This document shows, in pieces, positions 1 to 64,000 of a stretch of DNA of 64,000 bases. The notes under the pieces were generated by a model. That model had not been told where the DNA came from, did not search any database, and saw nothing but the letters and a program-made list of their open reading frames with translations. Each line of letters opens with the position of its first letter. Within the stretch, counting starts at the first letter, position 1. Location: contig CAYNVS010000005.1 of the NCBI GenBank assembly GCA_964400725.1, positions 8,632 to 72,631 of the forward strand. The letters are read 5' to 3'. Source of the stretch: an uncultured Myxococcales bacterium. Its GTDB lineage: Bacteria > Myxococcota_A > SURF-8 > CAYNVS01. A program made the translations under genes and the position numbers.

Positions 1-738
1 TACGAACGCCGCTTTCCCCTCGTTGAAGAGCTGACTTACAAGCGCGCCGTTGGTCTCTTCGGGCGCGACCTTGAGCTTGTTGACCAGCTCCGCTAAAGCG
101 GCGAGCCCCGCCGCGTTCCCGTCGCTCTTAATATCCGGTCTGCCCGCGTCGTTGAACAACCGCCCGCCAAAACCGAAAAGGAAAGGCATCGCGTGATATG
201 GACTGGACGCCTCGAACGCCAAACCGTACGTCTTGCGCGACGGGTCGGTCAATTCCTTCGCTTTGGCGATAAGCTCGTTCAGCGTTTTCGGCGGTTCCGA
301 CGCGAGTTTTTTGTTGTAAAACAGCGCAAGCGACTTATAAGCCAGCGGCAGGCCGTAAAGCTCTCCGTCCGAGGAAAGCGCGCCAAGGCACTTATAGTCC
401 AACTCCGGCGCGTCAAAGGAGGGAGCGGCGACTACGAGCTTGTTGCGAACGTAATCGCCCAGTCTTTCGTGAGCGGCGACGAACAGATCGGGGCCGTTGT
501 CGTTCGGAATCGAGCTTGAGAGCTTGGTCGCGTAAGCGTCGAAGGGGACGCTGAGAGGCTCGACCGTCTCTTCGGGATGCAGCTTGTTCCATTCAAGAAC
601 GAGCTTGTTAAGCGCGGCCTCTTCGTCTCCGCGGTAGCTGTGCCAAAGTTTTATAACTCGCGGCTCCGCGCTAAAAGAGAGCGCGCAGCAAGCCAATACC
701 CCGAAGATTATCAACGGCGCAAAAATCTTTTTGTACAT
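1..738 (-). CDS. ABC transporter extracellular solute-binding protein (family 1, MalE-like), C-terminally truncated by window edge
   Basis: Complement ORF from ATG (complement of 736-738) runs off the window start. Translation MYKKIFAPLIIFGVLACCALSFSAEPRVIKLWHSYRGDEEAALNKLVLEWN...GELYGLPLAYKSLALFYNKKLA...FNEGKAAFV has a signal peptide and a sugar-SBP-like core. It is absent from the ORF track because there is no stop codon in the window. The plus-strand ORFs 193-519 and 577-894 are antisense shadows. Confidence 0.7.
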   Translation of the reverse strand, partial: MYKKIFAPLIIFGVLACCALSFSAEPRVIKLWHSYRGDEEAALNKLVLEWNKLHPEETVEPLSVPFDAYATKLSSSIPNDNGPDLFVAAHERLGDYVRNKLVVAAPSFDAPELDYKCLGALSSDGELYGLPLAYKSLALFYNKKLASEPPKTLNELIAKAKELTDPSRKTYGLAFEASSPYHAMPFLFGFGGRLFNDAGRPDIKSDGNAAGLAALAELVNKLKVAPEETNGALVSQLFNEGKAAFV

Positions 739-1014
739 ACATTATATAATTTGCCCCACAAGCCCGCGAAGTCAAGAGAAAGTTTATTCCGTTTTAACCC
801 GCGTCCGCCTTCCCTACAAGACTGGTTTAGCAACGCGGACGTCCAAGTAGAGCGCGACTTGCAGCGCAAACAGCAAACCGTCTCAAAATTGTAAAGCGCT
901 TAAAAAAGACTTGATAAAATTCGGCTAAAGTTATAAACGTATAATGTTTGCGTTAATTTTATTTGCGGTTTAACCAATTGTTTTCTTAAACTCTGATATA
1001 CGCGAGGTGAACAG

Positions 1015-2445
1015 ATGAAAAAAGTTTCGTTGCTTATGACCATAGCGGCCGCTCTGGCGGTTATGGCGATGGCGGCCGTCGGTTGCGGAACCAGCGGCGA
1101 CAACAACAACAACCAGATAAAGTGCACGTCCGACCAGATGTGCAACAACGGTCAGGTATGCGACACCGTAAACAAGGTCTGCATAGCCAAGTGCAACAAA
1201 AATTCCGACTGCGACAGCGGCGTATGCGTTTTAGGGCACTGCGTTCCCACAACCTCGGACGGCGACGTGGACGCGTTTGACAACAACGAAAGCTCGACCT
1301 GCACGCCCGGCCAGCAGACCTGCGTAGGCACGTCCATCTTCGCGTGCATAAACGGCTCTCTGCAAAAACAGACCGACTGCGCCACTTTGGGCATGGTTTG
1401 CACCGCGGGCAACTGCGTAAACGGCGGCGACACCGACGCCGAAACCCCGGCCTGCACCATCGACGCCAAACAGTGCGTAGTAGATAAAGTTTACACCTGC
1501 ACCGCCAGCGGCTGGAGCCAGACCGAAGACTGCGCCGCGAGCTCCAAAAAGTGCCAGAACGGCGCCTGCGTAGCCGTCGCGACCTGCACAAACAACGACA
1601 AACGCTGCAGCGGCAACATCGTCGAAACCTGCACTAACAACGCATGGGGCGTTACGACCGACTGCGCGGCTTTGGGCAAAACCTGCTCCAACGGCCAATG
1701 CGTAAGCGGCGGCGACGAAGACCCCGAAATTCAAACTTGCAACAACGGCGACATCCGTTGCGTAGGCAACATGACTCAGTCCTGCTCCAACGGAGCGTGG
1801 ATAAACGGAACCGACTGCGCGGCTTTGGGCAAAACCTGCTCCAACGGCCAGTGCGTAGGCGGCGGCGATCCGGACGTCGATAACCCCGTCGAAGTTGACA
1901 ACGGAACCTGCACCGTTGGCTCGACCCGCTGCGTAGGCAACGGCGTATTTAAGTGCAACTCCGCCGGCATGTGGGATTCAGTGGAAGACTGCGCCGCCAG
2001 CGGCAAAACCTGCGTGGACGGCGCCTGCACCGGCGGCTCGACGAACGAAGGATGCGCCAGCGGCACCACTTGCCAAGCGGTAAGCGACGGAGGAGCGATG
2101 GGCTGCTTGACCTCCAGCGGCGGACTTCCCTCCAACGCTCAGAAGGGCTGCGGCAATACGCCCTGCACCGGCAACGCCACTTGCTATTGCACCGAGAGCA
2201 CCTGCGCCGACGCCAACAACGTCTGCATATTCAACTGCGGAACCTGCGCCAGCGGCACCACTTGCCAAGCGGTAACCGACGGAGGAGCGATGGGCTGCTT
2301 GACCTCCAGCGGCGGAATCCCCTCCAACGCGCAAAAGGGCTGCGGAAACAACACCCCTTGCACCGGCAACGCCACCTGCTATTGCACCGAGAGCACCTGC
2401 GCCGACGCCAACAACGTCTGCATCGGCAACTGCTCTACTCTGTAA
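1015..2445 (+). CDS. secreted cysteine-rich repeat lipoprotein (about six tandem Cys-rich modules plus a duplicated C-terminal module)
   Basis: Signal peptide with lipobox AAVGC followed by GTSGDNNNNQ. Repeated modules of the type TCxxGxxxCxNGxWxxxTDCAALGKTCSNGQCV recur. The last two 64-aa modules are near-identical. RBS GAGGTG lies before the ATG and a terminator hairpin follows. Confidence 0.7.
   Translation: MKKVSLLMTIAAALAVMAMAAVGCGTSGDNNNNQIKCTSDQMCNNGQVCDTVNKVCIAKCNKNSDCDSGVCVLGHCVPTTSDGDVDAFDNNESSTCTPGQQTCVGTSIFACINGSLQKQTDCATLGMVCTAGNCVNGGDTDAETPACTIDAKQCVVDKVYTCTASGWSQTEDCAASSKKCQNGACVAVATCTNNDKRCSGNIVETCTNNAWGVTTDCAALGKTCSNGQCVSGGDEDPEIQTCNNGDIRCVGNMTQSCSNGAWINGTDCAALGKTCSNGQCVGGGDPDVDNPVEVDNGTCTVGSTRCVGNGVFKCNSAGMWDSVEDCAASGKTCVDGACTGGSTNEGCASGTTCQAVSDGGAMGCLTSSGGLPSNAQKGCGNTPCTGNATCYCTESTCADANNVCIFNCGTCASGTTCQAVTDGGAMGCLTSSGGIPSNAQKGCGNNTPCTGNATCYCTESTCADANNVCIGNCSTL
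2053..2439 (+). repeat. near-identical tandem direct repeat (~192 bp x2) inside the Cys-rich lipoprotein gene
   Basis: The string tgcgccagcggcaccacttgccaagcgg occurs at 2053 and again at 2245. The encoded peptides GCASGTTCQAVSDGGAMGCLTSSGGLPSNAQKGCGNTPCTGNATCYCTESTCADANNVCI and its copy differ by a few residues and one codon insertion. Confidence 0.8.
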
Positions 2446-2466
2446 GCGGAGTTAGACGAATTACAA

Positions 2467-2497
2467 AAAGCCCCTCGCTTGAGGGGCTTTTTTTTAC
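2467..2497 (+). terminator. Rho-independent terminator
   Basis: aaaaagCCCCTCgcttGAGGGGcttttttttac: GC stem-loop followed by a T8 run, immediately after the stop of the 1015-2445 gene. Confidence 0.75.
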
Positions 2498-2518
2498 AAG
2501 CAAAAGCGAAAGCGATAA

Positions 2519-3766
2519 ATGCGCGACAAACTGATTCTGGCCAACATTCGCGAGCTCGTTACTCTCTCCGGCGTTTTTTCCTCGCCGGAAAACCCTCTGG
2601 GCGTTCTGCGCGACGCCTGCGTTGCAATGGACGAAGGCGTAATCGCTTACGCGGGGGACTTTTCCTCCATTCCAGCATCCCTGCTTGACTCTGAAGTAAT
2701 GGACGCGGACGACCTTACCGTAATGCCGGGGCTCGTCGACTGCCATACTCACCTAGTTTTCGCCGGCAACCGCGCCGACGAATATTTAATGAAACTTTCG
2801 GGCGTTCCCTACATGGAAATCGCCCAAAGAGGCGGCGGCATTCTCGCCACCGTAGAAGCGACCCGCAAGGCGAGTCTTGAAGAGCTTATTGCATTGGGCT
2901 TGCCGAGACTTAAAAGAGCGTTGGCGCGCGGAATAACGACGGTGGAAATTAAATCGGGCTACGGGCTTGATACGGAGACCGAACTTAAACAACTTGAGGC
3001 GATAGACGCTCTTTCACAGCTTCAGCCAGTCGAAATAGTTCCGACGTTCATGGGCGCGCACGAGTTTCCGCCCGAATTCCGCGGAGACGAAGGCAAGAAG
3101 GAGCGTTACGTCGATTTGCTCTGCGAGGAAATGATTCCGGCGGTTGCGGAACAAGGCATAGCCGTATTCATCGACGTTTTTTGCGAACCGGGCGTCTTCA
3201 GCGTTCCGCAGGCCGAGCGCATATTGCTAAAAGGCGTGGAATTCGGGCTTATTCCGCGCCTTCACGCCGACGAGTTCGCCGACGGAAAAGCCGCTTCGCT
3301 GGCCGCGAGAATCGGCGCCAAAAGCGCGGATCATCTTCAGGCCGCGTCTATTGAGGGCTTGGAAGAAATGGCGAAAGCGGGAGTCGTCGCGACGCTGCTG
3401 CCTGGAGTGAATTTGTCGATGGGAAAAAAAGATTTTCCCGACGCGAAAAAAATGATCGAACTCGGATTAAAAATCGCAATCGCCACCGATTTCAACCCCG
3501 GAAGCAGCCCGACGCAAAACCTTCCGCTGGTTGCTGCCTTCGCGTGCGCGTTCATGCGCGTTCCGCCTCAAACCGCGCTGGCGGCTATTACTGCAAACGC
3601 CGCGTCCGCGCTAGGAATGCAGAGCAAGATTGGAAAGATTGAAGTCGGCATGCAGGCCGATTTGCTGGGCTTGAGAGCGGACGGCTGGGCGGACATTTTC
3701 TACAACTCCGGAGAAAACTTGACGGCGCTTGCGATTAAAAAAGGGAAATTGGAATTCGAGGCGTAA
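2519..3766 (+). CDS. hutI: imidazolonepropionase (histidine utilisation)
   Basis: Amidohydrolase with the HutI signatures DCHTHLVFAG and IAIATDFNPGSSP; 415 aa. Confidence 0.9.
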   Translation: MRDKLILANIRELVTLSGVFSSPENPLGVLRDACVAMDEGVIAYAGDFSSIPASLLDSEVMDADDLTVMPGLVDCHTHLVFAGNRADEYLMKLSGVPYMEIAQRGGGILATVEATRKASLEELIALGLPRLKRALARGITTVEIKSGYGLDTETELKQLEAIDALSQLQPVEIVPTFMGAHEFPPEFRGDEGKKERYVDLLCEEMIPAVAEQGIAVFIDVFCEPGVFSVPQAERILLKGVEFGLIPRLHADEFADGKAASLAARIGAKSADHLQAASIEGLEEMAKAGVVATLLPGVNLSMGKKDFPDAKKMIELGLKIAIATDFNPGSSPTQNLPLVAAFACAFMRVPPQTALAAITANAASALGMQSKIGKIEVGMQADLLGLRADGWADIFYNSGENLTALAIKKGKLEFEA

Positions 3767-3831
3767 AAGGCGCCTTTAGACCTAACGCCGCGCTTTAAAC
3801 TATTTTTTCGTCAAAATAAAAGGCTGCGAAC

Positions 3832-4272
3832 ATGGAGCTAAACTTAAGAAAAGCGGTAAGAAACGCGATTTTCGCGGAGGAATCGGCGCGCAGTCTGTAC
3901 GTCGCGCTTGAAAGCTATTCAAAGGACGAGCGGACGAAAAAATTTTTCGGTAAAATGGCGGCGGCGGAATTGAAGCATATCGAGATAATAGAGTCGTTCG
4001 CCGCGGAAAATAAAATAGAGCCGTCCGAAGAGGTTGACTCCGAATTCGCCTTGTTTGAAACCGCCTCCGAAGATTACAAATTCGATTTGTCCGACCCGCA
4101 TAACGCCATCGGCGCGGCGATAACGGCGGAAATTAAAGCCAAAAACGGTTACGAGGATTACGCGGCCAAATCGGAGGGAGACGTAAAACTCTTTTTTCTT
4201 AAAATGGCCTCGTTCGAGGAAGGGCATTACAAATCGTTGTTGAAAATGAGAGAGCGCTATTCGTCCGGCTGA
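3832..4272 (+). CDS. ferritin-like diiron protein, rubrerythrin family without rubredoxin domain (sulerythrin-like), paralog 1
   Basis: 146 aa with two ExxH motifs (ELKH, EEGH) in a four-helix-bundle-like layout. Paralogous to ORFs 4413-4847 and 37425-37871. Confidence 0.6.
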   Translation: MELNLRKAVRNAIFAEESARSLYVALESYSKDERTKKFFGKMAAAELKHIEIIESFAAENKIEPSEEVDSEFALFETASEDYKFDLSDPHNAIGAAITAEIKAKNGYEDYAAKSEGDVKLFFLKMASFEEGHYKSLLKMRERYSSG

Positions 4273-4412
4273 TAGCGGCGCCGCCGCAAAAGCCTTAGCT
4301 TAAATAATCTCAAAATGAGAACAAGTGTTGACCATTCGCGCCTTTAATTTGGCGCCCGGCCTTTCCGCATCGTATAATTATGCGCAAATTGTTTTGGAAA
4401 GGATGCGCGGTT

Positions 4413-4847
4413 ATGCAGGTTACTCTCGAACAAGCCGTTAGAAACGCCATAATGTCGGAGGAAAACGCCCGAAGATTTTACGAGCGGCTTTCGCGTTTTG
4501 TCGAAAACGAAGACGCGAAGCGTTTTTTCGTAAAAATGTCGGAAGAAGAGGAACGACACGCGGTCGCGCTGGCTAATTTGGCGCGGGACAAAACCTTGCG
4601 GCTGCCCAAAAACATCGACGTAGCGAGCGCCTTTTTAGAGCCTCGCCCCGGAACGGCCGACGCGAAGATTGAAACGCTGGAAGGCGCAATCGAGCTTGCC
4701 ATCGCGGCGGAAATCAACGCGCAGCTTTATTACGAGGCTCTCGCATCGACCGTCGAAGGAGAAGCTCAACTTTTTTTCGAGCGGATGGCGGAGGCGGAGT
4801 CGAGCCATTACGATATTCTAAACGACTATAAAAACCGACTGAAATAA
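4413..4847 (+). CDS. ferritin-like diiron protein, rubrerythrin family without rubredoxin domain, paralog 2
   Basis: Start moved to ATG 4413 (MQVTLEQAVRNAIMSEENARRFYERL), which has GGAAAGGA upstream. ExxH motifs EERH and ESSH. The N-terminal consensus LxxAVRNAI is shared with the 3832 ORF. Confidence 0.6.
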   Translation: MQVTLEQAVRNAIMSEENARRFYERLSRFVENEDAKRFFVKMSEEEERHAVALANLARDKTLRLPKNIDVASAFLEPRPGTADAKIETLEGAIELAIAAEINAQLYYEALASTVEGEAQLFFERMAEAESSHYDILNDYKNRLK

Positions 4848-5027
4848 CTTTCAATCTTTCGCCCCCCGCCAATCGCCGGCGCGAAATAACGCTAAATTAG
4901 GGAGCGGAAGCCGCGCGGACTGACCGCGGCGCCGAGAAGACGGCGTTAGAATTCGGCGTTTTTTTTTAGCGATTAACTCTTGCGCAAAAGAATAAATCAA
5001 ATTATAAATTATTTACGAGGTGTTTCA

Positions 5028-5723
5028 ATGATTACCGGAATGAACCACAACATAATGCACAACGGCAATTTGTACCATATACAAACGGAGGAATCCGGAC
5101 GAAAACATCCGCATGTAATCAGCCACCTCTTTCTCGACGGAGTAATTCTCGCGACCGAAAAAACGAGCTACGAGGAGCATCTGGCTCTTTCGGACGACGA
5201 TTTGCTTCCAATTCTTAAAAATCTAATGCAGCGGTCTCACCGCGCGATGATAAACCGGCTTGTTACAGGCGGTTACGATCACCTAAGCCAGACGATAAAA
5301 AGACCCGTTCAGCCCAAACCGGAGGTCGTTCTGGCCAACCTAGAAAAGACCGAGGACGAAACGACTCTTCAGTACGCCAAAGAGGCTGAAAACACCGTGG
5401 CCCGAAAAATCGCCGAGGAAACTACCAAACATACGGTCCGCCTGCAGACCGATGAGCCTTCTAAAGAGGAGCCTAAAGAAGAGAGGGCTCCGTCCGAAGA
5501 AAAAAAGCCGGCGGAAAGAGCCGGAACTTCTCAAAAAATCGCAGAAATAAGAACGCGCGCGGTTACGATGCCGGTCGTGAAAAGAACCGCTCCGGTGGAG
5601 CAGGACGAAGATTCGCTCGATTTGTATATGATATTCGGCGCTTCCAAAAAAGTGCCGCGCAACAGGGAAATATTTTCCCTTCGCGAAAAAATAGCCGCTC
5701 TTCTCGGCATTCCCAAAGAGTAA
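5028..5723 (+). CDS. hypothetical protein with E/K-rich disordered C-terminal half
   Basis: ATG 5028 (MITGMNHNIMH) is preceded by GAGGTG. No recognisable motifs. Confidence 0.4.
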   Translation: MITGMNHNIMHNGNLYHIQTEESGRKHPHVISHLFLDGVILATEKTSYEEHLALSDDDLLPILKNLMQRSHRAMINRLVTGGYDHLSQTIKRPVQPKPEVVLANLEKTEDETTLQYAKEAENTVARKIAEETTKHTVRLQTDEPSKEEPKEERAPSEEKKPAERAGTSQKIAEIRTRAVTMPVVKRTAPVEQDEDSLDLYMIFGASKKVPRNREIFSLREKIAALLGIPKE

Positions 5724-5765
5724 TAACCGCTTTGGCGTTTAATTTAACATCGAGGCAAATAAAAT

Positions 5766-5996
5766 ATGCAAGGAACCGAATTATTTACCGCTTATTTAGT
5801 TACATTCGGGTGGGCCGTTCTCGGTTCGATAAGCATGGCCGTCGGATTGCTGCTTATGCTTTTAGTTTTTACGAAAGCCACCCCGCAAATCGACGAATGG
5901 AAGGAGCTAAAACAAGGAAACGTAGCGGTCGCGATAGTTTTGGCCGCAGTAATAATCGCATGCGCAATGGTCGTATCCGCCATGGTGCGTCCCTAA
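5766..5996 (+). CDS. DUF350-family small membrane protein
   Basis: 76 aa with two TM helices flanking the conserved KQGNVAVAIVLAA segment typical of DUF350/YjfL proteins. Confidence 0.6.
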   Translation: MQGTELFTAYLVTFGWAVLGSISMAVGLLLMLLVFTKATPQIDEWKELKQGNVAVAIVLAAVIIACAMVVSAMVRP

Positions 5997-6051
5997 CGGT
6001 CGGTTTGACCCCTCGACTTTTGACGCGCATTGCCGGCGCGTCGTTCGTTAA

Positions 6052-8379
6052 ATGAAAATCCGAAAAAAAATACGCGCGCGAGGCGTCGTGCAAGGAGTGG
6101 GAATGAGGCCGAACGTAAAAAAAATCGCCGACGCGCTCGGCCTTTTCGGCTTCGTCAAAAACGATAAATCGGGCGTTGAAATTGAGGTCGAGGGAGAAGA
6201 ACGCGCCGTTGAAGAGTTCGAGAGGCGCGTAATTTCCGACGCTCCGCCTTCCGCTAAAATCGACGAAACGATTTCGTCGCGGCTGCCTTATTTCGGCTAC
6301 GAGCGTTTCTCGATTGAAAAAAGCGGCTTAGACGCGGGCAAAAGCGTAAGCGTGCCGGTCGATTTGCCTACGTGCGGCGATTGCAAGGCCGAAATGCTGT
6401 CGGCGTCGGACAGACGCCGCGGTTACGCCTTTATAAACTGCACAAATTGCGGGCCTAGGTTTACGATAATAAAATCGCAGCCTTACGACCGGCCTGCGAC
6501 GACGATGTCTCGCTTCGAGATGTGCCCTCAATGCCGCGCCGAATACGAAGACGCCTCCGACAGACGATTTCACGCGCAGCCTATCGCATGCCCGACTTGC
6601 GGCCCGACGCTTACTTTAATGGACGCGCGCGGCGCGGTTATTGAATGCGGCGACCCGGTCGGACGCGTTATTGACGAAATAATAAAAGGCAAAATCGTCG
6701 CGATAAAAGGAATCGGCGGATTTCATCTAGCCTGCGACGCGCGCAACGATGACGCTATAGCGGCGCTGCGCGCGCGCAAACGCAGGGACGAGCGTCCGTT
6801 TGCCGTAATGTTTAGGAACGCGACGGAAATAAAAAAAGCCGCGCACGTTTCGCCGCAGGAAGAAAAGCTGCTCCTCTCGCTCCGCGCGCCGATAGTTATT
6901 TTAAAGCGCAAAACGCCTTTTCCCTTTCCCGAATCGGTTTGCGCCGGTCTCCCGACGATCGGGGCGTTTCTGCCGTACGCGCCCCTTCATACGCTTTTAT
7001 TCGAGAGCGAAAACTCGCCCGAAGGAATGGCGCTGGTTATGACCAGCTGCAACGTCCACGACGAGCCGATTGTCTATATCGACTCATTCGATTCAAAGAG
7101 GCTTGGGGAATTGGCCGATTTAATTCTTACGCACAACCGCCCAATTCTCGTCCGCTGCGACGATTCCGTCGCCGCGGTTTATTCGGGAGAGGAAACGGTA
7201 TTACGCCGCGCGCGCGGCTACGTTCCGCAGTCGCTTCGTTTTGCCGCTCCGTTTAAAAAAACGGTTCTCGCGGTCGGCGCCGAGTTGAAAAATACGGTTT
7301 GCCTTTGCTTCGAGGAGCATGCGGTATTGAGCCAGCACGTCGGCGATTTGCAGAACGTCGAAACGTTCGACGCCTTCCTTGAGACGATCGGACACTTAGA
7401 GGGGCTCTTCGAGACGCGGCCTGAACTTTTAGTCCGCGACGCGCATCCCGATTTCTTGTCGAGCCGATACGCGGCAGAGCGCGCCGAAAAGGAAGGGCTG
7501 CAAATAATTTCGCTGCAACACCACGCGGCGCACGCGCTTTCCTGCATCGCGGAAAACGGTCTGTTTGAAAAAAGCTGCCTATGCCTGACCTTCGACGGAA
7601 CCGGACTTGGCTCGGACGGCGCGGTTTGGGGCGGAGAAATTTTCGAGGCGACGCCGGATAAAATAAAACGCGCCGGGCATATCGAGTATTTCCCTCAGCC
7701 GTTCGGCGATAAGAGCGCCAGACTCCCTTGGACGACCGCGCTGTGCATGGTTCGCCGTTTTGCGCCCGAAATCCGGCCGCCCGACTCGGTAGCGCGTTAC
7801 GCGCAAAGCGGCGCGGGCAAAATTCTAGACGAAACGCTTAAGCGGGGAGCCGGCAAAATGCCGCGCTCAAGCTCTATGGGGCGCTTGTTCGACGCGGTTT
7901 CCGCGCTGCTGGACGTTAATACCGAAGCCTCTTACGAGGCGCAAGCGGCGATAGCGCTTGAAAGCGTTTCCTTGCCGGACGTAGGGCTTGACGACGCGTA
8001 CGACATGCCGGTCGAGAGCGAAGGCGGCTTATTCGTCGCGAGAATTGCGCCGTTGATTAAGGGAATCATCGCCGACGCGGCGCGCGGCGCGGACGTTTCG
8101 GAAGCCGGAGGCAGGTTTCACGCCGCGGTAGTTTCTTCGTTTTCCTCAATGGCCGAGGCTTTGAGGGAAAAAAGCGGCATTAATAATATTGTGTTGTCCG
8201 GCGGATGTTTTTTAAATAGAATACTCGCCGAGAGATTTACCGCCGAATTGAAAAAACGCGGCTTCGACGTTTACGCCCATCGAACGGTTCCGCCCGGAGA
8301 CGGCGGCGTCTCGCTGGGTCAGGCGTATTACGCATGGAGATTGCAAAATGTGCATGGCTATACCTATGAAAGTTACTGA
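6052..8379 (+). CDS. hypF: [NiFe]-hydrogenase maturation carbamoyltransferase HypF
   Basis: Acylphosphatase-like N-terminus (VQGVGMRP). Two CxxC zinc-finger pairs (CGDCKAE...CTNCGPRF; CPQCRAEY...CPTCGP). YrdC-like and Kae1-like C-terminal domains. 775 aa. Confidence 0.93.
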   Translation: MKIRKKIRARGVVQGVGMRPNVKKIADALGLFGFVKNDKSGVEIEVEGEERAVEEFERRVISDAPPSAKIDETISSRLPYFGYERFSIEKSGLDAGKSVSVPVDLPTCGDCKAEMLSASDRRRGYAFINCTNCGPRFTIIKSQPYDRPATTMSRFEMCPQCRAEYEDASDRRFHAQPIACPTCGPTLTLMDARGAVIECGDPVGRVIDEIIKGKIVAIKGIGGFHLACDARNDDAIAALRARKRRDERPFAVMFRNATEIKKAAHVSPQEEKLLLSLRAPIVILKRKTPFPFPESVCAGLPTIGAFLPYAPLHTLLFESENSPEGMALVMTSCNVHDEPIVYIDSFDSKRLGELADLILTHNRPILVRCDDSVAAVYSGEETVLRRARGYVPQSLRFAAPFKKTVLAVGAELKNTVCLCFEEHAVLSQHVGDLQNVETFDAFLETIGHLEGLFETRPELLVRDAHPDFLSSRYAAERAEKEGLQIISLQHHAAHALSCIAENGLFEKSCLCLTFDGTGLGSDGAVWGGEIFEATPDKIKRAGHIEYFPQPFGDKSARLPWTTALCMVRRFAPEIRPPDSVARYAQSGAGKILDETLKRGAGKMPRSSSMGRLFDAVSALLDVNTEASYEAQAAIALESVSLPDVGLDDAYDMPVESEGGLFVARIAPLIKGIIADAARGADVSEAGGRFHAAVVSSFSSMAEALREKSGINNIVLSGGCFLNRILAERFTAELKKRGFDVYAHRTVPPGDGGVSLGQAYYAWRLQNVHGYTYESY

Positions 8380-8581
8380 AATTTCGGGCGCGGACGGAAA
8401 GTGCGAACTTTCCGGCGTGTCGCGAAGCGTCAGATTCGATCTCGTTCCGTCGGTCAAGATAGGCGATTACGTCCTAGTTCACGCCGGTTTCGCCATCGAG
8501 ACTATAGACGAGGATGAAGCGCAAAGAACGCTTGAATTATTCAAAGAGATGCTGGGCGGCGAAGAAGCGCCGGCAAGCTGA
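8348..8581 (+). CDS. hypC: hydrogenase maturation factor HypC
   Basis: The canonical MCMAIPMKV N-terminus has Cys2. 77 aa. Overlaps the hypF 3' end by 32 nt, indicating translational coupling. Confidence 0.9.
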   Translation: MCMAIPMKVTEISGADGKCELSGVSRSVRFDLVPSVKIGDYVLVHAGFAIETIDEDEAQRTLELFKEMLGGEEAPAS

Positions 8582-8588
8582 GGCGCGA

Positions 8589-9692
8589 ATGCCCGACAAA
8601 CTTAACGAACTCTTAAAAGGCTTTAAAGACAAATCGGCCGCGGAAGCGGTCGCGGCGCGCATAAAAGCCTCGGCGGCCAAAACCGACCGCGCGATAACGC
8701 TTATGGAAGTCTGCGGCACGCACACGATGAGCATAGCCAAGTTCGGAATCCGCTCGCTGCTGCCCGCAAACGTCAGGCTCGTAAGCGGGCCGGGCTGCCC
8801 CGTCTGCGTTACCCCTGCCGGCTACCTTGACGCCGCGTTTGAATTCGCCGCGAAGCCTAACGCGGTTATCGCCACCTTCGGAGACATGATGCGGGTTCCG
8901 GGCGGCGAGACGTCGCTTGAGCGCGAAAAGGCTAAGGGAGCGGACGCGCGCGTCGTTTATTCTCCGCTAGAGGCGCTTTCAATAGCGCAGGCAAACCCCG
9001 ATAAAGAAGTCGTCTTTCTCGCAATCGGCTTCGAGACGACAATTCCCGCCGTCGCCGCAACTTTAAATATTGCCAAGAGCCAAGGGATTAAAAATTTTTC
9101 GATATTGTGCGGGCACAAAATAGTGCCGCCGGCTTTGACCGCGCTTATGAGTATGCCCGATTTGAAGATTGACGGCTTTTTGCTGCCGGGACATGTTTCG
9201 GTTATTTTGGGCAGCGACGTTTACCGCGAACCGCTGGCGGCGCGCGGCGTCGGCGGAGTCGTCGCCGGTTTCGAGCCGCTGGACATACTCGCCGCCATTT
9301 CCGCTTTGGTCGAGGCCGCGGCCAATGGCCGCTTCGTCGTTGAGAATTCGTATTCCCGCGCCGTTCGACCGCAGGGTAATTTAGCGGCTCTGGCGCTCAT
9401 CGAACGGACGTTCGAGCCGGCCGATTCAATTTGGCGGGGGCTCGGCAAAATCCCGCTTTCTGGGCTGGCCTTAAGAAACGATTACAAAGAGTTCGACGCC
9501 GCGCTGAAGTTTGGCCTGGACGCGGATAAGCCGGAACGCCCGACCGCCTGCCGCTGCGGAAGCGTCCTTACCGGCGCTATAACGCCCGACGAGTGCCCGC
9601 TGTTCGGCAAAGCCTGCAATCCGTCTTCGCCCGTCGGGGCCTGCATGGTAAGCAGCGAAGGAACCTGCGCCGCTTATTACAAATACGGCTGA
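8589..9692 (+). CDS. hypD: hydrogenase maturation factor HypD
   Basis: Motifs CGTHTM, GPGCPVC and the C-terminal CPVC-type Fe-S motif are present. Start placed at ATG 8589 just after the hypC stop; the track ORF 8514 start overlaps hypC. Confidence 0.88.
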   Translation: MPDKLNELLKGFKDKSAAEAVAARIKASAAKTDRAITLMEVCGTHTMSIAKFGIRSLLPANVRLVSGPGCPVCVTPAGYLDAAFEFAAKPNAVIATFGDMMRVPGGETSLEREKAKGADARVVYSPLEALSIAQANPDKEVVFLAIGFETTIPAVAATLNIAKSQGIKNFSILCGHKIVPPALTALMSMPDLKIDGFLLPGHVSVILGSDVYREPLAARGVGGVVAGFEPLDILAAISALVEAAANGRFVVENSYSRAVRPQGNLAALALIERTFEPADSIWRGLGKIPLSGLALRNDYKEFDAALKFGLDADKPERPTACRCGSVLTGAITPDECPLFGKACNPSSPVGACMVSSEGTCAAYYKYG

Positions 9693-9850
9693 TTACGCAG
9701 CGCAATAAATCAAAGGCGTCATCGAGGAACGAACGCCATCCCGCCGAAAATATTAATAAATTCGGTCGCGGAGTTTGCCCCGCCGTCCTTATGAATTAGG
9801 CAAACCAGAAAGCTCGCGGGACGCTTTCTCGCAAAGAACCTTTTTAATTT

Positions 9851-9878
9851 TTGCTAAAGAAAAAAAATAAGGTATATT
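9851..9878 (+). promoter_or_regulatory. candidate sigma70-type promoter (TTGCTA-16-TATATT)
   Basis: Hexamers with 16-bp spacing lie about 50 bp upstream of the 9928 start codon in an AT-rich intergenic region. Confidence 0.25.
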
Positions 9879-9927
9879 TTAATTGTTCGATTTGAGACAA
9901 ACGTTTATTTTTTACGGAGAATTATAA

Positions 9928-11343
9928 ATGAAACAGGAAAAAATTTTAACGCCCTATTTAGCGGCTTTCGCGCTTGCGCTCTCTTTCGCGGTCTTCGCCG
10001 GATGCGGCTCCAGCGGAGGCGACAATAACAACAACGGCGACGGCGACTCCGAAAACGAGGCGGAAACTACCGGCCCGGATTCAATAGTTCCGCATAAAGA
10101 GAAAGTCGGCAAATTCCTAGTCGTTTACCTGAAGGGAACTCCGTACGAAATGGGCAAGCAGCAGGGAACTCTGCTGCACGACGAGCTCGTTCTGGCTATG
10201 CAGTACATCAACGACGACCCGCTTCTGGGAAGCATGGTCGGCGTTGCCCGCAAAAAGGGAATCGTCGATTTGGCCTACAGCATGTCATACGAAGACGTCA
10301 AGGAAGAATGCCGCGGATTGGTGGAAACCGCCGGCGACGCCGGCCTGGACATGGACAGCTGCCTTATTCTCAATTTCGGCGATATTTTGATGGAGTTCAT
10401 CACCGACGGCATGCCGGAAGCCGAAGCCGCTCCGATACTTAAACGCCTTCAGCCGGGCTGTTCGGAAGTAGCCGTCTCCGGCCCGGCAACCAAGGACGGC
10501 AAACTTTATCACGGCCGCATACTCGACTGGGATAAGATTCAGTACATACTGGACTACCCGACTATTTTCGTCCGCATTCCCGACGGCGGAATACCTCACG
10601 CCTTCATAGGGTTCCCGGCGAACTTGAGCCCGTATTCTGGAATCAACGCCGAAGGGCTTTCCATTGCGAGCAACGAAGTGCACGCGCCCGCCGCAACCGC
10701 CGACGTCGTTCCGGAGCACGACCTTAAGGGGAGAAGCCACGTGCAGATGCTAGCGCAGATTTTAAAAACCTGCAAAAATATGGACGAAGCCAAAGCGTTC
10801 GTCCGCGCGCAGGATCACATGACGATGGAGCTGTTTATGATCGCCGACGGCAATAACAAGCAGGCGGGCGTCTTCGAAATGACGAGCAAGAGTCTCGGCA
10901 TCCGCGAGCTGGCTGAAGGAGTAGTTTGGGCGACCAATCATTTTTTAGCGCCGGAAACAATTGGAAAAGACAAGCAGCCGATTAAAGAGGCGAACCTTCT
11001 GCGTTACGACCGTTTCGCCGAGCTGGTGAGCAAGGACGGCAAGGATACTCATTACGGCCAGTTCGACGGCGAAACGCTGATTTCGGTCATGCGCGACCGT
11101 AAAAATCCGTACACGGGCGAAATTTCCAGCCTGACGGAATTCGACAACGCTTTAAGCATCGCCACTTACGGCTCGTTGTTTGCCATCGTCTTCGAGCCCG
11201 CGGGTTTGAATTTCTGGGTCGCCGCCGGAACCATTCCGGTGCCGCAGCAGGAATACGTCGGCTTCAACCTCGGAAAGCTGCTGAATATTAAAGGCGCGAC
11301 AGACCCGGCCCCGGCTACTTATCCGGCGTACTCGGGGCAATAA
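9928..11343 (+). CDS. Ntn-hydrolase lipoprotein, peptidase C45 (acyl-CoA:6-APA acyltransferase-like) family
   Basis: Lipobox FAGCGSSGGDNNNNGDGDSE. Putative autoproteolytic G|C site in LQPGCSEVAVSGPATKDGKLYHGRILDWD, resembling C45/choloylglycine-hydrolase-type Ntn hydrolases. Confidence 0.55.
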   Translation: MKQEKILTPYLAAFALALSFAVFAGCGSSGGDNNNNGDGDSENEAETTGPDSIVPHKEKVGKFLVVYLKGTPYEMGKQQGTLLHDELVLAMQYINDDPLLGSMVGVARKKGIVDLAYSMSYEDVKEECRGLVETAGDAGLDMDSCLILNFGDILMEFITDGMPEAEAAPILKRLQPGCSEVAVSGPATKDGKLYHGRILDWDKIQYILDYPTIFVRIPDGGIPHAFIGFPANLSPYSGINAEGLSIASNEVHAPAATADVVPEHDLKGRSHVQMLAQILKTCKNMDEAKAFVRAQDHMTMELFMIADGNNKQAGVFEMTSKSLGIRELAEGVVWATNHFLAPETIGKDKQPIKEANLLRYDRFAELVSKDGKDTHYGQFDGETLISVMRDRKNPYTGEISSLTEFDNALSIATYGSLFAIVFEPAGLNFWVAAGTIPVPQQEYVGFNLGKLLNIKGATDPAPATYPAYSGQ

Positions 11344-11505
11344 ACAACGCTGAATTAACGCAATGTATTTGAAAATAAAAAGGGGGCTTCTCGTCGCATC
11401 GCAATGGTTCGCGATACGAACGGAGAAGCGCCGGCCGCAATCAATCGGCCGATTTGCCGTAAAAAGGCAAATGCGAAAACCTTTCATTGAAGCTCGGAGG
11501 CGCAA

Positions 11506-12738
11506 ATGTTCGACTATCTGCTAAACGAAACTCAAAAGAAACACAGGGATAAAGTCCGCGAGTTCGTAAAGGGGCTTTCGCCCGAGTTCGTTAAGTCAAT
11601 GGACAGAGAAGACGCGGAATATCCGCGTCATTTTCTTGAGGAACTGGGTAAAAACGGGCTGCTCGCCTGCCGCTTCGATAAAAAATACGGCGGACAGTCG
11701 CTCGACTGGGTTGCGGAAAGCGCGGCGCTGGCGGAAGTGGGAACGCTTGGAAGCTCGCTCGCCTGCCTGTTCTCGATGCCTTGCATCGTCGGCGAAGCGC
11801 TGCATTCGTTCGGAACAGAAGAACAAAAAATGAAGTATCTCAAACCGACGCTTGAAGGGAAGCTCGTCTGCGCGGAGGCTTTAACCGAGCCGCGCGGCGG
11901 AAGCGACTTCTTCGGCGCGACGACGACCGCCCGCGAGGACGGCGATTATTTTATTTTGAACGGACAAAAGCGGTTCATCGTCGGCGGGCAGGGCGCGGAT
12001 TACTTCATGGTTTACGCCCGCACGAACCCGGACGAAAAAGCCGCGGCCCACGAGAGAATCTCGGCGTTTATCGTCGATCGCGACGACTCGATAAAGATAG
12101 AGCACGTTTACGGCTTAATGGGAACGCGCGGAGGAGGCACGGCGCGCATAGTCTTCAACGAGACAAAAGTTCCTAAAGAGAACGTCATCCTAGGCAAAAA
12201 CGCCGGAGCGATAGTCTTCAATAAAATGATGGTTCCGGAGCGGTTGACGACGGCGTCCGGCAGCATAGGGCTTGCGAGAGCCGCGCTCGAGGTCGCAACT
12301 CGTTACTCGACGCGCCGCAAAGCTTTCGGCCAAAAAATAATGAAGTTTCAGGCGGTAAGTTTCCATATCGCGGAGGCGGTTGCGAGGCTTGACGCGGCGG
12401 CTTCGCTGGTTTACACAACGGCTTTGAAGGTCGATTCCGGTCAGGACGCGCGGCGCATGGTGAGCGAAGCGAAGAAAGTCTCCACCGAGGCGGCGTGGGA
12501 CGCGGTCAACCGCGCCATGCAAGTAATGGGAGGCATCGGCTACACCGACGTTTACCCGATTGAGCGCCTTCTGCGCGACTGCCGTATTATGATGATATGG
12601 ACGGGGACGAACGAGATTATGAACCTGCTCATCAGCCACGAGTGGTACAACGAGCATAGGGAGCGAGCGACCGAAGGACGCGACGTTGAGATAGACGCGA
12701 AGTCGTTCGATAAGAACGAAGAGAAAATTTACGAGTAA
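11506..12738 (+). CDS. acyl-CoA dehydrogenase family protein
   Basis: ACAD motifs ALTEPRGGSDFFG and IWTGTNEIMNLLI; 410 aa. Confidence 0.85.
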   Translation: MFDYLLNETQKKHRDKVREFVKGLSPEFVKSMDREDAEYPRHFLEELGKNGLLACRFDKKYGGQSLDWVAESAALAEVGTLGSSLACLFSMPCIVGEALHSFGTEEQKMKYLKPTLEGKLVCAEALTEPRGGSDFFGATTTAREDGDYFILNGQKRFIVGGQGADYFMVYARTNPDEKAAAHERISAFIVDRDDSIKIEHVYGLMGTRGGGTARIVFNETKVPKENVILGKNAGAIVFNKMMVPERLTTASGSIGLARAALEVATRYSTRRKAFGQKIMKFQAVSFHIAEAVARLDAAASLVYTTALKVDSGQDARRMVSEAKKVSTEAAWDAVNRAMQVMGGIGYTDVYPIERLLRDCRIMMIWTGTNEIMNLLISHEWYNEHRERATEGRDVEIDAKSFDKNEEKIYE

Positions 12739-12747
12739 CGCGGCGGG

Positions 12748-14007
12748 CTACTTGTTTTCAACGAAAGTAATCGTCAGCAGATAAATCTGCGTTCCTTTTT
12801 TACTGGTCTGTCCCGACAGCCACGTCGTATCCGTCATATCGAGCGGATTGGTGTAATTCGCCAGTAAAAAGGCATGCGCGTCGATGCGGCGGACGGCCAT
12901 GAAAGCGTTGTCGCCGCAGCCCGGCAAATCAAATACTTTTTCTACTTTGCGGGCGTCGCGGTTGATTTTATACAGCGCGCTCCCCTTGGGGCGCAGCGAA
13001 TAATCGACCAAATACTTGCTTTTTTGCTCGTCGAACGTCAACTCGCTTTTTCCTTGGTCGTAGGGGCCGCCTACGTCCCGGCGCGCGGCGAGGTAAATAT
13101 CGTTTCCGTGCCGAAACATCTCCGGCGAGTCGTAACGGTTTGGATCGCTTTTAGGCGAACATTCCCACTCCGAAAGAGCGTTTTTAGGCGCAAAGCAAAC
13201 GTGCGAACCGAAACCGGTCGCGTCGCCGTCCTCGTTGCGGGTAACGGCCCAAAGGTTTCCTTCGGCGTCGAACTCGAACGCGACTTCCGACACGCCCCCC
13301 TTGTAAACGTAATCCTTGCCGTTTACCTTTGTAAAGTTCTCGCCGTCTTCCGACTCTTTAAAATAAACTTCAATCTCCGAAGTTCCCGTCTCGTAATGGT
13401 TTCCTTTATAGGAAGTCATATAAACCCTGCCGTTGCGGACTTTTATGTCCCACGGAACTTCGCCGGCGTCAACCGCAAGCTCCGGCGCGCTCCAATCGCC
13501 GAGAGAGGCTCGCTTCACGCGCCACATCCCTTTAGGCTCGAAGGTAAACATGTCCGTTCCCGCCTCGAAGAAATACAGCCATATCCGGCCTTTGTAAGCC
13601 AGAAAGCGCGGCTCGCGCACGTCGGCGTCAACCGCTATTTCGCTCTCGAACTCCCACGTGGCGCCTTGGTCGAGGGATGAGGCGATTAACATTCGCGTAT
13701 ATTCGGAGGCGAAGTGATTGGGAGCGGTGCGCCACGCCATAAAAAGGCGGCCGTCGAAAAAGATAATATCGACGTTGTTGTTGGAGGCTTCGAGTTTGAT
13801 GGACGAGGGCAGCCCGGCGGAGGGAACGACCCAGCGGGGGGCGGAGGCTTGGGGCGTATACGTCTTATGATCGTCCGTAAAGTAATCGCCGGGGTCGTCG
13901 GATGGCACTTCTCCCGGCGCATCCGCGGAAGACGAGCCAGACGAACAACCGGTTAATAAGCAAAGCTCGGCGGCGGCGGCCAATAAAACGATAGCGATTA
14001 CGCGCAT
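12748..14007 (-). CDS. BNR/Asp-box repeat lipoprotein (sialidase-like beta-propeller)
   Basis: Lipobox LLTGCSSGSSS. Asp-box motifs SLDQGATWEF and SEDGENFTK. Confidence 0.55.
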   Translation of the reverse strand: MRVIAIVLLAAAAELCLLTGCSSGSSSADAPGEVPSDDPGDYFTDDHKTYTPQASAPRWVVPSAGLPSSIKLEASNNNVDIIFFDGRLFMAWRTAPNHFASEYTRMLIASSLDQGATWEFESEIAVDADVREPRFLAYKGRIWLYFFEAGTDMFTFEPKGMWRVKRASLGDWSAPELAVDAGEVPWDIKVRNGRVYMTSYKGNHYETGTSEIEVYFKESEDGENFTKVNGKDYVYKGGVSEVAFEFDAEGNLWAVTRNEDGDATGFGSHVCFAPKNALSEWECSPKSDPNRYDSPEMFRHGNDIYLAARRDVGGPYDQGKSELTFDEQKSKYLVDYSLRPKGSALYKINRDARKVEKVFDLPGCGDNAFMAVRRIDAHAFLLANYTNPLDMTDTTWLSGQTSKKGTQIYLLTITFVENK

Positions 14008-14057
14008 GGTTTGTTCCTTGAATGGTTTGACCGAGTTATATAATTATTGACTTAAAC

Positions 14058-14837
14058 CTATTTAAATTTTCCAAAATAGCCGTCGATTTCAGGTCTTAAT
14101 TCAATGCCGGCCATTTCAAAGCAATCAAGCAATTCGTCGTAAGTATTTTGCCCGCCCAGAAAATCCCAGAATTCGCGCCCGACCATCAATTCGCCGTCAA
14201 AATCGAGCATGCCTTTTAACGTCCATCGTTCGTATGGTTCCGGCTCGTAAGGATTGTAAGGAATAGCAATGCAGGACTGAACTTTTGCGGCTGGATATTC
14301 CGTTAAATAAAGCGCCGCCCACTCAAGCAGCGTGCGTTTAAAATCCTTGAAATTGCTCACGTTCGGTGTTGCCGTTTTTAAATCAAACATGTAAACCGTT
14401 CCGTTTTTGCTTTTTAAAAACAAATCAACTTTTACGGTTTTCAAAGCGTTTTTCTGACCGCTCTTACAAAATTTTCTAATTCTTTCAATTTCTTCCAATT
14501 TGTTAGGAGCGCTGTTTTTGCTTGTTGATAAATGATTTATAATACGTTGAATTTCTTTTTGCGCGTCTTCGTAAATAGCGTTTGGCAATTTATATTGTTT
14601 TTCCGCAGCTTCAAAAGTTGTTTTCGCAATCGCAACCGCTACCGGTTCATATATTGAGGTTCCGAATGTTGTATTGAGCGATTGTATAAAAGAAAATAAA
14701 GCCATTCTATCTTTTCCTAAAAGCCTGTAATGGAAAGGCATAGAATTGGTTTCCGGAGTATAGTTTTTGAATTTTTCTCTGAGAACGCTTGTAATGATAT
14801 TCTTGATTTCGATTTTTTGGTTAGAAGAAAAGGGCAT
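14058..14837 (-). CDS. type II restriction endonuclease candidate (PD-(D/E)xK fold)
   Basis: Low-GC gene immediately downstream of the methyltransferase (taaATG junction). The putative catalytic motif is VDLFLKSKNGTVYMFDLK, i.e. D...DxK. Confidence 0.5.
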   Translation of the reverse strand: MPFSSNQKIEIKNIITSVLREKFKNYTPETNSMPFHYRLLGKDRMALFSFIQSLNTTFGTSIYEPVAVAIAKTTFEAAEKQYKLPNAIYEDAQKEIQRIINHLSTSKNSAPNKLEEIERIRKFCKSGQKNALKTVKVDLFLKSKNGTVYMFDLKTATPNVSNFKDFKRTLLEWAALYLTEYPAAKVQSCIAIPYNPYEPEPYERWTLKGMLDFDGELMVGREFWDFLGGQNTYDELLDCFEMAGIELRPEIDGYFGKFK

Positions 14838-15213
14838 TTATTTTTCCTTTAGATGAAAAATAATTTCGGCATAGGCGGTAGATCTGTCCTTTTCGACGCG
14901 GTTTAATACCGGCCTCTTGAATCGCTCGACAATTTTCATTCCCGATTTTTCCGCAATTAGCGGATAAAGATTAAATTTATCGTTGGCTACCAAAAAAACA
15001 TCATAATTATCTTGAAGATATTTTTTGCAATTATTTAAAACCGAGGATATTCCAGCCGCATACGCTTCCTTGGCGGCTTTTGTCTGTCCGTTTAAAAGAC
15101 GTCCTATTTCTTGTTCGTCTTTTCTTTCAAATCCAAATATTTCATACGCGTAAGCGTGCTGCTCGTGGTAATCAATTACCCCGACATATGGAGGACTGGA
15201 GAAAATGCCCTTA
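14838..15213 (-). CDS. DNA methyltransferase C-terminal catalytic segment (motif IV SPPY) in +1 frame relative to the upstream segment
   Basis: Translation KKKKIKGIFSSPPYVGVIDYHEQHAYAYEIFG... shows SPPY (motif IV), typical of N6-adenine/N4-cytosine MTases. The segment has no start codon of its own. It opens right after an in-frame stop inside the A8 tract and ends at a taa directly abutting the REase ATG. Confidence 0.6.
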
Positions 15214-16440
15214 ATCTTTTTTTTCTTTTATAAGTTCAGCCAATTTGGCGTTTTTTTGTTCGACTTCGGCTATTAAATCAACGGTAGAGCTGTCCGCCGC
15301 CAAACAAATTTGGAATGTATCCGTTCTTAATTTATCAAATTCAATAATTCTTTTTATGGAATCGTTCGAATATCTTATCCACCAGTCTAGAATTGAGAAC
15401 AACGGTTTGCATATTTTGCCGTGTTTCTTGCAGTAATATGTTCGAGTTACAGGTTCCTTTAAAGTGCCTAAATCGGCGTGAGTCGTAGCCCTGCACGACC
15501 TAGCGGTGCGGCTTAAAATAACCGCTAAAACTTTTTTAAGGTTTTTATCCTCAACGTTTTTAATTTCATTAAAAACAAAGTCGATTTCGTTTCTAACCGG
15601 CAGTAAGTACCATGTCGCCAGAAAAGAGTCGTTTTCTTTTTTGTATATTTCCAACTTGTATTCTTCAACCAAAGAATAGTATATAGGAAGAAATTCATTC
15701 TCACATCGCGTCGAATACTCGCCCTCTTCAATTTCTTTCAAATTGATTTTACGTCTATAATCGGGAGACGGAAAATATTTCTCGTTAAATTTATCAAGTT
15801 CGCATTGCAGTCTCTTTTCAAAAGCGGCGTTTATATTGTTTTTATTAAATTCAATTAATTTAACCGTTATCTGATTGATTATTCTGTTTAGTCTGGCAAC
15901 GTCATGTCGTTCTATTTTTACGTTTGAAATCATAGCGTTAAAGGCCGAAATATCCGCTCCTACCGCATGAATTCCCAATTCATTTGCCTGCACAAGCGTG
16001 GTTCCGCTTCCGGCAAAAGGATCTAAAATAATATCGCCTTTTGTAAAATATATAGTCTTTTTATAGTCGTCGACGCGCGAGTCCAGAAAATATTCCACTA
16101 ATTGCGGAATGAATTTACCTTTATATGGATGGATACGATGGACGTGTTTAGTTCGTTCAGATTCAGAATATTCCGAAAATGATAATTTCCAATTTAAATC
16201 TTCGCCCAGCGCTTTTTTCCAATCGCATTCGTTTTTAATTTGGTCGTAATAACTTTTCAGCTCATTAATATCTACGCAGGTCGAGCCGTTAAATGAATAT
16301 TTTTTTACTTTGCCGTATTGCAGCAAATAAGAAATATTTGAAATCGAAACCGGACGATTATTATATTGCGTCGCCCAAACGCTTGCTTCTTTCAGCTTTA
16401 CAAGACTTGCGTCTTTGTCTTCGGAAGTTCTGAAAACCAT
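15211..16440 (-). CDS. DNA methyltransferase N-terminal segment (motif X/I DPFAGSGTT plus TRD), alpha-class organisation; interrupted by frameshift
   Basis: HPYKGKFIPQLVEYFL...ILDPFAGSGTTLVQANELGIHAVGADIS gives the AdoMet-binding motif I block. About 270 aa of variable TRD follows. The ORF ends ...AELIKEKKD at the A8 run, with the SPPY segment in the next frame. Confidence 0.7.
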   Translation of the reverse strand: MVFRTSEDKDASLVKLKEASVWATQYNNRPVSISNISYLLQYGKVKKYSFNGSTCVDINELKSYYDQIKNECDWKKALGEDLNWKLSFSEYSESERTKHVHRIHPYKGKFIPQLVEYFLDSRVDDYKKTIYFTKGDIILDPFAGSGTTLVQANELGIHAVGADISAFNAMISNVKIERHDVARLNRIINQITVKLIEFNKNNINAAFEKRLQCELDKFNEKYFPSPDYRRKINLKEIEEGEYSTRCENEFLPIYYSLVEEYKLEIYKKENDSFLATWYLLPVRNEIDFVFNEIKNVEDKNLKKVLAVILSRTARSCRATTHADLGTLKEPVTRTYYCKKHGKICKPLFSILDWWIRYSNDSIKRIIEFDKLRTDTFQICLAADSSTVDLIAEVEQKNAKLAELIKEKKD

Positions 16441-16544
16441 TAAAATTAACTTCTTTTCATTTTAAAGCTATAAAAACTAAACAACGATACAACGTTTTTC
16501 CTAATAGAGTCAAGCATAAGCTATTGCTATATAATTATATAGCG

Positions 16545-18746
16545 TTATAACCCCGCCCTCGCTACCTTTATAACGCCGCGCACTCGCCGCAGGGCCGCAA
16601 CAAGCTTCTCAAGCTCGGCTACGCCGTTTACGTGCGCGGTAAAAATCATCGTGGCGGCGGCGTCAACGGTTTGCAAGTCGGCGGCGACAATGTTTACGCT
16701 CATTTTCCTAAAAACCTCGCCAATGGCCGAAAGCATTCCGGGCTTGTCCGCCGTGGTTACGCGCAGCCGAACGCGCATCGCGCCCCCTTGGCCCGCCCAC
16801 TTCGCGCTGACAAGCCGGTCGGGTTCGTTGCGCGGAACGCGGTCGCAGTCCCGGCGATGCACGGTTACCCCGCGCCCGCGGGTTATATAGCCGATTATTT
16901 CGTCCCCTACTATCGGAGAGCAGCAGCGCGCGTAATTTACCAACATGCCGCCAACCCCTTCGATTATCACGTCCCCCTTCAGTTTGCCGGCGCTCGCGGG
17001 CATCTGCGCGGGCTCGACGTCCTGCGCGTTCACCAAATCTTCAATGCGCTCCTCAACCGCGACGAAGACTTCGCGTTCCGGCAGCAACATTTTTACCAAA
17101 GAAGACGCGGTCAGCGTTCCGCGGCCCAGACACAAATATAAGTCGTCAATCGTCCGTTTGTTGGTTTTTTCCAACATTTGAGCCACCGCGGTCTGGTCTT
17201 TTAGCGCCTTTGAGAGGCTCGTATCCTTTTCCTTCAGCGCCTTTTCCAGCAGCTCGCGCCCCAGCTCTTTGTCCGCCTCGCGCCGCTCTTCGGTGAGAAA
17301 GTGCTTTATTTTGGCCTTGGCGCGCTCGGTTTTGACTATATTTAGCCAGTCCTTCGACGGTTTCCCCTTCGGGTGAGTGATTATCTCGACGGTGTCGCCG
17401 TTCTTCAACGCGGCGTCTATCGTGCTTATGCGCCCGCCGATTTTCACCCCCACGCACCTGTCGCCGACGCTGGAGTGAATCGCGTAAGCGAAGTCGAGAG
17501 CCACGGCGCCCTTCGGCAGCTCGCGGACGTCTCCTTTGGGAGTAAAGACGAACACCTCGTCGTCGAACATGTCGGTGTGCAGCGCGTCGAGCAGCGCCGG
17601 ATCGGACAAGTCCTTGCCCGCGGCTATGGCTTCGTGCAGAGAGCCGTAGCTCTTTACCCCGTCGGCTTTTACCTTTCCTTCTTTATAAATCCAGTGCGCC
17701 GCTACGCCGTGCTCCGCGATTTCGTGCATTTCGCGGGTGCGGATTTGTATCTCTATCCGCTCGGCGTTTGGGCCGATGACCGCCGTATGCAGCGATTGAT
17801 AGCCGTTAGGCTTGGGCGCGGCTATATAGTCGTCGAACTGCCCCGGTATAGGGCGGTAGGCGGAGTGAACCATGCCTAGAACCTGGTAGCATTCGTGTTT
17901 TTCTTCCACGATGACGCGAAAGGCGGTAATATCGTAAAGTTCGTCAAAGTCCAGCTTGCGGCGTTCCAGTTTTTTTTGAATCGACCAGAAATGTTTCGGT
18001 CTGCCCGAAATTTGTCCTTTTATTCCCGCATCTGCGAGCAGTTTTGAAAGCTCTTCCTTAACGTTGGATATGTATTCCTCGCGGGCGCTTCTTTTAAGGG
18101 CGACGAGGCTTTTAAGCTCGTTGTAACGCTCCGGCTCTAAAAATCGAAACGCTAAATCCTCCAGCTCGCTTTTTATGGAATAAACTCCCAAACGATTTGC
18201 GAGCGGCGCGTATATCTCTATGGTTTCCTTGGCTATTTGCAGCCTCACGTCCGGTTCGAGGTATTGCAGCGTGCGCATGGAGTCGAGCCTGTCGGCGAGT
18301 TTGATAAGCAGAACGCGTATGTCTTTTGCGAGCGTGAGCACGAGGCGTCGGAAGCTCTCCGGCTGGTTTGAGCCGCCGTGGCGGTAGCTGTACTTGCTTA
18401 TCCTCGCCGCGCCCGCCACTATCTCGGCCGTTTTAGAACGAACTTCCGGCAGGGACGCGATTTCTTCCAAGGTAGTTTTTTCCTCCTCAAACGGCGCAAG
18501 CAGCAGCGCGCCTTGAAGAGACGACAAATCGAGCTTCAGCTCCGACAGCGACAACGCCATTCCAAGCGGGTGAACGACGAACGGATCGCCGGATGCGCGC
18601 TTCAAACCCTCAAGTTTATTGTGAGAAAATTCAATCGCCGCCGAGAGCATGAGCATCTCGTCCGGTTTGAGATAAGCGCCGGCGTTTTCAATTAGAGCAA
18701 ACTTAAGCTGCTCCGCCGTCGCTCTTTTTATGTCCGAAATCGACAT
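16545..18746 (-). CDS. relA: RelA/SpoT-family (p)ppGpp synthetase with degenerate HD hydrolase motif
   Basis: Synthetase motifs LYDITAFRVIV and YQSLHT, with TGS and ACT C-terminal domains. The hydrolase HD dyad is replaced (FVVHPLGMA...LLLAPFEEE instead of LLHDvvEDT). 733 aa. Confidence 0.85.
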   Translation of the reverse strand: MSISDIKRATAEQLKFALIENAGAYLKPDEMLMLSAAIEFSHNKLEGLKRASGDPFVVHPLGMALSLSELKLDLSSLQGALLLAPFEEEKTTLEEIASLPEVRSKTAEIVAGAARISKYSYRHGGSNQPESFRRLVLTLAKDIRVLLIKLADRLDSMRTLQYLEPDVRLQIAKETIEIYAPLANRLGVYSIKSELEDLAFRFLEPERYNELKSLVALKRSAREEYISNVKEELSKLLADAGIKGQISGRPKHFWSIQKKLERRKLDFDELYDITAFRVIVEEKHECYQVLGMVHSAYRPIPGQFDDYIAAPKPNGYQSLHTAVIGPNAERIEIQIRTREMHEIAEHGVAAHWIYKEGKVKADGVKSYGSLHEAIAAGKDLSDPALLDALHTDMFDDEVFVFTPKGDVRELPKGAVALDFAYAIHSSVGDRCVGVKIGGRISTIDAALKNGDTVEIITHPKGKPSKDWLNIVKTERAKAKIKHFLTEERREADKELGRELLEKALKEKDTSLSKALKDQTAVAQMLEKTNKRTIDDLYLCLGRGTLTASSLVKMLLPEREVFVAVEERIEDLVNAQDVEPAQMPASAGKLKGDVIIEGVGGMLVNYARCCSPIVGDEIIGYITRGRGVTVHRRDCDRVPRNEPDRLVSAKWAGQGGAMRVRLRVTTADKPGMLSAIGEVFRKMSVNIVAADLQTVDAAATMIFTAHVNGVAELEKLVAALRRVRGVIKVARAGL

Positions 18747-18797
18747 GCGCCGCCTTGCAACTTCCTGAATAAAAGCGGCTTTTTAACCGCGGTTTCG

Positions 18798-20510
18798 TCA
18801 GTCGGCGAGCAGCTTTTTAAGGCTGGTGAGAATATTCAAAGGCGTAAAATCCTTGGCGCGCTCGCTCTTTTCAATAATGTAGGTAATTATCTCTTTGGTT
18901 TTGTCAAGAGAATCGTTGATGACTATGTAATCGAACTTAGCGTACTGCCTAATTTCGGCCTTAGCGATGGAAAGCCTTCTCTCAATCTCTTTGGGGTCGT
19001 CGGTTTTGCGCTCGCGCAGGCGGCGGGCGAGCTCTTCGTACGAAGGCGGCAGGATGAAAATAAGCTCCGCGTTGGGGAAGCGCTTGCGTATCCCGTCGGC
19101 GCCCTGAACGTCTATGTCCAGCACGGCGTTTTTACCGGCGTTGAGTATATCGTTGACCGACCGCCAAGAAGTTCCGTAATAGTGAAGCCCGTACACGAAC
19201 GCGTGCTCCGCAAATTCGTCGTTCTCGACCATTTTTTTAAAGGTCGTCTCGTCGACAAAGTGATACTCCCGTCCGTTTTGCTCGTTGCCGCGCGGCTTGC
19301 GCGTGGTGTGGCTTATCGAAAGCGAGAAATCGGGAAATCGCTCAACGATGAAGTTGCAAATTGTGGACTTCCCCGCGCCCGACGGGGCGGATACGACTAG
19401 AACTCGCGGAGGGGGAAGTTTATCGTCAATGGTAAAGTCATCTGAGTTGGACTCGTGTGAAATTTTATTTGCAATGTTAGAATCATCTTGATCAATCATC
19501 GAAGGCTCTTCATCCTGACTAGGAAGATATTTTAACAAATTATAGATTTCTTTATGTTCTCTGGGCATGCAAGATCGGGAGTCGTTACAGATATAAGGCT
19601 CAATAATCCCAAGCTCAGAAGGAAGTTGGTCTCTAATTTTTCTTAAATCATTTTGAAATTCTTCATCCTTGATTTGCATTGGATCTGGGTTTCGCCATTT
19701 AAAAAGTTTCACATTTAACTCTGTTTCCCAATGATTTGGTCTAATGGGATTAGAGTAAGTGACCCAAATAATAGGATAAGGGAAATCATTCCAAACTCCT
19801 TTAAGTTTTTCATAGCCAACAATTTTACCTTTAATAGCACAGGGAATACTTTTTTCACCAAGTAATTGAGCTAAATCTAGAGAGATTACCATTAATTCCG
19901 TATAAGAATATTTTGAAATCCTAAAGCCTATGTCAATTTCTGGGCCAATATAATCAATAACTTTATTTTCGCCTTCATTGCCGGCACTTAATGATAACTC
20001 AATTTCTCGATTTCTAATTGGAAAACCTGCTGTCCAGCCCGCACCTTTTAGCCGCAAACTTGGTTTGGAAATACCCTCAATAGTTTTTAAAAAACATTCA
20101 GTAATATTTGTTATCTCTTCACGGTTGTCTACAGCGTAGGTGTAAAGTAACTCATCGCCCAATATTTTCCAGATCCTTCCTTTTTCAAGCAATTTTTTTT
20201 CTGTTTTTCTAAGATGTTGTTTAAACTGACTATTAAACTGCTTAAAAGTTGTTTCTATGACAGTTTGCCAATTATAAGTCTCTTTGGTGATGTTTGCTAA
20301 TATATGTCCTATACCACTTTTATTATCTAAATTTTTATATAAACAATCGCTTGGAGATATATTGTTCGCCTCTAGGTAGGATAGGACAATGTCTTTCCTT
20401 TCCTTATATATTTTTAGAAGGCGTTCATGGTTAAATACGGATTTTAAAGCGGTCGAATTTTCTATATCAACACTTAGAAACAGCCTAAATGTCGGTTTTA
20501 AAGCTTGCAT
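18798..20510 (-). CDS. gmk: chimeric protein: novel low-GC N-terminal region (aa 1-370, weak nucleotidyl-cyclase-like D...GD...R motifs) fused to guanylate kinase (aa 375-570)
   Basis: C-terminus VLVVSAPSGAGKSTICNF...HTTRKPRGNEQNGREYHFV...YGTSW...LDIDVQG is canonical Gmk encoded in GC-rich DNA. The N-terminal ~1.1 kb is conspicuously AT-rich and encodes FRLFLSVDIENSTAL...WKILGDELLYTYAV...IDYIGPEIDIGFRISKYS. It is one continuous ORF. Confidence 0.7.
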   Translation of the reverse strand: MQALKPTFRLFLSVDIENSTALKSVFNHERLLKIYKERKDIVLSYLEANNISPSDCLYKNLDNKSGIGHILANITKETYNWQTVIETTFKQFNSQFKQHLRKTEKKLLEKGRIWKILGDELLYTYAVDNREEITNITECFLKTIEGISKPSLRLKGAGWTAGFPIRNREIELSLSAGNEGENKVIDYIGPEIDIGFRISKYSYTELMVISLDLAQLLGEKSIPCAIKGKIVGYEKLKGVWNDFPYPIIWVTYSNPIRPNHWETELNVKLFKWRNPDPMQIKDEEFQNDLRKIRDQLPSELGIIEPYICNDSRSCMPREHKEIYNLLKYLPSQDEEPSMIDQDDSNIANKISHESNSDDFTIDDKLPPPRVLVVSAPSGAGKSTICNFIVERFPDFSLSISHTTRKPRGNEQNGREYHFVDETTFKKMVENDEFAEHAFVYGLHYYGTSWRSVNDILNAGKNAVLDIDVQGADGIRKRFPNAELIFILPPSYEELARRLRERKTDDPKEIERRLSIAKAEIRQYAKFDYIVINDSLDKTKEIITYIIEKSERAKDFTPLNILTSLKKLLAD

Positions 20511-20518
20511 TATCGGGG

Positions 20519-21040
20519 TTAATCGTTAAAAAGTGTTTTTGATCTTATTTCTATTGCATGGACAGAAACCCTAAAAAATGAGGACAGCAAACTTTTATCC
20601 GCAGAAAGTTCTTTGTATTTTTTTTCAAAAACAATTTTAGGCATCAAAAAGGCAGCGGCGAATCTGTTAGCTTGCCATTCCTCTTTATTTGATCCTTGCC
20701 GATAGAATGTTATTGGTTCTTCTTCGCCTGTTTGAGCGTCATAATGTAAAAAATAATGACCTAACTCATGCGCAATGGTAAAATTATCTCTTAGAGAAGT
20801 ATCAAAAGGGACTAATAAAATCGAGAAATCGTTTTTCTTTCGAATAATTAATGACGCCGGAGAAAAAATATTATCCGACAAAGACTCAATCTTTCCACCG
20901 AGAAGATTTACAACAGTATTTAGAAATGGTCTAACCTCATCTTCATACTTATTCGCATCTTTTTCAAAATGCATTCTAGCTTTGCCAGCTAAAGCCTCTA
21001 TTTTTTCATTACTGAAAAAAAGTAGTTTTTTTCTACCCAT
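20519..21040 (-). CDS. ImmA/IrrE-family (DUF955) zinc metallopeptidase
   Basis: HEXXH-type signature FTIAHELGHYFLHYDAQ. Start set at the second ATG (MGRKKLLFF), which is preceded by GAGAGGAGAG. Low-GC gene 8 nt upstream of the chimeric gmk gene. Confidence 0.65.
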   Translation of the reverse strand: MGRKKLLFFSNEKIEALAGKARMHFEKDANKYEDEVRPFLNTVVNLLGGKIESLSDNIFSPASLIIRKKNDFSILLVPFDTSLRDNFTIAHELGHYFLHYDAQTGEEEPITFYRQGSNKEEWQANRFAAAFLMPKIVFEKKYKELSADKSLLSSFFRVSVHAIEIRSKTLFND

Positions 21041-21170
21041 ATTAGCTCTCCTCTCAACAAACACACAATAATATTAAAAAGCTTAACCAGCTTCTTGTCA
21101 AGCGATATTATAAAATTATAACAAATTAAATAATATTAAGCCAATATTAAGGCTTGTTTAACAAGATAAA

Positions 21171-22793
21171 TTACTTGATATTCCACGTTTTCCAATCTCC
21201 GGGGGGCGGCATGACCGGATTTTCCTTGAAAGCCCTTACCACCGCCTCGAAGACGGTAACGCCCATGTCTATCGACGGGCTCTTTTTCAGCATGTAATAT
21301 CCGTCGCCGCCGTTAGCCAAAAAAGTTATGGTTGCGACGGAGTACGTTTTATCGACCTCCAGCGGACGGCCTCCTATCATCACGCGGTAAATTTTGCCGT
21401 CTTTTGCGTAAACGCGCGCCCCCGCAAGCTGCAAAAAGCCTCCTTTGAGCTTCGCTTCCTTGTCGAGCCTCGAAAGGGACTCCGAAAGTATCATCAGCAG
21501 TTTGTCGCCGGTCATTTCAAGCCGCAGTATTTGGTTGGGAAAAGGCAGCGCGGAAACGATGTCGAGGTAACGCACGTCTCCTTTTTCAATCGGAGCGCGA
21601 ATCGCTCCGGAATTTATAAACCCGACGTCCGCCTTCCCTTCTTTTCTTATTATCTCGGCTATCATGGTTCCCAGCTCGAAACTTCCCGCCTCGCCGCCGT
21701 GATCGTAATTTAAAGCAAGGTCTTTCGTCAGCTCGCCCGCCTTTTGCGGCATCGAATTTTTCGCCAGCGAAACGAATTTCTCGACTATTATTTCAACCTG
21801 CGGGTCTTTTTCAATTTTCTCGGTTACAAATATCTCGCGCGCTTCTTCCACGTAAGAAGAGCCGCCTTCAAGAATAATTTTAATCTTTCCAACGATTCCT
21901 CCGTGCGCCTGAGCCTGCGCGACGAATATTCCGCGCCCCTTGGGCGGCGTGATTAGTTTGTGCGTGTGTCCGCCGACAACGCCCAATATGGGAATGGGCG
22001 TATTCGTTTTGGAGAGCTTCTCCGCAAGCGCAAAGTCTTCCTCGTCTCCCATGTGCGAAACGATTAAGACGTAATCGTGAGTCTCCGCAAGCGTAGGCAG
22101 CAAAGAGTCAAGCGTTTCCATCGGATCGGCGAAAGCTAGTCCTTCTACGTTTTTCTCGTCCGTCAACAGCGGCGTCTGAGCGTTGGCAATGCCGACGAGA
22201 GCGATTTTCTTTCCGCCTTTCGTAAAAAAGCTGGCGTAGGGCGCGAAAAGCGGCTTTCGCGTTCCTTCGTATAAAATGTTCGCCGCGATAATCTTAAACT
22301 CCGCGCCGCGAGCGAGCTGTAAAAGGCGCTCCTTGCCGTAATCGAACTCGTGGTTGCCCACGGTCATTACTTCCAGCCCTACCGCGTCCATCGCCTTAAA
22401 TTCCGCCATCCCTTTGGTAAAAAGAGACTGCGGAGTCCCTTGCATAACGTCTCCGGCGGCTATAAAAAGCGCGTCGCATCCCAAAGAATCGGCTTCCGCC
22501 TTCTCTGAGTTGATTACCGTTTTAATGCGGGACGCTCCTCCGCGGTAACTTCCGGCTCCCGCGCCGGTAGGGGTAATATGGCAGTGAAAGTCGTTGATGT
22601 GAAGAATTACAAGACATTGTTTGGAGTTGTCGGAAACTAAAGAAGGAGCCTGCCCGCACGAAAAAAATACCGCCGCCGAAACGGCTATTAAAACAAGCGC
22701 CAACTCAAACGCAAAAAAGTTCGGTTTGCCTCTTTTTATTACGCTTCCGCCCCCAGCCGCCGGCTCGTTCGCCGATAAAAACATTTTATTCAT
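21171..22793 (-). CDS. bifunctional metallophosphatase / 5'-nucleotidase (UshA family), secreted
   Basis: LHINDFHCHI and GNHEFDYG metallophosphoesterase motifs, N-terminal TM/signal segment, and a C-terminal 5'-nucleotidase domain. Confidence 0.85.
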   Translation of the reverse strand: MNKMFLSANEPAAGGGSVIKRGKPNFFAFELALVLIAVSAAVFFSCGQAPSLVSDNSKQCLVILHINDFHCHITPTGAGAGSYRGGASRIKTVINSEKAEADSLGCDALFIAAGDVMQGTPQSLFTKGMAEFKAMDAVGLEVMTVGNHEFDYGKERLLQLARGAEFKIIAANILYEGTRKPLFAPYASFFTKGGKKIALVGIANAQTPLLTDEKNVEGLAFADPMETLDSLLPTLAETHDYVLIVSHMGDEEDFALAEKLSKTNTPIPILGVVGGHTHKLITPPKGRGIFVAQAQAHGGIVGKIKIILEGGSSYVEEAREIFVTEKIEKDPQVEIIVEKFVSLAKNSMPQKAGELTKDLALNYDHGGEAGSFELGTMIAEIIRKEGKADVGFINSGAIRAPIEKGDVRYLDIVSALPFPNQILRLEMTGDKLLMILSESLSRLDKEAKLKGGFLQLAGARVYAKDGKIYRVMIGGRPLEVDKTYSVATITFLANGGDGYYMLKKSPSIDMGVTVFEAVVRAFKENPVMPPPGDWKTWNIK

Positions 22794-22813
22794 CCGCCGC
22801 CGTCAACCCGCGA

Positions 22814-23884
22814 TCAATCGGCCGCCAACGGCCTTTCTTCTTCCATTTTAACCAGCCGCGCCGCCGCAAACCCTTTATCTACCTTAACCTTTCCTCCGCC
22901 GCGTTCCGGCGCGTCGAATAGAACGTCGCTCATAATTTCCTCTATGATGCCGCGAAGGGCGCGCGCTCCCAGCTTTTTTTTATGAGCGTATTCGGCTATT
23001 TCCCAAAGAGCCTCGTCCTCAAACGCAAGCTCTACGTTGTCTCGCGACAGCAGCTCTACGTACTCTTTCACGACGCTGTCAGGCGGGTCTTTTAAAATGC
23101 GGAACAACGCCTCGGCGTTCAAAGCGTCGAGCTCTACCACCACCGGAATGCGCCCCAGAAGCTCCATTATCATTCCGTATTCGGTCAGCTTTTTAACCGT
23201 AAGGCGTCTGACGGTTTTCTCTTTTTTGGCGTTAAAGCCAATCCCGCCTTGGTCCCGGTAATCCCAAACGTCGCTGAAGGTGCCCGCGCAAATGAAGAGA
23301 ATATTTGAGGTATCGACCTGCGTGAAGTCGTGCTTGCTCCAGTGCTGCGTTACGTCCAGCGGGACGAATATTTTCCTCCCTTCAATTATTTTAAGAAGAG
23401 CCTGCTGCACGCCCTCGCCGCCGATGTCGCGCGAGCCCGCGCCGGTGCGCATTCCGCCGTTGCGGCGCGCCAGTTTATCTATTTCGTCTATGAAAATTAC
23501 GCCGCGCTCGCATTCGGCGACGTCCAGTTCGCAGGCGAACAGCAGCTCGCCCACCATGACTTCCACGTCTTTGCCGTAGTAACCCGCCTCGGTGTACTCG
23601 GTGGCGTCGGCGACGGTCATTTTAACGTCAAGTATGCGCGCTATGTGCCTTGCAATGTGCGTCTTGCCGCAGCCGGTAGGCCCGGCTAAAAGAATGTTTG
23701 ACTTGCGAAGAAGCGTGTTCTCGCCCGCCGTTACTGCGTTGACTCGTTTTATATGATTGTAGGCCGCTATTGCAACCGCTTTCTTGGCGTTATCCTGCCC
23801 GACGACGTATTTGTCCAGCTCTTCGTAAATCTGCCGCGGAAAAAGCGGAGGAAGAGATTTTTTTACTTGATGCTTTAAAACCAT
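22814..23884 (-). CDS. clpX: ClpX-like AAA+ unfoldase lacking the N-terminal zinc-binding domain
   Basis: LPPLFPRQIYEELDKYVVGQDNAKKAVAIAAYNHIKR, Walker A GPTGCGKT, pore loop GYYG and IGF loop (GGIGFNA) are all ClpX-like. Starting from MVLKHQ (RBS GAGAGG) there is no C4 zinc finger. Confidence 0.75.
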   Translation of the reverse strand: MVLKHQVKKSLPPLFPRQIYEELDKYVVGQDNAKKAVAIAAYNHIKRVNAVTAGENTLLRKSNILLAGPTGCGKTHIARHIARILDVKMTVADATEYTEAGYYGKDVEVMVGELLFACELDVAECERGVIFIDEIDKLARRNGGMRTGAGSRDIGGEGVQQALLKIIEGRKIFVPLDVTQHWSKHDFTQVDTSNILFICAGTFSDVWDYRDQGGIGFNAKKEKTVRRLTVKKLTEYGMIMELLGRIPVVVELDALNAEALFRILKDPPDSVVKEYVELLSRDNVELAFEDEALWEIAEYAHKKKLGARALRGIIEEIMSDVLFDAPERGGGKVKVDKGFAAARLVKMEEERPLAAD

Positions 23885-23994
23885 ATGCGACCTCTCGGCG
23901 TAAAAAAACAAATTTACAGCCGCAGTTTATATTACTAGACAAAAAATTTAAAGAAATTAGTTTAACGCCGCGGGAAAAGTTGAGAAGGCGGAAA

Positions 23995-24072
23995 TGGAGG
24001 GAACGCTCGGAATTGAACCGAGAACCTTCGGGGCCACAACCCGACGCTCTAACCAGGTTGAGCTACGTTCCC
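23995..24072 (-). tRNA. tRNA-His (anticodon GTG), CCA encoded, no encoded G-1
   Basis: Manual fold: acceptor GGGAACG/CGTTCCC, D-arm GCTC-AACCTGGTTA-GAGC, anticodon stem TCGGG/CCCGA with loop TTGTGGC, variable loop AGGTT, T-arm CTCGG-TTCAATT-CCGAG, discriminator T, then CCA. Confidence 0.8.
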
Positions 24073-24289
24073 TCGGAACAATGTTTATATAGTCCGCGGC
24101 TCTTTCGTGTCAAGAAAATTTTTGATTTTCCCGCGTTCGCGTCCGGCTTATTTTTAGTTTTATTGAGTCAAATAGAAGCGGCGCGGCTTTTGCGTCCAAG
24201 TTTAACGTAAACTATAAACGCTTTCGCGGCAGGGCGCGTTCGCCTCCGAATGCCGCTTTTTCGCTTTCGCTGCCCGCCCAAAGAAAGAA

Positions 24290-24318
24290 AAGACGCCTCA
24301 TTGAGGCGTCTTTTTAAA
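24290..24318 (-). terminator. Rho-independent terminator downstream of cysK (potentially bidirectional)
   Basis: AGACGCCTCattgAGGCGTCT hairpin flanked by T/A runs, 18 nt below the cysK stop. Confidence 0.65.
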
Positions 24319-24335
24319 CGCGCGAAATAGTCCGC

Positions 24336-25304
24336 TTACGCGGTAATTCCCTCGAATAAAATCGTGGAAAGATAACGCTCGCCGGCGTCCGGCAAAATAA
24401 CCACAATCGTTTTGCCCTTGTTTTCGGGCAAGGCGGCAAGCCTTGCCGCAACCGCAGCCGCGGCTCCCGATGAAATGCCCGCCGTGATTCCCTCTTCCTT
24501 GTGCAGTCTTCTCGCAAACTCCACAGCTTCCTCGTTCTCGACGGTTTGAACGTCGTCAACCAAGCTCAAATCGAGGACGTCCGGCTTGAAGCCGGCGCCG
24601 ATGCCCTGAATTTTATGCGGCGAAGGCTTGGGCTCCTCTCCTTTGCGTATCGCCGTCAGCACGGGGGAAAACGCGGGCTCAACAGCGACGGACGCAATAT
24701 TTTTTCCGCGCTCTTTTTTAAAATAGCGCGAAACGCCGGTAATCGTGCCGCCGGTTCCCACTCCGGAAACGAAAATATCGACGTTTCCGTCGGTATCGTT
24801 CCAAATTTCGGGGCCGGTGGTTTTAAAATGAATTTCCGGGTTGGCCGGATTTTTAAACTGCTGCGGAACAAAGTATTTCGCGGGGTCGTTCGCGGCGATT
24901 TCTTCGGCCTTCGCCACCGCCCCTTTCATGCCTTTGGCGCCTTCGGTTAAAACTATTTCAGCGCCGAACGCCTTGAGCATCTTGCGCCGCTCAATCGACA
25001 TCGTTTCGGGCATTGTCAGTATTATGGGGTAATTACGGGCAGCCGCGGCAAAAGCCAAAGCTATGCCGGTGTTGCCGCTGGTCGGCTCGACAATCGTAAC
25101 GCTTCGGCTGCCGGGCTTCAATATTCCGTCCCGCTCCGCGGCCAGCACTAGCGCCGCGCCAAGCCTGCACTTGACCGAATACGCCGGGTTGCGTCCCTCT
25201 ATTTTAGCCAAAACCGTAGCGCCAAGCCCCTGCGTAACGCGGTTTAATCTCACCAGCGGCGTGTTTCCCACGCTCGAAATATTATCCTCGTAAATCCTCG
25301 CCAT
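24336..25304 (-). CDS. cysK: cysteine synthase A (O-acetylserine sulfhydrylase)
   Basis: PLP-dependent fold with [15 protein letters not shown] and the [10 protein letters not shown] glycine loop; 322 aa. Confidence 0.93.
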
Positions 25305-25570
25305 GTAACTCTCCTTTTCTTAAAAAAATTAAATCGGCTGCCGCGTTTCAAATCGACCGCTCGAATTTACACAATCCCGCCGCGGAGGCGAACCTTTTGG
25401 GGGAAATCGAAAGCAAATAGTTGACTGCAGCCGTAATAAAATTCATAATCAAAACAGAAGCCGGGCAGTCTAGCCAGCAATCGGTAGTAAGCGCTTTTGT
25501 TTTATGTTTTTTAATAAAATACATATCGCTTGCCTTTATTGGTTAAGCGGGTTACAATTTAAATATTATA

Positions 25571-25593
25571 ATGTTGATAATAATTGTCAACAT
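25571..25593. promoter_or_regulatory. inverted repeat ATGTTGA-N9-TCAACAT, candidate Rrf2-regulator operator in the cysK/rrf2 divergent region
   Basis: Perfect 7-bp arms in atgttgataataattgtcaacat, about 35 bp upstream of the rrf2 start codon. Confidence 0.35.
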
Positions 25594-25628
25594 TAAAACG
25601 ACAAATTTTTTCGGAGCAGAGGCAAACT

Positions 25629-26072
25629 ATGGAAGGGCTCTCAACAAAAGGGAGATACGCTGCGAGAATTATGCTTAGACTCGCCATGCAGAAGGACGGA
25701 ACGCCGCTTCAGGTAGGCAAAATCGCCCAAATGGAGCAAATCGCTCCGTTGTACATCGAGCAGATTTTAATTAAACTCAAGCAGGCGCAGATTGTACGCA
25801 GCGTCCGCGGCGCTAAAGGCGGGTATTTTTTAGCGCGCCCTGCGGAAGAAATAACGGTGGCTAATATTCTCGAAGCGGCGGAGGGAAGCGTCGCGCTGGC
25901 GCGCTGCATGGACGACGCGTGCGTTAGGGCGACCGGCTGCGCGACTAATCGAGTATGGAAACAGGCGACGGAAGCGATGTACAAGGTTTTCGAGTCGATA
26001 ACGCTTGCCCGGCTTGCGAAGGACGCGGAAGATTTGGCCGCCGAAAACGCTCCGGCAAGTTACGAAATTTAA
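25629..26072 (+). CDS. Rrf2-family Fe-S transcriptional regulator (IscR/CymR-like)
   Basis: MEGLSTKGRYAARIMLRLA wHTH N-terminus. Three-Cys cluster CMDDACVRATGC with IscR-like spacing. Start at ATG 25629 with RBS GGAGCAGAGG. Divergent from cysK. Confidence 0.8.
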   Translation: MEGLSTKGRYAARIMLRLAMQKDGTPLQVGKIAQMEQIAPLYIEQILIKLKQAQIVRSVRGAKGGYFLARPAEEITVANILEAAEGSVALARCMDDACVRATGCATNRVWKQATEAMYKVFESITLARLAKDAEDLAAENAPASYEI

Positions 26073-26145
26073 ATTTATCGCTTTAGGCCGAAAATAAAAA
26101 CGGCGCGTAATGCGCCGTTTTTGTTTGCATTTCCCAAAGCGTTGG

Positions 26146-28551
26146 TTAATTGACGCGCGGCCCTACCGCGGCGGTTTTGTTTTTTTCGTCCTCTTCGTCG
26201 TCTTTCAACGGATCTTCTTTCAGTACGGCCGATTTTTCCACGAAGGGATCGCTTATGAGAGCGGCTTTGAGAGCCTCGTCCAAGTCGGCTACGCAAAGAA
26301 TTTGCATATCCTTTTTCGCCTCTTCCGGAACGTCTTCAAGATTAGGCTCGTTCTCCTTGGGAATAACGACCGTTTTAATTCCGCTTCTATGCGCCGCGAG
26401 AAATTTTTCCTTCAGCCCGCCGATGGACAGAACTCTGCCGCGAAGCGTCAGCTCGCCCGTCATGGAAACGTCGCGTCTTACGGGTATGCCGGTGAGCGCG
26501 CTGGCTATCGCCGTCGCGATGGTTATGCCGGCGCTCGGCCCGTCCTTGGGAACCGCTCCCTCAGGCACGTGAATATGAATGTCGGTTTTTTTGAAAATTT
26601 TGGAAGAAATTCCCAAACGGTTGGCGCGCGAGCGAATGTACATCAAGGCGGCCTTGGCGCTTTCCTGCATGACTTCGCCCAGCTTGCCGGTAATCGTCAG
26701 CTTGCCGTCGCCCGGCACGATTACGACTTCTATATTAAGCAGCTCGCCGCCGAACTCCGTCCATGCCATTCCGTTTGCGACGCCTACGAGATTTTCTTTT
26801 TCGGAATCGGTTCTTTGGTATTTAGGCACGCCCAAATGCGACCTTACGACGTCTTTGTTCACCGTCCATTCGCGTTCGGTTCCGCCCCGCTCGCGCAAAG
26901 CCTCGACCGCTATTTTACGGTCGATAGTAGCGATGGCGCGCTCAAGCGAGCGCACGCCCGCCTCGCGGGTGTAGCTGTTTATTACTTCCTTAAGCGCGTC
27001 GTCTTCAAACGCGACCTTAATTTTATCCAGTCCGTTGGCTTTTATCTGTTTGGGAATCAGATAACGACGGGCGATTTCCATCTTCTCGTCTTCTGAGTAT
27101 CCGTTAAGCTCTATAATTTCGAGCCTGTCGCGCAGCGGCGCGGGTATTGCGTTAAGGTAGTTCGCCGTGGTGATGAAGAGAACTTTGCTCAAGTCGTAAT
27201 CCACGTCTAAAAAGTGATCCTGAAATTTGTTGTTCTGCTCCGGGTCGAGAGCCTCAAGCAGCGCGCTTGCCGGATCGCCTCTAAAGTCGGAGCTGAGCTT
27301 GTCTATCTCGTCAAGCAGAAGCACCGGATTAATAGTTCCGGCTTTCTTCATGTGCATTATTATTTTGCCGGGCATGGAGCCGATGTAAGTGCGCCGGTGT
27401 CCGCGTATTTCGGCTTCGTCCCTCACTCCGCCCAAGCTCATGCGGACGAATTTGCGGCCTGTCGCGCGGGCGATGGAGCTCGCGATGCTCGTTTTGCCGA
27501 CTCCCGGAGGCCCGACAAAGCAGAGTATAGGCCCTTTTAACTCGCCCGAAAGCATGCGCACCGCCAAATACTCCAGTATGCGCTCTTTTACTTTTTTAAG
27601 ACCGTAGTGGTCTTCTTCCAAAATGCGCGACGCCTCGTTGATGTCTTCCACGTCGGCTGTCTGCTCGTTCCAAGGAATGCCGACCAGCCAGTCGATATAA
27701 TTGCGGCTCACGGCGGCCTCGGCGCTCATCGGCGACATCATTCTAAGCCTTTTAAGCTCGCGCGACGCCTTTTCCTTCGCCTCTTCGCTCATCCCCTTCT
27801 TCTCGATTTGGGTTTCGAGCTCCTTCATCTCGGCGCGGTAGTCGTCCTCCAAGCTGGCGGGCTGGTTCTCCGGCCTCTGCGCTTCCGCCGGGCGCGTTCT
27901 CTGCTGAACGGTTTTTTGACGCTTTTCGGCCTGCATGTTTTCGATTTCGTTCTTCAGCAGATTGAGCACCTTAGACAAGCGCGCCACCGGATCGGTCGTT
28001 TCCAGCAGCTCCTGTTTGTACTCCAGCTTGAAGTTCACCGCGACCGGAATAAGGTCGGCGACCTGACCGGGCTCCTGCGCCATTTTGAGCGGCTTTAAAA
28101 TGTCCCGCGGAATTTTCTTCTGATAATCGAGATAATTCTCAAGCACGGAGTAAACCTGCCGCCGCAGACTTTCCACGTCGTTGGGCTGGTAAATCGCCGC
28201 CGGTATTTCTTCCAAAGGCGCGACCTGCGCCACAAGTTTATCGCCCGATTCTACGAACTGCATTAGCCGCGCGCGCTTCTTTCCTTCTATCAGCACGCGC
28301 ATGGTGCCGTCCGGCAGGCGCATAAGCTGCACTATGCGTCCAATCGCGCCGACGTCGTAAACGTCGTTGGGCGAGGGATCGTTAATCTGCGCCTGTTTCT
28401 GCGCTACCAGCCACAGCCTTCTGTCTTTAGAGAAAGCCATTTCGAGAGCTTTAATCGAGCGTTCCCTGCCGACGAACAGCGGTATCATCATTTGAGGAAA
28501 GACTACGACGTCTCTTAATGGAATTACCGGTAAAATTTCAAATTCATTCAT
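26146..28551 (-). CDS. lon: ATP-dependent Lon protease
   Basis: Lon N-domain ([29 protein letters not shown]), Walker [10 protein letters not shown], and proteolytic-domain catalytic Ser in DGPSAGI; 801 aa. Confidence 0.96.
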
Positions 28552-28724
28552 TGATGCCTCTCGTATTAAAACCGGCGAAAAGCGTCTTCGCCTTATACTA
28601 CAATTGCAATTAAAAAGAATTTGTCAAACTTATAAGACGTTTTTCATGCGGACGAAAACGCTTAAAACCCTTTGCTAAACGGCGTTTGCTTCGTTTTTTT
28701 GAAAAAATAAGCGGGCTTAAAAAC

Positions 28725-29343
28725 TCATTCGACCGCAAACAATTCCGCCAGCTTTCCGCCTTTGTAAACCTCTATTTTCGCCGGAAAATATCCTTTAGTC
28801 AGCGGGTCGTCCCAGTCGAGGAATCTAATCTCCACCCTTTCTTTCGGCTCCCTGCCCAATATCAGCTTTACCGGATGAGATTTTTCCTTGTTGAACCAAG
28901 CCTGCGGCGCCTTCGCGTCTCCTTCGAGAGCGCCGATTACAAAGCACGGCTCTCCTTCCCAGCGCGCCAGCCCTCTTACCTTTAAATCGATTTCATTTCC
29001 ATGGAGAAATTGTATCGCCAGCGTATCGTCGAAAAGAGAGTTAAAGTATTTATAAATGAGCTTCGCGGCGGCGTCCTTGCCCGCGCCTTCTCCTTTCAAA
29101 GAGACCTTAACCGACCCCTTGCCGTCGAAGGCGAACTCCGCCGATCGAGCGTCTTTTATCTTGTCCGGCGAGCCGTCCACAACCAGCGACTTCGCTGTAT
29201 AAATTTTTTCCGGCCTGTTTTTCCAAACCGACGCGGCCTGTTTAAGGATCGCCTCGGAGGGAATTACGTAAGCGGCGAAACAAAGCGCCGCTGCGGCAAG
29301 CAGGGCGGACGACAATTTGAATTTTATAAAATTAGTTTTCATA
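28725..29343 (-). CDS. hypothetical secreted protein
   Basis: Start at ATG (complement of 29341-29343) giving MKTNFIKFKLSSALLAAAALCFAAYV, a signal peptide. No diagnostic motifs; the upstream in-frame extension in the track ORF is unlikely to be translated. Confidence 0.4.
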
Positions 29344-29595
29344 AAGAAAATTATCGGCAAAACGGCCGAACAGTCAAATCGATTTCCATGAAAGAAACGC
29401 CGCAATTCAACGAACCTTCGGGTTTTAATAAAATCTTCAATGCTGCCCCGGATCGGCGCGCCCGGGCTGCCCCTGTTTGGCAATAACCCGAAACATGCCG
29501 GCATGCCGGCGCGCTCTTTTTTAAAACCTTGACATCCCGCGCCGCGTCAATTAGGTATAAATGAAACCCTCTTTGAAAAGGAGTTGACGACAAAC

Positions 29596-31167
29596 ATGAC
29601 GTTCGCCGACATTTTGACCTACGTCCTGCTGGCCGCCGCAATAGCCACGCTCGCCTTCAACATATACAGATACGCGAAAGGGCTGCGCGATTCCCCCCGC
29701 GACATGTGGCTTCTCTTTCTTTACAAATTTGTGGAATACGCCGCGTACGCCGCGATGAACATGGCCATAATACTTTGGCTTTCCAAAGACTGCGGGTTGG
29801 GCGACGTCGCCGCCGGAACGTACATTTCCGGCTGGTCTATCATGCTTTCCATAATGGGAATGATTACCGGCGCGCTCGTCGATACAGTAGGCATTAAGCG
29901 CATTCTCCTGTTAAGCATAGCCGCGCTTATGATTTCCCGCTTCTTTATGTCGTGGCTCACCAACCCGATACTCGTTTTCATCGCCGGATTTTTCCCGCTC
30001 GCGATAGGCTTCGCCATAGTCGGGCCGCTCGTTTCGGTCGCGATAAAGCGCTTTACAACTAAGGAGGGAGCCGCGCTCGGTTTCGGCCTTTTCTACGTCA
30101 TAATGAACATCGGCTACGCAATCGGCGGCTGGTTCTTCGACTACGTGCGGAACCTATACGCTATTAAAGACGCCGCCGGCAAAGTAATAGACGAGAACGC
30201 CGGCACGATGCTTTTAGGCGTTCATTTCTCAACTTATCAAATGTTTTTCCTTTACGGCTTCATCGCCACGTGCTTCAGCCTTCTAGTCGCATTATTTATC
30301 CGCGAAGGCGTTGAAATGACGGAAAACGGCGTCGTCGTCAAGCCGCGCAAGGAGTTCGGCAAAGGATTCGACGCGATTAAAAACGCCTCGAAAGAGACCG
30401 GATTGATGATTAAGTCCGTCATTACCGAAAAGTATTTCTGGATATTCATAGGAATGCTTTCGATAACTCTCTTCGTCAGGTTTGTCTTCTTTCACTTCCA
30501 TTACACTTTTCCCAAATACGGCATCCGCGTTTTGGGCGAAGGCGCGAAAATCGGCTCTATCTACGGCGTGCTAAATCCTGTGCTCATCGTTTTCCTAGTT
30601 CCTCTTGTAGCGTCTCTTACTAAAAAAGTAAGCTCTTACCGAATGATGATCGTCGGCTCCATCGTCTCGTCGCTGTCTTGCTTTGTGGCGGCCATGCCGG
30701 GGCATTACTTCGCCTTTCTAACCGACACCGCGCTGGGCGAAATTATTTTTATCAAATGGCTCGGCCTTGCCCCGACCATGCAGGCTTTGCACGCCGCGCC
30801 GCCTTCGCCCGCGTACTGGCCGCTGATAGTTATGATTACCGTCTTCACCGTAGGCGAGGCTATTTGGTCTCCGCGCCTGATGCAGTTCACCGCGGAGATA
30901 GCCCCGAAGGGGAAGGAAGGAGCGTATATCGCGCTGTCGGTTCTGCCGTTCTTTCTGGCAAAATTCGTCGTCGGGCCGATGTCGGGCTTGCTGTTAAAGT
31001 ATTACGTTCCGGTCGATTCGGCGGGAAAGGCTTTGCCGCATTACCCTGAACACCACATGATTTGGATATGGATAGGCGGAATGGCGGTATTTACTCCGAT
31101 AGGGCTGCTTGTCTTCCGCGGTCTCTTCCATAAAAAACACGAACAAGAAGCGGAGGCTTCAAGTTAA
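29596..31167 (+). CDS. MFS-type transporter (12 predicted TM segments)
   Basis: Multiple hydrophobic helices throughout. RBS AAAGGAG lies 11 nt before ATG 29596; the track start 29584 is a TTG. Confidence 0.6.
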   Translation: MTFADILTYVLLAAAIATLAFNIYRYAKGLRDSPRDMWLLFLYKFVEYAAYAAMNMAIILWLSKDCGLGDVAAGTYISGWSIMLSIMGMITGALVDTVGIKRILLLSIAALMISRFFMSWLTNPILVFIAGFFPLAIGFAIVGPLVSVAIKRFTTKEGAALGFGLFYVIMNIGYAIGGWFFDYVRNLYAIKDAAGKVIDENAGTMLLGVHFSTYQMFFLYGFIATCFSLLVALFIREGVEMTENGVVVKPRKEFGKGFDAIKNASKETGLMIKSVITEKYFWIFIGMLSITLFVRFVFFHFHYTFPKYGIRVLGEGAKIGSIYGVLNPVLIVFLVPLVASLTKKVSSYRMMIVGSIVSSLSCFVAAMPGHYFAFLTDTALGEIIFIKWLGLAPTMQALHAAPPSPAYWPLIVMITVFTVGEAIWSPRLMQFTAEIAPKGKEGAYIALSVLPFFLAKFVVGPMSGLLLKYYVPVDSAGKALPHYPEHHMIWIWIGGMAVFTPIGLLVFRGLFHKKHEQEAEASS

Positions 31168-31172
31168 ATGAA

Positions 31173-31197
31173 AAAAGGCTCGAAAGAGCCTTGTTTA
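31173..31197 (+). terminator. Rho-independent terminator after the MFS transporter gene
   Basis: aaaaaaGGCTCgaaaGAGCCttgtttat immediately after the stop codon. Confidence 0.6.
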
Positions 31198-31356
31198 TAT
31201 CCAATAACGCGTTTGGATTGTATTCTACTATATCTTTACGCGTTCCGAACTCAACCGGAATTAGCGAAGCCGCCGCATCTTCTTATACAGGCTTATGGCA
31301 ACCTTCGGCATCCTCAGAACGCGTGAGCGCAACAAACGATTGAAAAAAATAAGGCC

Positions 31357-31383
31357 AAACTAAAAAGCCCCCGTTCGGGGGCT
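31357..31383 (-). terminator. Rho-independent terminator after the 31396-34071 gene (bidirectional hairpin)
   Basis: GCCCCCGttcGGGGGC hairpin; on the minus strand it is followed by TTTTTAGTTT. Confidence 0.65.
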
Positions 31384-31395
31384 TTCGCGTTTAAT

Positions 31396-34071
31396 TTATG
31401 GGCCGCCGACGGGCGACGGGGGGCATTCCCAATCGCCGTTCTTGCGTTTAATCGTCCAGCAAACCTGATCGCCCGTGTTTTTCATCGAGCCGGAGTAACC
31501 CGAATCGCTGCATATCCAGTTGCCGAAGCCAAGCAGCGGGTCAAACAGGTAAATCGTAAAGTTGATTTTGGCCGTCCAGAGACAGAACTGCTCGTTGAAA
31601 ATATCCACCGCCAGATGGTCGCAGTTGTAAATGTACTTCGCGCAGAAGGTCCATACGCCGTCTTGGGCGTGGTTTGTAATAATTTGTTCGCGCTTGCCGC
31701 TGGCGCACGTCGTCGCCCACTCCACCATCGTTCCGGCGCCGTAAGTTCCGAAGTTGCACGTCGCGCTCGAATTCATGTCTTTTTCCGAGCATCTGCTCCC
31801 CATCGGAGACTTGAGGTCTAAATCGACCTGCGCCTTCGCGTTGCAGCCGTCGTAAACCAATAAAATTCCCAAATCGCGGTTGCACTGCGCGTTTACCGCG
31901 ACCCATCCTTCATATTCCGTCCAAGCGCCCAAATCGTCCATAACGTCGAGAGCGATTTCGTAGTCGCCGCTAGCGTCGAACGTAACGGTAACGTCTTCGA
32001 CTCCGATGCTGCCGTCGGTATCGTGCGGGTATGGGCAGGGTTTTACGTTCGCGTAGTAGTTGTAAGGCTTTAACGTCGCCTGACTGCCGGCAGGCTTTTT
32101 GCGTATGCGCCAGCAGTAACTTTTTATGTTGGAATCGGAGTCTTCGTCGTAGCTGCCGCCTCCGAAGAAAGACTTTTCCTCTCCGCATTTAAGGCCGTTG
32201 ATTGGAGCCGTTACCGGCGCGCCGTGCGGCTGCGTGGATATAACCGCCACCGGTTTGACGTTTTCCGGCCTGCCGGTGCACATAACCGGGAAGAGAGCCA
32301 AACCGATTTCATCGTGGTTGGGCCGCTCGTTCCTCATGTTGCGTTCGCAAATCCTGACGGTGGATTCGGTATTAATATCGCATGCGCGGCATCCGGCAGT
32401 TCCTGCTACGCACCATTCGACCTTTAGATACGCCATGTCGTCGCGTTTTACGGCTTTATTTTGCGAGTTGTACTTCGGCTGCGGTACGTAATGAATTATT
32501 ACGCTTTGGAACTCGTTCGGGTCTAGCGTTATCGGCTCGTAAGGGACGTTGTCGAACGCGTGATCGACGTAGAAGCTGGCGTTAGGCGTATCCACCGTAA
32601 AGGGAACGTCGGTATATAATTTATGTATAAGTATCGTATTTCCGCTGTTGTTGTAAATAGTTACTTCGGTCGTGCACTCCTTGCCGTATTCGCATTTTCC
32701 GTGGCAGGCTATAGGGTTGGGGTTAGCCATTAAAATGTAGCTGTCCGACTCGCCGCTCAAATCAACCGTTGTAACCTGCTGCGACTGGTCTTGGCTGTCG
32801 TTGAATATTTGTATATGGTCGCCCGCTACGCCGTTTTCGTACGGGTGGAAATAAACTCCCACAGTGGCGCACGCGCGAGGATTTTCGTTGGATTCGCATA
32901 CCTTGGTATTGTTGTTGCAGCCCCACTTCGGATGCCCCTTTTGGCAGTAAGCCTCGTCCGCGCTTCCGTCGGTTTTAGCGCAGCTTAATACGCAATGCCC
33001 TTCGGAGCACGTAAGTCCGGACAGATTGGCGGTATCGCTTCCGGGCGCGCGGCAGTCTTTGTTGATTGAGCATAAAGCCGGAAGGCTGTTTATCGGCGGA
33101 GGGCACGGATCGACTTCCCCTTTGGGGTCGAGAAGAATCGGATGCAGCGTGGATATTGACGGAGTTACCAGGCTGAACATTCCGTTTTGTCCGGCAAGGC
33201 TGATTTCGTCTATTTTAAGAACGTTGTTTCCGGCCGGGTCTCCAGAGTTCCAAACGTGAAGCCAAGTGTAGGCGGGCGGCGCGCCGACGTCAACGTTGCC
33301 GAAGTAAATCATTCCGGTAATAGCGTCATAATAGTTCGGGTCGCCGGCGACGCTTATTTTGCGGTCGCCTTTGAACTGCGATTGAAGAGTAACGCGTTGA
33401 ATATAACCGTTTGAAGCGTTGGAGGCGATTTCAATGACGGCGGAGTCGATGCCGTTGTCCACCGGTTGATAGCAAATTGAAATAGGCATAAGCTGTCCAA
33501 GCGGCGGAATGGAAATAGGTTTCTTGTCGATAATGTCCTGGGGCAGAGTAGTCTCGTCGATTTTGAATTCCTGCGTTTGGTTTTGATCGTAATAAATTTC
33601 GTAAATTACCAGAACGTCCGTTCCTTGGTTGCTTATAGAGAGCTCTTTGCAGACGGGGCTTCCCATCAGCACGGCGCCGAAGTTTATCGGGTTGTTGTAA
33701 ACCAAATACGCTTTGCCGGACTGTTCTGCGGGCTCGTAATCGGTTTCCGCGGCGTTGGAAACGCAGCAGGAGCGCGCCGTGTTGCAGTGATAATTGGCGG
33801 GGCATTCCGAATTGAGCGAGCACGACTTGAGACATTGATCGGAGTCGGACGGAAGCTCTACGTCCTTGTCCTCGTCGGGGAACTCAGGCTCGCCCCATAT
33901 AGGAGCGCAAACGCCATGGACGGTATCGCAGAGAAAGTTCATAGGGCAATCTTCGTCAATCGAGCAGTGATGGCCTATGACAACGTCTTCCACGGCTTTG
34001 CAGCCGGCGCCCCAAACCGCCAGCGCGGCAATAAACGCCGCAGCCAATAAAATCAAACTTTTAGCTTTCAT
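31396..34071 (-). CDS. large secreted cysteine-rich lipoprotein (~890 aa), hypothetical
   Basis: Start at the third in-frame ATG (MKAKSLILLAAAFIAALAVWGAGC) gives a signal peptide plus lipobox. Cys-rich modules (HCSIDEDCPMNFLCDTVHGVCAP; LCSINKDCRAPGS...CSEGHCVLSC) resemble those of ORF 1015. Confidence 0.6.
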   Translation of the reverse strand: MKAKSLILLAAAFIAALAVWGAGCKAVEDVVIGHHCSIDEDCPMNFLCDTVHGVCAPIWGEPEFPDEDKDVELPSDSDQCLKSCSLNSECPANYHCNTARSCCVSNAAETDYEPAEQSGKAYLVYNNPINFGAVLMGSPVCKELSISNQGTDVLVIYEIYYDQNQTQEFKIDETTLPQDIIDKKPISIPPLGQLMPISICYQPVDNGIDSAVIEIASNASNGYIQRVTLQSQFKGDRKISVAGDPNYYDAITGMIYFGNVDVGAPPAYTWLHVWNSGDPAGNNVLKIDEISLAGQNGMFSLVTPSISTLHPILLDPKGEVDPCPPPINSLPALCSINKDCRAPGSDTANLSGLTCSEGHCVLSCAKTDGSADEAYCQKGHPKWGCNNNTKVCESNENPRACATVGVYFHPYENGVAGDHIQIFNDSQDQSQQVTTVDLSGESDSYILMANPNPIACHGKCEYGKECTTEVTIYNNSGNTILIHKLYTDVPFTVDTPNASFYVDHAFDNVPYEPITLDPNEFQSVIIHYVPQPKYNSQNKAVKRDDMAYLKVEWCVAGTAGCRACDINTESTVRICERNMRNERPNHDEIGLALFPVMCTGRPENVKPVAVISTQPHGAPVTAPINGLKCGEEKSFFGGGSYDEDSDSNIKSYCWRIRKKPAGSQATLKPYNYYANVKPCPYPHDTDGSIGVEDVTVTFDASGDYEIALDVMDDLGAWTEYEGWVAVNAQCNRDLGILLVYDGCNAKAQVDLDLKSPMGSRCSEKDMNSSATCNFGTYGAGTMVEWATTCASGKREQIITNHAQDGVWTFCAKYIYNCDHLAVDIFNEQFCLWTAKINFTIYLFDPLLGFGNWICSDSGYSGSMKNTGDQVCWTIKRKNGDWECPPSPVGGP

Positions 34072-34274
34072 TTTAACGCCTGTAAGTCCTTTTGTTCGTC
34101 GTTGCATTTTTTCAATCGCCAACGCAAACGCGCTTATAAAATCAATTAACATAATACATCATTTTGTATTATAACCCCAGCGGCGGCGCAGGTCAACCGA
34201 CTTTTGCGAAATTATTATATGAATTCAAATAAGAATCGCGATTCGGCGCGCGCTTTAATTTACGGCGTTTTGTT

Positions 34275-35606
34275 TTATTGCAACGGCTTGGTATTCTCCG
34301 AGACGATTTCTCCCCATTTGTCCGCCTGAAGCGTAAACGTATCAAACGGCTCGTCGTACTTGCCAAGCTCGAACGCCGACATGGTAAGCTTGTCGCATCC
34401 GGCTTCGAAATACAAAAAGTGATGAACGTAACGATTTACCTTCGTTTCCGGCCATTCCTTGCAATATTCGTCAAGAGTTCCGCCTCCGCCGCCTAAAATC
34501 ATGTGCGCCACGCCGTCTTTCATGCCGCGCTCGTAGTCGTGCGTATGCCCCGAAAGGTAAGCGTGAAATTTATTGGCGGCAAGCATCGGCCAAAGCCATT
34601 CGCGAACCGTAACGTTGCCGTCGTAGCCGCAGTCGCCGGGCGACCAACTTTCGGAAAACGCGTTTTGATGCCCGACGGCAATTCTCCAAGTGGCGGCTTT
34701 GGCCTCAGGCGATTCTATCGCGCCCTTCAACCATTTGGAAATCGGCGTCTCGTGCGGATTTTCCGGGTCGATGACTATGTCGAACCAAGCTTTGTTCGTG
34801 TCTATCATCACAAAAAATACGTTTCCATAGGTAAACGAATAAAAACTTTCCGACTCCGGATCGTCTGGAAGCGAAGGCGGATAGCTCGCGTATTTATAAA
34901 AGAAAGGGCTGTTTCCTTCGTGGTTGCCGATGGCTACAAACAACGGAACCGAATGACCGATCGGACGAAGCGGGTCGTAAAATTCGGTTTTCCAGCCGGG
35001 TCCCCAGCCCCCGCTTCCGACTTCGTCGCCGGCGTGAATGGTAAGATAAGGCTGTTTGGCCGCCATCGCCTCGAACAAAAGCGAGCTCACCTCCGGATGA
35101 CTCTGCGTGTCGGAAATCGCCACAAATTTAATAGGCGCGCCCTTATGCGGGGCGGTATAAAATTCGTAAACCGGCGAGCTTTTATCGCAGGATGAAACCT
35201 TATAATAATATCGGGTATCCGCGGTCAGACCCGTTGCGCGTATTTCGTGCATAGTCTTTGGCTCCGCGTCTTCGGCCAGCAGGTCGAGCTTATCGGCCGT
35301 TTTGCCGTATTCAACCTTTGAGCCGCACTCCGTTTCCGTTTCCCACATTATTGTCGTAGAAGTTTCGTCCGTGAACATAAGATACGGCCCTATGTAAAAA
35401 ACTTCTTCCTTATTAATTGTAAAGGGTCTGGCGGCTATTTCCGCAGGGCAAAGAGGCGTTTCCTCGGCTTCGAGCGATTCTTGTTCCAAATCCAAATCGT
35501 CGTCCGAATTCGTTTTCGCGTCTGACGATTCTGCGCAGCCGAAAAAGAAGGCGGCGCATAAAAACAAAATTGCGGCGGACGGCGGCAATAGACGTTCTTT
35601 CTTCAT
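34275..35606 (-). CDS. metallophosphoesterase lipoprotein, purple-acid-phosphatase-like
   Basis: Lipobox FFFGCAESS. Calcineurin-like motifs GDEVGSGG, GNHEGN and GHTHDYER after an N-terminal FN3-like region. Confidence 0.7.
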   Translation of the reverse strand: MKKERLLPPSAAILFLCAAFFFGCAESSDAKTNSDDDLDLEQESLEAEETPLCPAEIAARPFTINKEEVFYIGPYLMFTDETSTTIMWETETECGSKVEYGKTADKLDLLAEDAEPKTMHEIRATGLTADTRYYYKVSSCDKSSPVYEFYTAPHKGAPIKFVAISDTQSHPEVSSLLFEAMAAKQPYLTIHAGDEVGSGGWGPGWKTEFYDPLRPIGHSVPLFVAIGNHEGNSPFFYKYASYPPSLPDDPESESFYSFTYGNVFFVMIDTNKAWFDIVIDPENPHETPISKWLKGAIESPEAKAATWRIAVGHQNAFSESWSPGDCGYDGNVTVREWLWPMLAANKFHAYLSGHTHDYERGMKDGVAHMILGGGGGTLDEYCKEWPETKVNRYVHHFLYFEAGCDKLTMSAFELGKYDEPFDTFTLQADKWGEIVSENTKPLQ

Positions 35607-35952
35607 TTTTTAACGCTCCTGAGGCTTTGATTCTGCATAAAACCGGAACTTAAACGCGCAGTTTCCGGCTGGAAACTCTATTCTAACGAAAAACTAACAC
35701 AAAACGCGCGTTCCGACAAGCGAAACGCTTAACTAAAGCGGCCGGGAAAATAGATAGAAAATTCCTTTCCGCCCGGAATGTCCGGCTTGAACAAAAACGC
35801 GAAAACCGCCTAGAACGCGGAGTTTTTTATTTGATTGCGCCGTTTTTCGACTTCTTAACCATCCAAGCGCATGCGCCCAATCTTTAATTAGGAATAAACG
35901 GTAAGAAGTCTGATTTTTCAACTGTAAAAGGCCTTGACAATACGGCTTTAAT

Positions 35953-35970
35953 GATAATAGTTTCTATTAA
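35953..35970. promoter_or_regulatory. candidate Fur/PerR box (ATAATAG-ttt-CTATTAA inverted repeat)
   Basis: gATAATAGtttCTATTAac lies 17-34 bp upstream of the perR-like start, a 7-N3-7-type AT-rich palindrome similar to Per/Fur boxes. Confidence 0.35.
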
Positions 35971-35986
35971 CGTTAAGGAGAAACGA

Positions 35987-36436
35987 ATGGAAGCGACCTC
36001 TTCAAAAAGAAAAAAAGTTTCAAGCAAGCGGACGCGGACGACGCGTCAGAAGAAAATCGTTTTAAACTATCTTCAAAGCGTGCGCTGTCATCCTACCGCG
36101 GAAGAAACGTACGAGTCGGTTAAAAAAGCGGCTCCCAAAATAAGTCTTTCGACCGTTTACCGAATTCTCGAATCGCTTGCCGAAGACGGAATAATTTTGA
36201 AACTGGCAAGCCCCGACGGCCCCATGCGCTTCGACGGCTTCGTTCACAACCACAAACATATTCGCTGCTGCGTCTGCGGAAAAACGGAAGACGTCGCCGA
36301 TGGTATTGACATCGAGCTGAAAATGCCCAAAATGGATATAAACGGCTTTGAAAACGTCAAGGTTAATCTCGAAATTACAGGAATTTGTCCCGAATGCGTA
36401 AAACGCTCGGAAAATATTGAAAAAGACCGTTCTTAA
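35987..36436 (+). CDS. perR: Fur-family transcriptional regulator, PerR-like
   Basis: Fur-family wHTH (YRILESLAEDGIILKL) with CxxC...CxxC structural Zn site (CCVCGKT...CPEC). RBS AGGAGA. Heads an operon of peroxide/superoxide defence genes. Confidence 0.8.
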   Translation: MEATSSKRKKVSSKRTRTTRQKKIVLNYLQSVRCHPTAEETYESVKKAAPKISLSTVYRILESLAEDGIILKLASPDGPMRFDGFVHNHKHIRCCVCGKTEDVADGIDIELKMPKMDINGFENVKVNLEITGICPECVKRSENIEKDRS

Positions 36437-36462
36437 TTTTACAATCTGAAAGGAGACTGACT

Positions 36463-36717
36463 ATGGGATGCTGTTGCTGCAAGCCGAAGACCGAAGCTAA
36501 GGAAAAGACCGGACTGGACGAAACGCAGAAGAAAATTATCAAGGCTATGGCCGAGATTAAAAAACCGTCGGGATGCAAAGACATCGCGGACAAGGCTGGA
36601 CTGGAATCGCCGTCGGTGGCGGGCAAACTGCGCGGATTAAAAACAGCCGGCTTGGTTGAAAGCCCGGAAGAAGGAAAATACGTTCTAACCGCTTCGGGCA
36701 AAAAAGAAGCGAAATAA
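36463..36717 (+). CDS. small poly-cysteine (MGCCCC) winged-helix-like protein
   Basis: 84 aa. The N-terminus MGCCCCKPK is followed by an HTH-like segment IADKAGLESPSVAGKLRGLKTAGLVE. RBS AAAGGAGA. Sits between perR and rbr. Confidence 0.5.
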   Translation: MGCCCCKPKTEAKEKTGLDETQKKIIKAMAEIKKPSGCKDIADKAGLESPSVAGKLRGLKTAGLVESPEEGKYVLTASGKKEAK

Positions 36718-36789
36718 AAATGCGCGAATCGTTGAATTTGCGCCGTATAAACGCTAAACTCACGTCTTAATTCCTGAAAGGAGAATACG

Positions 36790-37368
36790 ATGGCCTCGAT
36801 TAAAGGGACGAAAACCGAACAGAATTTGCTTAAAAGTTTCGCCGGAGAATCTCAGGCGCGCAACCGTTACGCGTTTTTTGCAAGCGCGGCCAAAAAAGAA
36901 GGCTACGAGCAAATCGCGGCAATATTCGAGGAAACCGCCAACCATGAAAAAGAACACGCCAAGCGTTTCTTCAGCTTTCTCGAAGGCGGAGAGCTTGAGA
37001 TTACGGCGTCTTTTCCGGCGGGAGTAGTGGGAACCACGCTTGAAAACCTTAAAGCCGCCGCAATGGGCGAAAATCACGAGCATACCAGCATGTATCCAGA
37101 GTTTGCAGCCGTCGCCCGCGAAGAAGGCTTCGCCGAGATAGCGCTTCTGTTTGATAACGTCGCCAAGGCCGAAAAATACCATGAAGAACGCTACCTTGCG
37201 CTCGCAAAGAACGTCGAGGAAGGTACGGCTTTCAAAAAAGAGGGAAAGGTCGCGTGGAGATGCAGGAATTGCGGATTCATTCACTACGGCGAGGAAGCTC
37301 CCAAGCAGTGCCCCGCGTGCAAGCACGCCCAGTCTTACTTCGAGCTGTGGGTCGAGCGCTGGGCGTAA
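36790..37368 (+). CDS. rbr: rubrerythrin
   Basis: Diiron ferritin-like domain with C-terminal rubredoxin-like CxxC...CxxC ([24 protein letters not shown]); 192 aa. Confidence 0.93.
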
Positions 37369-37424
37369 AGCCTTTAAGCGCTGTGAACATATAGGCCAAA
37401 TCAACGAAAAAAAGGAGAACTATA

Positions 37425-37871
37425 ATGAGCCATCTGGACGAGATTTTTGACTATGCGATAGAAAAAGAGCAGGAAGCGCACGATTTCTACGTTTCGCTCG
37501 CCGGGAAAATGAAGAACCCGACGGTTGCCGAAATCTTTAAAGGTTTCGCGCATGAAGAAGCCGGACACAAGAAGAAGCTGGAAGCCCTGAAGGCCGGCAA
37601 GATGGAAATGAAAGTTAAAGAAAGCGTGAAAGACCTCAAAATCGGCGATTATCTAGTCGATATGAAACCGGGCGCGGAAATGACTTTTCAGGACGCTCTT
37701 ATAATCGCAATGAAACGCGAAAAAGCCTCGTTCAAGCTGTACTCGGATTTGGCCGAAATATCAAACGACGCCGAGGCGCGTCAGATTTTTCTGGGACTCG
37801 CCCAGGAAGAGGCGAAGCATAAGCTCCGCTTCGAGCTCGAATACGACGAAATGATTTTAAAAGACAACTAA
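37425..37871 (+). CDS. ferritin-like diiron protein, rubrerythrin family without rubredoxin domain, paralog 3
   Basis: ExxH motifs EAGH and EAKH; 148 aa; RBS AAGGAG. Confidence 0.6.
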   Translation: MSHLDEIFDYAIEKEQEAHDFYVSLAGKMKNPTVAEIFKGFAHEEAGHKKKLEALKAGKMEMKVKESVKDLKIGDYLVDMKPGAEMTFQDALIIAMKREKASFKLYSDLAEISNDAEARQIFLGLAQEEAKHKLRFELEYDEMILKDN

Positions 37872-37909
37872 TTTACAATGCTCCTCAAAGGAGCGGAAGG
37901 AGACCCAAA

Positions 37910-38422
37910 ATGGAAAGAACAGGCATTATTACTTTTAAAGGAAACCCCCTCACCCTTATCGGCGAAGAGGTTAAGGTCGGCGGCGCCGCCCCCAATTTTA
38001 CCGTATTGAAAAACGATCTGTCGCCTGTATCTCTATCGGATTTCGCCGGAAAAACATTAATAATTTCGGCGGTTCCGTCGCTCGACACCCCCGTATGCGA
38101 TACGGAAACAAGAAAATTCAACAAGATTGCGACGGAATTGGGCGAGAACGTCGTCGTTCTCACCGTCAGCATGGATCTGCCTTTCGCTCAGGCTAGATGG
38201 TGCGGAGCCGCGGGCATCGACAAAGTCGTAACCGCATCCGACCATAAAGACGCTTCTTTCGCATCCGCCTTCGGCCTTCTCATCAAAGAGCTTCGGCTGC
38301 TGGCCCGCTCGGTCTTCGTCGTTGACGGAAAAGGGGTTTTACGCTACGCTCAACTTGTTAAGGAAGTTACGGAAGAGCCGAATTACGAGGAAGTAATTAA
38401 CGCGGTTAAGGAAATTCTGTGA
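37910..38422 (+). CDS. tpx: thiol peroxidase (atypical 2-Cys peroxiredoxin)
   Basis: Tpx N-terminus FKGNPLTLIGEEVKVGGAAPNFTV and peroxidatic Cys in SLDTPVCDTE; 170 aa. Confidence 0.9.
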   Translation: MERTGIITFKGNPLTLIGEEVKVGGAAPNFTVLKNDLSPVSLSDFAGKTLIISAVPSLDTPVCDTETRKFNKIATELGENVVVLTVSMDLPFAQARWCGAAGIDKVVTASDHKDASFASAFGLLIKELRLLARSVFVVDGKGVLRYAQLVKEVTEEPNYEEVINAVKEIL

Positions 38423-38445
38423 ATTTTTATTGGAAGGAGGACTAA

Positions 38446-38826
38446 ATGACGGAAAGAAACAGCGTATATAAATGCTCGGTATGCGGCAATATCGTTGAAG
38501 TTCTGCACGGCGGCGCGGGAGAATTGGTTTGCTGCGGCGTTCCGATGAAGAAGCTCAACGAGGGCGAAGTCGATGCGGCAAAAGAAAAACACGTGCCGGT
38601 AATCGAGAAAATCGAGGGCGGATACAAAGTCAAGGTTGGCGGCGTCGCGCACCCGATGGAAGAAAAACATTATATCGAATGGATTGAGCTCGTTACGCCT
38701 AACCGCGTAATGCGCAAATATCTCAAGCCCGGCGAAGCTCCCGAAGCCGAGTTTAAAACTTGCGCGACGGAAGTAACCGCCCGCGAATACTGCAACCTTC
38801 ACGGGTTGTGGAAGGCGACTCTGTAA
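38446..38826 (+). CDS. dfx: desulfoferrodoxin (2Fe superoxide reductase)
   Basis: Desulforedoxin-like N-terminus ([12 protein letters not shown]...LVCCG) and SOR domain HVPVIE...[13 protein letters not shown]; 126 aa. Confidence 0.92.
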
Positions 38827-38856
38827 CAATAGCTACCTCTTGAAAGGAGGCTTACA

Positions 38857-39348
38857 ATGCTGAAACCCAAAGTATTAAAAGCGTTGAACGACCAAATCAA
38901 CGAAGAGATTTTCTCAGCGTATCTGTATTACGCTATGTCCGCGTGGTTCGAAACGCAGAAGTTCTCCGGTTTCGCCGCGTGGATGCGCGTTCAGGCGGTC
39001 GAAGAGATGAAGCACGCAGACAAGATTTACAAATTCATACTTGAGCGCGGCGGCGAAGTGGAACTGAAAGCGGTTGCGGCGCCGAAAGCGACGTGGAAAA
39101 CCCCGCTCGAAGCGTTCGAGGCGGCGTTGAAGCACGAAGAGCACATCACGGCCTGCATCCATAAGCTGCTTGAGCTTGCCCGCGCGGAAAAAGATTACCC
39201 GACCGAAATCATGCTCGGCTGGTTCGTAACGGAACAAGTCGAGGAGGAAGCGCAGACCGGCGACATCGTCGATAAGCTGAAGATGGTCGGAACGAGCGTA
39301 GGCGGCGTATTCCAGCTGGATCACCGCCTAGGAAAGCGCGAAGATTAG
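38857..39348 (+). CDS. ftn: non-haem ferritin
   Basis: Ferritin four-helix-bundle signature (NEEIFSAYLYYAMSAWFE...EEMKHADKIYKFI); 163 aa. Confidence 0.88.
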   Translation: MLKPKVLKALNDQINEEIFSAYLYYAMSAWFETQKFSGFAAWMRVQAVEEMKHADKIYKFILERGGEVELKAVAAPKATWKTPLEAFEAALKHEEHITACIHKLLELARAEKDYPTEIMLGWFVTEQVEEEAQTGDIVDKLKMVGTSVGGVFQLDHRLGKRED

Positions 39349-39377
39349 TTCCCGCGTCAATCGACAAATTCGCGAAA

Positions 39378-39406
39378 CAAAAGGCAGGCGCAAAGCCTGC
39401 CTTTTT
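39378..39406. terminator. bidirectional Rho-independent terminator between ftn (+) and gltX (-)
   Basis: aaaaGGCAGGCgcaaaGCCTGCCtttttattt: GC stem with A-run upstream and T-run downstream. Confidence 0.75.
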
Positions 39407-39416
39407 ATTTCATCAT

Positions 39417-40895
39417 TTACATCGCTCGCTTGAGCCGCTTTTTAATCGTCTCCGCCGGCAGCAAAGTTAGAACGTCGTGCAGCGGCAACCCGCGGAGCCT
39501 GCCCGTCAGCATTGCTCGCAGCGGTTTGTATGCCTGCATCCCTTTGCGGCCGGTAAGCTCGCAGAATTTATTTAAAAATTCCTCCGCCTGAGCGGGCGTA
39601 AGGGAGTCTGTTTCAAACGGCTCGAACGCCGCCAGCGTTTCAAGCGCAATTTGCGGCAAAGTCTTGTTTTCCTCTTTGTTTAAAACCGCCGCCGCTTGAG
39701 CGTCCGGCGCGAATTCGCTCGTAAAATCTACGATTTTCTCCGCAAGCTCCTTTAACGTGGAGCTTTCGCTCTTCAACGCGCAGGCCGCGCCGCGCAAGGC
39801 CGCTTCGTCCGCCCACGGCTCCAATACCGGCGAACCGGACAAAATGAAAGGTTCGACCAGCGCGAACGCCTCGTCGCCGGTCTTTTCTCGCAGATGGCGG
39901 GCGTTCAACCGCTCAAGCCTTTTTACGTCGTGCACCGCCGCGGCTTTGCCGTAGCGGTTTATCTCGAAACTTTCAACGCATTGCGCGACCGTTTTGAAGT
40001 CGTCCTCGCCTTCGGCGAGCCCCGCTCCCATTATCGTCAGATGATTGACGACCGCCTCCGGCAAAAAACCCGCCTCTTTAAGGCTTGCGACGTCCGCGCT
40101 GCCCAGCCGCTTTGAAAGGGGCTTTCCTTCCGGATCGACGATTAAAGGCAAATGCGCGAATTTAGGCGGCTGCGCGCCGAGAGCTTTCATAATTTCCACC
40201 TGACGCGCAGTGTTGGAAAGATGGTCGTCGCCGCGGATAATATGAGTGATGCGCATGGCCGCGTCGTCGTACGCGCCCGCGAAAATAAATAAAAAACTGC
40301 CGTCGGCGCGGACGATTACCGGATCGCCGCCGAGACTTTCGCTGTTGAACTCCAGCGTTCCGCGCAGCATGTCGCAAACTTCCACCATCTTATCGTCCGG
40401 CAGGCGGAAACGCCAAACGTGCGGCTCGCCCGCCGTTACGCGCGCGCGCGCTTCTTCGGGCTTGACGCCGCGGCACAGGTTGTCGTATTTAGGCGGTTTT
40501 CCGCTTCGACGCTGCGTTTCTTTAAGTATTGAAAGCCGCTCCTGCGAGCAGAAGCACGGGTATGCGAACCCTTTATCGGCAAGTTCCGCAAGCGCGCCTT
40601 TAAACAGCTCAAGCCTTTGCGATTGAAAGTAAGGCGCGTAAGCGCCGCCTTGCTCAGGCCCTTCGTCCGCGTCCATGCCTAGCCATTTAAGGTCGCGTAT
40701 AATCGACTGCACGCTTTCCGGCGAGCTCTTTGCGGCGTCGGTGTCTTCGATTCGCAGAATGAACGAGCCGCCTCGGCTTCTGGCGAAAAGCCAATTTATC
40801 AAAGCCGTACGTACGTTTCCTAAATGGAGCGTCCCCGACGGACTCGGCGCAAATCTTACTCTTACGGCGTCTTTGCCGCGCGCTTCGCAATTCAT
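39417..40895 (-). CDS. gltX: glutamate--tRNA ligase
   Basis: Class I aaRS HIGH-type motif (PSPSGTLHLGNVRTAL) and KMSK-type loop (PLSKRLG); 492 aa. Confidence 0.93.
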   Translation of the reverse strand: MNCEARGKDAVRVRFAPSPSGTLHLGNVRTALINWLFARSRGGSFILRIEDTDAAKSSPESVQSIIRDLKWLGMDADEGPEQGGAYAPYFQSQRLELFKGALAELADKGFAYPCFCSQERLSILKETQRRSGKPPKYDNLCRGVKPEEARARVTAGEPHVWRFRLPDDKMVEVCDMLRGTLEFNSESLGGDPVIVRADGSFLFIFAGAYDDAAMRITHIIRGDDHLSNTARQVEIMKALGAQPPKFAHLPLIVDPEGKPLSKRLGSADVASLKEAGFLPEAVVNHLTIMGAGLAEGEDDFKTVAQCVESFEINRYGKAAAVHDVKRLERLNARHLREKTGDEAFALVEPFILSGSPVLEPWADEAALRGAACALKSESSTLKELAEKIVDFTSEFAPDAQAAAVLNKEENKTLPQIALETLAAFEPFETDSLTPAQAEEFLNKFCELTGRKGMQAYKPLRAMLTGRLRGLPLHDVLTLLPAETIKKRLKRAM

Positions 40896-40919
40896 TTGTT
40901 TTCTCTTTTTCGCTTCGTT

Positions 40920-41756
40920 TTATCTCGCGCCTTGTTTAAGGCCGAGCAGTCTATATATCCTGAAGCACAAATAGGCAAGCATAATCAGCAGGCTTACGTC
41001 CACGAGAAGCGAATTTTTAAGATCGGCGGGCATTACGTTTTCTTCGATTATATACGCATTCTCGTCAAGCCGCTCGAAGCTCTTCGTTTCGCTCAGGTCT
41101 TTGAGGAATTTATAATAAGGGTAATCGCCCATTTTGCGCAGCCTGCCGAAAACCTTAACGCTGCCGACGGCTTCCTCGTCCTCGTACCGCTTTTCCGACA
41201 CCACGAAGACCGACGGATTTTCCGCGAAAGCAAACAACGTTCTGCGGTTGCCTTTGTATAAAAGAGGAGTCTTGCGCGCGCTGGGCGTTCCGGTCATGCT
41301 GACGTAGCTGTTTTCGGCGTTTTTAACGCCCGGTTTCCAGTCTATCGCGTAACCCAAATCCGCCGGAGCGCTTGTCGAGAAATAATAATAGGCGTCGTGT
41401 CTCGTCAAAACAATCGCCGCCAATCCTAGAATTATTCCGGCGCACATTATTACAATCGTTCCCATCCTCTGCATGGCGGTGGGCTGGTAGTTCTTGCCGC
41501 CGATAAATAAGGAATGCGTTTTTTCGACTTTTTTGCGTCTGGCCTCGCGCCTCTTCCTGCGCTCGGAATAAGCAAGCCTCTTCGCGGAGTCGTCCTCTTC
41601 CTCGTTTTCTTCCGGCTTCAACTCTTCTTCCTTTTCTCCGGCGTCCTTGGCGATAGAATCCTTCGGCATATCGTCTTTGCCGTAAGAGTAAGGCGCCGCC
41701 GTTCTCTTTTTCATTTCTTCGGGTTCTTTAGTCATGTCGCTTCTCGCAGTTGGCAA
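40920..41756 (-). CDS. hypothetical membrane protein (acidic/basic disordered N-terminus, two TM segments)
   Basis: E/K/R-rich N-terminal 80 aa, TM helix IVIMCAGIILGLAAIVL, and a C-terminal TM. No diagnostic motifs. Confidence 0.4.
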   Translation of the reverse strand: MPTARSDMTKEPEEMKKRTAAPYSYGKDDMPKDSIAKDAGEKEEELKPEENEEEDDSAKRLAYSERRKRREARRKKVEKTHSLFIGGKNYQPTAMQRMGTIVIMCAGIILGLAAIVLTRHDAYYYFSTSAPADLGYAIDWKPGVKNAENSYVSMTGTPSARKTPLLYKGNRRTLFAFAENPSVFVVSEKRYEDEEAVGSVKVFGRLRKMGDYPYYKFLKDLSETKSFERLDENAYIIEENVMPADLKNSLLVDVSLLIMLAYLCFRIYRLLGLKQGAR

Positions 41757-41760
41757 AGTA

Positions 41761-43563
41761 TTATTTCGCCGGTTTCCAATCCATGAAGGGAACTACCGCC
41801 GGTTCCTTGTATATGCCCGACGCGAATTCTTCCGTCAATCCGGCTTTTTGCAGCGTGCCGTAATCGTAAAAAACGTGCCCCATCGCGGTTGTCGAACGAG
41901 TTTTATTTATTTGTTTTCCAAGTTCCGCCGCGTCTATATATCCGCCCGAAAACGAAGAATCTTCAAAGTCGCTTCCGGCGTAAACAAACCTTTTTTTCGC
42001 CCTCGCCGTATGGTCGTCTATTAAGAAATTGAAATCGGTGTAAGAGCCGTAAGTCGAGCGCGTATGCCAGTAAATCATCGGAATAATCGCGTCTATCGTT
42101 CCGGCGGCGTCCCACGCGTACGGGTCTTGGTAATACTCGGTCAAACCTTCGGAGCTGTTCCAGCCCCGCGTATCTAGGTAAATTCCCCACGTTGCGGCGC
42201 TTAATACTACGTACGGCTTAACCAGCGCTATGCGGTTGTAAACAGCCGCCACAAGAGCGTTAAGCTGGCCGGTCTGCCACTTGCCGCGAGTCAGCGAAGA
42301 GTCGGACGAATGCGCCTGATTATACAGCGCATTGCTCGTCTCGTCGTAGCTGTAACCGGGGCCGGGGTAGCGTATGCGGTCGAGATGCACGCCGTCAACG
42401 TCGTATTTGGCGATAATGTCTTCGACTATGTCCGCGAGATATTCCCAAACCGCCGGGTTTCCAGGACTGACGAAAATGTACTCGCTTCCCAGCGGCATCG
42501 GCGCGCCCGAACTGTCCGCCATTATCCAATCGGGATGGGTATAATATAAATGTTTCGGCGACGCGTTCGCCGACGGAGCGGTCGAACCGTTCCATACCGT
42601 AAGCGCGTTAATCCAAGCGTGAAGTTCAACCCCTTCGGCCTTTGCGGCGTCTATAGCGGTTTGCAGCGGGTCCCATCCGGGGTCTTTGCCGAGAGTCCCC
42701 GACAGTTCCGACGCCCACGGCTCGTACGCCGATTTATAAAAAGCGTCGGCGCGTCCGCGAACCTGAAAATAAACCTGATTGAACCCCCACGCCGCGCAGT
42801 TTTGAATTATTTTTTTTACCTCCGCCGCGCTCGAAAACGTCCATCTATTTACCCATACGCCCCGCGCCTCGTAAACGGGACGGGCGTAAATCGTAATTTC
42901 CTGCGCCGCTTCCGCGCCTAAATAAACCGCTTTTATCGTCGTTTTCCCTTCTCCAGCCGCCTTGAACAATCCATTGGTCTGTTCGTACGGTTTTATTTTG
43001 CCTTCGTCCAGCGACGACCATTGAGCGTCGCCGGTTACGTCGATTTCCCCGCCCCCGTCCGCGGGTTTGTATTTCGCCTCCAGCCTGAAATCGTAAGACA
43101 AAAGCGCCTTGCCGCGCTTAGGAGTTATCGTAAGCGTTCCTATCGGCGGCTCTTCCTCCGCTTCCGCAAGCTCTTCTTCGGCCTCTTCTTCCGTCGTTTC
43201 CTCTTCCGGCTCCTCGGCTGTTTGCTCTTCTTCCGCGGGTTCGTCGATTTGCTCTTCCGGCAACGACTCGGCTTCGATAATTTCCAACGCCGCCTCGTCG
43301 TCAAACGACTCGGCGCCGCCTTCCTCCGCCGATTCTTCCTTAGTCTCCGTTTCTTCCGGAGCCGTCTCGTCTTCGTCGCCGCCCGCAGCCATGCAGCCGC
43401 CTCCCGGAAGCGGAACAGTCCCTTCGGGGCAGTAACGAGACTCCGTTTCCGTCGTTGACGATGAGCACCCCGCCCCGAATATAAAGAGCGCGATTACGAG
43501 CCAAGCAGCCGCCGATACGACCGAGCCGCCAAAAGAAATTTTTAAATTGAAAACGGTTTTCAT
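41761..43563 (-). CDS. putative glycoside hydrolase lipoprotein, GHL10/DUF187-like (family-10-like TIM barrel)
   Basis: Lipobox FGAGCSSS. Long E-rich acidic low-complexity stretch. Catalytic-domain-like GWDPLQTAIDAAKAEGVELHAWINALTVWN. Confidence 0.5.
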   Translation of the reverse strand: MKTVFNLKISFGGSVVSAAAWLVIALFIFGAGCSSSTTETESRYCPEGTVPLPGGGCMAAGGDEDETAPEETETKEESAEEGGAESFDDEAALEIIEAESLPEEQIDEPAEEEQTAEEPEEETTEEEAEEELAEAEEEPPIGTLTITPKRGKALLSYDFRLEAKYKPADGGGEIDVTGDAQWSSLDEGKIKPYEQTNGLFKAAGEGKTTIKAVYLGAEAAQEITIYARPVYEARGVWVNRWTFSSAAEVKKIIQNCAAWGFNQVYFQVRGRADAFYKSAYEPWASELSGTLGKDPGWDPLQTAIDAAKAEGVELHAWINALTVWNGSTAPSANASPKHLYYTHPDWIMADSSGAPMPLGSEYIFVSPGNPAVWEYLADIVEDIIAKYDVDGVHLDRIRYPGPGYSYDETSNALYNQAHSSDSSLTRGKWQTGQLNALVAAVYNRIALVKPYVVLSAATWGIYLDTRGWNSSEGLTEYYQDPYAWDAAGTIDAIIPMIYWHTRSTYGSYTDFNFLIDDHTARAKKRFVYAGSDFEDSSFSGGYIDAAELGKQINKTRSTTAMGHVFYDYGTLQKAGLTEEFASGIYKEPAVVPFMDWKPAK

Positions 43564-43576
43564 CGCGCTTTGCGCC

Positions 43577-45451
43577 TTATTCCGAAAGTTCCGCCCGCAG
43601 CGCTTCGATGGCTTTGACTTCGCCTAGACAAATAAGAACGTCTCCGGCGGTAATTTTCGTCTCTTCGGGAGGGTTGTAAGCGTAGCTTCGTTTGTTTCTA
43701 TCGAACAGCGCGACGACCGAAAAGTTGCTGCGATATTTTCGCGTAATTTCTCCGATGGATTTGCCGACGCCTTTGTTTTTCTCGTCTATTTCTATGTCCT
43801 CGAAGCGCATCGGCGTGTCTTTTAGCCTTAGCATTTGGTCGAGAAACGTTACCACCGAAGGACGAACCATTTCGCTGGCCATGCGCATACCGCCGGTTCG
43901 ATTTGGGGTTACCACCGCGTTGGCTCCGCTGCGCCGCAGCTTGTCGTCGAACCCTCTGGCCACCGCCTTGGCGACTATGCGGATTTTCGGGTTGTTCTGG
44001 CGGCTGGTAACGGTAATGACCAGATTATCCTTGTCGTTAGCAAGCGAGGCGATAATCCCTTTCGCTCTATCCAGACCGGCCGCGAAAAGAATTTCGTCTT
44101 CCGCCGCGTCGCCGACGATGAATGGAAATTCGCCGTAAACTTCCACGAGTTTGTTCAGGCGCTCCTCGGAAAGGTCTATCGCCACGAAGTCGCGCTTCGT
44201 ATTATGCAGCTCTTCGATAATGGACGAGCCCGTCTCTCCGGCTCCGCAAACGATTATATGGTCTTTTAATTCTTCGATTTTTCTTTGCATCTTGCGTCTC
44301 CACATTAATTTTTGAAGCTGCCCTTCGACGAAAAAGGCCGTAAGATTTGACACGAAGAACAATATTATTCCCATGCCGGAATACAGCATGATAATGGTGT
44401 AAATGCGCACTATGGGCAGGTTGTCCAACGGAGTTATTTCTCCGTAACCGACCGTTGTCAGCGTTATGACCGTCATGTACAGGCAGTTGAGGAACGACCA
44501 GTTTTGATTGTAATACAATCCAAAAATATAATAGCCTACGCCGCCGATAAGATTTGTAACGAGGAAAAGACCGAGAGAGAAAATAAGTTTTTGTATCGTC
44601 TTATCGCGCAGGCTGTCGAGCGAAAAAACGAATCTGTCCCATAGCGATTCGTTTTCTTTTTTAACCGAATAAGAGCGTTTGCGGCTTCGGTTAAGTCTTT
44701 TCCGTATCTGCCTGTCAAGCAAAAACGCGGTAAGATTTGAAAGAAAGATAAGAATGACGGCCATTCCCGCGTAAATAAGAAATATCGTGTAAAGTCTCGC
44801 CGCCGGAAACGACTCCATCGGCGTAATTTCGCCGTAGCCTATCATCGTGAGGCTCGTGACGGTCATGTAAAGGCAGTTGAGAAATGTCCAGTTCTGCCCG
44901 TAATAAACGCCGAACAGGTAATAGCCAAGCGCTCCAAAAACGTTAAGACCGGCAAAAATCGAGGCCGAAATAATTAATTTCTTGAAGTTCTTATCTCTAA
45001 GAGCGTCTAGCGAAATTATTATCCTGTCCCACAGAGATTCCGCTTCTCTTTGGGCTGTCGGCGTCTCTCCTTCGCCGTCGAACCCTCTTTTATGAAGCTG
45101 CGCGTCTATGAAAAACGCCGTCAGATTGGACGCGAAAAAGAGCGCGACCGCCGCGCCGCCATAAATCAGGAAAATCGTAAACAATCTTACCGCCGGCAGA
45201 TGCTCCATATGGAGAATTTCGCCGTAGCCTACGGCGGCGAGGCTCGTAACCGTCATGTAAAGGCAGTTAAGGTAAGTCCAGCCGCGGCCGTAATATACGC
45301 CGAACAGGTAATAGCCGACGCTGCCTAATAAGTTAAGCGCGACGAAAAGCCAAACAGCGTAGAAAACCTTGTTTCCGGCCGGCTTATCGCGCAGCTCCGC
45401 TACCAGCGCGAGCAAATTCTCCCATACGGATTTCTTATTGCCGGAAGGCAT
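43577..45451 (-). CDS. K+ channel-like protein with three tandem 2TM pore modules and one C-terminal RCK (TrkA-N) domain
   Basis: Three consecutive M1-P-M2 units with filters SLAAVGYGEI, SLTMIGYGEIT and TLTTVGYGEITP. The RCK domain follows (IIVCGAGETGSSIIEELHNTKRDFVAIDLSEERL...). 624 aa. Confidence 0.8.
   Translation of the reverse strand: MPSGNKKSVWENLLALVAELRDKPAGNKVFYAVWLFVALNLLGSVGYYLFGVYYGRGWTYLNCLYMTVTSLAAVGYGEILHMEHLPAVRLFTIFLIYGGAAVALFFASNLTAFFIDAQLHKRGFDGEGETPTAQREAESLWDRIIISLDALRDKNFKKLIISASIFAGLNVFGALGYYLFGVYYGQNWTFLNCLYMTVTSLTMIGYGEITPMESFPAARLYTIFLIYAGMAVILIFLSNLTAFLLDRQIRKRLNRSRKRSYSVKKENESLWDRFVFSLDSLRDKTIQKLIFSLGLFLVTNLIGGVGYYIFGLYYNQNWSFLNCLYMTVITLTTVGYGEITPLDNLPIVRIYTIIMLYSGMGIILFFVSNLTAFFVEGQLQKLMWRRKMQRKIEELKDHIIVCGAGETGSSIIEELHNTKRDFVAIDLSEERLNKLVEVYGEFPFIVGDAAEDEILFAAGLDRAKGIIASLANDKDNLVITVTSRQNNPKIRIVAKAVARGFDDKLRRSGANAVVTPNRTGGMRMASEMVRPSVVTFLDQMLRLKDTPMRFEDIEIDEKNKGVGKSIGEITRKYRSNFSVVALFDRNKRSYAYNPPEETKITAGDVLICLGEVKAIEALRAELSE
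44282..45430 (-). repeat. three tandem ~390-bp direct repeats encoding the pore modules of the K+ channel gene
   Basis: Nucleotide-level similarity between units (e.g. gtcatgtaaaggcagttgag near 44470, 44860 and 45250). Protein repeats span aa 8-136, 137-265 and 266-390. Confidence 0.8.
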
Positions 45452-45474
45452 GAATTAATCCTCCGATGCGTTCA

Positions 45475-48138
45475 TTAATGCGAATTAATCGTAATTTTTT
45501 GACCGTACCAGCTGGAAACCTCAACTCTCGGCTTCTCCCCGTCCGCAAGAGCTTCGTCAAATCTTATTTTAATCGTTTTTTTGCCTCTGGGAAGCAAGGT
45601 TACGTAGTTATCGGAGTAGTAACTGGGTATAATCTCTTCGCCGTCGCTTTTTACCAGCCGCAGCTTAACCATAAAGGCTATTCTTTGACCGAGGTTGGAA
45701 AGCGCAACTTCAACTTCCGATCCGTTTGTCGTCGCAAGCGCGGTAATATCCGTCGCCGGCAAATTTGGCAGAGCCTTTAAGTCGGCGTATTGCGATACGG
45801 GAGTATGATGGAAATCCGTATTGGCAAAATCCATCGTTTCGGCTTTCGTCGAAAGCGCATAGACGTTTTGCGTTAGTTCTTCGCCTTCAGAATTGGCCAG
45901 CGTAAGAAATACTAAATAGGCCGTTCCAAGTTTATCTTTCAAATTTTCAAGAGCCGCCGCAAGCTCTAGTATTTTCATCGTTCCGTCCGCCTCGACCGAT
46001 AATCCTTCTTTTGCAATCTCGAAGAGTTTTTCCGAGCCGGTCGAGTATATAGCCGCCTTTGCCGATATTTTCTCGGCTTTTTCATAGGAGTTGTTTACTA
46101 TCCATACGCTCGAATCGTCGTACGAATAAATAATGTGCAGCGGTTCTAAAGCCTTCTTCGCCCCGAAATAGCCGCCCGCCTGCCTATAATAATAATCGTG
46201 CAAATGCCATATCAGCGAAGGCCAAGAATTGTTGTACATCCATTGAATTACTCCTGTTGTTTTGGCGTATTTATTCCGTCCGTACGCCTCGAACATCGCC
46301 CGCTCTCCCTCGTAGGCCAAATATTCGGCCTTCCATAAAAAATCCTCAAGACTTTTAGGCTCGCCGAGGCGTTCTTTCATCGCTTCGTAAAAAATAGAAA
46401 TTCCTATAAACGCGCCCTGCCCCGTATGCCATTTCCATACGTCGTCCATAGGCCACAGGCTTTCTTTCGGAATAAAATTAACAAGGCTTTCGTATGGAGG
46501 AATCGAAGGCCCTGGACCCGTTTCGGTGTTGAATCCGTAAGCTCCGCCGTATTGTTTATCCGCAAGCCAGTAACTTGGCGGAATCCAGTTATATGGGCCG
46601 GTCATTTTTACGCCGGAAGGCCCGGTAACCTCGCTTGCTTCGTCGTCCGCGCTGGAGCCGACGGGATTTGGCCACTGCAAATCTTTCAATACCTGCAAAT
46701 ACATACGCTCGACGTCCGGAGCCGGCGGATCGTCGCTGCCGTACCACCAAACGAGAAGACTTGGATGTTTGCGAAGTTTTTTAATAAGACTGACAAGCGA
46801 CTCTTTCGCTATGTTCTTATGCTCTTGGCTCCAATTTGCGGAGTTCTGCCACGAGTCGCAGCAGCACCATCCGGCGATGAGCAGCAGTCCCGCTTTATCG
46901 CACTTGTTCATAAATCTGTCGGTCTCGAATTTGCCTTCCAAACGCAAAGCGTTAAGCCCTAAGTCCAGCGCGTAGGCGACGTCAATATCCTCCTTCTCCG
47001 GAAATTCTCTAACGAGCATATCGTAAGTGTAGCCGCCGCCGTTTATAAAGATTTTTTTGCCGTTTATCTTATATTGAACCCAGTTCTCCTCGGTCATTTC
47101 CGCCGTAATCTCTCGGATTCCGAAGTCGAATGTAAGTTTGTCCGAAATGCGTTCGCCAGCATAAACCGACAAAGTCATCGTATAAAGTTCCGGCTTTCCC
47201 ATTCTCGCCGGAAACCATAGTCTCGGATTTTCCAATATAAGCTCAGGCGCGTCGTTGTAAGAAATAGTCGCGTCTTTTATCTCGTTCGCGCCCAAATCAA
47301 ATTTTTTTTCAAACTTTAAATTGTCCGTCTCTCCTTTGAGAGTAACCGCCACCGGTTTGTCGGAGTAATTCTCAATCTCGGCGACTACCGTAAGATTGGC
47401 TTTGTTCTCCCCTTCGAGCTTGGCGGCGACCATCGGATGACGCAGCGCGACCGGCGCGTCGGTCAAGCTGAGATAAACGCGGCGGTAAAGCCCCATATTT
47501 CTATCGGGCGGTTGAGGGTTCCAATCGACCCAGCTTATAGCCAAGTCTTCGTGAATCTCCGGCGCGAAAACCTGAACCGCCAAAACGTTGGGCTTGTCGA
47601 AGACGAGCTTATCGGTAACGTTGAAGAAATATTCGCGAAAAGTTCCTATAACGTCTGATTGCGAGGCGATTTTTTCCCCGTTAAGCCAAATATCGGCTTT
47701 GTAGTTTATACCCTCAAAGTTCAGCCAGACGTTCTTCTTCTTCGAATAATTTGGCAGAGTTATCTCTTTACGGTACCACCACCCCTTCTTATACGGGCTG
47801 TCGTCGGGCATTCTCCAAAAACCCGGCGAATACCCCTCGAAATTCCGCATCTCGTTTGAATAATAAGGATTTGGCAGTTTGCCCGCCTGAACCAAAGCCG
47901 CCAAAACGGTATTGGGAACCGTTATCGAAGTCCACCCCGACGCGTCGTACGCCGGCGTAGAAAGAGCGGAGCCGTCGTCTCCGACATCTGAGGAAACGGC
48001 TAGTTTCCATCCTTCCTTCAGCGGAATGACGCTTTCCGCCGTTATTTTCGCTCCGTCCGTTTTTCCGCACGAAAGAGCCAGCGCGGCGAACGCCAGCGCC
48101 CCGACCGCCGTAAAAAAATAATATTTGCAGGCCGTCAT
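45475..48138 (-). CDS. glycoside hydrolase family 2 lipoprotein (beta-mannosidase / exo-beta-D-glucosaminidase-like)
   Basis: Lipobox ALSCG. The GH2 sugar-binding N-domain motif KKGWWYRKEITLP is present. Length of 887 aa and domain order are typical of GH2 exo-glycosidases. Confidence 0.75.
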   Translation of the reverse strand: MTACKYYFFTAVGALAFAALALSCGKTDGAKITAESVIPLKEGWKLAVSSDVGDDGSALSTPAYDASGWTSITVPNTVLAALVQAGKLPNPYYSNEMRNFEGYSPGFWRMPDDSPYKKGWWYRKEITLPNYSKKKNVWLNFEGINYKADIWLNGEKIASQSDVIGTFREYFFNVTDKLVFDKPNVLAVQVFAPEIHEDLAISWVDWNPQPPDRNMGLYRRVYLSLTDAPVALRHPMVAAKLEGENKANLTVVAEIENYSDKPVAVTLKGETDNLKFEKKFDLGANEIKDATISYNDAPELILENPRLWFPARMGKPELYTMTLSVYAGERISDKLTFDFGIREITAEMTEENWVQYKINGKKIFINGGGYTYDMLVREFPEKEDIDVAYALDLGLNALRLEGKFETDRFMNKCDKAGLLLIAGWCCCDSWQNSANWSQEHKNIAKESLVSLIKKLRKHPSLLVWWYGSDDPPAPDVERMYLQVLKDLQWPNPVGSSADDEASEVTGPSGVKMTGPYNWIPPSYWLADKQYGGAYGFNTETGPGPSIPPYESLVNFIPKESLWPMDDVWKWHTGQGAFIGISIFYEAMKERLGEPKSLEDFLWKAEYLAYEGERAMFEAYGRNKYAKTTGVIQWMYNNSWPSLIWHLHDYYYRQAGGYFGAKKALEPLHIIYSYDDSSVWIVNNSYEKAEKISAKAAIYSTGSEKLFEIAKEGLSVEADGTMKILELAAALENLKDKLGTAYLVFLTLANSEGEELTQNVYALSTKAETMDFANTDFHHTPVSQYADLKALPNLPATDITALATTNGSEVEVALSNLGQRIAFMVKLRLVKSDGEEIIPSYYSDNYVTLLPRGKKTIKIRFDEALADGEKPRVEVSSWYGQKITINSH

Positions 48139-49196
48139 TGATTTTCCTTTTCGGATAGGGAGCCGAAGATTTTTTCAATGTTCGCTTTATACGGGGGGTG
48201 TATAACTCCTCTATCGGTAATAATCGCCGTTACGAGCTGGTGCGGAGTCAAGTCGAAGGAAGGATTGTAAACGACCGCGTCCTTAGGAGCGATCTGTTTT
48301 CCGTTAAACATTTTCATCTCTTCCGCGTTCCTGCTTTCGATTATTATTTGATCCTTCGATGCGGTCGCGACGTCGACCGTGGAAGCGGGCGCGGCGACGT
48401 AAAACGGGATTCCGTGCATACGCGCCAGCGAAGCGATGGAATACGTGCCTATTTTGTTGGCCACGTCTCCGTTGGCGGCTATTCTGTCGGCGCCGGTAAT
48501 AACAAGATCGACCTTTCCCTGCTGCATTAAAAAGCCGGCCATGTTGTCGCATATCAGCGCGCACGGAATCTCGTCCTGCATCAGCTCCCATGCGGTAATG
48601 CGCGCCCCTTGCAGCACGGGCCGCGTTTCGTCCACCCAAACGTGAATTTTTTTCTTTTGGGCGACGGCGCTGCGTATTACCCCCAAAGCCGTTCCGTGCC
48701 CTCCGGTGGCTAAAGCGCCGGCGTTGCAATGCGTAAGAACGTTCGAGGAATCCGGAATAAGATCGGCGCCGAAAACTCCCATTCGGACGTTCATTTCAAC
48801 GTCCTCGCGGTGAATGGCCTGAGCCTCCTTTAAAAGATAATCGGTAATCCGCGGAGTCGGACGGTCGGCGTGCTTAATCGCCGTCTTTTCCATTCGGTCG
48901 AGCGCCCAAAACAGATTAACGGCCGTCGGACGCGTCGAGCGCAGAAGCTCGGACGCTTTTCGCAAAATTTGCAGATATTCTCCAAGCTCGCATTCCTCGC
49001 ATTGGCGCATTCTGAGAACCAACCCGTAGGCGGCCGCTATGCCTATAGCGGGAGCTCCGCGCACTTCCAGCTTTTTTATCGACTGAGCGACATCCTCGGC
49101 GGTCTTGCAAATTTTGCGCGTCAATTCCGCCGGAAGAGCCGTCTGATCTATTATTTCAAGTCCTTCTTCCGTCCATTTCACGGGCGAAATTATCAT
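48135..49196 (-). CDS. mtnA: S-methyl-5-thioribose-1-phosphate isomerase (eIF-2B alpha/beta/delta family)
   Basis: Family motifs LEVRGAPAIGIAAAYG; 353 aa; overlaps the GH2 start by 4 nt. Confidence 0.82.
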   Translation of the reverse strand: MIISPVKWTEEGLEIIDQTALPAELTRKICKTAEDVAQSIKKLEVRGAPAIGIAAAYGLVLRMRQCEECELGEYLQILRKASELLRSTRPTAVNLFWALDRMEKTAIKHADRPTPRITDYLLKEAQAIHREDVEMNVRMGVFGADLIPDSSNVLTHCNAGALATGGHGTALGVIRSAVAQKKKIHVWVDETRPVLQGARITAWELMQDEIPCALICDNMAGFLMQQGKVDLVITGADRIAANGDVANKIGTYSIASLARMHGIPFYVAAPASTVDVATASKDQIIIESRNAEEMKMFNGKQIAPKDAVVYNPSFDLTPHQLVTAIITDRGVIHPPYKANIEKIFGSLSEKENQ

Positions 49197-49257
49197 AGTC
49201 GTATCCTTCCCTGCTTTTTATCGGCGCTTCGGAGCGCTTAATCGTTCCGCCTAAATT

Positions 49258-49620
49258 TTATTTTTTCCTGTCCAGAAAATTATCTAAGGTTTTCTTGTCG
49301 TAGCTGTCCAGCTCGTCCTGCTGCTTGCCGTGCAAATCTTGTATCTCGCGCTTCCCCTTGTTTACGTTTTCGTCGGCGTTTTCAACGGCTTTGTCCCATA
49401 TGTCGTCGGCTTTGCCGGTGATGGCCGCCCAGCTTTTTGTAAGGTAATCCACGCCTAAAGCGTTGTCGATATGCCACAGCCCCCTATGACCGTCCCACGA
49501 TACGAACGCCATTACGACGTATAATATCGCTAAAACGACCGCGCTTTTTATGGCGACCAATATGACGTCTTGAATTACGAAAAAAAATCCTCTCTCTCCC
49601 CTTTTCGCCTTCATAGCCAT
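49258..49620 (-). CDS. hypothetical small membrane protein
   Basis: 120 aa with one TM helix (VILVAIKSAVVLAILYVVMAFV) and a charged C-terminus. Confidence 0.4.
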   Translation of the reverse strand: MAMKAKRGERGFFFVIQDVILVAIKSAVVLAILYVVMAFVSWDGHRGLWHIDNALGVDYLTKSWAAITGKADDIWDKAVENADENVNKGKREIQDLHGKQQDELDSYDKKTLDNFLDRKK

Positions 49621-49767
49621 TTTACCCTCCGTAATCCTTTCAATGCGCGCCTATTCGCTCGCCGAATTCGGCTCCAAAAACGCCGCCGCGCTTTCATTGG
49701 CGAACGCACATCATAATTATATCTTATGCTCATCTGACGGCAAAAGCAACGCTCTTAAAAACGCTTC

Positions 49768-51918
49768 TTACAGCCTCGATTTTGAAACCCTTAAGGCGAA
49801 CTCTACGCCTTCCAGCAGGCGCGGAAGAGAAATCTCGAAATAAAGCGCCGTTCCCTGATAATTGCGCTCAAAACCCGCCTCGGATACCGATACGGTCTCA
49901 ATCGGATGAGCCGCGCACCGCGTCGGCTCGGACAACCACACATCCAGCGCGACGCCCCTGTATTCGTCGATAATTTTAATCGAGCTTGCGGTTGCGTCTA
50001 TTTCAGCGTTCAGCGGCGTTTTTTCTCCGCCGTCAATAGATATGCCGCGGTAGTCGTCCAGCGCGTTAAGCGTAAAGTCGTACTCTATATAAACGCTTTT
50101 ATCGTCGAGCTCTGCGCCTTGTTCGAGATTTGCGTTTTCCAGCCAGAAGCCGAAACCGATTTCCGTTTTGTCCGCCGCGACCGCAAAATATTTTCCTACG
50201 TCGGCGCTCGCGCCCTCCGTCAAAGCGACTGAGCCCGCCGTAAAGCAGACGTTTATCGTCTCTCCGTCGGCCTCGCATTCGTCCAAATTCATGGGCGTAT
50301 TGTGCAAAGCTCCGAGCGCGTCGAACGCCTGACTCCTGAAATCCTCGGCCTTCAGCCCTTTCTTCGCGACAAAGGCGCGGAAAGGCAGTCTCGTCCATTT
50401 GTCGATTACCAGATATTTATCCAGCCCTTTCTCTTTCGAGGCGACTATATCGTGAATGGATGCGGGTTTTTCGCCTTCTTCCGCTTCCTTTTCCGCGTCC
50501 TTAACTTTTCGGTGATACGCTTCCATGCGCCGGGTCAGAACGTCGGTGTAAGAAACGCGCTCCTCAAGGTCGCACCATAAGTAAAGGCATCCGCCTTCCC
50601 TTCCGCTGAAAACGGCCGTGTGCGAAGACGCGCAGACTATCGCGTCGCTTCGGTTGCCGTCGCAGTTGAAATCGACGTTCTTTACCGCCGACGGCTTGTT
50701 CCACGGCAAAAGCCTGTCGGCCTCGATAAGCCTGTCGTACACGGCGCCGCGTAAAAACGGCAGATAAAGCCCGCCGAACAAACCGTGCCAGTAGGCGTCG
50801 TTGCACTGTCCCATTAACATCGCGAAGTCCGCTTCGCCGACTTTTTTAGAGTTCTTTTTATCCTCAAGCAGAACGTTTATTTCTTTGCTTAAAAACTGCA
50901 TGTACTTGTGCATGCGGTTCGATTCCTCGTACTTCGTCAGAAATTCGTCCCAGAAGCCGCCTTTTATTTTAGCGAATCCTCTTTCGCCCAGCTCGCGGTA
51001 AAGCTCTTCCTGCTCTATCGTCGCCTCCGGCGGCAGAGCCCATTCCATCATTTCGCGGTAGCTGGTGGTCGGCAACGCGACTCGGCCGTTGGAAATTTTC
51101 GCGTCCGCGACTTCGGAAAGAAGAGCGGTATTTAACCAGTCTGAATTTTCCTCAACGGCCGTTAGAAATTTTTCAAGCCACTTTTTTTCGTAAACCCACT
51201 CGAAGGTGCCCGGCCATACGCCGAATTTTTCGCCGTCGTCAAGATAGGTCAATACATGCCCGATGCCGGAGTCCTTTTTTATTAGATTCAGCGGCTCGCC
51301 TTCCAGCTCCTTCGCCCATTCTTTCAACTCGGCGATGAATTCTTTCACTTCCTTGAAAGGAACGCGGTAGCGCAAAGCCTCGCTTATCGGGAATATTTTC
51401 GTAGTAAAGCCGTGTTTGTCCGCGGCAAAGTACCCTTCGAGGTTGCGGCGTTTCATTCCCGAATAGAAAAAGTGATAATCGTCCACCGCGACGTACTCCA
51501 CGCCCAAAGGCGCGAGTACGCTCGGCAGCGCCGGCTCCCATATGCGCTCGGTGAGCCATATTCCGCGCGGCGTCGCGCCGAACAGCTCGTTTGTAAGAGC
51601 GTTCATCAGCTTAATCTGACGCGCAACGTCGGAGGGCGGAATGGAGCAGAGTATCGCCTCGGATATTCCGCTTCCAAGAATTTCCGCCCGCCCTTTTTCG
51701 ATAAGGCGGCGGATTTTTTTTAGATAATCAGGCTCATGCTCTTTAAGCCAAAGAAGCAGCGGACCTGAGAAATGGACGTTCCATTTAACGCTCGGATGTT
51801 TTTCAATAGTTTCTATGAACGGCATGTAACAGCGCGCCAGCGAATCCTTCATCACATGGTCGAAATTTCCATAAGGCTGGTGATTGTGAATGCCGATGCA
51901 AAGAGTCAGCTTGCTCAT
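49768..51918 (-). CDS. glycoside hydrolase family 57 (alpha-glucan-active: 4-alpha-glucanotransferase / branching-enzyme-like)
   Basis: GH57 signatures IGIHNHQP and HFSGPLLLWLKEHEP; 716 aa. Confidence 0.8.
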   Translation of the reverse strand: MSKLTLCIGIHNHQPYGNFDHVMKDSLARCYMPFIETIEKHPSVKWNVHFSGPLLLWLKEHEPDYLKKIRRLIEKGRAEILGSGISEAILCSIPPSDVARQIKLMNALTNELFGATPRGIWLTERIWEPALPSVLAPLGVEYVAVDDYHFFYSGMKRRNLEGYFAADKHGFTTKIFPISEALRYRVPFKEVKEFIAELKEWAKELEGEPLNLIKKDSGIGHVLTYLDDGEKFGVWPGTFEWVYEKKWLEKFLTAVEENSDWLNTALLSEVADAKISNGRVALPTTSYREMMEWALPPEATIEQEELYRELGERGFAKIKGGFWDEFLTKYEESNRMHKYMQFLSKEINVLLEDKKNSKKVGEADFAMLMGQCNDAYWHGLFGGLYLPFLRGAVYDRLIEADRLLPWNKPSAVKNVDFNCDGNRSDAIVCASSHTAVFSGREGGCLYLWCDLEERVSYTDVLTRRMEAYHRKVKDAEKEAEEGEKPASIHDIVASKEKGLDKYLVIDKWTRLPFRAFVAKKGLKAEDFRSQAFDALGALHNTPMNLDECEADGETINVCFTAGSVALTEGASADVGKYFAVAADKTEIGFGFWLENANLEQGAELDDKSVYIEYDFTLNALDDYRGISIDGGEKTPLNAEIDATASSIKIIDEYRGVALDVWLSEPTRCAAHPIETVSVSEAGFERNYQGTALYFEISLPRLLEGVEFALRVSKSRL

Positions 51919-52261
51919 GGCGATAAAACCTTTCTTTATTCGTTTCGCTTCGTTGCTTTAAATGGATTTTACTTTTGAGCGTCCGCGAATGCAAGCCTTA
52001 ACGAGTTTGCGTCCGCGACAAATAAGCGGTTTATAACGTTTCTCGAAAGTTTTTTCCGATTGAATTTCCTTTTCTAGCCCGGTCTCTCGGCGCATTTTAC
52101 CTTCGTCAAAATACTAGGGATGTGCGGGAAAAGGCATTGCGTTCAAATAGCTGTAAAAGCAAAATATCCGTTCGCTCCGAGTAAACGCGCAAGCGTTTGT
52201 ATCGAGGGGCTTTCCTGAAATAAACGACAAAACTTTCGACAACCGCCATAAAACCCCGCGC

Positions 52262-52296
52262 AATAAAAAACCCCGAGACCTTTCGGTTTCGGGGCG
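52262..52296 (-). terminator. Rho-independent terminator downstream of the XRE regulator gene
   Basis: The minus-strand sense reads CCCCGAAACCGAAAGGTCTCGGGG followed by TTTTTTATTG. Confidence 0.75.
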
Positions 52297-52341
52297 TATT
52301 TACAAACCCTGTAAAACGTTTTTACTTTTGTCGCAGTTATA

Positions 52342-52674
52342 CTATTTCTTCTTTTTTAAAGCAGTAATCGGCGTCGTCGGCTTCTTGGAAACGACTTTCT
52401 CCGGCTCTTTCGCCTCGCGCGCGGCCTTTCCCTTTTCCTGAACGTACTGCTCGTAGTTCGGGAAAACGTCCTCAACCGAGGGGGGCGCGTCGATGGCGAG
52501 CTTGGTATAGGCTTCGCGCAGCGATTTCATAATTTTGCGGATGGTGCCCAGATGATAGTTGTTCCCTTCCTCTATTCGCTTTACGGTGATGACGCTCACC
52601 CCGGCCGCCTTGGCCAGCTCGTTGGGGCTCATCATCGCTCTGAGTCTGTATTTGGTCAGGTTGTTCTCGTGCAT
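52342..52674 (-). CDS. XRE-family helix-turn-helix transcriptional regulator
   Basis: HTH_XRE core LRAMMSPNELAKAAGVSVITVKRIEEG; 110 aa with a basic C-terminal tail. Confidence 0.75.
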   Translation of the reverse strand: MHENNLTKYRLRAMMSPNELAKAAGVSVITVKRIEEGNNYHLGTIRKIMKSLREAYTKLAIDAPPSVEDVFPNYEQYVQEKGKAAREAKEPEKVVSKKPTTPITALKKKK

Positions 52675-52794
52675 TTATATCTCCATGTCAGTAGCAAAAC
52701 ATTTATTTAATTTAGCCCTAATTTACTCCTATTGTCAATAAAATTCAGAAGTAAAAATGCACAAAACTTTTTGTCGCGAAAAGCGGCCTCCAGT

Positions 52795-55700
52795 CTAGGC
52801 TCGGCGTCCCGCCAGCATCCGTTTCCACTGGGCGTCGAAGAGTCTGTCTATGGTCGAGAAGCACGCCGGCCTGCGGTCGAACTGCTTTGCCGCGTCGGAT
52901 ACGGCGACGAATTTGGCCTTGCCGTTTTCTCTCGCAAATTCTTTCGCGAACAGGAGCTCTCCGCCGTTTCCGTCCCCGCCGTCGCTCCAAAGGAACGAGC
53001 CGGTCTCGCCTATCGTCTTAATCGGCGCGTAATACGGGTTCGCTTCCGCTATCATGGCGCGCGCGTCTTCAAGCGTCGGCTCCGCGCGGCCCGCCGCGAG
53101 GGCGTAAACGCCGCTTAAAACCTCGAAGCCCGTCTTGCCCGCCGGCGGCTCGAACACGCGCTTGAAAGCCGTTACTCTGCGTTCGGCGCTGGTCGCGCTT
53201 CCTTCCTGCTCGAAATAAGCGCTGCCGGGAATTGCGACGTTCGCCGCGCGCGTCGTTTCGGTCTCGAACATATCCACGACGCCCACGAACTCGGCCTGTC
53301 CCATAAGCTCGGCGTATTCGCGGTTAATGGCGAAGTCTTCGCCGAAAATAAACAGCCCCTTAATCTTGCGCTCCGCAATCATCTGTCTCAGCTCCATCAG
53401 CGAGCGGGCTCCCGAAAAAGAGGCGCCCTTAAAGCGCGGACTCTGAGAAACCGCGTCCGCGTGGGCCGACAAGTCTTTGTGCCCCTGATAGTTGGAATGT
53501 TCGTGCGCGAACATTATTCCGTTGTTCTCCTTGCCGATTTTGCCCGTCAGCAGAAGAATGTTGGCTATCATTTGCAAATCGCCGCCGCTGCGCTCCAGCG
53601 CCGAATCGATATTGTAAACAAAGACGACGCTCTTCGCCGGGTCGGCGATCAGGTTCGCGAACTTTTCAATTTTTTCTTTCTCTACGCCGGTCGCCTTTTC
53701 GGCTTTGTCCGCGGAGACGTTTACGGTTTTCGCAAACTCTTCGTACCCTTCGGTTCGGGCGTCTATGAAAGCGCGGTCAAGCAGGTTGTTTTTAATAATG
53801 TAATTAGCCGCCGCGCTTAACAGCGTCGCGTTGGTTCCGCGCTTGCCGTCCAGCCGCAAAGCGGAATGCGCCGTCAATTCGCTTTCGGTCGAGCTTACGC
53901 AGACCAAAGCGGCTCCGCGCTTTGCGGCGCGCTTTATTGAGAACCCAAGCACCGGATTTTCTCTCGTTACGTCGCTGTTTATTACGACGATTACGTCGGC
54001 GCGCTCAAGCTGCCTGCGGGAAAGCGTCGAGGCGGTAAGACCAAATCCGGCGTACAGGTCCCGGTCTTCGTCGTTGCGCGCCGTGTCGTAAAGGCTCGCG
54101 ATATTGTTGGTTTTAAAAACGCCGCGGGCGAGACGCTCGACAAGCATTACCTCTTCGTTGCTCGCTTTGGGCGAAATGAAGAACGCGACGCTGCCCGCGC
54201 CGTGCTTGTCCGCAACCGCTTTGAGTCCTTCGACGAGCTTTTTCTGCGCCGCGGCCATGTTTGTCGGAATTCGCTTTCCGCCTTCTATTATATGCGGCTC
54301 CCGCAGACGCATATCGGTAAGAATGTACCGATTGCCAAAGCGGCCTCTCATGCAAAGCTCGCCGTTTACGAACCGCGACTCTTTTTTGGCCGTTACGTAC
54401 CACACGTCGTCGTTCTTCTTGTTGAAGACGAGCCTGCATCCTACGCCGCAGTAGCCGCATAACGACTCGCTCTCAGTCGTCCGCCACGGCCCCGGCTTTT
54501 TTACGTCGAGGGCGAAGTCTATCGCTCCCGTGGGGCAGACTTCGATGCAGTTTCCGCAACTGATGCACGTGGTATTTTGCAGCGGCTTTTCCATCGACGG
54601 GCGGACAATCATGTCGTAGCCGCGGTTGATGAAGCCCAGCGCCGAGACCATTTGCAGGTCGGCGCACAAACGGACGCACTTGCCGCAAAGAATGCACTTG
54701 TTCGGGTCGAGCGTAATGTACGGGTGGCGGTCGTCAACCTTATACTTCTTCACCTTGCCGGAGAAACGCTTCTGGTCGGCGGCGTATTCGCCCGCGTAAC
54801 GCTTGAGGTCGCATGTAAATACCGCCGAGCAGCCGCACGACAGGCAGCGCTCGGTTTCGTGTTTCGCGCTCTCGGCCGTAACTCCGTGGTCGAGTTCCGT
54901 CCACGTCGAGATTCTCGTCGCGGGGTCGTCTTTTACCGTATGGCTGCGATGCGTCTTTTCGTATTTCGCGAAGAAGTCGGCGGGAAGCTCGCTCAAATTC
55001 GTTTTTTTGCTTAAAAACTCTTTATAAGCCGGAACCAGCTTGCCGGTTTGAATGTATTTGTCGATGGTATAAGCCGCTTTGCGCCCGGCGCCTATCGCGT
55101 CGGCGGCGGCCATCGGCCCGCTTTCGGCGTCTCCGCCCGCGAACACGCCCGGCACGTTGGTGGCGTAAGCGTCTTTCTCGACGATAATAGTCTCCCACTT
55201 TGTACTCTTCACGTCGCCCATGGCGTTGCCGCGAAGGCCCGTAAGGTCAACGTCTTGGCCGATGGCGGCGATTATCATGTTGCACGGGACGTCCTCTTCC
55301 GAGCCTTCCAGCGGCACGGGGCGGCGTCTGCCGGACGCGTCCGGCTCGCCCAGCGTCATTTTCTGGCAGCGCAGAGCCTTCAGGCTTCCATTTTCGCCGC
55401 GCACTACTTCCATGGGCGCAACAAGATATTTAATCTCGACGCCTTCGTCCAGCGCGTCCTGCACTTCTTCAGGGTCGGCGGGCATTTCCTCGGCGGTTCT
55501 GCGGTATAGCACCTGCACTTTGGCCGCGTTGCAGCGAAGCGCGGTGCGCGCCGCGTCGATTGCGGTGTTGCCGCCGCCGACCACGACGACCGTCCCTTTC
55601 AATTCCGGGGGAGCCGCCGCTTTTTTAACTTCGCCTAAAAAGTCCACGCCGCCGACGACGCCCGGCGTATCTTCGTTTTTAATGCGCATCGGCTTGGCCT

Positions 55701-56574
55701 TCTGGGCGCCAAGCGCGAGGTAAATCGCCTCGAACCCTTGCGCCTTCAGGTCGTCAAGCGAGAAATCTTTGCCCAAACGCTTGTTCGTCTCGACATCGAC
55801 GCCGTGGTCGGTGATGTACTGTATTTCTTTGTCCAGCGTCTCCTGCGGCAGACGGTAGTCGGGGATGCCGTACCTTAACATGCCGCCTAGCTTTGGCTGA
55901 GCGTCGAACACTTTAACCTTGTAACCGGCGCGGGCAAGGAAGTAAGCGGCCGTAAGGCCCGCGGGCCCGCCGCCGACTATCGCGACCTTATGCCCGTTTG
56001 AGGGCGGAACTGCCGGCTTGGGCAGGTTATCGTTCTCAAGGTCGGAGACGTAACGCTTTACAAAGTTGATGCCAACCGCGGATTCGTCCACTTCGCGCCT
56101 TCTGCACGCCGCCTCGCAGTAACGAACGCAAACTCTGCCGCAGACCAGCGGAAACGGGTTGGTGGAGCGTATCAGCTCCAGCGCCTCGTAATGCCTGCCG
56201 GCGTGCGCCAGCGCAAGGTAACCCTGCACGTCAACGTCGATGGGGCATTTCTCGTAACAGGGGCCGCGGCAGTCGGCGAAATGATTGGACATGAGCATGT
56301 CCAGCGCGTCCTTGCGGGCCTTGTAAACGCGTTCGTTGTCGGTTGTGATAACCATGCCTTCGCGCGCTTCGGTCGTGCACGAAAGGACGAGCTTCGCGAA
56401 CCCTTCGACTTCGACGACGCAAAGCAGGCAGCTTCCTACCGCCGGAAGCCTCGGGTCGTAGCAGAGAGTCGGTATCTCCACGCCGTTTTCCCGCGCGACG
56501 TCAAGAATTGTCTTCCCCGCCGCCGTCGTAATTTCGGCGCCGTTGATTTTAACTTTTATAGTGTTAGCCATAAG
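52795..56574 (-). CDS. NuoG-like Fe-S subunit with embedded GltD/NfnB-like FAD-NAD(P)H oxidoreductase domain (Bfu-family large subunit; no H-cluster or FDH catalytic motifs)
   Basis: Starting at MANTIKVKING (RBS AAGAGG), the domain order is 2Fe-2S (CYDPRLPAVGSCLLC), then His-ligated 4Fe-4S (HFADCRGPCYEKC), then a GltD-type Cys cluster (LVCGRVC...CEAAC). The FAD/NAD(P) domain follows (VAIVGGGPAGLTAAYFLARAG), then 2x[4Fe-4S] (CILCGKC...CISCGNC), the MopB Fe4S4 domain (CGYCGVGC), and a molybdopterin-like domain lacking the Sec/Cys-His catalytic pair. Confidence 0.7.
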   Translation of the reverse strand, partial: LMANTIKVKINGAEITTAAGKTILDVARENGVEIPTLCYDPRLPAVGSCLLCVVEVEGFAKLVLSCTTEAREGMVITTDNERVYKARKDALDMLMSNHFADCRGPCYEKCPIDVDVQGYLALAHAGRHYEALELIRSTNPFPLVCGRVCVRYCEAACRRREVDESAVGINFVKRYVSDLENDNLPKPAVPPSNGHKVAIVGGGPAGLTAAYFLARAGYKVKVFDAQPKLGGMLRYGIPDYRLPQETLDKEIQYITDHGVDVETNKRLGKDFSLDDLKAQGFEAIYLALGAQKAKPMRIKNEDTPGVVGGVDFLGEVKKAAAPPELKGTVVVVGGGNTAIDAARTALRCNAAKVQVLYRRTAEEMPADPEEVQDALDEGVEIKYLVAPMEVVRGENGSLKALRCQKMTLGEPDASGRRRPVPLEGSEEDVPCNMIIAAIGQDVDLTGLRGNAMGDVKSTKWETIIVEKDAYATNVPGVFAGGDAESGPMAAADAIGAGRKAAYTIDKYIQTGKLVPAYKEFLSKKTNLSELPADFFAKYEKTHRSHTVKDDPATRISTWTELDHGVTAESAKHETERCLSCGCSAVFTCDLKRYAGEYAADQKRFSGKVKKYKVDDRHPYITLDPNKCILCGKCVRLCADLQMVSALGFINRGYDMIVRPSMEKPLQNTTCISCGNCIEVCPTGAIDFALDVKKPGPWRTTESESLCGYCGVGCRLVFNKKNDDVWYVTAKKESRFVNGELCMRGRFGNRYILTDMRLREPHIIEGGKRIPTNMAAAQKKLVEGLKAVADKHGAGSVAFFISPKASNEEVMLVERLARGVFKTNNIASLYDTARNDEDRDLYAGFGLTASTLSRRQLERADVIVVINSDVTRENPVLGFSIKRAAKRGAALVCVSSTESELTAHSALRLDGKRGTNATLLSAAANYIIKNNLLDRAFIDARTEGYEEFAKTVNVSADKAEKATGVEKEKIEKFANLIADPAKSVVFVYNIDSALERSGGDLQMIANILLLTGKIGKENNGIMFAHEHSNYQGHKDLSAHADAVSQSPRFKGASFSGARSLMELRQMIAERKIKGLFIFGEDFAINREYAELMGQAEFVGVVDMFETETTRAANVAIPGSAYFEQEGSATSAERRVTAFKRVFEPPAGKTGFEVLSGVYALAAGRAEPTLEDARAMIAEANPYYAPIKTIGETGSFLWSDGGDGNGGELLFAKEFARENGKAKFVAVSDAAKQFDRRPACFSTIDRLFDAQWKRMLAGRRA

Positions 56575-56585
56575 CCTTACCTCTT

Positions 56586-58355
56586 TTAGTCCTTCCACAC
56601 CGCGTTGAAGTTGCAAACCGTTATGCACTTGCCGCACTTAATACACTTCGCATGGTCGATTACGTGAGCGGCCTTGCGCTCGCCGGTTATTGCGCCCGAA
56701 GGGCAGTCCTTTGCGCAAAGCGTGCAGCCGGTGCACTTCGCCGCGTCTATGGAATAATTCACAAGCAGCGCGCACGAATGCGCCGGGCATTTTTTATCGT
56801 TAATGTGCGCCTCGTACTCCTCGCGGAAGTATTTAATGGTGGTCAGCGCGGGGTTAGGAGCCGTCTGGCCCAAGCCGCACTGGCTGGTATTGCGGATGAA
56901 CTCGCCAAGTTCCTCCAGCTTGTCGAGGTCTTCGGGTTTTCCCTTCCCTTCGACGATGCGGTTTAAAATTTCCAGCATTCTCAGCGTGCCGACGCGGCAG
57001 CTGGTGCATTTGCCGCACGACTCGTTCTGAGTGAATTCCAAAAAGAAGCGCGCCATCTCAACCATGCAGGTGTCTTCGTCCACTACTATCATTCCGCCCG
57101 AACCCATGATTGCGCCGGTGGAAGTAATCTTTTCGTAGTCGATTTGCGTGTCGCCCATGCTTGCCGGAATGCAGCCGCCGGACGGGCCGCCGATTTGAAT
57201 GGCCTTAAATTTTTTGTCGTCTTTAATTCCGCCGCAGATGTCGAAGACGATGTCGTTGATGGTTATTCCCATCGGCACTTCGACGAGGCCGGAGCGTTTT
57301 ACTTTGCCGGCCATGGCGAAAACTTTCGTCCCCTTGCTCTTCTCGGCGCCGAACGCGGCGAATTTCTCCGGACCGTTGAGGATAATCCACGGCAGGTTTG
57401 CGAACGTCTCGACGTTGTTGATGTTTGAGGGTTTGCCCCAAACTCCCTTGACCGCCGGATAAGGCGGACGGACGCGCGGAGTGCCGCGCCTGCCTTCTAT
57501 GGAATTGATGAGGGCCGTTTCCTCGCCGCAGACGAACGCGCCCGCGCCTTCTTTAATTTTAAGATGGAACGAGAAATTCGTTCCGAAAATATTATCGCCC
57601 AACAATCCGCGCTCGGTCGCCTGCTTTATGGCGTTGCGGAGGCGGAAAATCGCCTTGGGGTACTCCGCGCGGCAGTAAATATAACCGAAGTTCGCGCCTA
57701 TCGCGTAGCCGCACATCATCATTCCTTCCAGAACCGAGTGCGGATCGCTTTCCAGCACCGACCTGTCCATGAACGCGCCCGGATCGCCTTCGTCGGCGTT
57801 GCAAATTACGTATTTCTCGTTTCCCGGCGATTGGCGGGCGAATTTCCATTTGACGCCCGTCGGAAACCCGGCGCCGCCGCGGCCTCTGAGGCCGGACTTG
57901 GTTACTTCCTCAATGAGCTGTTCCGGCGTCATCGTTTTGAGAACTTTTTCAATCGCCTTGTAGCCGTCCACGGCGAGATAGTCGTCGATGGACATCGGGT
58001 CGATTACGCCGCAGTTGCGCAGAACTATGCGCTGCTGCTTTGCCACGAACGGAGCTTCTTCGCCTTCTTTGAAGTCTTTAAGCACGAGCCATTCGGGGAT
58101 GGGCGCGCCCTTCTCGACGTGTTCCTCGAAGATTTTTTCCGCGCGTTCGGGGGTTACGTCGCCGTATAAAAATTTCTCGCCGTCCTTCTTCACCTCGACG
58201 AGGACTTCTCGGTAACACATTCCCATGCAGCCCGTTTCTCCGACCGCGACGCCCGGAAGTTTTTTAGTCTGGGCTATTTCATGGAGTTTTTCGAGCACTT
58301 TGTCCGCTCCGGCGCTGCTTCCGCACGTTCCGGTTCCGACCGTTATCGTTATCAT
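56586..58355 (-). CDS. NuoF-like NAD(P)H-binding flavoprotein subunit (HydB/HndC-type) with N-terminal 2Fe-2S thioredoxin-like and C-terminal 2x[4Fe-4S] domains
   Basis: GRGGAGFPTGVKWKF FMN/NADH motif, thioredoxin-like Cys motif ETGCMGMCY, and C-terminal ferredoxin Cys clusters CTGCTLCAKDCP and CIKCGKCITVC; 589 aa. Confidence 0.85.
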   Translation of the reverse strand: MITITVGTGTCGSSAGADKVLEKLHEIAQTKKLPGVAVGETGCMGMCYREVLVEVKKDGEKFLYGDVTPERAEKIFEEHVEKGAPIPEWLVLKDFKEGEEAPFVAKQQRIVLRNCGVIDPMSIDDYLAVDGYKAIEKVLKTMTPEQLIEEVTKSGLRGRGGAGFPTGVKWKFARQSPGNEKYVICNADEGDPGAFMDRSVLESDPHSVLEGMMMCGYAIGANFGYIYCRAEYPKAIFRLRNAIKQATERGLLGDNIFGTNFSFHLKIKEGAGAFVCGEETALINSIEGRRGTPRVRPPYPAVKGVWGKPSNINNVETFANLPWIILNGPEKFAAFGAEKSKGTKVFAMAGKVKRSGLVEVPMGITINDIVFDICGGIKDDKKFKAIQIGGPSGGCIPASMGDTQIDYEKITSTGAIMGSGGMIVVDEDTCMVEMARFFLEFTQNESCGKCTSCRVGTLRMLEILNRIVEGKGKPEDLDKLEELGEFIRNTSQCGLGQTAPNPALTTIKYFREEYEAHINDKKCPAHSCALLVNYSIDAAKCTGCTLCAKDCPSGAITGERKAAHVIDHAKCIKCGKCITVCNFNAVWKD

Positions 58356-58418
58356 TTCATTACCTCTTATTTTGAATTGCCAAACTGAAGTCGCCGCTTC
58401 CGCTTTGCTCGTTGCGGC

Positions 58419-58925
58419 TTAAATGTTGTCGGGCGACTCGCCTCTTTGGTATTTCTTTAATATTTTCCGCAGCTTTTGCGGCGTGAGCCTTCCGTAAGTC
58501 TTGTCGTTAATCATAACGACGGGCGCCAGGCTGCAACAGCCCAGACACGCCACGGGAGACAGCGTGAATTTGCCGTCCTCGGTCGTGTCGCCGTTGGTCA
58601 GCGCAAGCTCGTCCTCGATTATCTCTTTGAGCTGCTTGGCGTTGTTGACGTGGCAGGCGGTTCCGTCGCACAGGCGTATAAGATACTTGCCCAGCGGCTT
58701 CAGTCTGAACTGCTTGTAAAAGGTGATTACGCCGTAAATCTCGGCTTCCGGAACTCCCGTAACTCCGCTGATGTACCGGATGGACGTCTCGCTGATGTAG
58801 CCGTAGCTCTCCTGAGCGGACTGAAGCAGGGGGATGAGCTGCCCCTTTTCGCCTTCATAGTTCCATAAATCTGTGTTGATTTTTGGGAAATTTTTACTCT
58901 CGCCGCTATTTTCGTTCATAGTCAT
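58419..58925 (-). CDS. NuoE-like 2Fe-2S thioredoxin-like ferredoxin subunit (HydC/HndA-type)
   Basis: Cys pattern RLCDGTACHVNN...CLGCCSLAPVVMIND; 168 aa. Confidence 0.85.
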   Translation of the reverse strand: MTMNENSGESKNFPKINTDLWNYEGEKGQLIPLLQSAQESYGYISETSIRYISGVTGVPEAEIYGVITFYKQFRLKPLGKYLIRLCDGTACHVNNAKQLKEIIEDELALTNGDTTEDGKFTLSPVACLGCCSLAPVVMINDKTYGRLTPQKLRKILKKYQRGESPDNI

Positions 58926-58999
58926 GTTGGGCTCCGTTTGGTTGTTTTCCGCCGCCTCGCCTCTCTTGCCGGCGCGGCTTTCGGCGTCAATATAGCCGT

Positions 59000-59992
59000 T
59001 TATTCCTCGAACATCTTTAAAATCTTCGCGAACTTCGTACGGACGATTCCATCTATCGGCCTTATCTCTTCGGAGGAAATCCTCTCAAGCTCTTTAAAGT
59101 TATCGGCCTTCAGCAAAAGAACCGCGTCGTATTTGCCTTTAACCGCGTCGCACGAAACGACGCAGTCCAGCAGGTAAAGCTGCGGGAACGCCGCGCCGAA
59201 CTTGTCTTTTTCTATTTCCGCCAGCAGGTACGCCGACACCTTATCGTCGTCGGCCTTGCCGTCCTGGCCGCCGAAGCTGCGCTTCTTTTCGTAATCTTTA
59301 ATGAAACCCGAAAGAGCTTCTTCCACCTGCGGCGTAACTACCGGGCAGAATTCTATTTCGCCTATTTCTTTCATCGGCTTTATCTGCGAAGCGATGACTT
59401 CGTCGATTTCCTCGCTCGTATCGCCGTTGACCATGAGAGCCAAGTCGTAAACTCCCTTTACCGCGTCGCAGTAAAGGACGTTGTCGAGAAAGTAAAGCCT
59501 GCGAAACAGCTCTCCGGCGTTTTTCTTATCGGCTATTTTAATGAAACAATAAGCCGTAACCGAGCGTTTTGTTTTTACCGTTGACATTTCCATACCTTCC
59601 TTTGAGGCAAATTCGGGAAGAGTTTGCAAAAGACGCGACAGCGTTTCCGCCTCGAACGGCTTAAAAAGCAGTTCGTCGCCGCCCCGCGACTTCGTTTCGT
59701 TCGCCAAATTTTCGCCGCCGTAGCCCGAAGTTAAAATTACGGGCAGATTCGGACGACGAGACTTTATGACTTCAATCAGTTTGAGGCCGTTGATGTCGGG
59801 AAGGTACAAGTCCGCAATTACGGCCTCGAACGGCCTTCCCAGCGCGACCGCTTTTTCTATCTTCAAGAGCGCCTCAATTCCGCGCTCCGCCTCTTCAATC
59901 GCAAAGCCCGCTTTTGCGAGCGCGGCGATAACCTTTTTTCGCTGCCCCGCTTCGTTGTCGATTATAAGAACCTTGCCGCCTTTAGCGACCAT
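59000..59992 (-). CDS. response regulator: REC domain fused to two tandem Lrp/AsnC-type RAM (ACT-like) ligand-binding domains
   Basis: REC motifs (KVLIIDNE, phospho-acceptor in VIADLYLPD, TSGYG, LFKPF). Two repeats follow of the type YCFIKIADK...VLYCDAVKGVYDLALMV and AYLLAEIEKDK...VVSCDAVKGKYDAVLLLKA. No DNA-binding domain. Confidence 0.65.
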   Translation of the reverse strand: MVAKGGKVLIIDNEAGQRKKVIAALAKAGFAIEEAERGIEALLKIEKAVALGRPFEAVIADLYLPDINGLKLIEVIKSRRPNLPVILTSGYGGENLANETKSRGGDELLFKPFEAETLSRLLQTLPEFASKEGMEMSTVKTKRSVTAYCFIKIADKKNAGELFRRLYFLDNVLYCDAVKGVYDLALMVNGDTSEEIDEVIASQIKPMKEIGEIEFCPVVTPQVEEALSGFIKDYEKKRSFGGQDGKADDDKVSAYLLAEIEKDKFGAAFPQLYLLDCVVSCDAVKGKYDAVLLLKADNFKELERISSEEIRPIDGIVRTKFAKILKMFEE

Positions 59993-60105
59993 ACGCGTCT
60001 CCTCCCGACGGCGGCTCTCCGCCGCGGCTTGAATCAGCTTTTCCGGCGAATTTTTAACGCTCGCCCTGCAATATAAGGATTAAAAAGAGCCCGCGCGAAA
60101 ACCGG

Positions 60106-60123
60106 CCGTCAAAAATTTTGACG
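60106..60123. promoter_or_regulatory. palindrome CCGTCAAAA-A-TTTTGACG, candidate operator upstream of the REC-RAM / Bfu operon (or weak ribD terminator)
   Basis: GTCAAAAATTTTGAC has perfect 7-bp arms with a 1-bp spacer, extended to 9/10 bp by flanking GC. It lies in the 265-bp gap between ribD and the response-regulator gene. Confidence 0.3.
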
Positions 60124-60257
60124 CCCGCTTTTTTGCGTTGAGTTGATTATACGGAAAAAAGGCAAAAAGCAAAGAGAATTATAGAACTAATTTATTGCGA
60201 CGAATTGCCCGTTCGCCATCATCTGCTTTTCGTTTTAACAGACCGCCGAAACGCCCA

Positions 60258-61361
60258 TCACAAGGGTTTAAAAGTAATAAAAGCGTCGTTCTCAACCCTT
60301 TTGACTTCCATTTTGCCCAGCTTCACCGCCTCGGCCAGCTTCTCGCATCCGTTAAAATCAGCCAATTTTACGCCGTCGCCGAAAATATACGGCGTATAAA
60401 AAAGCGAAACGCGGTCGTAAAGTCCGGCTTGTAAAAACGAGCCGATGACCTTGCCGCCGCCTTCTATTATAACGCTCGTAATTCCTTCGTTCCACAGGCG
60501 CTCGGACAGCGCGTTCAAATCGAGAAAACCGTCCGCGTTCGCCGGAAGAGTCTCGACGAGCGCGCCGGCCTTTTCAAGCGCGATCCGGCTTTTAGCGCCG
60601 GCGTTTTTACGGCAGAAAACAATAGTTTTCGCCGATTTGTCGGCGAATACGAAAGCCTTCGGGTTTACGCTCAAAGAGCCGTCCAGTATCAACCGCGCCG
60701 GCTGAGCCACGTCCCCGACTCCGCGCGCGGTCAAGCGCGGATTATCGAGATTAATAGTCTTGGCTCCGACCAGTATTCCCTGCATCGCGGCGCGGAGACG
60801 GTGAACCAAAACATGCGATTTTCTGCCGCTCATGCCGCTTGCGGTCTGCCCCGAATCGCCGCTTTTGGTCGCAATGAAGCCGTCCAGCGACAGCGCCGCC
60901 TTTATCAGAAAATAAGGCCGCCCCTTCGCCTGAGAAACCAAGAAAGGCTCGTTTAGCTCCTTCGCCTCTTTCTCGCATACGCCCGTTATGACTTCGACTC
61001 CTTTGGAACGCAAATATTCCGCGCCCCCTTTCGCCTTCGGGTTCTCGTCCAGCGCGGCAATGACGACGCGCTTTATTCCGGCCTTAAGTATCGCCTCCGC
61101 GCATGGCGGCGTTTTGCCGAAATGGTTGCACGGTTCCAACGTAACGTACATAGTCGCGCCGCCGGTTTTGCCCGGCGCCAAAGCTATCGCCTCCGCCTCC
61201 GCGTGGCATTGTCCGTAACAATGATGATACCCTTCCGATATAATTCTGTCCCCATCGACGATTACCGCGCCGACCATCGGGTTGGGTTTTGTATTGCCGA
61301 GCCCTTTCGCCGCCAGCCGCAGCGCCTTTTTCATGTAATACGCGTGATTTATTTCGGCCAT
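60258..61361 (-). CDS. ribD: bifunctional riboflavin biosynthesis deaminase/reductase
   Basis: CMP/dCMP-type deaminase zinc motif (CHAEAEAI...EPCNHFGKTPPCAEAI) plus a C-terminal RibD reductase domain; 367 aa. Confidence 0.9.
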   Translation of the reverse strand: MAEINHAYYMKKALRLAAKGLGNTKPNPMVGAVIVDGDRIISEGYHHCYGQCHAEAEAIALAPGKTGGATMYVTLEPCNHFGKTPPCAEAILKAGIKRVVIAALDENPKAKGGAEYLRSKGVEVITGVCEKEAKELNEPFLVSQAKGRPYFLIKAALSLDGFIATKSGDSGQTASGMSGRKSHVLVHRLRAAMQGILVGAKTINLDNPRLTARGVGDVAQPARLILDGSLSVNPKAFVFADKSAKTIVFCRKNAGAKSRIALEKAGALVETLPANADGFLDLNALSERLWNEGITSVIIEGGGKVIGSFLQAGLYDRVSLFYTPYIFGDGVKLADFNGCEKLAEAVKLGKMEVKRVENDAFITFKPL

Positions 61362-61382
61362 TTTATACAGAGCCCCAAATTA

Positions 61383-62933
61383 TTATTTTGTAGGAATCAT
61401 GCTCGCGCCGCCCGTGGTGAGAAGCAGTTTCAAATCGTCGTCGTTGAACTCCAGTCCTCCGCCGACGAACCATGCGCGCATTTTGTCGTTTAATATTTGG
61501 TCGATGCCCGCCGTAATGAAAAGTCTGTGTTCGAGGAAGGTAAGCGAGGTCTGCGCCTTCCAATTCGGGTTCTGGTCCAGCGCAAAGTCGTAGAACTGCG
61601 TATTAATGCGCCAGAAGTCGTCGAAGAAATGCAGGTCAAGCCCGACGCCTCCGGTGTTTTCGATTATTCCGAAATACGCCGACGGCCAGAACCACCAAGT
61701 TACTTCCAGCGTGCGGTAATATAATAAGGTAAATTTAAACGAATACTCGGTCTGCGTCTCGAAAACTTCTTCGCCGCTTTGCCCGACGAGCTTCCCCTGC
61801 GCGTCGTAAACCTTGTTCGACGTAGCGGTTTTTGTGCGAGTTATCTTTCCCCACGGGTCGGATACCGCTCCGATAATGTACGCTTTGTTCTTGTTCGGTT
61901 TTATATTAAGGTAAACGTAGGTTTTAGCCGCGTTCTCCATCGGATAGTAGTTCGACTCTAAATGAAACTGAAGCTGTAATTTGTCGGCTTTTTCAACCGC
62001 TTTCTTCGCGGTGTCCACTATGTAAGCGACGTCGTTGGCTACCTTCTCGTCGTTCAGCAGCTTGCCGACCGTTCCTTTGCCGTCTTTTATGTTGCCGGTA
62101 ATTACTTCGACGTTGTCGATGACCTTATCGAGTTTGTCCATTATGCCGTCCAGCCGCTTGGAAATGCGATCGACCGCCGGACCGCTGGTTTTGAGAACGG
62201 ATTTTTCGTCCATGAGAGAGACTTTTATTTCGTCGGTAATCGTCTTAAGGTTTCCCAGCGCGTCTTTAAGGTCGGTTTGTACGGTTTGCGCCAGACCGTT
62301 GGCTTTAATGGCCGCGTTGTCGGCGTTAATCACCAGCGAATTCACCGCGTCCTTGTTGTCGGCAACGATTTCATTTATATTTTTCGTCAGTTCCAGAACG
62401 TTTTTCATAATTTCGTCGAGAGTATTAGCTTTTCCGTCCGGGGCGACGCCCGCGAGGCTGCTTTTGAGCGAAGCCGTAATGGCCTTAACGTCGTGCGAGA
62501 TGTCGCCGAATTTATTCATCAGCTCTTCCATCTGCACCGAATCCTTTGAGTTTTGTATCTGTTCGCCGTCTTTTAACAACCCGGCGTCGGGCGTTCCCGG
62601 CGTTATTTCAATCAGCGAAGTCCCTAGCAGCGACTCTTGTATTTTCTTTGCCGTCGCGTTTTTATAGAGCTTTAATTCTTTGCGGACGCGCAGATAAATG
62701 CGGGCGTTGTCGCCGTCCAGAGTTATCGTCTCGATTTCGCCGACGGGAATGCCCGACACGAGCACCTGCGACTTTTTCACAAGTCCTTTGGCCGACGGAA
62801 AGACTACCGAGACGCCGTAACCGGCTCCGCCAGTAACCGGGGAATCGTCCGACTCGAAAATTAAAACGACCGCGACCGCCGCCACGGCGATGCTCAAAAG
62901 CCCTACTTTCAACGGGGTTATAAACGTCTTCAT
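61383..62933 (-). CDS. MCE/MlaD-domain protein with extended C-terminal domain
   Basis: Start at ATG (MKTFITPLKVGLLSIAVAAVAVVLIF TM anchor). MlaD/MCE core (VSVVFPSAKGLVKKSQVLVSGIPVGEIETITL), then coiled-coil-like and a ~200-aa beta-rich C-terminal region. Confidence 0.65.
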   Translation of the reverse strand: MKTFITPLKVGLLSIAVAAVAVVLIFESDDSPVTGGAGYGVSVVFPSAKGLVKKSQVLVSGIPVGEIETITLDGDNARIYLRVRKELKLYKNATAKKIQESLLGTSLIEITPGTPDAGLLKDGEQIQNSKDSVQMEELMNKFGDISHDVKAITASLKSSLAGVAPDGKANTLDEIMKNVLELTKNINEIVADNKDAVNSLVINADNAAIKANGLAQTVQTDLKDALGNLKTITDEIKVSLMDEKSVLKTSGPAVDRISKRLDGIMDKLDKVIDNVEVITGNIKDGKGTVGKLLNDEKVANDVAYIVDTAKKAVEKADKLQLQFHLESNYYPMENAAKTYVYLNIKPNKNKAYIIGAVSDPWGKITRTKTATSNKVYDAQGKLVGQSGEEVFETQTEYSFKFTLLYYRTLEVTWWFWPSAYFGIIENTGGVGLDLHFFDDFWRINTQFYDFALDQNPNWKAQTSLTFLEHRLFITAGIDQILNDKMRAWFVGGGLEFNDDDLKLLLTTGGASMIPTK

Positions 62934-63221
62934 TTCATTTTTTTCAAAAACAACCGTAAGATAATATATTATACGCCTCAATACCGCAAGAAAATGTGCG
63001 AGCGCCGCCGGTTTTCATATAAAACGCGCAAGAAGCGGAGCGGCGCAAAGATTTTATATAATAAATTCCGCCTGTTTCCGAAAACTACGGAATAAATTAT
63101 ACGCGGCTCTTAGAAATACAAGTTGCCGTTTTCCGCCGTTTGGTATATATAAATTATATTATTGGCGCGAAGGCTTATTGCCGATTAACCGCTTTAATAA
63201 GTTTAACTTGCGAGGTTCGAC

Positions 63222-64000
63222 ATGAGAAACAGTTCAATAATTTTCCGAGCTTTTATTTTCGCGGCGGCGCTGCCGGTCATTACGCTCTTCGGCTGCTCTT
63301 CCGGCGGAGGAGAAACTAACGACAACGGCGACGAGGAAGCCGCGGCCGAAACCGACAAGGACAGAGACGCGGACTCGAGAGAAAACGACGAAGAATTAAT
63401 AATGGATGAAGAGCCGGCGGCGGAGGAAGAGCCCGTAGTCGAGGACGACTCGGAGAACGAAGGCGCCGCCGAGGAAGAAGCCGAGCCGGAAATTGAAGAA
63501 TCGCTGCCGCCGTGCAACGGAGCCTGCCAAGGAAACGACGTTTGCCACGAGCAGATAAAAGGCGGCGAATGCCTTAAAAACTGCAACACGGGCGAAAGCG
63601 ACAAAGTTGCGGACGCCTTCTGTTACGCCCAGACGGTAGGCGAAGGTCAAAGCGCCTTCGACTTCTACTGCCGCGCCGACGGACAATGCCGCCTGACGGA
63701 GTTCGGCGAAACCTGCGCATCCCGCGCTCAAAAAGCCGCCGACGGATTCGCTATAGACTGCGCGGCCGCATGCCAAAAGATGAACGCCTGCACGCCGGGC
63801 GAAACGGGATGTCTGGCGCGCTGCAACTCCGGCTCTTACGAGTGGAACTCCGGTTTCTCCGCCCGCTTGGGCGAATGCTTTGTAAACGCGCAGGACTGCG
63901 GTTCCGGAGGCAACCTGGGCAACTACTGCTTTGGAAAGGTTTTTTCAGATATGCAGACAGCCGGCGAAATTCCGGCGTACGCGTCGGACGGCTGCTCCGC
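63222..64000 (+). CDS. cysteine-rich lipoprotein, 3'-truncated by window edge
   Basis: ATG 63222 (MRNSSIIFRAFIFAAALPVITLFGCSSGGGETNDNGDEE...) with lipobox and acidic linker, then Cys-rich modules. It has no stop before the window end, so it is absent from the ORF track. Confidence 0.65.
   Translation, partial: MRNSSIIFRAFIFAAALPVITLFGCSSGGGETNDNGDEEAAAETDKDRDADSRENDEELIMDEEPAAEEEPVVEDDSENEGAAEEEAEPEIEESLPPCNGACQGNDVCHEQIKGGECLKNCNTGESDKVADAFCYAQTVGEGQSAFDFYCRADGQCRLTEFGETCASRAQKAADGFAIDCAAACQKMNACTPGETGCLARCNSGSYEWNSGFSARLGECFVNAQDCGSGGNLGNYCFGKVFSDMQTAGEIPAYASDGCS

Follow-up and report, generated by a model that had tools for sequence, protein, structure and literature searches.

The closest described relative of the system that we analyse here is TdeIII of Treponema denticola ATCC 35405, in which a restriction endonuclease of the Pfam family PF09520 (R, TDE0911) is paired with a large amino-methyltransferase (M, TDE0909). 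TdeIII has been shown experimentally to be a barrier to unmethylated DNA (PMC12878829, PMC8265222). In Helicobacter pylori PeCan4, a TdeIII-like pair of M and R was brought by horizontal transfer into a variable locus, where it took the place of other genes (Furuta et al. 2012, PMC3467074). Further restriction-modification (R-M) units are flanked by direct repeats; these cases were established by comparison with a related genome in which the site is empty, and most of them have much longer repeats or have terminal inverted repeats together with 8-bp duplications (Furuta, Abe and Kobayashi 2010, PMC2853133). Lastly, slippage on runs of eight to nine A is documented, and genes whose frameshifts at A or T runs are rescued have been named 'pseudo-pseudogenes' (Baranov et al. 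2005, PMC1088944).

We compared these systems to an R-M cassette in the window, i.e. the whole 64-kb stretch of DNA that was analysed. The cassette lies in a low-GC block that was delimited by a likelihood change-point to positions 13982–16550 and that has a GC content of 0.365, compared to 0.561 in the flanks. The same is seen at third codon positions, where GC is 0.36–0.39 in the cassette genes and 0.67–0.69 in the genes for relA, the lipoprotein and acyl-CoA dehydrogenase. An earlier note on this DNA had described the block as AT-rich, which these statistics bear out, and had put the backbone at roughly 58% GC, which is too high: we observed about 0.53 across the window and 0.56 locally. 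Based on the ORFs, the change-point and the third codon positions, the cassette proper spans positions 14048–16527 on the minus strand, between two copies of an 11-bp repeat. Its 2,480 bp comprise a leader of 87 nt, the genes for M and R, and 10 nt past the R stop. M and R are separate, adjacent genes on the minus strand with M upstream of R, and the TAA stop of the M frame (14838–14840) directly abuts the ATG start of R (14835–14837), as the earlier note had it. We also agree with this note that mobility genes are absent, as no integrase or transposase was found within or adjoining the AT-rich block, and the genes nearby have housekeeping functions (HypD, an AAT-family protein, acyl-CoA dehydrogenase, relA and gmk). 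The neighbour that had been called a BNR lipoprotein is a protein of 419 aa. Its lipoprotein signal (LLTGC) confirms one half of this name; for the other half there is an Asp-box-like motif (SLDQGATW), but no Pfam BNR match at E<=0.01.

The R gene (14058–14837, minus strand) is an apparently intact ORF of 259 aa, located where an endonuclease had been proposed. Its protein matches PF09520, for which a newer Pfam label is 'HinfI', over positions 2–242 of the 242 in the model (E=1.3e-88; 297 bits, cut-off 27.2), and it shares 65–69% identity with many proteins that carry the name 'TdeIII family type II restriction endonuclease'. Furthermore, R retains all invariant columns of an alignment of 25 sequences (A1), including D138 and D152-x-K154. 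A sequence search of the PDB with R gave no matches. The target of the cassette is likely a short palindrome. We take the target of TdeIII to be GGNCC with N4-methylcytosine, which fits the SPPY motif of M. GGNCC is depleted 2.3–3.4-fold in the backbone (61 observed compared to 140–206 expected), where many other palindromes are equally or more depleted.

For M, the earlier note had assumed one ORF at 14838–16440, and this is not what we find. Read from its start at 16440, the frame reaches a premature TAA (15211–15213) after 409 aa, and the last 125 codons are in another frame. The N-terminal part (15211–16440, minus strand, 409 codons) contains the AdoMet-binding motif I (DPFAGSGTT) and a long middle region and belongs to PF01555; translation of the C-terminal part (14838–15227, minus strand, about 125 codons in the +1 frame) reveals the catalytic motif IV (SPPY). 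The two motifs are thus in different frames, and M stops ahead of SPPY. The frameshift site is a homopolymer run of eight A on the coding strand (A8; T8 on the plus strand, 15217–15224, gene on the minus strand), and a run of seven A (A7) restores the frame. M is therefore genetically OFF in the 64-kb window sequence, which holds no intact ORF for it, and M is intact solely in an A7 variant (L002). With one A removed, M has 533 aa, and 98–100% of this length can be aligned with over 100 single-ORF homologues of about 534 aa. This repaired M retains all residues that are invariant among 14 homologues on both sides of the shift, including SPPY at residues 415–418, and it reaches 53 bits with PF01555 (cut-off 26.7). 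Only the C-terminal half of the PF01555 model is matched, and this match lies on the N-terminal part of M, which points to a permuted motif order. We thus conclude that M is an amino-methyltransferase with motif I upstream of motif IV, the permuted 'alpha' order relative to the PF01555 model. The PADLOC MTase_II model PDLC03249 is also matched (E=4e-157), at positions 15–416 of 541 only, and a sequence search of the PDB with M gave only weak motif-I matches. Together with the PF09520 match of R, the PF01555 and MTase_II matches of M uphold the proposed Type II pair, and the cassette is an ordinary two-gene Type II R-M module of the widespread TdeIII family.

At the position of the A run, the homologues of M read GAACAAAAGATT or AAGCAAAAGATC, and no long run is present there. 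A search for signals of programmed frameshifting revealed no Shine-Dalgarno-like stimulator and no conserved run. We also considered a methylase of split subunits, as in M.AquI, and rejected it because the C-terminal frame has no ATG, GTG or TTG before SPPY, the homologues are all single ORFs and an A7 allele exists. The A8 allele is carried by the window and by two further sequences (L001 and L005), the sources being an NCBI, a Logan and a JGI assembly, whereas the A7 allele is carried by L002. L002 and L005 originate from the same JGI sample and overlap by 172 nt, in which the run length is the sole difference. The A7 allele is known from only one contig (1,295 nt) of one sample, and both alleles are seen there at the level of contigs, from either DNA or RNA. 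The A7 contig may hence stem from an error of sequencing or assembly, or from variation at the RNA level. The A8 assemblies are 100% identical to one another, and the three of them may be non-independent.

The closest homologues of the cassette proteins are about 64–69% identical and come from a wide range of bacterial and archaeal phyla, with hosts in Chloroflexi, Caldisericum, Desulfurella, Methanosarcinales, Aenigmatarchaeota and others. Unrelated genomes (L015–L020) encode an M of 534–535 aa that is followed one nucleotide later by an R of 257 aa. Among viral contigs, L023 contains M and then R, and L022 contains a homologue of R. In IMG/VR, homologues at 56% identity are present on two contigs. 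Plasmids and phages carry only distant family members at 27–33% identity (small Clostridium plasmids, one Vibrio plasmid and one Streptococcus phage). With these identities and the 56% in IMG/VR, a plasmid or phage was rejected as the vehicle of the cassette. Horizontal acquisition itself, which the earlier note had suggested, is supported by the foreign composition, by the homologues across many phyla and by the two closest relatives of relA (52–53% identical), neither of which is followed by R-M genes. We conclude that the cassette is horizontally acquired and compositionally foreign.

We are fairly confident that these observations hold together, i.e. the gene identities, the foreign composition, the frameshift, the difference between A7 and A8 and the conservation of invariant residues. 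In the explanation that we prefer, a self-contained Type II module was gained horizontally, with an M of about 534 aa first and an R of 259 aa starting at the M stop. The A7 run itself arose in this lineage by a change from CAA to AAA, and is therefore an accidental slippage hot spot rather than a conserved switch. One extra A, from A7 to A8, shifts the frame of M and ends translation after 409 aa, before SPPY. As R and the out-of-frame tail of M are undamaged, the break is recent, reversible or bypassed by slippage, and we infer that it is either very recent or reversible through replication slippage. An intact R next to a dead M should be lethal. Cells with A8 probably tolerate R by some combination of three routes: RNA polymerase or ribosomes may slip on the A run and so yield a little full-length M; the expression of R may be lowered once upstream translation ends 373 nt early; or another protecting methylase may be encoded elsewhere in the genome, of which 64 kb are visible here.

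Other explanations of the A8 allele lead to different states of the system. If A8 were a homopolymer miscall, the organism would have an intact A7 M and a fully working R-M system. The existing A7 contig would agree with this, an undamaged M tail and R are just what an artefact would give, and the 100% identity among the A8 sequences might reflect related libraries. We nevertheless consider a miscall unlikely, since A8 is the consensus of three separately produced assemblies and the JGI assembler retained A7 and A8 as separate contigs of one sample, which suggests substantial coverage for both. In short-read data, consensus errors at runs of 8 nt are uncommon. The presence of both run lengths in one sample, in an otherwise identical background and with no secondary decay downstream of the shift, might instead indicate a true contingency locus, where replication slippage would frequently switch M between ON (A7) and OFF (A8), in the manner of the phase-variable methyltransferases of Helicobacter, Neisseria or Campylobacter, and where switching would be adaptive for defence or gene regulation. 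However, the run is short (7–8 nt) and absent from all homologues examined, which argues against a conserved, selected switch. In addition, the cognate R is separate and intact, so that toxicity is expected of the OFF state, in contrast to Type III or orphan phase-variable methylases, and both states are seen in one sample only. We thus assign a low probability to an adaptive switch. It is also rather unlikely that the cassette is a decaying remnant, in which M is inactivated for good and R is either unexpressed or already dead via changes outside the conserved positions. R-M genes are often found degraded, and A8 is the majority state among the assemblies seen; yet there is no further lesion, the invariant residues of R and of both halves of M are kept, and the in-frame A7 allele is still present. 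Lastly, A8 might be the normal working state, where just enough M against the intact R would come from slippage during transcription or translation of the A run, or from replication slippage that is reversible within the population. This seems very unlikely to us; if true, an uncultured bacterium would have a Type II R-M system that is tuned by slippage. Should the JGI data sets be metatranscriptomes, correction at the RNA level could be seen directly in the A7 contig.

The arrival of the cassette can also be explained in more than one way. The earlier note had the cassette inserted between relA and a lipoprotein gene, with the 11-bp repeats as a possible target-site duplication, and of this proposal the repeats are confirmed. 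The 11-mer TATATAATTAT is exact in its left copy (14037–14047, plus strand, 30 nt upstream of the start codon of the lipoprotein gene) and in its right copy (16528–16538), and these are its sole plus-strand copies in 64 kb, compared to 0.03 expected. An exact run of at least 11 nt that is common to both intergenic zones (50 and 104 nt) was found in 0.2% of shuffles and, when pairs of zones were drawn at random from the AT-rich DNA of the island, in 0.9% of draws (chance P of about 0.002–0.009 under these local nulls). The repeats could hence stem from a precise insertion of 2,480 bp, as its target-site duplication or as att-like cores, since they are tight at both compositional boundaries and since direct repeats are on record at the ends of R-M units both with and without mobility genes (PMC2853133). 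The comparison with related genomes nevertheless leaves this history doubtful, albeit possible. The suggested search for an empty site gave none: all seven assemblies of the cassette's organism that reach the locus are occupied. The gene order around the cassette, between relA and the lipoprotein gene, is unlike that of every relative found. In the nearest relative found, a sister species, the lipoprotein orthologue (87% aa identity) is located 9 nt downstream of a GH5-like gene and not of relA, and the flanks are not adjacent in more distant relatives either. A scan of genome contigs with the relA protein retrieved relatives only at 36–39% identity. Searching metagenome contigs for the pattern of an empty site (relA end, 5–35 nt, lipoprotein leader) resulted in 0 matches, and so did a positive control that spans the A run, though L002 and L005 contain that control pattern, so that neither negative is informative. 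As the flanks are non-contiguous in the nearest relative, the cassette is at a synteny breakpoint, its history is not polarisable and a target-site duplication is unproven. Moreover, no terminal inverted repeat joins the two inner ends of the cassette, and there is no transposase or integrase. Exact repeats of 12–14 nt are common inside the AT-rich block, the 9-mer core TATATAATT has two further occurrences elsewhere in the window, and a second AT-rich island entered by substitution without a flanking repeat.

The right copy of the repeat is part of a perfect palindrome of 18 bp, GCTATATAATTATATAGC (16526–16543), which lies one base past the relA stop. We considered this palindrome as a conserved operator for the helix-turn-helix-like region at the N-terminus of M and rejected this function, as no such palindrome is present upstream of the homologous M genes in L015–L020. 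A function as terminator or structured RNA was rejected as well, given a folding z of -0.48 for the leader compared to shuffles and no Rfam matches. Neither the interval from relA to M nor that from R to the lipoprotein gene holds a terminator-like site. In the leader upstream of the M start, a promoter-like site (TTGACT, 18 nt, TATCGT; 16484–16513, minus strand) is present as a consensus match only, and promoter-like sites are no more numerous in the region than expected from shuffles.

The second AT-rich island is located nearby, is fused in frame to the guanylate kinase gene and has a clean empty site in the sister species. This organism can thus be used as an example of the entry of AT-rich DNA, with the breakpoint cassette and the second island both illustrating how foreign AT-rich DNA enters a genome of about 55% GC without mobility genes. 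As an R-M island, the cassette adds little, as cassettes of the TdeIII family are abundant and known to move between phyla. Its value lies in the natural case of a frameshifted protecting M next to a pristine R, with both run lengths in one sample, so that survival of the loss of M with R intact becomes open to testing from existing reads.

When comparing the cassette to the known systems, we find that it resembles each of them in part. It shares the endonuclease family and the large amino-methyltransferase with TdeIII of T. denticola, a likeness at the level of the family, and differs from it in host and context and in the frameshift of M. The PeCan4 cassette is adjoined by the IS element ISHp608 (PMC3467074), whereas the window cassette has no mobility gene. 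Like the R-M units flanked by direct repeats (PMC2853133), it comprises two genes without mobility genes, has repeats beside the stop and start of its neighbours and lies at a rearranged site; in contrast to these units, its repeat has 11 bp, inverted terminal repeats are absent and no empty site was found. The frameshift places M next to two further groups. Unlike in phase-variable methyltransferases, the A run of M is not conserved in homologues. Known phase-variable methylases are mostly Type III mod, Type I or orphan enzymes rather than members of an orthodox Type II pair whose R is intact. Similar to both these methyltransferases and the pseudo-pseudogenes, M has its frameshift at an A8 run, is otherwise undamaged and varies in run length between sequences.

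A two-state likelihood scan placed a low-GC segment at 13982-16550, with a GC content of 0.365 compared to 0.561 in the flanks, and sliding GC windows agree on an AT-rich block at about 14.0-16.5 kb. Furthermore, GC3 is 0.36-0.39 in the cassette genes and 0.67-0.69 in the relA, lipoprotein and acyl-CoA dehydrogenase genes outside. These measures bear out the AT-rich block described in an earlier note on this DNA, and there is good support for the horizontal origin that it proposed for a type II R-M cassette; the note's backbone GC of about 58% has to be replaced by a window-wide value of about 0.53. All genes of the region are encoded on the minus strand, in the order relA/spoT (16545-18746, full domain set), methyltransferase gene M (14838-16440, in two frames), endonuclease gene R (14058-14837) and a lipoprotein gene (12748-14007, 419 aa).

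By its match to PF09520 (E=1.3e-88), the R ORF (259 aa) codes for a TdeIII-family Type II endonuclease of full length. Proteins with 65-69% identity to it are very numerous, and many bear the name 'TdeIII family type II restriction endonuclease'; they occur in Caldisericum, Desulfurella, Thermodesulfobium, Chloroflexi, Zixibacteria, Bacteroidia, Jettenia, Actinobacteria and Methanosarcinales. In an alignment of 25 sequences, every invariant column is kept in R, including D138 and D152-x-K154, which, judged by sequence, look like a PD-(D/E)XK site.

The earlier note read M as a single ORF, which does not hold: a premature stop lies at 15211-15213 and the remaining 125 codons are in the +1 frame. 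The N-terminal ORF (15211-16440, minus strand, 409 aa) matches PF01555 and contains the AdoMet-binding motif DPFAGSGTT, but of the 541 positions in the PADLOC Type II methyltransferase model it covers 15-416 only and is thus truncated. The last 125 codons start with KIKGIFSSPPYVG..., include the catalytic motif IV and terminate at a TAA directly next to the start codon of R, so that the previously noted abutment of M stop and R start is found at this M tail. The shift site is a run of eight A on the M coding strand (A8; plus-strand T8, 15217-15224). Deleting one A yields a 533-aa M. Over 98-100% of its length, this protein aligns to homologues of 530-535 aa, of which there are more than 100 (64-68% identity), and no invariant residue is lost on either side of the shift. 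Unrelated genomes contain the same M gene (534-535 aa) with the same R gene (257 aa) 1 nt behind it; this order also occurs on a putative viral contig (L023), and an R homologue is present on a second viral contig (L022). Since M precedes R in unrelated genomes and on the first viral contig, and the homologues are in a single frame, we conclude that the true unit is M then R and that M is broken in the window. A two-subunit methylase is unlikely because the C-terminal frame has no canonical start codon ahead of SPPY.

At its N-terminus, the M family has a conserved segment (16440-16170, minus strand; residues ~12-50; …KEASxWASQYLNRKVTISNISYLLQYGRIKKYG…). No Pfam match was found for this segment, which looks like an excisionase/MerR-type helix-turn-helix.

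Other assemblies of the same organism were recovered by exact-protein look-ups. Contigs L001 (Logan SRR6476076) and L005 (JGI 3300022666) match the window at 100% identity, with A8 in the run. Contig L002 shares its JGI sample with L005 and overlaps it by 172 nt; along 1,295 nt its only difference from the window is the run, which is an in-frame A7. That a single assembly contains two contigs with breaks near the run suggests that both run lengths were well represented in this sample. Homologues read GAACAAAAGATT or AAGCAAAAGATC at this position; thus, A7 arose in this lineage via a single C-to-A change. The run is an accidental site prone to slippage, and no conserved switch. If the JGI data are RNA, L002 is a possible product of transcriptional slippage, and frame-restoring slippage on runs of 8-9 A has been documented (PMC1088944). 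The A7/A8 question is resolvable from existing read data.

Among the JGI contigs, several (L002, L005, L010, L011 and L021) are short and have the outline of genes. L010 and L011 stop 1 base past the lipoprotein stop codon, and others run from relA to M, or from M across R to the lipoprotein gene. This pattern would be consistent with metatranscriptome assemblies and with co-transcription running through the cassette. An 87-nt leader inside the cassette contains one promoter-like site (TTGACT, 18 nt, TATCGT). As no terminator-like site was found in the relA-M or R-lipoprotein gaps, it is plausible that transcription continues from relA to the cassette and on into the lipoprotein gene.

An intact endonuclease combined with a dead methylase should be lethal to the cell. 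A8 is the majority state here, and secondary damage is absent from R and from the out-of-frame M tail. The M mutation may be very recent or reversible, slippage could supply full-length M at a low level, or another methylase might protect the site. R expression could also drop as M translation ends 373 nt upstream of R; however, R has its own ribosome-binding site (AAGGA, 7 nt 5' of its ATG).

We take the listed specificity of TdeIII to be GGNCC. SPPY is typical of N4-cytosine methylases, and the newer Pfam label of PF09520 is 'HinfI'. In the backbone (the whole window minus both AT-rich islands), GGNCC is depleted, with 61 sites observed and 140-206 expected. This is compatible with a GGNCC target but not diagnostic, since other palindromes are depleted too, among them GTSAC (1 versus 25-48), TTCGAA (4 versus 25-46), AAGCTT (4 versus 25-34), GGWCC (11 versus 65-77), GATC (53 versus 139-223), CCWGG (13 versus 55-62) and CTAG (37 versus 44-119). 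The strong avoidance of several short palindromes suggests long exposure to many restriction systems.

The cassette may have entered by an insertion with duplication or by a substitution of intervening genes, and its flanking repeat may also have arisen by chance. The 11-bp string reported earlier, TATATAATTAT, is indeed present at both boundaries and nowhere else in the window. The right copy sits in an 18-bp perfect palindrome, 1 base past the relA stop, and the left copy lies 30 nt ahead of the lipoprotein start codon. The probability of sharing such a repeat by chance is ~0.002 (two intergenic zones shuffled) to 0.009 (zone pairs drawn at random within the island); these local values are suggestive and post hoc. 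Exact 12-14-nt repeats are common inside the AT-rich block, and the 9-mer core of the string occurs twice more in the window. No terminal inverted repeats of the cassette were found, nor, in agreement with the reported absence of integrase and transposase, any mobility genes in or near it. The suggested search for an empty site joining the flanks found none: the window and six samples with contigs reaching one or both junctions (SRR6476076, 3300022666, 3300023203, 3300023207, 3300021843 and 3300020813) are all occupied. In the closest relA relatives (52-53% identity), yicC-gmk-relA is conserved, the downstream genes differ and no R-M is present. In the nearest relative found, a sister species (~85% nt identity), the lipoprotein orthologue (contig L009, 279-1526; 87% protein identity) lies 9 nt downstream of a gene for a GH5-like glycoside hydrolase (3-269; WLGEFG motif), and no GH5 homologue was found in the 64-kb window. 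These differing flanks place the cassette at a synteny breakpoint. A target-site duplication is thus unproven and somewhat weakened.

Near the cassette lies a second foreign AT-rich block, island 2 (19406-21182; GC3 0.25-0.27), with minus-strand ORFs at 18798-20510 and 20519-21064. It encodes a CapP/IrrE-like M78 metallopeptidase (PF06114, E=1.8e-17; PADLOC capP, E=1.5e-20) and a 365-aa ORF without a family match, which runs in frame into guanylate kinase (gmk) to give a 570-aa fusion. As no canonical start codon is left before the gmk P-loop, the cell appears to express this essential gene in chimeric form, joined to foreign DNA. Sister-species contigs L024 (1436-1532) and L025 (~85% nt identity) lack island 2: the 5'-nucleotidase gene is separated by 72 nt from gmk (206 aa, MEEKRVLVV...), which relA follows, and this is a clean empty site (versus window 21183/19405). 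Island 2 took the place of ~97 nt, among them the final 3 codons of the 5'-nucleotidase gene and ~4 codons at the start of gmk. No direct repeat flanks island 2, so its entry was by substitution-type illegitimate recombination.

Repeat-flanked R-M units linked to rearrangements are well described (PMC2853133). In another species with a homologous M-R pair (L015, 1438-3326, compared to L016-L019), the DNA immediately upstream varies among samples and the downstream side is constant. In one contig the variable part contains a second R-M pair (PF01555 and RE_MjaI), and other contigs have a gene for a NERD/UvrD-like helicase there; these surroundings resemble a hot spot of defence genes.

Apart from the methylase ORF, the earlier note's description is largely right. 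The cassette is a further representative of a very common R-M family, and its sole unusual aspect is the A7/A8 break of M beside an intact R.

Follow-up and report, generated by a model that had tools for sequence, protein, structure and literature searches.

The 64-kb stretch of DNA analysed here (the window) contains only two segments below 42% GC, namely 14008–16544 (segment 1, 36.6% GC) and 19406–21182 (segment 2, 33.2% GC), against a background of 53%. At a resolution of 500 bp, 8 of 128 bins fall below 0.42 GC and all eight lie inside the two segments, the remaining bins having a mean GC of 0.529 (sd 0.040, minimum 0.428); the corresponding z-scores are −4.1 for segment 1 (GC 0.366) and −4.9 for segment 2 (GC 0.332). 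GC3 amounts to 0.25–0.39 in the four cargo genes, and to 0.60–0.68 in spoT, the gmk domain, the 5'-nucleotidase gene, the lipoprotein gene and a clpX-like gene. The two AT-rich segments reported in the initial annotation are thus confirmed, its coordinates (14036–21170) agree with the outer borders to within ~30 nt, and the composition supports the foreign origin proposed for both. Between the segments lies native spoT (16545–18746, minus strand; GC 0.561, GC3 0.68), which encodes a 733-aa bifunctional (p)ppGpp synthetase/hydrolase (SpoT/Rel) with HD_4, RelA_SpoT, TGS, AH/RIS and ACT domains. The initial description of spoT as bracketed by the segments holds for segment 1, which borders the gene, but segment 2 lies upstream of gmk and not directly of spoT; likewise, its label 'ImmA-fusion' had to be amended, as the ImmA-like gene is not fused and it is the downstream partner of this gene that is joined to gmk. 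The cargo of both segments is indeed of the defence or regulation type, and no integrase, recombinase or transposase gene was found within 6–35 kb.

Segment 1, which extends from the spoT stop codon to the start of the lipoprotein gene, is a 2.5-kb TdeIII-family type II restriction-modification (R-M) cassette of a routine type. Its restriction endonuclease (REase; 259 aa; 14058–14837, minus strand) is apparently intact and represents a full-length member of the family, matching positions 2–242 of the 242 in PF09520 (E 1.3e-88). Homologues with 64–69% identity over 100% of the length are found in at least eight phyla, archaea included, whereas the nearest SpoT relative is merely 53% identical. 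The methyltransferase (MTase), an alpha-class N6/N4 enzyme, is split between two frames. The N-terminal part (409 aa; 15211–16440, minus strand; PF01555) carries the AdoMet motif DPFAGSGTT, covers positions 15–416 of the 541 in the PADLOC profile MTase_II PDLC03249 (E 4e-157) and ends at a premature stop codon, while the C-terminal part with the catalytic SPPY motif (14838–15227, minus strand) occupies a different frame; this frame is open between an A-tract and the stop codon and offers no start codon ahead of SPPY, and its last 51 aa match positions 491–540 of the same profile. No single frame therefore combines the AdoMet motif with the catalytic PPY motif, as the gene is divided at an A8 homopolymer (15217–15224, minus strand; T8 on the plus strand), in which one extra A causes the frameshift; A7 in its place would give back an MTase of ~540 aa, and the A8 tract is likewise present in two other assemblies (L021 and L022). 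Because the expansion of the A-tract interrupts the MTase before SPPY, the R-M system is decaying, phase-variable or rescued by slippage only.

Mobile type II R-M units flanked by short direct repeats are known from R-M comparative genomics. The cassette shares with these units a compact REase-MTase pair, a deviant GC content, a cross-phylum spread and flanking direct repeats, but differs from them in that the MTase is frameshifted at A8 while the REase seems intact, and in that no empty site was recovered. The 11-bp repeat ATAATTATATA occurs at 14037–14047 (minus strand; REase-distal copy), within the spacer of 50 nt ahead of the lipoprotein gene, and at 16528–16538 (minus strand; spoT-proximal copy), within that of 104 nt separating spoT from the MTase gene; the 64-kb window holds no further exact copy in direct orientation. 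A match of at least 11 nt between the two border spacers was obtained in 55 of 20000 shuffles (p ~0.003), a value that applies to a repeat spotted by eye and tested afterwards, and a scan for repeats of at least 14 nt gave none at the borders. The repeats are compatible with duplication of the target as well as with recombination at a short repeat, and together with the cross-phylum distribution of the REase they constitute a signature of horizontal transfer. The conspecific contigs (L004, L020, L021 and L022) all carry the cassette, hence its junctions rest on composition and on the 11-bp repeat. The single sister-species contig available for comparison at this site (L019) differs in gene content, having the tail of a GH5-like gene, absent from the window, at the position of the cassette.

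For segment 2, empty-site alleles were recovered. In a conspecific metagenome contig (L018), which is 100% identical to the window over 21222–21183 and 99.8% over 19405–18468 (blastn), the 5'-nucleotidase gene is followed by 97 nt and a standalone gmk of 206 aa, and the same empty arrangement is found in two contigs of a sister species with ~85% identity (L016 and L017). In the window, these 97 native nt are substituted by 1777 nt of foreign DNA, so that segment 2 is a proven strain-specific insertion. The lost 97 nt comprise the end of the 5'-nucleotidase gene (three codons and the stop codon), the spacer between the two genes and codons 1–4 of gmk; seen from gmk, the native ATG-GAA-AAT-AAA has been deleted together with 85 nt of upstream sequence, and the gmk promoter was probably lost with them. 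On the other side, the native 5'-nucleotidase gene (21171–22793, minus strand) now takes its last three codons and its stop codon from the insert, and its C-terminus reads NIK* instead of the native ALK*. No flanking repeats were detected by a repeat search at the borders, and the segment would have been swapped in for the 97 bp, as a piece of 1.8 kb, by illegitimate recombination. Since a conspecific strain retains an unfused gmk at merely 0.2% divergence, the insertion and the resulting fusion are very recent. More distant relatives have the order yicC, gmk (216 aa) and spoT and lack the inserts; scans for SpoT in a genome collection and in metagenomes returned only distant matches with 36–45% identity, the exact-peptide patterns used being too specific for a lineage so sparsely sampled.

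The replacement has left a chimeric open reading frame of 570 aa (18798–20510, minus strand), in which residues 1–368 belong to a cyclase-fold protein and residues 369–570 to guanylate kinase (Gmk). The native gmk part runs from codon 5 to the stop codon (202 aa; 18798–19405, minus strand; 99.8% to L018 by blastn), and its product is 100% identical to residues 5–206 of the standalone Gmk (P0242, MENKRVLVV...; tblastn); on the side of the chimera, full identity to P0242 is recorded for residues 373–570. The Guanylate_kin domain is complete and includes the P-loop (PF00625, E ~1e-47, profile positions 3–181 of 182), while the start codon and promoter of gmk itself were lost with the deleted 97 nt. 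As the P-loop starts 8 codons past the junction and none of the intervening codons is a start codon, active Gmk can be obtained solely via translation initiated in foreign DNA. It would be produced either as the 570-aa chimera or from the internal ATG of Met338 (19497–19499, minus strand; GAAGAG 6 nt upstream), the sole canonical in-frame start between the cyclase fold and the P-loop, which judging from the sequence could give a 233-aa Gmk bearing a foreign leader of 31 aa; a second gmk may exist elsewhere in the genome, of which 64 kb were seen. The survival of the junction in frame would be explained by selection for Gmk function, with the tail of the cyclase-fold protein, which is disordered (pLDDT <50) and variable, acting as a linker. 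A promoter-like element within the insert (TTGGCT-18-TATAAT with a TG extension; 21115–21144, minus strand; 10/12 in a consensus scan) lies upstream of the first gene of the segment and most likely drives this gene, the chimera and possibly spoT, a function assigned from its sequence; a native terminator-like hairpin lies between gmk and spoT (18775–18790, minus strand), as detected by consensus scan. In the proposed scheme, the promoter of the module would now transcribe gmk and probably spoT too, and a precise deletion of the module would be lethal to the cell.

The first gene of segment 2 encodes an M78 (ImmA/IrrE-like) zinc metallopeptidase of 173 aa with a HELGH motif and a good ribosome-binding site (20519–21040, minus strand; PF06114, E 1.8e-17), and its stop codon lies 8 nt ahead of the start codon of the cyclase-fold gene, which has no stop codon of its own (19407–20510, minus strand). 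Structure modelling predicts for this second protein the fold of class III nucleotidyl cyclases (cyclase homology domain, CHD), with a core at residues ~5–255 that includes a helical insert of ~80 aa, a C-terminal region that is helical and, from residue 338 onwards, a disordered tail. Searches of the protein against Pfam, NCBIfam, PADLOC and PDB-sequence profiles gave nothing meaningful. The CHD family to which it belongs comprises ~2050 cluster representatives at 50% identity; none of 62 members matched PF00211 at E <= 1 or any PADLOC model, and a match to PDC-S46 (E 5e-4) was dismissed as chance, since it was found in just one of the 62. The peptidase of 173 aa and the protein of ~390 aa form a conserved two-gene module, as an M78 gene lies directly upstream of the homologue in all eight assessable loci, among them Desulfomonile, Leptospira, phage LE1 and phage phiCD27; the hosts of the module include Leptospira phage LE1, temperate phages of Clostridioides difficile and plasmids, and no third conserved gene was seen in the loci inspected. 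Compared with canonical class III cyclases, and beyond the missing PF00211 match in the 62 members, the family differs by the ~80-aa helical insert, which lies between alpha-1 and beta-2, by an additional C-terminal region of ~80 aa with the disordered tail, and by an invariant Asp193 in place of the transition-state Asn. D15, D119 and R197 are also invariant, their correspondence to cyclase residues being based on motif and secondary-structure order and not on superposition. The copy in the window keeps all 26 invariant family residues, yet differs from the family consensus at 6 of the 59 columns that are strongly conserved (a median of 1 in the other members), one of the changes being G18N in the D-I-x-G-S-T motif, and may be enzymatically dead.

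In its architecture, the module is reminiscent of RosmerTA, in which COG2856 (ImmA/M78) proteins form antitoxin-toxin pairs (Millman 2022, 10.1101/2022.05.11.491447; Ernits 2023, PMC10440598): both are co-directional two-gene cassettes that combine an M78 zinc peptidase with a partner of uncharacterised function and are borne by phages and plasmids. In contrast to RosmerTA, the peptidase described here has 173 aa and no HTH region, only the peptidase part of PADLOC RmrA is matched (E 1.8e-14, positions ~186–293 of 394), and the partner is a cyclase-fold protein of ~390 aa without an RmrT match in the 62 members; with the NCBIfam spr1629 antitoxin, the peptidase reached 51.7 bits where the cut-off is 335. 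Its best PADLOC match is capP (E 1.5e-20), again partial (positions 25–149 of 242), CapP and CapH being regulators of CBASS (Lau 2022, preprint 10.1101/2022.04.27.489752). The HExxH M78 catalytic domain and the association with a nucleotide-cyclase-type enzyme are shared with CapP/CapH, IrrE/DdrO and ImmA/ImmR, but the peptidase lacks the C-terminal GAF domain of CapP, no gene for an HTH substrate or repressor accompanies it (gene tables of the window, L011, L012, L028 and L029), and it is co-directional and coupled with its partner instead of divergent from a CBASS or other defence operon. Moreover, the CD-NTase and effector of CBASS are missing, as is the adjacent gene for a cNMP-sensing or cNMP-binding effector (TM or TIR) that is found in Pycsar. 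A literature search for an M78-cyclase defence system did not return a description of this pairing. The module would be a toxin-antitoxin-like or abortive-infection unit, with a probability that we place slightly short of even. The cyclase-fold protein, with its conserved metal-binding Asp15 and Asp119, Lys115 and Arg197, would then serve as a nucleotide-converting effector, and the peptidase would act as its sensor or regulator, as suggested by ImmA, IrrE, CapP and RmrA.

M78 peptidases are, however, classic cleavers of phage or ICE repressors, and the pair could instead regulate lysogeny or induction of temperate phages, with the peptidase as an ImmA-type anti-repressor, the partner as a signalling protein and the copy described here as a functionless remnant. 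The pair of LE1 is annotated as an 'immunity region' and adjoins the cI repressor, and that of phiCD27 adjoins the integrase, which would be in line with such a role; yet the latter lies in the accessory region from the lysis genes to the integrase, the usual place of morons and defence genes, the pair stands alone in chromosomes with neither prophage nor repressor nearby (Desulfomonile L011, L009 and the window), and the HTH partner of M78 peptidases is missing in all inspected loci. Taken as a whole, this reading is considered rather unlikely.

Regarding the locus, segments 1 and 2 are, in all likelihood, unrelated foreign acquisitions that flank the native gmk-spoT pair. The initial annotation had seen in their proximity an integration hotspot or defence island, i.e., preferred landing sites at the flanks of gmk-spoT that accumulate defence cargo, which is appealing insofar as two foreign cassettes of the defence type bracket one conserved operon within 7 kb and the flank on the lipoprotein side is variable, judging from the GH5-like gene of the sister species. 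This is not supported by the junctions, which are of unlike types (11-bp direct repeats for the R-M cassette and a repeat-less replacement of 97 nt for the module), nor by any sequence common to the borders of both segments, and mobility genes are absent over the 6–35 kb given above. All five related loci (L014, L015, L016, L017 and L018) are empty at the gmk site and carry no alternative cargo, and only a single cargo type was seen at each site. Nor does the tRNA-His(GTG) gene (23995–24072, minus strand), to which a role had been ascribed, adjoin either insert: it is 2.8 kb away, with two native genes in between whose synteny is preserved in the empty-site strains, and was ruled out as an attachment site, with the 5'-nucleotidase gene directly abutting gmk in empty-site loci. 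A genuine hotspot is hence improbable, and the proximity of the two cassettes is best put down to permissive intergenic DNA or to chance, which can account for two modules within 7 kb.

For the fusion itself, it could be argued that a cyclase or signal synthase has been adaptively coupled to the conversion of GMP to GDP in a bifunctional enzyme, encoded beside a (p)ppGpp enzyme. The intact frame recurs without change in three assemblies, the window's included, the 26 invariant residues are retained, and 528-aa homologues from C. difficile phages, with additional C-terminal sequence, indicate that the family tolerates extensions at this end. The fusion is nevertheless unique, as 162 word-indexed homologues (243–420 aa) are too short to hold a Gmk domain and none has a precomputed Pfam domain, and the best 150 of the ~2050 family representatives measure 234–466 aa. 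Its recent origin, the disordered tail as the linker and the excess of substitutions at conserved sites in this copy also speak against a selected enzyme, which we regard as quite improbable. Mis-assembly or chimeric contigs, conceivable for a window from a metagenome-derived contig and given that the ends of a short contig (L004) fall close to both low-GC borders, can practically be dismissed, since independent JGI and Logan assemblies give contigs across all four junctions (L005, L006 and L021; 99.98–100% identical to the window) and the reading frames are uninterrupted across the right junction; the ends of L004, at 27 nt and ~140 nt from the actual junctions, were set aside as evidence for mixed alleles.

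Under the favoured reading of two separate acquisitions, segment 2 reveals a two-gene module that is widespread and entirely without annotation, the cyclase fold of its larger protein having been missed by sequence libraries. On these grounds the module qualifies as a concrete candidate for a new type of nucleotide-based defence or toxin-antitoxin system, directly testable in cultivable hosts. The more far-reaching proposal, that the M78 peptidase and its cyclase-fold partner make up a new phage- and plasmid-borne defence or toxin-antitoxin family acting through a divergent class III cyclase and welded here to the essential gmk, is put forward as unlikely on present evidence. If true, the host would be unable to lose the module, guanylate kinase and possibly the expression of SpoT would depend on the promoter of a defence module, and the locus would exemplify 'essential-gene capture' in nature, with nucleotide or stringent-response metabolism coupled to a mobile immune module. 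With both alleles available, the window offers a clean and recent natural experiment, in which the 5' end of an essential gene was overwritten and an in-frame fusion survived, and it illustrates how selfish cargo can become fixed through the capture of an essential function and can rewire the promoter of the gmk-spoT operon.

The two AT-rich blocks around spoT that the initial annotation had delimited were confirmed, coordinates included, by a 1-kb sliding GC profile and by 500-bp bins over the window. Outside both segments the bins have a mean GC of 0.53 (sd 0.040, minimum 0.428), and only eight bins fall below 0.42, every one of them within 14.0-16.5 kb or 19.5-21.0 kb. Fine mapping places the first segment at 14008-16544 (GC 0.366, z -4.1) and the second at 19406-21182 (GC 0.332, z -4.9), and GC3 is 0.25-0.39 in the cargo genes versus 0.60-0.68 in the neighboring genes. 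Between 12.7 and 25.3 kb every gene lies on the minus strand, the order from low to high coordinate, and hence against transcription, being a lipoprotein-like gene, a restriction endonuclease (REase) gene, a split methyltransferase (MTase) gene, spoT, a 570-aa ORF ending in gmk, an M78 peptidase gene, a 5'-nucleotidase gene, a clpX-like gene, tRNA-His and cysK. The clpX-like gene (22814-23911) encodes 365 aa whose match to the ClpX profile starts at about position 59 (NF003745, 59-400 of 418), so that the N-terminal zinc-binding domain seems to be absent from the predicted product.

The second segment is a recent replacement-insertion, which is proven by the availability of both alleles. L018, a conspecific contig assembled from a different metagenome, matches window 21222-21183 at 100% identity and 19405-18468 at 99.8%, and carries 97 nt in place of the window's 1777 nt; two sister-species contigs (~85% identical) have the same layout of 5'-nucleotidase, 97 nt, gmk and spoT. 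Natively, these 97 nt run from the final three codons and the stop of the 5'-nucleotidase gene (ALK*), through an intergenic part with a putatively functional element, read by eye and kept in both species (TTGCTC-17-TATTAA), into the opening four codons of gmk (MENK). The window sequence departs from this allele after ...AAAACGTGG (21183), where the insert provides a new 5'-nucleotidase end (NIK*), and rejoins it at GAGTTCTAG (19405); no repeats flanking the segment were found. The final ~15 nt of the insert (19406-19420, CTTCCCCCTCCGC, encoding LPPP) are GC-rich, unlike the remaining insert, and may be filler DNA from an illegitimate junction. Mis-assembly is excluded, as two conspecific contigs, 99.98-100% identical, span both junctions. 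In relatives further removed, whose SpoT is 52% identical, yicC, gmk (216 aa) and spoT occur free of any insert.

As a consequence, the start of gmk now lies in foreign DNA. The 570-aa protein (ORF 18798-20510) shares a 90%-identity cluster with two standalone 206-aa guanylate kinases, one of which is encoded on L018, and its residues 373-570 are 100% identical to residues 5-206 of the latter. The P-loop (GAGKS) starts 8 codons past the junction, and there is no in-frame ATG, GTG or TTG in between, hence active Gmk must be translated from within the insert. Judged from the reading frame, the product could be the full chimera or could start at Met338, the single in-frame ATG (19499-19497), with GAAGAG 6 nt upstream. 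Nearly all bacteria require guanylate kinase, and no second gmk copy exists within the 64-kb window. Probably only an in-frame junction could survive, which would explain the fusion without any adaptive value. Transcription of gmk, and probably of spoT, would now depend on read-through or on a promoter-like site that the insert carries (TTGGCT-18-TATAAT, 21144-21115); a native terminator-like hairpin in the 51-nt gmk-spoT spacer (18790-18775, GCGGTT-AAAA-AGCCGC with a T-run after it) could reduce any read-through that reaches spoT. The fusion to gmk appears to be unique among the sequences compared: none of 162 word-indexed homologues of its N-terminal part has a precomputed Pfam domain, and at 243-420 aa they are too short for a Gmk domain, with the best 150 of about 2050 family representatives spanning 234-466 aa.

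This N-terminal part (chimera residues 1-368), here called the CHD protein, has, like 61 of its homologues, no match in Pfam, NCBIfam, PADLOC or PDB sequences, the sole match being PHROG 18024 (unknown function). Homologues, about 370-420 aa long, stand alone, and a profile search recovered 2050 representatives of 50%-identity clusters, with E <= 1e-30 for 895. A confident AlphaFold model built from 62 sequences (pLDDT 88.4, pTM 0.85) has a disordered tail at 338-365, and the top 50 Foldseek matches to it are all class III nucleotidyl cyclases (E ~1e-8), so that the best structural matches of the model indicate a class III cyclase fold. Invariant in the family alignment are F11-L-S-x-D15...S19, W114-K115-x-x-G-D119-E120 and D193-x-x-x-R197; from motif and secondary-structure order, rather than superposition, these residues would sit at the cyclase metal Asp pair, the base-contacting Lys and the alpha-4 Asn/Arg, although the family has Asp in place of the alpha-4 Asn of class III cyclases. 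The window copy has 6 non-consensus residues in the 59 strongly conserved columns, among them G18N (median of other members, 1), hence its activity may be impaired.

The M78 peptidase gene (20519-21040) encodes 173 aa with a HELGH motif (PF06114), and its stop codon lies 8 nt ahead of the CHD gene start. Its PADLOC matches, to capP (1.5e-20) and RmrA (1.8e-14), each cover the catalytic core only. In all eight homologue loci with upstream DNA available, an M78 gene is found directly upstream of the CHD gene on the same strand, no third conserved gene being seen beside the pair in the inspected loci. The pair occurs at 1605594-1607385 of the Desulfomonile tiedjei chromosome CP003360, on a plasmid- or prophage-like Leptospira contig, and in C. 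difficile phage phiCD27, where the genes for a 'metallo-protease' and a hypothetical protein of 528 aa separate the integrase from the lysis genes; a search with the CHD protein also matches plasmids from Leptospira, Tistrella, Sphingomonas and Mycolicibacterium. By gene neighborhood, the M78-CHD pair is thus read as a conserved mobile module. The 528-aa version (phiCD27 orf37, 2734-4320 of phage record L028; also in phiC2, CDKM9 and phiCDHM19) is about 140 aa longer than usual, has no Pfam match in these C. difficile phages, and is labeled 'putative Nudix hydrolase' in one record, by annotation only.

The nearest described systems are ImmA/M78 RosmerTA-type toxin-antitoxin or defense pairs (10.1101/2022.05.11.491447; PMC10440598) and the CapP/CapH (10.1101/2022.04.27.489752), IrrE/DdrO and ImmA/ImmR regulators. 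The features that define them, either an HTH-M78 antitoxin paired with a recognized toxin or an M78-GAF peptidase next to a divergently oriented HTH repressor, were not recognized in the M78-CHD pair, which is therefore assigned to neither group and treated as a new variant. The CHD protein may be a nucleotide-converting effector, which the peptidase would restrain or activate when cued by phage or DNA damage, with the disordered tail as a possible route; effector and peptidase control together form the mechanism that we prefer, tentatively and wholly by inference. The main rival is that the pair serves lysogeny control; in Leptospira phage LE1 it adjoins cI, and the peptidase is annotated as 'immunity region protein'.

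The first segment is an ordinary restriction-modification cassette. Its deviant composition, the wide spread of its REase and its border repeats are evidence, at the sequence level, for a foreign origin. REase homologues of 64-69% identity are found in Caldisericum, Desulfurella, Zixibacteria, Chloroflexi, Actinobacteria, Bacteroidia, Jettenia and Methanosarcinales archaea; the closest SpoT relative in a database of 5.8 billion proteins is merely 53% identical. The 11-mer ATAATTATATA occurs in direct copies at 14037-14047 and 16528-16538, within both border spacers, and has no further exact copy in the window, save one on the opposite strand that overlaps the second copy palindromically; a direct match of at least 11 nt between the two spacers arose in 55 of 20000 shuffles. 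These repeats predict an empty spoT-lipoprotein spacer of 46 nt, which would read spoT stop-CGCTAT-ATAATTATATA-ACTCGG...ATG. That allele was not found; four conspecific contigs (L004, L020, L021 and L022) all carry the cassette. L004, from another metagenome (JGI 3300023207), is 100% identical to window 16401-19378 and ends 27 nt short of the M78-CHD module junction and, at its other end, 40 nt into the MTase gene; in that sample the alleles may be mixed, or AT-rich DNA may be poorly covered. The lipoprotein-gene flank is variable between species too: in the one sister-species contig (L019, from SRR28229721, 84% identical; 3-269), a GH5-like glycoside hydrolase gene with no counterpart in the window ends 9 nt before the lipoprotein gene. 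The lipoprotein-like protein itself (12748-14007, 419 aa), which adjoins the cassette, has no Pfam or NCBIfam match, and its signal-peptide region is the part most divergent between strains and sister species.

Within the cassette, the REase (14058-14837, 259 aa) is a full-length member of the TdeIII family (PF09520, E 1e-88) and looks intact, downstream of an MTase that is split. The 409-aa N-terminal ORF (15211-16440) covers positions 15-416, and a 51-aa C-terminal ORF positions 491-540, of the same 541-position type II MTase profile. The split results from one extra A in an A8 run (15217-15224), since A7 would yield a single continuous protein. From this run onward the second frame is open throughout and includes the catalytic SPPY (translation of 14838-15230), yet it has no start codon before the motif, hence the C-terminal part cannot be made alone. 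The A8 tract recurs in L021 (JGI) and L022 (Logan), assemblies 100% identical to the window whose read sets are possibly related, and is therefore not a one-off assembly slip. It may represent a fixed pseudogene, a phase-variable tract or a case rescued by transcriptional slippage; since REase activity unpaired with the MTase is expected to kill the cell, the cassette would be silent, shielded by another MTase, phase-variable or slippage-rescued.

The initial annotation had interpreted the two blocks as a defense-island-like integration hotspot, an interpretation that is only partly supported, the two AT-rich inserts themselves being real. As it had stated, the modules lack mobility genes, with no integrase or transposase in 6-35 kb. 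The nearby tRNA-His, the only Rfam hit, does not bear out a hotspot, as it lies 2.8 kb past the insert and is separated from it by two native genes whose synteny is kept in empty-site strains. Moreover, the two inserts differ in junction anatomy and have no border sequence in common, and none of five related loci carries cargo at the gmk site, which together with the absence of mobility genes argues for two independent acquisitions rather than a dedicated hotspot or defense island. The value of the locus lies instead in an unannotated module of a predicted cyclase-fold protein and an M78 peptidase that is common in temperate phages, and in a very recent event, represented by both alleles, that replaced the start of an essential gene with this module and left an in-frame chimera.

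Follow-up and report, generated by a model that had tools for sequence, protein, structure and literature searches.

A TdeIII-type restriction-modification cassette in an uncultured Myxococcales bacterium, with its methylase interrupted at a poly(A) tract that assembles in two lengths

A two-gene cassette with an interrupted methylase

The window, that is, the whole stretch of 64,000 nucleotides analyzed here (GCA_964400725.1, CAYNVS010000005.1:8632-72631), comes from an uncultured Myxococcales bacterium and contains a 2.4 kb island carrying a two-gene cassette, located between a 419-aa host gene and relA/spoT (Table 1). The low G+C content of the island (about 36%), compared with about 55% in the genome, points to a recent horizontal acquisition. 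No flanking repeats of note were found at the island.

Table 1 Features of the cassette. Positions are counted from the first letter of the window, and features on the minus strand are given in the sense direction.
Feature	Position	Strand	Basis or remark
Low-G+C island with the two-gene cassette	14050..16500	.	about 35-40% G+C, against about 55% in the flanks
Truncated methyltransferase ORF, 409 aa plus stop	16440..15211	minus	ORF translation
Motif I, DPFAGSGTT, residues 140-148	16023..15997	minus	
A8 homopolymer, frameshift site (T8 on the plus strand; in-frame allele A7)	15224..15217	minus	sequence
Methyltransferase C-terminal catalytic part, +1 frame	15227..14838	minus	begins KKKKIKGIFSSPPY
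Motif IV, SSPPY, in the +1 frame	15200..15186	minus	
Type II restriction endonuclease, TdeIII family, 259 aa	14837..14058	minus	Pfam RE_TdeIII
Codon ACA, Thr157 of the restriction enzyme	14369..14367	minus	three residues past D152-x-K154

The 409-aa ORF comprises an N-terminal part, the AdoMet-binding motif I, and a middle (target-recognition) region of about 240 aa. Its product was matched by Pfam N6_N4_Mtase (E 5.7e-14), which also hit the repaired protein around DPFAGSGTT, and by the PADLOC model MTase_II PDLC03249 (E 4e-157) only over profile positions 15-416 of 541. The sense strand at the end of the ORF reads ...CTT ATA AAA GAA AAA AAA GAT TAA, so that the product ends in ...AKLAELIKEKKD-stop, and the TAA (15213..15211) lies just past the A8 homopolymer. 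Motif IV was found in the +1 frame, where a TAA (15230..15228) is directly followed by AAG AAA AAA AAG ATT AAG GGC ATT TTC TCC AGT CCT CCA TAT, translated as KKKKIKGIFSSPPYVGVIDYHEQ... This frame is open for 129 codons and ends in ...IIFHLKEK before a TAA at 14840..14838. As neither ATG, GTG, nor TTG occurs ahead of SPPY in the +1 frame, the catalytic half could not be made as a separate protein. A previous sequence-only reading had described a restriction-modification methyltransferase whose 409-aa ORF breaks at the A8 run and whose SPPY motif continues in the +1 frame after a TAA, and our analysis agrees with it on each of these points. It had also proposed that the loss or the gain of a single A would restore a protein of about 533 aa. 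In silico, this held for the loss (A7, 533 aa) but not for the gain, since A9 leaves the frame broken; the addition of two A residues (A10) gave 534 aa.

In the repaired 533-aa protein, motif I (DPF(A/C)GSGTT in the alignment, residues 140-148) is followed by a conserved Cys/His-rich middle region of about 240 aa and then by SPPY (residues 415-418). Judging from the alignment of the repaired protein, this is the architecture of an alpha-type amino-methyltransferase, the class that had been proposed. The SPPY motif is presumably a hint of N4-cytosine methylation. In a PDB sequence search, solved beta-class N4/N6 methylases matched the motif I segment only. The family strongly conserves a segment at residues ~310-350 of the repaired protein (window ~15510-15390), RSCRATTHADL...YYCKKHGKICKP, in which Cys and His residues are invariant. 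This segment, for which no match to a solved structure was obtained, may form a module that binds metal and recognizes DNA.

The restriction gene looked intact in the sequence-only reading, and its 259-aa product indeed matched RE_TdeIII (PF09520) over positions 2-242 of 242 (E 1.3e-88, 297 bits for a cut-off of 27.2). The enzyme is 52-69% identical, over its full length, to enzymes adjoining intact methyltransferases, and it keeps D138, D152, and K154 (candidate PD-(D/E)XK residues) with a threonine at position 157. A PDB sequence search gave no useful relative of it. PF09520 was named 'HinfI' in a precomputed table and RE_TdeIII in hmmscan, an apparent labelling discrepancy. The stop codon of the methylase frame and the ATG of the restriction gene abut in the window (TAAATG, gap 0), and a Shine-Dalgarno-like sequence, AAGGAA, lies ahead of this ATG, inside the end of the methyltransferase frame.

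Several other features of the window were noted. The nearest relative of RelA/SpoT (16545-18746) among 5.8 billion proteins is only 53% identical, which indicates that the genome belongs to a poorly sampled lineage. The window also encodes the hydrogenase maturation proteins HypF (6052-8376) and HypD (8508-9689), a Lon protease, and a large formate-dehydrogenase/NuoG-like oxidoreductase. A second low-G+C island (18798-21200, minus strand, about 33-34%) contains a gene for a 184-aa IrrE/ImmA-type metallopeptidase (20522-21073; Pfam Peptidase_M78; PADLOC capP, E 1.6e-20), which shares 4 nt with the start of a 570-aa ORF (18798-20510). The N-terminal ~360 aa of this ORF are of low G+C content and gave no Pfam hit and a weak PADLOC hit (PDC-S46, E 5e-4), and residues 369-548 form a guanylate kinase domain of normal G+C content, fused in frame. 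The arrangement may represent a defence-type insertion fused to gmk.

The methylase family and its lysine-rich linker

Among the candidates scored, 7,999 proteins belonged to the methylase family at E <= 1e-5, and relatives were found in at least 592 genomes of bacteria and archaea in a scan using one genome per species. The best homologues, of about 534 aa, are 64-68% identical to the repaired protein with 98-100% query coverage. Neither the repaired 533-aa protein nor the 143-aa fragment encoded by an A7 contig (see below) had an exact match, and the nearest non-identical methylase is 68% identical, so that there were no sister strains for comparison. The repaired protein matched the ~534-aa homologues at E ~1e-243 over 98-100% of the length with no gap at the junction, which places the frameshift far beyond what would be expected by chance; gap-free alignments were obtained with thousands of ~534-aa proteins. 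In an alignment of 27 sequences, the junction, ELIKEKKIKGIFSSPPY, was aligned without a gap to the consensus EILxKQKIKGIFSSPPY, and all 80 of the species-representative homologues inspected were uninterrupted at the tract site.

The tract encodes a conserved lysine-rich linker (K-Q/K-K-I-K; K-x-K-I-K) located just before motif IV, and it is A-rich throughout the family because of these lysine codons. A6 was the commonest length in the 79 homologues analyzed, 11 of which had A7 to A9, every one of them in frame; the in-frame form of the window, GAA AAA AAG (A7), is the same as in the homologue L031. The poly(A) tract therefore resembles a by-product of coding, and the comparison gave no sign of lengthening or of upkeep as a repeat.

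Across 77 homologues, 34 columns of the C-terminal, out-of-frame part are invariant, and the window carried the family residue at every one of them; of 32 near-invariant columns, one deviated, a number equal to the median of the family. Such an undecayed sequence indicates that the frameshift is recent. The N-terminal part showed nine deviations at 64 near-invariant columns (median, three) and is among the more divergent members, but the whole lineage is divergent.

An intact C-terminal part would also fit continued selection on a product recoded from the A8 gene, as RNA polymerase slippage (-1 A or +2 A) or a +1/-2 ribosomal shift could provide a full-length, protective methylase. The two frames overlap productively over exactly the A run; in some bacteria, transcriptional slippage on runs of 8-9 A/T is productive, and disrupted genes have been found to contain slippage-prone runs at which slippage would restore the frame (PMC1088944). 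A run of eight is, however, borderline for the required shift, selection against such runs being typically seen from nine bases in many genomes, although eight bases work in some IS elements (PMC1088944). With E. coli RNA polymerase, no rescue by deletion was detectable on poly(A), and insertions need at least 8 As (PMC6260861). On the A AAA AAA heptamer, ribosomes would more readily shift by -1, into a dead frame, and none of the 80 homologues inspected has a frameshift at this site. Moreover, the A7 allele described below is a simpler account of the intact 3' part, and we regard recoding as highly improbable.

The layout of the cassette is also shared by its relatives. A TdeIII-like gene was located directly downstream at no fewer than 70 of the 80 homologous methylase loci, and the gap between the two genes ranged from -4 to +6 nt in 38 of the 52 loci measured. 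The genes do not abut in roughly one homologous cassette in four, where 120-325 nt separate them (L011, L017, L022, L030, L035, L040, L041, L051, L053, L056, L062, and L078). Several of these wide spacers open with a small ORF having a similar start (such as MDKDKVIYS, MNENRIIYS, or MRKDKVIYK), which could correspond to a small controller-like gene. At three other loci (L010, L075, and L016), a broken restriction gene, detected as a multi-piece or half-length tblastn match, sits beside a methylase that is intact. Decay usually takes this order; in the window the situation is the opposite, with an interrupted methylase.

Tract length in the metagenome assemblies

The A8 tract was found in three assemblies obtained with different software, namely the window, a Logan contig of 6.7 kb (L001, SRR6476076), and a JGI contig spanning window 15098-17982 (L002, 3300022666), the last two being identical to the window. 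The Logan run and the JGI sample may derive from the same library, in which case their A8 calls are not independent. A look-up with the restriction enzyme retrieved another contig of the same JGI sample, Ga0248168_1121667 (L083; 1295 nt, window 13976-15271), which has 174 nt in common with L002 and differs from the window in its A7 tract only, being otherwise 100% identical. This contig reads AELIKEKKIKGIFSSPPY across the tract in a single frame, which runs AEVEQKNAKLAELIKEKKIKGIFSSPPY... to the normal stop and the TAAATG junction. In the window, motif I and SPPY are not encoded in one uninterrupted polypeptide, as A8 splits the frame; in L083, the frame is uninterrupted across the junction. 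The sequence-only reading had called for a search for tract-length heterogeneity, and the two lengths assembled from one metagenome answer it indirectly, at the level of contigs.

The end of L002 lies exactly 127 nt from the first A of the tract and so coincides with the last A8-specific 127-mer, as expected of a branch in a k=127 assembly graph. No branch was seen in the contigs of JGI 3300022666 at four other 8-base runs (17970, 20193, 20618, and 22974). Single-base differences from the window were observed in two further contigs of this and related samples (L085 and L086), indicating some microdiversity in the population. A pattern scan of metagenome_contigs for A6-A12 variants gave no match, this collection lacking the JGI samples concerned. 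Between L002 and L086 (window 18469-24973), JGI 3300022666 has a 487-nt gap inside relA/spoT; the upper end of L002 is located 5 nt past the 8-base run at 17970-17977, and the gap looks like low coverage, not a graph branch.

Homopolymers are classic sites of indel errors, and it could be argued that the tract has a single true length, the other one arising from library-PCR or sequencing stutter or from assembly. A7 is represented by a single short contig whose start lies just 47 nt upstream of the tract, a sign that few reads contributed to it, and the assemblies possibly share reads. However, A8 was obtained with different software in all three assemblies, and the 47 consecutive A7-specific 127-mers of L083 require, assuming 150-nt reads, at least two concordant reads. 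Neither a break nor a frameshift was observed at the four other 8-base runs of the assembly or at eight such runs in the window, where eight 8-base and about 25 7-base A/T runs lie inside intact ORFs, so the assembly does not appear prone to homopolymer errors. As judged from the contigs, stutter is an unlikely source of A7, and an artefact of any of these kinds seems to us quite improbable.

The best reading of these contig-level data is that A7 and A8 are real, co-existing alleles, and we favour, as the probable explanation, a slipped-strand polymorphism of which the window represents the OFF allele. The ancestral ON allele, A7, would encode the intact 533-aa enzyme and co-exist with A8 in the same natural population, and A8 would be the OFF allele of a horizontally acquired TdeIII-type Type II operon in which the methylase gene precedes a tightly abutted restriction gene. 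Slipped-strand mispairing at replication is the most likely origin of the extra A. The 409-aa product, which retains the AdoMet-binding and middle regions and lacks motifs IV onward, would not methylate DNA, and the change would be recent and, in principle, reversible. A8 is presumably at least as abundant as A7. Several points weigh against this explanation: contingency tracts are typically longer than 7-8 As, an A7 allele represented by one short contig might stem from PCR or sequencing stutter, and a fully active restriction enzyme should kill OFF cells, yet the two single-path assemblies (the window contig and the Logan contig) both carry A8. These A8 assemblies indicate that OFF cells are apparently viable, and an extra assumption is therefore needed, whether a weak enzyme, polarity, or another protecting methylase.

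A polymorphism of this kind might also be selected, as a true phase-variable contingency switch with high-frequency A7 (ON)/A8 (OFF) flips, which would give methylated and unmethylated subpopulations and possibly toggle the cassette through translational coupling. The two alleles, from the same sample, differ in tract length only, the downstream part is undecayed, the genes meet at TAAATG, nothing resembling a promoter was detected from the tract to the restriction gene, and Type II precedents exist (bioRxiv 10.64898/2026.01.10.698759; PMC3936762). As in contingency loci, a repeat inside the ORF sets the frame (A7 in, A8 out), and two lengths are found, at the contig level, in one population. 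However, among relatives the repeat is neither maintained or lengthened nor recurrently ON and OFF: A6 prevails, longer tracts are all in frame, and the lysine codons of the conserved linker explain the tract. Only two lengths were seen, in one assembly, and a run of 7-8 As is near the lower limit for slippage at a high rate. AAGGAA would permit independent initiation of the restriction gene, and the predicted RNA fold at its start is no better than in shuffled sequence (z = -1.1). We consider such a switch unlikely, and a loss-of-function polymorphism at a mutational hot spot more likely. Of the three options offered by the sequence-only reading, a slipped-strand variable tract is thus favoured by the A7 and A8 contigs of one metagenome, a plain sequencing error is disfavoured, and no evidence was obtained for a selected Mod-like switch.

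Tolerance of the nuclease and comparison with known systems

Several mechanisms might allow cells with the A8 allele to tolerate the nuclease. Its expression may fall when translation stops ~370 nt upstream of its gene, whether by polarity or because coupling is lost, an effect reported for another methylase gene with a frameshift (PMC6260861). The abutting stop and start codons and the lack of a promoter-like site after the tract lend slight support to such a coupling; a promoter/terminator scan detected no more sites than in shuffled sequence. AAGGAA could, nevertheless, support independent initiation, and the RNA fold mentioned above does not favor coupling. Alternatively, the genome may be protected by another methylase, or trace amounts of the full-length enzyme may be made through slippage.

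The nuclease itself may also be weak. Position 157, occupied by threonine in the window and in the A7 contig L083, is a lysine in 55 of 55 close homologues and, in 84 diverse representatives, a lysine in 75 and a threonine in two. Seven of these 84 lack K157 yet have K154, so that lysines 154 and 157 look partly interchangeable in this sample, where either may be missing. We therefore regard Thr157 as a possible weakening of the enzyme rather than as an inactivating lesion. A role of K157T as an inactivating change had been entertained, and was downgraded to uncertain in view of this interchangeability and of the natural occurrence of Thr157.

Going further, the tract might act as a fail-safe master switch of the whole Type II operon, the A8 form both truncating the methylase and, as translation would end ~370 nt before the restriction gene, silencing the nuclease by polarity or for want of coupling. 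An uncultured, deeply branching bacterium would then be able to toggle its entire defence system off and on without self-killing. We regard this as very doubtful.

Under the slipped-strand polymorphism that we favour, what looks like a frameshift pseudogene when a genome is assembled from a metagenome can be one of the alleles of a natural ON/OFF polymorphism, the other being recoverable from the debris of the same assembly. The locus also provides, in an uncultured lineage, a case of a two-gene Type II system in which the methylase, instead of the nuclease, is interrupted, and it raises a testable question, namely how OFF cells escape self-restriction. Annotation of such a gene should record a frameshift at a variable homopolymer, and the gene should be neither silently repaired nor discarded.

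Treponema denticola carries the TdeIII system (R.TdeIII = TDE0911), of which horizontally transferred relatives have been described (PMC3467074, PMC12878829), including a homologue in Helicobacter pylori PeCan4 reported by Furuta et al. (PMC3467074). The cassette of the window resembles this system in its end-to-end RE_TdeIII match, its two-gene Type II organization with an adjacent methylase, and its horizontal spread, seen here in the low-G+C island and in the wide distribution of relatives. It differs in its frameshifted methylase and in the threonine found at Lys157, and it was placed in the family by the Pfam model.

Genes rescued by slippage (IS elements, Citrobacter tssM, and M2.MboII deltaA356) likewise have an A/T run exactly in the overlap of two frames (PMC1088944, PMC4256274, PMC6260861). 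In the window, however, the run is only eight bases long, the deletion needed is the change made least efficiently by the bacterial polymerase (PMC6260861), and the frameshift is not conserved in relatives.

Homopolymer-controlled methylases are already well known, and what is new here is that a single metagenome yielded both alleles. Many H. pylori methylases are switched at homopolymers (PMC3936762). As in phasevarions (Type III mod, Type IIG, and H. pylori methylases), a repeat inside the ORF shifts the frame and populations are mixed (PMC3936762). Phasevarion enzymes are usually orphan or fused restriction-modification proteins, so that the OFF state is harmless, and their tracts are longer and conserved as repeats, whereas the tract of the window is a by-product of the lysine linker and is not conserved as a repeat.

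The closest parallel is NlaIV, a Type II system of Neisseria, in which a poly-A tract of 9 (+/-3) in nlaIV_M undergoes shifts giving short forms (bioRxiv 10.64898/2026.01.10.698759). In both systems, the methylase of a Type II system is a separate protein, and a coding poly-A tract, made of lysine codons, sets full-length or truncated forms. The protein families are unrelated, and the tract is longer in NlaIV than the 7 or 8 As found here. NlaIV also has a safe route to the OFF state, as nlaIV_E carries its own poly-T tract, whereas the restriction gene of the window has no interrupting tract; most Neisseria isolates keep the methylase ON.

Follow-up and report, generated by a model that had tools for sequence, protein, structure and literature searches.

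The 64,000-nucleotide stretch of DNA analysed here (the window) contains an open reading frame in which an N-terminal region with cyclase-like motifs is joined to a guanylate kinase (Gmk), raising the question of what the N-terminal region is and how it came to be attached to a housekeeping enzyme. A preliminary description had noted three motifs reminiscent of class III nucleotidyl cyclases, and had tentatively proposed a signalling domain fused to an unprecedented nucleotide kinase effector, in the manner of cyclic-nucleotide antiphage systems. The reading frame is real and the motifs were correctly placed in it, all three lying within residues 1-337, hereafter the cyclase-like protein (Table 1).

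Table 1. Coordinates, strand and salient properties of the features discussed, in positions of the window
Feature	Position	Strand	Properties
Fusion ORF	18798..20510	-	570 aa; cyclase-like protein, linker and Gmk, in this order
CHD-like predicted catalytic domain (class III cyclase homology)	19755..20492	-	aa 7-252; ~60-aa helical insertion between β1/α1 and β2
Motif 1, FLSVDIENSTAL	20445..20480	-	aa 11-22; putative metal-binding Asp D15, with S19/T20/K23; invariant in the family
Motif 2, WKILGDELLYTYAV (WKILGDELLY)	20130..20171	-	aa 114-127; K115, D119, E120
GFPIRN	20010..20027	-	aa 162-167
Motif 3, IDYIGPEIDIGFRISKYS / IDYIGPEIDIGFR	19905..19958	-	aa 185-202; D186, D193, R197
C-terminal helical region, family-specific	19500..19754	-	aa 253-337; conserved PY(I) and PxxH motifs
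Acidic disordered tail, the present linker to Gmk	19407..19499	-	aa 338-368
Guanylate kinase part (host housekeeping gene)	18801..19406	-	aa 369-570; ancestral Arg5 to the end
M78 (ImmA/IrrE/CapP-like) zinc metallopeptidase	20519..21040	-	173 aa from ATG 21040; HELGH..H and a conserved Glu
Promoter-like region of the island	21090..21144	-	TTGGCT-18-TATAAT with upstream TG; consensus match only, from a consensus scan
Horizontally acquired island	19406..21182	.	1,777 bp, 33% GC; both cassette genes

A candidate cyclase domain at the N-terminus

The assignment of the N-terminal region as a cyclase rests on its predicted structure and on the correspondence of motifs, because no sequence-profile method gave a significant result. 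The AF2 model of the cyclase-like protein (pLDDT 88, pTM 0.85) presents the β-α-β-β-α-β core of the CHD palm fold, and the best 50 matches of a Foldseek search against the PDB are all class III adenylyl or guanylyl cyclases, with target-normalised TM values of up to 0.78. A structure search of BFVD recovered distant matches to giant-virus cyclase domains and nothing else. The two metal-binding aspartates of such domains, one in β1 and one in the β2-β3 turn, have their predicted counterparts in D15 and D119, and the three motifs map, respectively, to the first metal Asp, to the K-x-x-G-D segment with the second metal Asp, and to the D...(N→D)...R segment. The Foldseek matches and this mapping support the view that the N-terminal part of the fusion is a class III cyclase-type palm domain, and the structure prediction proposed as a check in the preliminary description indeed yields a cyclase palm fold as opposed to a non-palm one. 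The profile searches proposed alongside it give no significant match to cyclases. With the limit relaxed to E <= 1, PF00211 still matches neither the window protein nor a member of a set of 37 from the family, and Pfam as a whole finds nothing in that set; searching the fusion protein with Pfam, NCBIfam and PADLOC returns just the Gmk/P-loop matches and two weak PADLOC ones (E ~8e-4); and phmmer and family-profile searches against PDB sequences are empty. An hhalign comparison with five real CHD sequences does align the expected motifs, placing K115xxGD119 on KxxGD and D186/G189/D193/R197 on (Y)D-IWG--VN-A-R, at a weak score (probability 2.4%, E 0.019). Given the weakness of this alignment, the equivalence of K115 and D186 with the specificity pair of class III cyclases rests on fold and on spacing, which in motif 3 is +7 from D to N/D and +11 from D to R.

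Inspection of 249 diverse homologues of the cyclase-like protein shows that the motifs, whose conservation the preliminary description had made a condition of its assignment, are near-invariant. D15 is kept in 241 of 241 ungapped homologues, G118-D119-E120 in 246 of 246, D193 in 249 of 249 and R197 in 247 of 249. The K115 position holds lysine in 240 homologues and arginine in four, and that of D186 aspartate in 245 and glutamate in four, corresponding to 96-98% conservation of K115 and D186. Judged from these alignments, the cyclase-like motifs far exceed chance expectation. The separation of D15 and D119 amounts to 104 aa, as against ~44 aa in P. aeruginosa CyaB; an insertion of the kind suspected earlier is therefore present, but its size is ~60 aa, not ~70, and it is modelled as helices.

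In class III cyclases the specificity pair consists of Lys and Asp in enzymes acting on ATP, and of Glu and Cys/Gly in those acting on GTP. K115 occupies the position of the purine-specifying Lys and D186 that of the adenine-specifying Asp in AC C2 domains, D119 would be the second metal Asp, followed by the invariant E120, and R197 would supply the transition-state Arg. The Asn position of the transition-state Asn/Arg pair is taken by the invariant D193, a replacement of the catalytic Asn on account of which the chemistry may differ from cAMP synthesis. The domain appears to have the full catalytic complement of a class III cyclase that is homodimeric and of the ATP type, which makes an NTP-converting enzyme probable; the expected product would be a cyclic or related nucleotide, most likely made from ATP. 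A catalytically silent pseudo-enzyme, binding nucleotides as a sensor or scaffold and sending no nucleotide signal, is an improbable alternative, as the metal Asps, the Lys/Asp pair, the transition-state Arg and a C-terminal Lys are conserved at 92-100% across ~250 divergent sequences, a pattern expected for catalysis and not for binding alone.

The M78 peptidase and the two-gene cassette

The constant partner of the cyclase-like family is an M78 peptidase encoded upstream, and not Gmk. The mechanically defined reading frame of this gene, which the preliminary description did not mention, starts at GTG 21064, and gene callers give the 173-aa version listed in Table 1. Its product matches PF06114 (E 1.8e-17) and the PADLOC model capP (1.5e-20), and the catalytic residues are invariant among 66 partner proteins. 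In most of 83 related loci, drawn from many phyla, an M78 gene lies directly upstream on the same strand and adjoins or overlaps the cyclase-like gene (eight loci are without an M78 match); in one locus, L030, the two are fused in a single reading frame. Gmk, by comparison, occurs within 6 kb in none of the 83 loci, and the listed family members measure 230-470 aa. No third gene proved to be conserved in the 83 loci, whether neighbours were clustered all against all or 143 flanking ORFs were scanned with Pfam and PADLOC; a regular-expression search found no cNMP-binding cassettes, and a receptor or effector is absent from 77 of 80 loci. PADLOC has no model for the M78-cyclase pair, and a full-text literature search found no description of it.

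Clustering at 50% identity divides the family into ~2,000 clusters, and its members occur on chromosomes, on plasmids and in temperate phages. The pair itself is likewise present on plasmids, as well as in Leptospira phage LE1, where it is gp80/gp81, and the C. difficile phages phiCD27 (as gp37/gp38), phiC2, CDKM9 and phiCDHM19, and its presence varies between contigs that are 99.8% identical. Desulfomonile P0013 and LE1 gp80 are examples of standalone homologues of the cyclase-like protein. These features, together with the order of a small regulator upstream and an enzyme downstream, describe a compact, mobile and patchily distributed two-gene module. In temperate phages the pair occupies accessory-gene (moron) positions, and in phiCD27 it sits between the lysis genes and the integrase. 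Further, some neighbours of the pair are Druantia, MADS, RM, Kiwa, RADAR or DISARM genes, and PycTM/2TM-effector-like small proteins are adjacent in three loci, each without another cyclase. Most loci are situated among housekeeping genes, so that the defence-island signal appears modest. The moron positions, the defence neighbours in some loci and the three PycTM/2TM-like loci lend the pair a plausible flavour of a conflict system.

What the data show are the fold, the conserved residues, the pairing of the genes, the insertion and the fusion; the activity and product of the cyclase, the direction of protease control and the biological role are inferred. The peptidase and the cyclase-like protein travel as a self-contained pair across bacteria, plasmids and temperate phages, and we propose for them a toxin-antitoxin-like, abortive-infection or defence function, with the cyclase acting as a growth-arresting or signalling enzyme that the M78 peptidase either restrains or switches on, by cleavage or by binding. 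A signal from a phage or from damaged DNA may prompt the peptidase, as is the case for ImmA, IrrE and CapP.

Alternatively, the pair may be no toxin or defence module but a regulatory switch of the ImmA/ImmR or CapP/CapH type, for example one governing prophage induction. The cyclase-like protein would then detect a signal and turn on the M78 peptidase, either by way of its nucleotide product or by touching it directly, and the peptidase would in turn cut a repressor whose gene lies at another site. M78 proteins of such size are the classic anti-repressor proteases (PMC2701414; CapP preprint), Makarova et al. (PMC2701414) had noted COG2856 operons in phiC2 and LE1, and in LE1 the pair adjoins a gene for a CI-like repressor. 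However, the pair has no HTH gene beside it in the window, and none recurs as a conserved neighbour in the 83 loci. Further, phiCD27 already has a separate repressor and M78 pair of its own beside the integrase, so that the cyclase-linked M78 in the moron region is a second copy, and isolated chromosomal cassettes such as that of the window are without an obvious target to regulate. A switch of this kind is therefore unlikely.

Insertion of the cassette and capture of gmk

The fusion arose when a low-GC cassette inserted just upstream of gmk, and its Gmk part is the host's own enzyme, a captured bystander. The island has a GC content of 0.33, as compared with 0.52 in its flanks, and replaces 97 bp of ancestral sequence. 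Lost with these 97 bp were the final three codons and the stop of a 5'-nucleotidase gene, the intergenic stretch that held the promoter and RBS of gmk, and the first four gmk codons. Contigs with the empty site (L084, 99.8% identical, and L099/L100, 86% identical) lose homology to the window exactly at 21183 and 19405, and their gmk stands alone with a start of MENK/MEEK-RVLVV. From residue 5 onward, the Gmk part of the fusion is 100% identical to the standalone protein encoded at the same locus in the 99.8%-identical contig (P0121, MENKRVLVV..., 206 aa). It has the properties of a guanylate kinase, i.e., a full-length profile match (PF00625, E 1e-47; TIGR03263, 221 bits against a cut-off of 160, profile positions 2-179 of 180), the P-loop GAGKST, and a housekeeping context in which spoT/relA directly follows gmk, as in relatives. 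There is no second gmk within the 64-kb window. No convincing terminal repeats or integrase were found for the island. In the window, a restriction-modification cassette (TdeIII) also lies beside this gmk-spoT pair, which adds to the conflict flavour of the locus.

Within the linker, residues 338-365 are modelled at a pLDDT below 50, and the cyclase-like homologues likewise end in a variable acidic tail; M338, the first residue of this tail, is the sole in-frame ATG upstream of the Gmk P-loop. The island also carries the promoter-like region listed in Table 1, where TTGACA-N17-TTTAAT can be discerned by eye together with small repeats and palindromes. The cassette entered between the 5'-nucleotidase gene and the housekeeping gmk, removing the promoter, RBS and first four codons of the latter, and the disordered tail of the cyclase-like protein was joined in frame to Arg5 of Gmk. 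Guanylate kinase would now be produced from the cassette transcript, as a C-terminal passenger or, less likely, from an internal start at Met338. The cleanness of the junction could be a consequence of selection, because gmk would stay functional only if the joining preserved the reading frame. In this genome, wholesale destruction of the cyclase by the peptidase would entail loss of the fused Gmk, which constrains any antitoxin-by-degradation mechanism.

A purpose-built fusion of a signalling cyclase to a nucleotide kinase effector, possibly as an antiphage system, is very unlikely in light of these observations. Such a design might be read from the fact that both halves act on nucleotides, from the recurrence of the continuous reading frame in three assemblies, and from a junction that is in frame and leaves both flanking genes intact. 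However, the architecture is unique to one population and lies outside the size range and gene neighbourhoods of the related loci, the linker is the ordinary disordered tail of the cyclase-like family, and the Gmk part retains host GC, spoT synteny and complete identity to the standalone allele. The notion of Gmk as a designed, unprecedented effector is accordingly not supported.

The identical fusion protein and DNA are found in the Logan SRR6476076 and JGI 3300022666 assemblies, which together with the window make three fusion-bearing assemblies that are 100% identical, possibly from one shared population or study. An error of assembly or sequencing, with gmk in reality a separate gene, is a scarcely credible explanation of the fusion, for although the window appears to be metagenome-derived and exact-match scans for the junction in the metagenome_contigs collection found nothing (probably on account of the collection's coverage), the three assemblies come from different pipelines and agree over both junctions, and an artefact would require two precise chimeric joins that spare both flanking ORFs. 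The locus is best explained, with reasonable probability, by a mobile M78-cyclase cassette that has become fused onto gmk, the pair itself probably acting as a toxin-antitoxin-like or abortive-infection module.

Implications and comparison with known systems

More tentatively, and with the balance of probability somewhat against it, the pair could represent a new and widespread class of nucleotide-based conflict system, in which the obligate partner of the cyclase would be a protease and not a nucleotide-binding effector. The protease might then be the trigger that unleashes a toxic or ATP-draining cyclase upon infection or, alternatively, the effector activated by the cyclase product; and the cassette of the window would have become nearly impossible to lose, because transcription and translation of gmk, a gene that is normally essential, now start within it. 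If the proposed reading of the pair holds, ~2,000 clusters that lack a Pfam or PADLOC model and are now annotated only as 'hypothetical protein' ('unknown function' in PHROGs) would be recognised as class III nucleotidyl cyclases, a relationship visible only by structure comparison and motif correspondence. They would extend the cyclase-based conflict systems by one more branch, next to Pycsar. The control logic of protease and cyclase would be one not described for nucleotide-signalling immunity or toxin-antitoxin systems. The pair occurs in temperate phages of medical relevance (C. difficile phiCD27 and phiC2, and Leptospira LE1), which makes it accessible to experiment. Additionally, the window shows, in a natural and datable example, how an in-frame fusion lets a mobile cassette capture an essential housekeeping gene; with filled and empty alleles both at hand, it is a useful case for studying the origin of gene fusions and the entrenchment of selfish elements.

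Pycsar systems combine a PycC cyclase with a cNMP-binding TM or TIR effector. In the present family, neither the window nor ~96% of related loci contain an effector gene, a protease takes the place of the partner, the residues at the specificity positions (Lys/Asp) would be of the purine type, and canonical purine cyclases are nearer structural matches than PycC. Membership in Pycsar was rejected, as the island encodes no operonic cNMP-binding TM/TIR effector. CBASS with CapH/CapP was likewise set aside, since the island has neither a CD-NTase nor an HTH gene and the predicted fold is that of CHD domains, not of Pol-beta.

The island peptidase shares with the proteases of the CapP/CapH, ImmA/ImmR and IrrE/DdrO switches an intact HExxH...E signature, and capP is the PADLOC model that it fits best. 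In size it is close to ImmA, and the HTH-like and GAF domains seen in CapP and IrrE are missing from it. In contrast to these switches, no HTH repressor substrate is encoded beside it, and its partner is a predicted enzyme, to which it is once fused. An ImmA/ImmR-type module proper was also rejected: the peptidase is intact, and the island encodes no repressor, nor is one conserved among the neighbours of the pair elsewhere.

A functional parallel might be sought in PanT of the Burkholderia prophage phi52237, a cryptic cyclase-like protein and validated toxin (Kurata et al. 2022, PMC8832971). PanA-PanT, like the M78-cyclase pair, is a two-gene prophage module with a small upstream component, in this case adjoining the integrase, and PanT, like the cyclase-like family, has no ordinary domain match and reveals its relationship to adenylate/guanylate cyclases by remote methods alone. 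Homology between the two was rejected (hhalign probability 0.4%), and PanA-PanT relies for neutralisation on a Panacea protein (DUF4065) where the present pair has an M78 peptidase.

The closest known counterparts of the cyclase-like family are the class III CHD cyclases (PF00211; e.g., Rv1900c of M. tuberculosis, CyaB of P. aeruginosa and Cya2 of Synechocystis). It differs from them in the lack of significant sequence-profile similarity, the ~60-aa helical insertion after helix 1, the Asp in place of the catalytic Asn, and the invariant Glu after the second metal Asp, which gives a GDE motif resembling GGDEF. Further, the family has an 85-aa C-terminal region and an acidic tail of its own and, where the CHD cyclases have sensory domains, it is paired with an M78 peptidase.

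Fold and active site of the cyclase-like domain

The C-terminal part of the fusion is identified unambiguously from its sequence as a guanylate kinase (Gmk; PF00625, E 1e-47; TIGR03263, 221 bits, curated cut-off 160), and residues 1-360 have no match in Pfam, NCBIfam or the sequences of solved structures. The motifs that the preliminary description had discerned in this N-terminal region all lie where it placed them. A search with residues 1-358 recovered 160 homologues at E <= 1e-3 (top homologue 37% identical), the best 120 of which are standalone "hypothetical" proteins of 243-420 aa without a Pfam domain; an exhaustive family profile search returned 2,081 clusters (50% identity) at E <= 1e-3 and 1,876 at E <= 1e-10, with lengths of 230-470 aa among the best 150 of the 2,081. 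The columns invariant in an alignment of 37 homologues (F11, S13, V14, D15, S19, K23; K115, G118, D119, E120; W159, G162, F163, P164, N167; D186, G189, D193, G195, F196, R197) coincide exactly with these motifs. An alignment of 249 members agrees: D15 (241 of 241 ungapped), K115 (240 K, 4 R), G118-D119-E120 (246/246), D186 (245 D, 4 E), D193 (249/249), R197 (247/249) and K237 (228 K, 13 R). The motifs clearly exceed chance, being invariant or nearly so in both sets.

From the 37-sequence alignment AlphaFold2 produced a confident model (mean pLDDT 88, pTM 0.85), with disorder confined to aa 338-365. Its top 50 Foldseek matches in the PDB are all class III adenylyl/guanylyl cyclases (target-normalised TM up to 0.78, E about 5e-8, probability 1.0). 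Fold comparison gave values of 15.2 for the Rv1900c cyclase-homology domain (CHD), 14.8 for CyaB, 14.5 for Cya2, 12-14 for mammalian and other class III cyclases, 11.2-12.1 for Pycsar uridylate/cytidylate cyclases, about 8-9.4 for GGDEF domains, 7.8 for Panoptes mCpol and 7.7 for Cas10. On account of this gradation, the domain is predicted to be specifically a class III CHD rather than a generic palm.

Sequence methods are blind to this relationship: the family profile finds no match among PDB sequences, PF00211 matches none of the 37 members, and hhalign against five genuine CHD sequences recovered from PDB alignments gives E 0.019 and a probability of only 2.4%. Of the checks that had been proposed, structure prediction thus returned a CHD, and profile comparison yielded no more than this. 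The same weak alignment places K115-x-x-G-D119 on the K-x-x-G-D motif and D186...G189...D193...R197 on the (Y)D-I-W-G-x-x-V-N-x-A-x-R segment, with +7 and +11 spacings equal to those of adenylyl cyclase type 8 and 9 C2-domain sequences. We take the aligned positions to be the two metal-binding Asp residues of class III cyclases, the adenine-specifying Lys/Asp pair and the transition-state Arg, and an invariant Asp presumably occupies the ribose-orienting Asn position; LKG corresponds to the conserved C-terminal (V/I)KGK motif. As in homodimeric bacterial cyclases, a single chain carries all the predicted catalytic-site residues. D15 and D119 are 104 aa apart as against about 44 in CyaB, and hence the spacing is indeed longer than in canonical CHDs, albeit by about 60 aa, modelled as helices, and not the about 70 first estimated. 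In both fold and active site, the formerly tentative cyclase assignment now has strong support. The invariant Glu after the second metal-binding Asp (G-D-E-L/F) recalls the GG(D/E)EF signature of diguanylate cyclases; in fold, however, the domain clearly stands nearer to the class III cyclases.

Coordinates of features in the window, the fusion protein and related loci
Feature	Location	Strand	Remark
Fusion ORF	window 18798..20510	-	single, uninterrupted, 570 aa
Motif FLSVDIENSTAL	fusion aa 11-22		
Motif WKILGDELLYTYAV	fusion aa 114-127		
G-D-E of G-D-E-L/F	fusion aa 118-120; window 20151-20159	-	
Motif GFPIRN	fusion aa 162-167		
Motif IDYIGPEIDIGFRISKYS	fusion aa 185-202		
LKG	fusion aa 236-238		
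Guanylate kinase	fusion aa 369-548		
M78 ImmA/IrrE-type zinc peptidase gene	window 20519..21040	-	directly upstream of fusion; PF06114 1.8e-17
Insertion	window 19406..21182		1,777 bp
GC-rich end of insert	window 19407-19421	-	last 15 nt or so
Rewritten 5'-nucleotidase end	window 21171-21182	-	
Restriction-modification cassette	window 14058-16440	-	37% GC
Lipoprotein-like gene	window 12748-14007	-	419 aa
tRNA-His (GTG)	window 23995-24072	-	
M78-cyclase single ORF	L030 5443-7080	+	545 aa
PycTM/2TM-like protein, Sphingomonas	L053 7088-7630	-	convergent to pair
PycTM/2TM-like protein, Asticcacaulis	L058 7112-7660	-	convergent to pair
PycTM/2TM-like protein, Methylomicrobium	L074 4826-5383	+	upstream, same strand as pair
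phiCD27 gp37	L095 4734-6320	+	528 aa

A mobile pair with an M78 peptidase

We compared 83 related loci from genomes that span many phyla (among them Desulfomonile, Syntrophales, Planctomycetes, Leptospira, Treponema, Bradyrhizobium, Sphingomonas, Geminicoccus and Verrucomicrobia). In most by far, the cyclase-like gene is immediately preceded on its own strand, frequently with overlap, by an M78 gene; eight loci gave no M78 match, and none has a Gmk within 6 kb. The real partner of the family is a protease, not Gmk. The peptidase of the window (173 aa from an ATG, with a GGAGAG ribosome-binding site) has capP as its top defence-model match (1.5e-20), and HELGH..H with a downstream Glu is invariant in the peptidase partners. 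In an uncultured alphaproteobacterial MAG (CAVPVB010000024.1) both proteins form one ORF with both catalytic motif sets intact, a Rosetta-stone hint of possible physical interaction.

Neighbour clustering, with Pfam and PADLOC on 143 flanking ORFs, found no conserved third gene, the contexts being heterogeneous. Defence genes among these immediate neighbours in bacterial genomes comprise DruA, MADS, type IIG and type II RM, KwaA, RdrB, DrmMI and WYL. Additionally, in three loci the pair adjoins a small membrane protein of 180-185 aa matching the PADLOC PycTM and "2TM effector" (CBASS) models at full length (E down to 6e-40); as no other cyclase is nearby, these proteins may be an optional effector of the pair.

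The cassette is mobile and patchily distributed, differing even between 99.8%-identical contigs. Plasmids of Leptospira, Sphingomonas, Tistrella and Mycolicibacterium carry it, as do the temperate Leptospira phage LE1 (gp81, M78, with gp80) and phages of C. difficile (phiCD27, phiC2, CDKM9, phiCDHM19 and phiCD508). In phiCD27 the pair (gp38, M78, and gp37) is flanked by the lysis genes on one side and the integrase on the other, a classical moron position; the repressor/M78 switch of the phage itself, gp44/gp43, is a separate locus. The family's PHROGs entries, phrog_18024 and phrog_6174, are listed as "function unknown". The C. difficile phage members (gp37, and those of phiC2, CDKM9 and phiCDHM19, the last being gp43) are 528 aa long and carry extra sequence at both ends, about 90 aa N-terminally and about 240 aa C-terminally; phiCDHM19 gp43 is labelled "putative Nudix hydrolase", and Pfam finds no domain in it.

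Capture of the host gmk

GC content falls from 52% in the background to 33% over the segment made up of the peptidase gene and cyclase-like part, whereas the Gmk portion matches at 100% identity the standalone 206-aa Gmk P0121 (N-terminus MENKRVLVVSAPSG...) encoded on contig L084. Bases 1-40 of this contig correspond to window 21222-21183 and bases 138-1075 to window 19405-18468 (99.8% identity), with only 97 bp between the blocks; an 86% identical relative (L099/L100; gmk N-terminus MEEKRVLVV) has the same empty site, homology breaking at the same two positions. Since these empty sites share the break points, the segment is an insertion in place of 97 bp of ancestral sequence. Lost were the 5'-nucleotidase gene's final three codons with its stop (ALK* becoming NIK*), the intergenic region with the gmk promoter and RBS, and gmk codons 1-4. 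The in-frame join falls within Gmk Arg5 (fusion Arg369), preceded at aa 338-368 by the family's usual acidic, disordered C-terminal tail. Putative promoter-like hexamers occur in the island upstream of the peptidase gene; neither an integrase nor convincing terminal repeats were found in it.

The proposal of a cyclase fused to an unprecedented kinase effector is not supported: the kinase is the host housekeeping gmk, recently captured by insertion of a mobile M78-cyclase cassette. An assembly artefact is very unlikely, as the identical 570-aa protein, with DNA 100% identical over both junctions, occurs in two further assemblies from different pipelines (Logan SRR6476076 and JGI 3300022666); the exact fusion is additionally present on a 143-kb contig.

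The 5'-nucleotidase end was rewritten with gene length kept, and both versions finish AAGTAA, which may be micro-homology or a recombination trace from a donor with the same neighbour. The end of the insert, CTTCCCCCTCCGCG, encodes LPPP and is GC-rich relative to the island, candidate sources being filler DNA or a donor's gmk N-terminus.

There is no second gmk in the 64-kb window. The reading frame from Met338 to the P-loop contains no further ATG, GTG or TTG; Gmk must therefore be made as the fusion, from Met338 (whose Shine-Dalgarno-like sequence is weak and poorly spaced) or by proteolytic release. The clean, ORF-preserving join would be the expected remnant of selection for a working gmk.

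A second acquired cassette, in which a 259-aa type II restriction endonuclease of the TdeIII family (PF09520, E 1e-88) accompanies a 409-aa N6/N4 DNA methyltransferase (PF01555), lies just downstream of spoT, and hence the gmk-spoT pair is bracketed by two such cassettes. Between this cassette and an acyl-CoA-dehydrogenase-like gene sits a gene whose product begins like a lipoprotein (LLTGCSSG) and is without a Pfam match. Of structured RNAs, the 64 kb yielded the tRNA-His alone, and no rRNA.

A putative conflict module

Mobility, phage carriage, defence neighbours (in this window the restriction-modification cassette beyond gmk-spoT) and the precedent of PanT point to a mobile conflict module, best read as a toxin-antitoxin-like or abortive-infection pair. 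In this reading the peptidase would control the cyclase, which as the active agent would either produce a nucleotide, toxic or signalling, or deplete NTP. M78 relatives cleave their partner near its C-terminus upon DNA damage or ssDNA (CapP preprint), and for this reason a concrete step would be a cut in the cyclase-like protein, within either its tail or its conserved C-terminal region, which in this genome would also free Gmk.

We found no description of the M78-cyclase pair in the literature searched; the cassette family itself and the capture of an essential gene are new here. PanT of the Burkholderia prophage phi52237 has no recognisable domain, is related by HHpred to adenylate/guanylate cyclases, and is a validated toxin neutralised by the upstream PanA protein (PMC8832971). 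As PanT has no detectable homology to the present family, it is an analogue and not a relative. The cassette appears akin to cyclase-based and toxin-antitoxin-like conflict modules.
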